Shown piece after piece: positions 1 through 5,052 of a stretch of 5,052 bases of DNA (within the stretch, counting starts at the first letter, position 1; each line of letters begins with the position of its first letter). This DNA comes from a virus. The stretch lies in IMG/VR virus record IMGVR_UViG_3300029179_000122, positions 1 to 5,052 of that record; one strand, 5' to 3'. The notes below the pieces were generated by a model that worked only from the letters and a program-made list of their open reading frames with translations, was not told where the DNA came from and searched no databases. Position numbers and translations under genes: made by a program.

Positions 1-99
1 CGGCTGGTTGGATTCAGAGTAATACTCCTATTTCTCGTAATATTAACGTTTCGGCTGCTGTTGCCGATCCTATTGAGATGAGTTGTTTTATTAAGGGTA
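1..99. repeat. Terminal redundancy: exact copy of 4954-5052 (overlap of a circular genome)
   Basis: Base-by-base comparison: 1-99 (cggctggttggattcag...ttattaagggta) is identical to 4954-5052. The VP1 reading frame runs straight through it. This implies a 4,953-nt circular unit. Confidence 0.95.
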
Positions 100-152
100 G
101 GATTGCTCGTGTTATGCCTATGTTTAGTGTTCCTGGATTGGATCGTTTATGA
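1..152 (+). CDS. VP1: Major capsid protein VP1 (F-like), C-terminal end; 5'-partial only because of the linearisation point, continuation of 3507..5052
   Basis: The frame is fixed by the overlap (position 4954 = position 1), so the first complete codon starts at 3. It translates to AGWIQSNTPISRNINVSAAVADPIEMSCFIKGRIARVMPMFSVPGLDRL, with stop TGA 150-152 overlapping the VP2 start (ATGA at 149-152). The C-terminal ...MP.(F/Y)SVPGL... ending is as I remember for gokushovirus capsids. Confidence 0.9.
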   Translation, partial: AGWIQSNTPISRNINVSAAVADPIEMSCFIKGRIARVMPMFSVPGLDRL

Positions 153-781
153 TTTTTCGCGATGATTTTTTCTCTCCGAAAGAGTTTTTTTTCGGTAATC
201 CTTTGGCTACTGTTGGTGCTGCTATTGTTGGTGGTGGTGGCAATGCGCTTATGCAGAATGAGACGAATAAGTCGAATCGTGCGATGGCACGCGAAGAGCG
301 TGCTTTTGAGGAGCGTATGTCGAATACTGCTCATCAACGTGAAGTTAAGGATTTGGTGAAGGCTGGTCTTAATCCTAATTTAAGTGCTGGTGGATCTGGT
401 GCTCCTGTGCCTTCTGTTGGTGTTCCTCATATGGAGGCTCCTCAGATTAATATGCCTGATTTTATGTCTTATGGTATATCGCTTAAGAAGTTGGAGCAGA
501 CTGATCAGGCTTTGAAGTTGGAGGGTGATCGTACTGCGGCTGATATTGCTCGTACAGTATCTGAGAAAGAGTTTACTGATATGAAGAAGGTGTTGGCTCA
601 GAAGGGTATGATTAAGGCTGATCTTGAGGGTGAAGCTGCTGGTGTTATGCGTAAGATGATTAATTTTTTAAAGCGTATGGCTACTCAGTCTCCTGGCTCT
701 CCTCGTCGCGATGCTGGTGTTGGTCCTACTGATGCGTTTGATTTGGAAGGTTCTTTTGGTCCTATTGATGTAATTCCTTAA
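149..781 (+). CDS. VP2: VP2 minor capsid / DNA pilot protein (H-like)
   Basis: 210-aa ORF from the track. Its ATG overlaps the VP1 stop (ATGA), suggesting translational coupling. It has a Gly-rich N-terminal segment (AAIVGGGGNA) followed by EERMSNTAHQREVKDLVKAGLNPNL, which matches the (E/Q)RMSNTA(Y/H)QR...AGLNP motif I recall as typical of gokushovirus VP2. Position directly after VP1 fits the family gene order. Stop TAA 779-781. Confidence 0.85.
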   Translation: MIFRDDFFSPKEFFFGNPLATVGAAIVGGGGNALMQNETNKSNRAMAREERAFEERMSNTAHQREVKDLVKAGLNPNLSAGGSGAPVPSVGVPHMEAPQINMPDFMSYGISLKKLEQTDQALKLEGDRTAADIARTVSEKEFTDMKKVLAQKGMIKADLEGEAAGVMRKMINFLKRMATQSPGSPRRDAGVGPTDAFDLEGSFGPIDVIP

Positions 782-790
782 GGAGGTTTT

Positions 791-1309
791 ATGAAGAAGA
801 AAGAAGAGATTTTGAGTTCTCACAAGTTGAATGTGGTTGATGTTGTTGAGAAGGAGACTGGTTTTTCTCATACTGGTGTTCGTCGTTTGCGTGTTCAGTT
901 TGGTTATGAGGGTTGTCCTACTATGACAGAGCAGCATACTGCTCATTTGACTGATCTTAATTATTTGATGGAGAAGTATAAGCCTGATGAGTTGGCGGCT
1001 TATATTGCTGCTCGTGCTTCGTTTAGGCAAGAGATTTTGGGTCATGATTTTGCTAGTGAGTATTCTTTGCAAGAGGGTAAGAATTTGGTTTATAAGCTTC
1101 GTCGGGCTTTTGAGGATTTGCCTGAGGATATTAAGAAGCATTTTAAGTCTCCGCTTGATTTTATTAAGTTTATGGATAATCCCAACAACGCTGATAAGGC
1201 TGTTGCTTTGGGTATTCTAACGCGTAAGCAGTTAGATGATGTTAAAGATCCGAGTAAACCTGGTCCGGCGCCGCAGCCGGCGCCGGATTCGGATGATAAA
1301 AAAACGTAG
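791..1309 (+). CDS. VP3: VP3 internal scaffolding protein
   Basis: 172-aa ORF. AGGAGG at 781-786 lies 4 nt upstream of ATG 791. The segment CPTMTEQHTAHLTDLNYLMEKYK resembles the (S/T)xT(E/Q)Q....D(I/L)N.(I/L)..KY core I remember from Chlamydia-phage-type scaffold proteins. Size and position (after VP2) fit. The C-terminal tail PSKPGPAPQPAPDSDDKKT uses atypical CCG/GCG codons (see findings). Confidence 0.8.
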   Translation: MKKKEEILSSHKLNVVDVVEKETGFSHTGVRRLRVQFGYEGCPTMTEQHTAHLTDLNYLMEKYKPDELAAYIAARASFRQEILGHDFASEYSLQEGKNLVYKLRRAFEDLPEDIKKHFKSPLDFIKFMDNPNNADKAVALGILTRKQLDDVKDPSKPGPAPQPAPDSDDKKT

Positions 1310-1457
1310 GTTTTTTTGGTTATGTAGCGATGCTTACCCCGCATTTCCGCGGCCACAGCTTCGACGACGACGACGTAGGAGGAGGAGGAGTTGCGAGGAC
1401 CGCGCGCGGGGGAAGCGAGCGCCGCAGATGCGAGGGGGTGCAGCTCCCAGCATCTAG
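1236..1457 (+). CDS. Candidate overprinted arginine-rich ORF (73 aa; 24 Arg + 4 Lys, includes R9); speculative
   Basis: ORF from the track, in a different frame from VP3, overlapping its last 74 nt and extending 148 nt beyond the VP3 stop. Nine consecutive Arg codons (1362-1388) come from two different repeat families (CGA x4, CGT, AGG x4) held in one frame. No convincing Shine-Dalgarno sequence precedes ATG 1236/1239 or the internal ATG 1293. CG-rich DNA also produces Arg-rich frames by default. Confidence 0.2.
   Translation: MMLKIRVNLVRRRSRRRIRMIKKRRFFWLCSDAYPAFPRPQLRRRRRRRRRSCEDRARGKRAPQMRGGAAPSI
1362..1390 (+). repeat. Adjacent trinucleotide microsatellites (CGA)4-CGT-(AGG)4-AG
   Basis: Read directly: cgacgacgacga (1362-1373), cgt, aggaggaggagg (1377-1388), ag. 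The three frames read RRRRRRRRR, DDDDVGGGG and TTTT*EEEE. Confidence 0.9.
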
Positions 1458-1459
1458 GC
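1421..1459 (+). other. GC-rich imperfect hairpin in the VP3-distal non-coding region
   Basis: Hand pairing: GCC 1421-1423 with GGC 1457-1459; AGATGC 1426-1431 with GCATCT 1450-1455; GGGGG 1434-1438 with CTCCC 1444-1448 (one G.T). 5-nt loop TGCAG, two small internal loops, ~14 bp in total. Function unknown. Confidence 0.6.
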
Positions 1460-1461
1460 TT

Positions 1462-1492
1462 AAGCAGTGTGTTATTACGCTGCTTTTTTTTT
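1462..1492 (+). terminator. Rho-independent terminator closing the VP4-VP1-VP2-VP3 transcription unit
   Basis: Stem AAGCAGTGTG (1462-1471) pairs with TATTACGCTGCTT-side bases 1476-1485 (10 bp including two G.U), loop TTAT. It runs into a tract of nine T (1484-1492), then G and four more T. Confidence 0.75.
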
Positions 1493-1500
1493 GTTTTCTC

Positions 1501-1540
1501 TTCCCTCCTGCAATATTTTTTGTAATATTACAGGAGGGAA
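1501..1540 (+). promoter_or_regulatory. Large stem-loop carrying TAATATTAC; candidate replication origin / Rep or primase recognition hairpin
   Basis: TTCCCTCCTG (1501-1510) pairs perfectly with CAGGAGGGAA (1531-1540). After one C:A mismatch (1511/1530), AATATT (1512-1517) can pair with AATATT (1524-1529) around the loop TTTTGT. The exact nonamer TAATATTAC occupies 1523-1531, ending at the 3' loop/stem junction. The function is inferred. Confidence 0.45.
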
Positions 1541-1558
1541 TTATTAGGGAGGTGCTCG

Positions 1559-1576
1559 ACGGGAGTATTCTCCCGT
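1559..1576 (+). other. Small hairpin ACGGGAG-TATT-CTCCCGT
   Basis: 7-bp stem (1559-1565 / 1570-1576) with tetraloop TATT. It lies 35 nt upstream of ATG 1611 and covers the alternative GTG 1575. Confidence 0.6.
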
Positions 1577-1610
1577 GAGCAAACAAGCCGTAGGCGCGTT
1601 AGGAGTTTTT

Positions 1611-1814
1611 ATGAAATGGTTTTGGAAGAAGCGTAAGCGTAATGTTATTAATTGTAAGGTGTGTGCTGCTCGTCGCGAGAAGGCGCGTTTAGCAGCTATT
1701 CGTCATCGTGCTCGTGCTAAGATTGTTGATTTGAGTGATGTTAAGAGTGTTACTGTTTCTGATGTTCAGTTAACTATACCAGGTTATAAGCCTGGTTCTA
1801 ATACGGAGGAATGA
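1611..1814 (+). CDS. Hypothetical small basic protein (67 aa)
   Basis: AGGAG at 1601-1605 lies 5 nt before ATG 1611. Translation: MKWFWKKRKRNVINCKVCAARREKARLAAIRHRARAKIVDLSDVKSVTVSDVQLTIPGYKPGSNTEE. NNT-biased codons match the other genes. Stop TGA 1812-1814 overlaps the next ATG (ATGA). The track's longer version starts at GTG 1575, which has no RBS and sits inside a hairpin. I recognise no family. Confidence 0.55.
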   Translation: MKWFWKKRKRNVINCKVCAARREKARLAAIRHRARAKIVDLSDVKSVTVSDVQLTIPGYKPGSNTEE

Positions 1815-2212
1815 TGTTTGGTAAGAAGAGTGATCAAGTTGATTTGGAGTGTTTTGTTTTTTTTGATACTAAGGTAGGTGCTTATCGCCAGCCTTATTTT
1901 GCTGTGAATCGTGATGTTTTGTTACGTTCTATGGTCAATGAGTTTCGTGATCCTAAATATCAGAATACTGAGATGTTTTTAAATGCTGAAGATTTCAGCA
2001 TTTATTTGATTGGTACTTATGCTTTTAAGGAAGGCGTTATAAAGCCTGTGAAGCCTGAGCACGTTATTAATGTTGTTGAGGTACGTACTATGGCTATGAG
2101 GTCTCCTACTCGTCAGCAGGAGCCTTCTGCTGCTGCTATTGAGCAATTTAGATCTGCTATGGAGACTAAGGTCGTTCAAGAAGAGGTGGCCAAAGCTGGC
2201 CTGGGGCATTGA
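1811..2212 (+). CDS. VP5: VP5-like non-structural protein
   Basis: 133-aa ORF. FVFFDTKVGAYRQPYFAVNRDVLLRSMVNEF....AEDFSIYLIGTYAFKEGVI fits the pattern (F/Y).D.K...(F/Y)..P(F/Y)F......A.R.F.....PEDF.L..IG.(F/Y)D...G that I remember from gokushovirus VP5/ORF5 proteins. GGAGG at 1805-1809 is better spaced for the second ATG at 1814, so the true start may be 1814. Confidence 0.7.
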   Translation: MMFGKKSDQVDLECFVFFDTKVGAYRQPYFAVNRDVLLRSMVNEFRDPKYQNTEMFLNAEDFSIYLIGTYAFKEGVIKPVKPEHVINVVEVRTMAMRSPTRQQEPSAAAIEQFRSAMETKVVQEEVAKAGLGH

Positions 2213-2239
2213 TGGTACTTGATTAATACAATGCCCACT

Positions 2240-2258
2240 GACACACTTTTGGTGTGTC
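2240..2258 (+). other. Hairpin GACACAC-TTTTG-GTGTGTC in the VP5/ORF8 spacer
   Basis: 7-bp perfect stem (2240-2246 / 2252-2258) with a 5-nt loop. No downstream T tract, so it is not a classical terminator. It lies 12 nt upstream of the AGGAGG of the next gene. Confidence 0.55.
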
Positions 2259-2280
2259 TAAGACATGGGAAGGAGGTACT

Positions 2281-2394
2281 ATGAAGCGTCGATCGTTGTC
2301 TCGCGGTAAAGACCGTCGGGTATTTTCTAATACTTCTCGGCCGCATCCGGCTAATACTGTTAAGTTTGTGATGCGCGGTGGTATTCGTAAGTAG
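2281..2394 (+). CDS. Small basic DNA-binding/packaging peptide (J-like; gokushovirus ORF8-type), 37 aa
   Basis: Not in the ORF track (too short). AGGAGG at 2271-2276 lies 4 nt before ATG 2281. Hand translation: MKRRSLSRGKDRRVFSNTSRPHPANTVKFVMRGGIRK, stop TAG 2392-2394. 11 of 37 residues are Arg/Lys, and the M(K/R)RR..SRGK..R.F....... ...MRGGIR pattern matches my memory of ORF8/J-like peptides. A strong terminator follows immediately. Confidence 0.75.
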   Translation: MKRRSLSRGKDRRVFSNTSRPHPANTVKFVMRGGIRK

Positions 2395-2399
2395 TTTTG

Positions 2400-2425
2400 A
2401 AGGGCCCTTTTTGGGCCCTTTTTTT
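2400..2425 (+). terminator. Rho-independent terminator closing the ORF67-VP5-ORF8 unit
   Basis: AAGGGCCC (2400-2407) pairs with GGGCCCTT (2413-2420): 8 bp, 6 of them G:C, loop TTTTT. It runs into a seven-T tract (2419-2425), 6 nt after the ORF8 stop. Confidence 0.85.
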
Positions 2426-2478
2426 GTGGTTAATTTGTAAATTTTTCAACTTTGTTTTTCTTAACTTGGTAGTGCAGC

Positions 2479-3498
2479 TTGAAGTGTAAAGACCCTACGT
2501 TATGTTACACAAATTCTAAGGGTCAGAGGATTTATCGTCATTGGTCCATGGCTAGTTTTATTTTTCGTCAGATTGCTCAGCGTGTGTTTGATTGTGGTAA
2601 GTGTCTTCATTGTCGTAAGAAGAAGGCTCGCGAGTTGGCTATTCGTTGTGTGTTGAATGCTAGTTTGTATACTCAGAATTCTTTTTTGACTTTGACTTAT
2701 GATGAATCTAAGGAAGGTTATCATAATAATTTTCAGTATGAGGATATTCAGAAGTTTAAGAAGCGTTTTCGTTCTTATGTGAGTCGAGTTTTTGGTAAGC
2801 GTATAGAGTTGTTTAATGTTCATGAGTACGGCAAGAATGGTAAGAAGCATTGGCATTTAGTTTGTTTTGGTCATGATTTTTCTGATGATGTTTTAAAGAA
2901 GCGTCGTGTGACGCGTGAGATTTATACTTTTCGTAATGGTAATTTTTTGTATACTTCGCCAAAGCTGGAAGATCTTTGGCGTTTTGGTTTTTCAACTATT
3001 GGTGATGTGACTGAGGCTTCTGCTATGTATCAAGCTCAGTATACTCAGAAGGATTGGAAGAATTGTAATGTTGGCACATCTAGGCAGTCTGATTCTCAGC
3101 ACTCCGGTATTGGACGTTCTTATTTTTTGTCTCATTATTCCCAAATATTACGTCTTGGTTTCATACCTGTTGGCGGTAAGCGGGTGCCTGTTCCCCGTTA
3201 TTTTGAGAAGTTAGCTCATAAGCATTATTGTCATTTTTATGATTGTTCTTATTTTTTTGATACTTCCGAGCGTAAGCGTCGTTATACTCCGTTTGAGGAA
3301 GGTCAAGAGAATCGCGATATTGCTGATTTGTATATGGTTTATAGGGTTAATAAGGATAATCGTATTTTGGAAATGGAGGATGAATGGAATGATATTGTTG
3401 ATTTGCATTTAGAGACTGGTGAAGATCCTGATTTTGTTAAGTCAGGTGATAATTCTTTGTATGATTTGCGTAATAAGAATAATATTGAAATTTTTTAG
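2479..3498 (+). CDS. VP4: VP4 rolling-circle replication initiation protein (phiX174 gpA-like HUH endonuclease)
   Basis: 339-aa ORF. RCR motif 1 FLTLTY (2683-2700), HUH motif HWHLVCF (2848-2868), and two-tyrosine motif YQAQYTQK (Y codons 3028-3030 and 3040-3042). The N-terminal K-C-x-x-P and CGKCLHCR Cys cluster are as in other Microviridae Reps. Start uncertain: TTG 2479 is the only start between the in-frame TAG (2470-2472) and ATG 2548, and it has no clear SD. Confidence 0.92.
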   Translation: MKCKDPTLCYTNSKGQRIYRHWSMASFIFRQIAQRVFDCGKCLHCRKKKARELAIRCVLNASLYTQNSFLTLTYDESKEGYHNNFQYEDIQKFKKRFRSYVSRVFGKRIELFNVHEYGKNGKKHWHLVCFGHDFSDDVLKKRRVTREIYTFRNGNFLYTSPKLEDLWRFGFSTIGDVTEASAMYQAQYTQKDWKNCNVGTSRQSDSQHSGIGRSYFLSHYSQILRLGFIPVGGKRVPVPRYFEKLAHKHYCHFYDCSYFFDTSERKRRYTPFEEGQENRDIADLYMVYRVNKDNRILEMEDEWNDIVDLHLETGEDPDFVKSGDNSLYDLRNKNNIEIF

Positions 3499-3506
3499 GA
3501 GGATTT

Positions 3507-5052
3507 ATGCATTTAAAGACAGATACTTCGAGAGAAGCGCATTTTGCTAGGGTTCCTACTATTTCTAGATCTCGTAATGCTTTTTCTATTGCTAAGAAGC
3601 ATATTACTACTATGCAGTTTGATAATTTAGTTCCTTTGTATGTTAAGTATATGCAGCCTGGTGATACGTTAAGTATTTCTGCTGGTTTTATGGCTCGTTT
3701 GGCTACTCAGATTTCTGTGTTGTATGATGATTTGTATTTTGATGCTCATGCTTGGTTTGTTCCTCATCGTTTGATTCAAACTAATTGGGCTCGTTATCAG
3801 TTTAACGCTCAGCCTGGTGGTCCTTCTCAGGATAATAGTGCTTTGACGAGTCCTAAGATTGATTTAACTGGTTTAACATCTGGTTTTGCTGCAAAGTCTT
3901 TTTATGATTATATTGGTATTCGTCCTGCTACTGCTAGTTTGGCGGCATCTACTCAGCATATTAATAATTATGCTGGTCGGGCTTATAATTTGATTTTTAA
4001 CGATAATTATCGTGATCAGAATTTGCAGTCTCCTCGTGTTGTGGATTTGGATGATGGTCCTGATGCTCCGTCTGACTATGCTACTTTGGCTAATCGCGGT
4101 AAGCGTCATGATAAGTTTACTAGTGCTTTGACTGCTCAACAGAAGGGTTCTCCTGTTTCTATTTCGTTGGGTAGTACCGCTCCTGTTGTTTCTACTGGTA
4201 CTTTTCGGATGTCTAGTAATCCTGCTAGTTTTACTCGTGATATTGAGACTGGTGCTGATTCTTTAGGTCTTCGGATTGATGGTACTGCTACTGGTGTTGG
4301 TATTGCATTACAGTATGCTTCGGGATTGGCTACTGATTTAGCTTCTGCTACTTCTATTACTATTAATGCTCTTCGGACATCTGTTGCTATTCAGCATTTG
4401 TTAGAGGCTGATTCTCGTGGTGGTACTCGTGATGTTGAGGCTATTCAGCATCGTTATGGTGTTACTGTTCCTGATTTTCGGCTTAATCGTCCTGAGTATT
4501 TGGGTGGTATGACTTGGACTTTTGATGGTCATGTTGTTCCTCAGACTTCAGAGACTGATAATACTCCTCAGGCTACTTTGGCTCAATTTTCTCAAGCTCT
4601 TAATTTTATGGATATTAATCATAGTTTTGTTGAGCATGGTGTTTTTATGATTTTGGTTTCGGCTCGTAGTAATATTACTTATCAATGTGGTTTGCCGAAA
4701 GAGTTTTCTTATCGTACTCGTTTTGATTGGTACCAGCCTGAGTTTTCTAATATTGGTGAAGTTGCTATTAAGAATAAGGAAATTTATTTTACTAATAATG
4801 ATACTAATAATGAGGCGACTTTTGGTTTTCAAGAGTATGGTTATGAGTTGCGGTTTGATGATAATATGGTGACTTCAGAGATGCGGTCAGATTTTCCGAC
4901 GTCTCGAGATTATTTGCATATGGCTGATGATTATTCGTCTTTGCCTACTTTGTCGGCTGGTTGGATTCAGAGTAATACTCCTATTTCTCGTAATATTAAC
5001 GTTTCGGCTGCTGTTGCCGATCCTATTGAGATGAGTTGTTTTATTAAGGGTA
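3507..5052 (+). CDS. VP1: VP1 major capsid protein (F-like); 3'-partial in the window, wraps to 1..152 for 532 aa in total
   Basis: AGGAGG at 3497-3502 lies 4 nt before ATG 3507. My hand translation is open from 3507 to the window end and continues across the overlap to TGA 150-152. Recognised Microviridae capsid motifs: SRSRNAFS...QFDNLVPLYVKYMQPGDT, WFVPHRL, INALRTSVAIQHLLEADSRGGTR..EAIQHRYGVTVPDFRLNRPEYLGG, ATFGFQEYGYELRF. The ~530-aa length and a large S/T/G/A-rich insertion are Gokushovirinae-like. Missing from the ORF track because it has no in-window stop. Confidence 0.95.
   Translation, partial: MHLKTDTSREAHFARVPTISRSRNAFSIAKKHITTMQFDNLVPLYVKYMQPGDTLSISAGFMARLATQISVLYDDLYFDAHAWFVPHRLIQTNWARYQFNAQPGGPSQDNSALTSPKIDLTGLTSGFAAKSFYDYIGIRPATASLAASTQHINNYAGRAYNLIFNDNYRDQNLQSPRVVDLDDGPDAPSDYATLANRGKRHDKFTSALTAQQKGSPVSISLGSTAPVVSTGTFRMSSNPASFTRDIETGADSLGLRIDGTATGVGIALQYASGLATDLASATSITINALRTSVAIQHLLEADSRGGTRDVEAIQHRYGVTVPDFRLNRPEYLGGMTWTFDGHVVPQTSETDNTPQATLAQFSQALNFMDINHSFVEHGVFMILVSARSNITYQCGLPKEFSYRTRFDWYQPEFSNIGEVAIKNKEIYFTNNDTNNEATFGFQEYGYELRFDDNMVTSEMRSDFPTSRDYLHMADDYSSLPTLSAGWIQSNTPISRNINVSAAVADPIEMSCFIKG
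4954..5052. repeat. Terminal redundancy: exact copy of 1-99
   Basis: Identical to 1-99 over all 99 positions. It lies inside the VP1 coding sequence. Confidence 0.95.

Follow-up and report, generated by a model that had tools for sequence, protein, structure and literature searches.

Why should a gokushovirus genome whose genes favour T so strongly at the third codon position carry a block of GC-rich DNA where its VP3 gene ends? The window in which we examined this question, meaning the whole stretch of 5,052 nucleotides that was analysed (IMG/VR record IMGVR_UViG_3300029179_000122), has ends that overlap by 99 nt and represents a circular genome of 4953 nt. The Gokushovirinae are very widespread ssDNA phages. 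To our knowledge, their cis-acting signals are essentially uncharted, and our literature search found nothing on their complementary-strand origin, transcript ends or packaging cues.

A GC-rich island at the end of VP3

The initial annotation had pointed to a CG-rich island at the VP3 stop codon. This island is real: G+C reaches 67.7% (90 of 133 bases) in 1328-1460 and 60% in 1250-1309, compared with 40.5% for the whole genome, and the highest value of any other 133-nt stretch is 52% when those overlapping 1200-1500 are left out. The sequence motifs listed for it are all present, namely CCGGCGCCG at 1265 and 1277, CCGCGG at 1347, (CGA)4 at 1362, (AGG)4 at 1377 and the 10-nt palindrome CCGCGCGCGG at 1400. 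In six of the seven genes of the codon table (VP1 left out), T makes up 50-62% and C 1-8% of third positions; pooling the ORFs of at least 150 aa gives 65% T and 3% C. The same genome was found in the Logan assembly SRR4039768 and in the JGI contig 3300029174, and the island is unchanged in both. Only two SNPs distinguish the window from these contigs (at 2520 and 4216), with none in the island or in the A7/T7 runs. Since the separate assemblies agree base for base in the island, a chimeric junction is unlikely.

The VP3 gene (791-1309, + strand) encodes an internal scaffolding protein of 172 aa (Pfam Chlamy_scaf, E = 6e-17) and ends with TAG at 1307-1309. About 200 VP3 homologues were found with identities of up to 65%; the next VP3 is 55-65% identical, and there are no close relatives. 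The last 19 VP3 codons (1250-1306, + strand; DPSKPGPAPQPAPDSDDKKT) have a G+C content of 60% and are still coding. Their third positions are 53% G, 32% T and 0% C, and NNG codons are also enriched in the VP3 tail of relatives that have the canonical tail. Frame translations and the alignment revealed three in-frame VP3 stops on the + strand, all of them TAG (1307-1309, 1325-1327 and 1376-1378), and the frame-0 translation past the VP3 stop reads ..DSDDKKT*VFLVM*RCLPRISAATASTTTT*EEEE... The third TAG stands in the place of a conserved CAG (Gln) codon of the canonical tail.

This reading frame explains the (CGA)4 and (AGG)4 repeats, which had been taken for microsatellites. They do exist at 1362-1390, but in frame with VP3 they read ACGx4-TAG-GAGx4 (T4-stop-E4; 1364-1390, + strand), so that they are the leftover codons of a T4-Q-E4 tail. 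In other words, the repeats are the clade's canonical VP3 tail TTTTQEEE with its CAG changed to TAG. This fossil tail aligns with the TTTTQEE of 14 relatives, and its DNA is identical at 26 of 27 positions to the TTTTQEEED codons of the relative L054. A clear TT(T)QE tail occurs in at least 31 of 120 VP3 homologues. In the window, two TAG stops come before the fossil tail, as does an insert about 27 codons long.

Predicted hairpins around the VP3 stop and the terminator

We then investigated the predicted folding of the region on the + strand. Within the VP3 coding sequence, the hairpin H0 (1264-1287) has a perfect 10-bp GC stem and a 4-nt loop, with a stability of -15.4 kcal/mol as DNA (z = -5.0). 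The 12-nt unit reported as duplicated at 1265-1288, a doubling of the palindromic CGGCGCCG, is thus present and turns out to be this hairpin, with arms at 1264-1273 and 1278-1287. An A7/T7 hairpin (1298-1317, z = -4.95) follows and holds the VP3 stop codon within its GTAG loop. The largest element, H1 (1332-1416), is formed by the outer arms GCTTACCCCGC and GCGGGGGAAGC and by the inner pairs CGCGG/CCGCG and CAGCTTC/GGAGTTG, and the fossil tail codons lie at its purine-rich apex. As + strand RNA, H1 is predicted at -42.8 kcal/mol (z = -3.8, matched by none of 200 shuffles), while the z-score is -1.4 as - strand RNA, and as ssDNA H1 is not more stable than shuffled sequences (z = -0.7). The imperfect 14-bp hairpin that had been noticed at 1421-1459 is also present in the fold. 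This H2 behaves similarly, with -23 kcal/mol and z = -2.65 as + strand RNA (1 of 200 shuffles) and no excess stability over shuffles as ssDNA (z = -1.1).

At 1462, where a terminator had been placed, we found a 10-bp stem with a 4-nt loop followed by T9 (1462-1494, + strand, z = -5.2), that is, the GC-containing stem, short loop and T run of an intrinsic (Rho-independent) terminator. Because 1310-1461 lies between the VP3 stop and this terminator, it would be a 3' UTR, in line with the initial proposal. Further downstream on the + strand are the hairpin H3 (1501-1540, z = -7.9), with the 17-nt arms TTCCCTCCTGCAATATT and AATATTACAGGAGGGAA, and a clade-conserved hairpin, CGGGAG-TATT-CTCCCG, with the box AACAAGCCGTAGGCGCGTTAG (1552-1602, z = -4.5). 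In its three DNA-level matches (L002 and L003/L057), the latter element is located at most about 30 nt past the VP3 stop, and a variant is likewise close after the VP3 stop in L048. The whole intergenic region (IGR) has a z-score of -6.3 as ssDNA, and 38 of the 39 C residues of the island are paired in the predicted fold. Together with the RNA values for H1 and H2, this bears out the description of the island as structured, and the island does sit on the packaged strand. A promoter scan was uninformative (12 found versus 11.2 expected).

The tail tract in related genomes

The island had been regarded as an element not known from gokushoviruses. A GC-rich stretch across the VP3 stop is, on the contrary, common in the clade: of 16 genomes (15 relatives and the window), 7 have their highest G+C no more than 60 nt from the VP3 stop. 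The island of the window looks extreme because the third positions of the genes have been pushed to about 90% G+T, whereas the hairpins retain the GC-rich composition usual in the clade.

With up to three mismatches allowed in the final 120 nt of VP3, the 15-mer ACGACG[C/T]AGGAGGAG was found inside VP3 in 13 of 20 relatives. The T/Q/E frame is used for it by nine of the 13, and the -1 frame (DDVGG) by the other four. Three of these four genomes have a T at the position where the T-frame genomes have C or A, and the fourth, L048, has a diverged tract. Codon usage in the tails differs strongly from that in the VP3 body, both for ACG against other Thr codons (45:19 in the tails, 12:47 in the body, p = 3e-8) and for GAG against GAA (24:9 and 33:78, p = 1e-5). 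When the flanks were shuffled in 13 relatives and the window, the closing stem around the tract beat at least 94% of the shuffles in 9 of the 14 genomes, all nine being relatives, compared with 10% at control positions. The window's own stem was matched in 16-19 of 100 shuffles and is not significant, since its GC-rich flanks pair in any order.

Two frames retained, a biased codon choice and a closing stem suggest that selection acts on the nucleic acid of the tail tract and not solely on the protein, although trinucleotide slippage homogenising the runs, instead of selection, could also have produced the codon bias. The closing stems of the relatives gave a similar result with RNA parameters on both strands. 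The inverted-repeat signal is thus strand-symmetric and does not separate RNA from DNA as the active form. The tract itself is invariably on the coding (viral) strand. As the hairpin is translated in most relatives, it is no simple 3' UTR element in those genomes.

Occurrence of the tract outside the clade

The exact 20-mer of the tract has no match in IMG/VR and four in GTDB genomes, all in bacterial contigs of 65-73% G+C, which we judged to be chance. In metagenomes, it has 20 matches. Two other microvirus lineages (L001; L035 and L202) have the exact TAG version in the loops of hairpins in their IGR. The tract is also found just downstream of a Zot operon in the inovirus-like contig L014, and inside a perfect 15-bp hairpin of the Rep_1 rolling-circle plasmid L025; it is absent from three rolling-circle plasmids related to L025. 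In addition, identical matches of 25-27 nt exist in eukaryote-like microsatellites, and the 20-mer is found in contexts other than ssDNA replicons, so part of the shared matches must be due to chance. The idea that the motif is specific to ssDNA replicons was downgraded on account of these microsatellite matches and of the three related plasmids. Homology of the island of Apis mellifera microvirus 58 past a shared 25-mer was also rejected, for the flanks matched no better than shuffles; the ORF upstream of that island was not detectable as a VP3 homologue.

Near and distant BLAST searches of phages and plasmids, with the genome and the island as queries, yielded short low-complexity matches only. 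The best Rfam 15 match on the island was sbrA, lying over the terminator with 22.5 bits against the 45 needed. No Rfam match was obtained for the related loci, and the tRNA and tmRNA scans found none. A miniature transposable element was considered and rejected: the 11-nt direct repeat (1222 and 1458; 10 of 11 identical) and the 9-nt inverted repeat around 1233-1457 are at chance level, which for an 11-nt direct repeat in 450 nt is our own estimate, and no further copies appeared in the phage, IMG/VR, GTDB and metagenome searches.

Alternative explanations

A serious but rather unlikely explanation is that the island serves as a complementary-strand (minus-strand) origin, where GC hairpins on the incoming ssDNA would stay free of SSB and bring in the RNA polymerase, primase or PriA of the host for priming, with the purine-rich H1 apex as the recognised loop. 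We know of no ssDNA replicon that does not require a complementary-strand start signal, which counts for this explanation, as do the constant location of the tract on the viral strand and the z-score of the IGR as ssDNA. So do the TAG version in the IGR hairpin loops of the L001 and L035/L202 lineages and the tracts near the Zot operon of L014 and in the plasmid hairpin of L025. On the other hand, H1 and H2 alone are ordinary as ssDNA, the three plasmids related to L025 lack the tract, and the 20-mer is not confined to ssDNA contexts, some of its matches being chance. Moreover, the better-conserved boxes at 1552-1602 are other origin candidates in the same IGR. No likeness to the phiX174, G4 or other phage origins emerged from the phage collection, in which a search of 1240-1620 against the Bullavirinae among 50,697 phage records gave no match and hence none to the PriA/DnaG hairpins. 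The ssoA CS-6 consensus is TAGCGT, situated in a terminal loop; the nearest sequence here, TAGCGA (1326-1331), does not belong to a loop but stands at the foot of H1, and no sso in our plasmid search matched the island. In its favour, hairpins in microvirus IGRs whose loops are conserved and whose stems compensate for changes have been proposed as complementary-strand signals (PMC9865509), and the sso of rolling-circle plasmids are folded, orientation-dependent and movable cassettes of about 160 nt, those of the ssoA type carrying an RSB sequence (PMC5703833).

We consider it improbable that the island is a functionless fossil, in which VP3 was shortened by a nonsense mutation or insertion, and the old tail and its surroundings became neutral filler that decays slowly, perhaps since paired bases mutate more slowly in ssDNA. 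The three in-frame stops and the insert of about 27 codons do imply that the protein constraint is gone. The island length is specific to the lineage, whereas relatives have conserved boxes directly after VP3, and both the nearly complete pairing of the island C residues and the non-significant closing stem of the window would fit. However, the adjacent 18 nt at 1310-1327, which are unstructured, contain 0 C and 61% T, compared with 29% C in the island. As + strand RNA, H1 and H2 fold significantly better than shuffles do, and in relatives the tract is constrained at the nucleotide level inside closing stems. Far less probable is extra coding, by an overprinted or small gene, by a -1 frameshift on A7 leading to a DDDDVGGGG tail, or by TAG read as Gln; we regard this as already largely refuted. 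Gene callers do predict an 82-aa ORF (1330-1578), no stop interrupts the -1 frame between 1300 and 1578, four relatives do read the tract as DDVGG (L048 in a diverged form), and all three in-frame stops are TAG, the third exactly on the conserved Gln. Yet the three frames of the island have 27, 18 and 42% C and 9, 20 and 9% T at third positions, compared with 3% and 65% in the genes, so that no frame shows the codon signature of the genome that the suggested overprinted gene should have. The 82-aa ORF matched only itself among 5.8 billion proteins, and PHROG and Pfam gave no matches on the island. Open frames are frequent on either strand of GC-rich DNA, and any extension would cross the terminator. 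An Arg-rich, J-like ORF of 73 aa (1236-1457) was rejected for its codon composition and missing homologues. As for the frameshift, the in-frame site is T AAA AAA C and not X XXY YYZ with a structure 5-9 nt downstream; the slippery A run is part of the nearest hairpin, and H1 does not begin until about 28 nt downstream. TAG is an ordinary stop here, since VP1, VP2, VP4 and VP5, translated with code 11, run uninterrupted and without a TAG inside, and VP4 and a 37-aa gene end in TAG. Equally little weight falls on import or artefact, that is, a high-GC bacterial fragment (as once suggested), DNA recombined in from a gokushovirus of higher G+C, or a chimera in the assembly. The composition is sharply unlike that of the rest of the genome, and the fossil codons resemble those of relatives with 25-37% C at third positions, so that DNA taken up from another gokushovirus is conceivable. 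Against this stand the identity of the separate assemblies, the fossil tail in frame with the resident VP3 and the relatives with their G+C peak at the same place. Searches of 185,579 species genomes, plasmids and phages gave nothing significant past low-complexity 20-27-mers. The bacterial and plasmid matches are at chance level, and the island core has its homologues in the VP3 tails of relatives.

Proposed role and comparison with known systems

On balance, we slightly favour the explanation that the structural operon (VP1-VP2-VP3) has the island as its hairpin-dense 3' end, a layout typical of the clade, with an RNA or other cis-acting role. Most likely, judging from the predicted folds, it is a cis-acting hairpin stack in the 3' UTR just upstream of the terminator, enlarged in this genome because VP3 ends early. 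The tract and its flanking stems would be a cis-acting hairpin that normally overlaps a dispensable VP3 tail, and that in this genome was released into the 3' UTR. H0, H1, H2 and the terminator may act jointly as a folded + strand nucleic acid. The stable RNA hairpin stack at the 3' end would most likely back up the termination of the late mRNA and block its 3'-to-5' decay, while the same fold on the packaged ssDNA could serve complementary-strand initiation.

We hold it possible, and only tentatively, that the (ACG)n-YAG-(GAG)n apex hairpin is a true, undescribed cis-acting signal of gokushoviruses, shared with at least two other microvirus lineages. Such a signal could be the complementary-strand initiation site of gokushoviruses, or its apex could be an exposed Shine-Dalgarno-like or GGA-rich loop for ribosomes or a CsrA-type protein. 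If this is true, the signal is so closely woven into the scaffold gene that it determines the codons of the tail and even its frame: a CAG in the tract allows the T/Q/E frame, and a TAG leads to the D/V/G frame or to early termination. The relatives and the window show three evolutionary solutions to the tract, namely TTTTQEEE, DDVGG, or a stop ahead of it. The window makes a clear case of a conserved hairpin sharing its DNA with the disordered tail of a scaffold protein, the codons of which it would constrain, and the tail hairpin is a concrete mutagenesis target in culturable gokushoviruses. For annotation, it follows that the automatically called 82-aa 'gene' is almost certainly spurious, and that GC-rich islands after VP3 should not be taken for foreign DNA.

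How does this hairpin stack compare with known systems? In intrinsic terminators, REP elements and the phiX174 terminator regions, stable GC-rich hairpins likewise lie past the last stop of an operon and ahead of a terminating hairpin with its T run. As Hayashi and Hayashi are said to have found in 1985, the phiX174 terminator regions determine mRNA stability. The REP of Escherichia coli is a dispersed repeat family, whereas the island element is a single copy, with no further ones in a repeat search of 1200-1650 or in the related loci. The significant stability of H1 and H2 as + strand RNA is a candidate likeness to mRNA-stabilising 3' hairpins. Unlike those, the main hairpin overlaps coding sequence in relatives, and the H1 apex is conserved, purine-rich and Shine-Dalgarno-like. 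As in other cis-acting elements embedded in coding sequence, synonymous codons appear to be bent to keep a nucleotide tract; the tract is kept here in two reading frames, and part of the signal could have been produced by slippage.

The phiX174 primosome assembly site, the G4 oriC, the Ff minus-strand origin and the ssoA/U/T/W origins are folded regions on the viral strand, which the island, with about 150-300 nt predicted to fold, resembles. Like the island, complementary-strand origins are modular, specific to lineages and located in the main intergenic region, and across relatives the loop sequence is conserved while the stems vary, as it is in such origins. The island nevertheless has no sequence match to any of them (phiX174, G4, Ff or sso). 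Our literature search on the tract motif and on gokushovirus hairpins yielded a single study, on other clades (PMC9865509), in which the IGR hairpins of reekeekee- and roodoodooviruses have identical loops and diverged stems with compensatory changes. In those viruses, too, scattered stops interrupt a stretch whose amino-acid sequence otherwise seems conserved. They belong to a different clade with a different sequence, however, and in most relatives of the present genome the apex doubles as the tail codons of the scaffold protein.

A GC-rich stretch at the VP3 stop codon

The window represents a circular microvirus genome of the gokushovirus type (4953 nt), its two ends overlapping by 99 nt. 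All genes lie on the + strand: VP1 (3507, wrapping to about 152), VP2 (149-781), the internal scaffolding protein gene VP3 (791-1309; Pfam Chlamy_scaf), a 67-aa ORF (1611-1814), an ORF5-family gene (1811-2212), a 37-aa basic protein gene (2281-2394) and the replication protein gene VP4 (2479-3498). The GC-rich island extends from the last part of VP3 into the 301-nt intergenic region (IGR) after it. The same genome is found in the Logan assembly of SRR4039768 and in one JGI contig, with two SNPs, both outside the island; no SNP was found in the island or its homopolymers. Because these contigs agree with the window across the island, a chimeric assembly is unlikely.

The compositional contrast described in the initial annotation was reproduced. 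The 1328-1460 stretch has 90 G+C among 133 bases, 133-nt windows elsewhere reach at most 52% G+C, and the genes strongly prefer T at codon position 3. CCGCGG (1347-1352), (CGA)4 and (AGG)4 (1362-1390), CCGCGCGCGG (1400-1409), a 14-bp hairpin (H2, 1421-1459) and a terminator from 1462 are all in place. The reported 12-nt duplication in VP3 repeats a palindrome in direct orientation and therefore also forms a perfect 10-bp hairpin within the coding sequence (H0, 1264-1287). The 1462-1494 stretch has the features by which intrinsic terminators are defined. A second strong terminator-like site, GAAGGGCCC-TTTTT-GGGCCCTTT plus a T run, lies at 2399-2431 between the 37-aa basic protein gene and VP4, suggesting at least two transcription units.

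The island had seemed peculiar to this phage, but GC-rich stretches across the VP3 stop recur in its relatives. We collected about 200 VP3 homologues (E ≤1e-10; the nearest non-identical ones at 55-65% identity) and fetched the DNA of 20 relatives. Seven of the 16 genomes compared (15 relatives and the window) have their whole-genome 100-nt G+C maximum no more than 60 nt from the VP3 stop. In six relatives, the 150 nt directly after the stop have 54-65% G+C (genomes 37-50%), and the last 60 nt of VP3 are G+C-enriched in relatives too. Since these peaks recur among the compared relatives, the GC-rich stretch is a feature of the clade.

Two boxes also recur in the relatives' IGRs. One is a hairpin with AACAAGCCGTAGGCGCGTTAG after it; the other is GAGGGTG(T/C)T with an AGGGAG hairpin after it, and is present in at least eight relatives. 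The window has the first box at 1552-1602 and, just before it, a diverged second box (GGGAGGTGCT, about 1547-1556); the island, the terminator and another hairpin, of 17 bp, all lie upstream of them. In the relatives L002 (2501-2541) and L003/L057 (L003 1643-1691), the hairpin-plus-box lies within about 30 nt past the VP3 stop, as does a variant in L048 (about 1746-1787). Distant gokushoviruses, including the human-gut PV067905, share the hairpin and the AACAAGCCG(T/A)AGGCGCGTTAG after it as conserved DNA. Both boxes are candidate origin or packaging signals.

A fossil of the VP3 tail

Translation in the VP3 frame past the stop yields ..DSDDKKT*VFLVM*RCLPRISAATASTTTT*EEEELRG.., with three in-frame stops, every one TAG. 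VP3 proteins of the clade end in a tail with the consensus ..TPTTTQEEKEKK; at least 31 of 120 VP3 homologues have a clear TT(T)QE there, and many more have variants. The tail DNA of relatives reads ACGACGACGACG-CAG-GAGGAGGAG, and over the tail codons the window differs from one of them (L054) at a single base of 27. In the protein alignment, ASTTTTxEEEE of the window falls on TTTTQEE of the relatives; ahead of it the window has an insert, about 27 residues long, with the first two in-frame stops. Because translation, tail DNA and alignment match, the microsatellites (CGA)4/(AGG)4, read as ACGx4, TAG, GAGx4 (1364-1390), are an in-frame fossil of the canonical VP3 tail in which CAG (Gln) became TAG. 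Reading of TAG as glutamine was rejected: TAG is absent from the interior of VP1, VP2, VP4 and VP5, and it is the stop codon of VP4 and of the 37-aa gene.

The initial annotation had also proposed an overprinted gene. Open frames are plentiful on both strands of this GC-rich DNA, and gene callers accept an 82-aa ORF (1330-1578); an Arg-rich 73-aa ORF was the other candidate. However, the real genes of the window have 65% T, 25% G, 7% A and 3% C at codon position 3, whereas the three frames of 1328-1460 have 27, 18 and 42% C and 9, 20 and 9% T, so that none resembles a gene. The 82-aa ORF matched only itself among 5.8 billion proteins, and neither ORF matched PHROGs, which argues against the overprinted gene. 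Coding does end at 1309, since C is missing from position 3 throughout the final 19 VP3 codons (1250-1306), unlike in 1328-1460. A -1 slip on the A7 run into the DDDDVGGGG frame was rejected as well: a suitably sited stimulatory structure is missing and the product would traverse the terminator.

The extreme look of the island owes much to its surroundings. Eleven related gokushoviruses have 14-37% C and 18-36% A at position 3, against 3% and 7% in the window, whose genes (for example 149-781, 2479-3498 and 3507-4953) have about 90% G+T at synonymous sites. Of the 39 C residues in the island, 38 are predicted to be paired; an unstructured 18-nt spacer adjoining it has no C, and other non-coding stretches have 14-18%. 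The hairpins retain the GC-rich make-up of the clade while the genes were driven to G+T. Such a third-position pattern would be expected from C-to-T and A-to-G changes in the viral strand, but the non-coding stretches are richer in C and A than third positions; mutation and codon selection are both candidate causes.

Probable nucleotide-level constraint on the tract

ACGACG[C/T]AGGAGGAG occurs within the last 120 nt of VP3 in 13 of the 20 relatives (up to three mismatches allowed; most have 0-1). Nine read this tract as T-T-Q/K-E-E; in the other four the reading is shifted by one position and gives D-D-V-G-G or a diverged version of it. Three of these four carry T where the others have C or A, a variant that would be a TAG stop in the usual frame; the fourth, L048, has a diverged tract. 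Codon choice in the tails of the nine T-frame relatives leans towards the tract: the ratio of ACG to other Thr codons is 45:19 in tails vs 12:47 in the VP3 body (p = 3e-8), and that of GAG to GAA is 24:9 vs 33:78 (p = 1e-5).

The tract mostly lies within a closing stem whose sequence varies among genomes. This was tested in the window and 13 relatives by holding the tract constant and shuffling its flanks with dinucleotide content kept. The closing stems of nine genomes, all of them relatives, were better than at least 94% of shuffles, compared with 10% of the 107 control positions taken from these 14 genomes (Fisher combined p = 3e-7). Trinucleotide slippage could be the source of part of the tail codon bias, but it accounts for neither the closing stems nor the association of frame and T variant. 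With RNA parameters the result is alike on both strands; the signal is that of ordinary inverted repeats and does not point to the active strand or molecule. In the window, the tract sits at the apex of hairpin H1 (1332-1416), and 16-19 of 100 shuffles are as good, which is not significant because the GC-rich flanks pair in many shuffles.

The tract outside the clade

Apis mellifera associated microvirus 58 (L001, MH992186) shares 25 of 25 bases with the window, including TAG, in a GC-rich, strongly folded non-coding island (1880-2135) between hypothetical and pilot protein genes. The inverted repeats TTGACACCACGTGTT / AACACGTGTGTCAA bracket this island, which contains the shared 25-mer, ACGACGACGACGTAGGAGGAGGAGG; the flanks of the 25-mer show no significant similarity to those in the window. 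Position 3 of the L001 genes is T/G-skewed too. A third microvirus lineage (the related L035, 1141-1156, and L202, 934-947; major capsid protein 50% identical) has TAG(C/G)GACGACGTAGGAGGA in an IGR hairpin loop, in L202 immediately 3' of the stop of a 133-aa ORF. The 20-mer of the tract lies 20 nt past the last Zot-operon gene of an inovirus-like contig (L014 3613-3633, - strand). A 2.8-kb contig of a Rep_1 rolling-circle plasmid (L025 1915-1975) has it as well, 29 nt past an ORF, where it forms part of the loop closed by a perfect 15-bp stem; the copy common to both is a 21-23-mer.

A signal tied to ssDNA replicons was therefore considered, but it was downgraded. Three plasmids related to L025 lack the tract, it also occurs in a 33%-GC bacterial contig, a Roseovarius leader region and an integrase-adjoining element, and unrelated eukaryote-like microsatellite contigs match over 25-27 nt. 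For these reasons, the cross-family matches may serve as a lead only. The integrase-adjoining element is a conserved structure beside a tyrosine integrase in six metagenome contigs (L012, L016, L017, L018, L020 and L024), where GACGACGACGUAGGAGGAGG (near 4947-4967, - strand, in L024) pairs with upstream CUCCUAGCGUCGCUCAC before a terminator-like hairpin. It matches no Rfam family and looks like a leader or small RNA sequestering a Shine-Dalgarno sequence. A 1.8-kb iteron plasmid of Moraxella osloensis (L044, AP031483, 1186-1250) and an IMG/VR contig (L117) share the ORF tail ..TATTTTTTQEEEKAERRRR, coded by (ACG)5 CAG (GAG)3; the same low-complexity tract thus arises outside microviruses.

Folding and likely role

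The IGR folds strongly as ssDNA (z = -6.3), as do H0, the A7/T7 hairpin with the VP3 stop in its loop (1298-1317), the terminator, H3 (1501-1540) and the conserved hairpin (z from -4.5 to -7.9 each). H1 has z = -0.7 as + strand ssDNA, -3.8 as + strand RNA and -1.4 as - strand RNA; the values for H2 are -1.1, -2.65 and -2.0. Their greater stability as + strand RNA is due to G-U pairs. The island matches no Rfam family. The region can be identified with good confidence as a hairpin cluster of the kind typical for the clade, into which the old VP3 terminus has been taken up. As to its function, we infer from the + strand RNA advantage and the site directly before the terminator that a role at the RNA 3' end is weakly favoured.

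From the last part of the ORF5-family gene into the following IGR (2191-2245), the window is 87-95% identical over 41-55 nt to MH992183 and MW202895, microviruses otherwise dissimilar to it, and by eye its GGTACTTGATTAATACAATGCCCACTGACAC is similar to the phiX174 viral-strand origin CAACTTGATATTAATAACAC. This site is probably the (+) strand origin with the Rep nick site, which would place that function outside the GC island.

As a candidate complementary-strand origin, the island resembles those of phiX174, G4 and Ff and the sso elements in place, size, strand and modularity, but shares no sequence with them, and H1 and H2 are unremarkable as ssDNA. REP elements are dispersed repeats, whereas the island is not; as a 3' stabiliser, it would be similar to them and to terminator-proximal hairpins.
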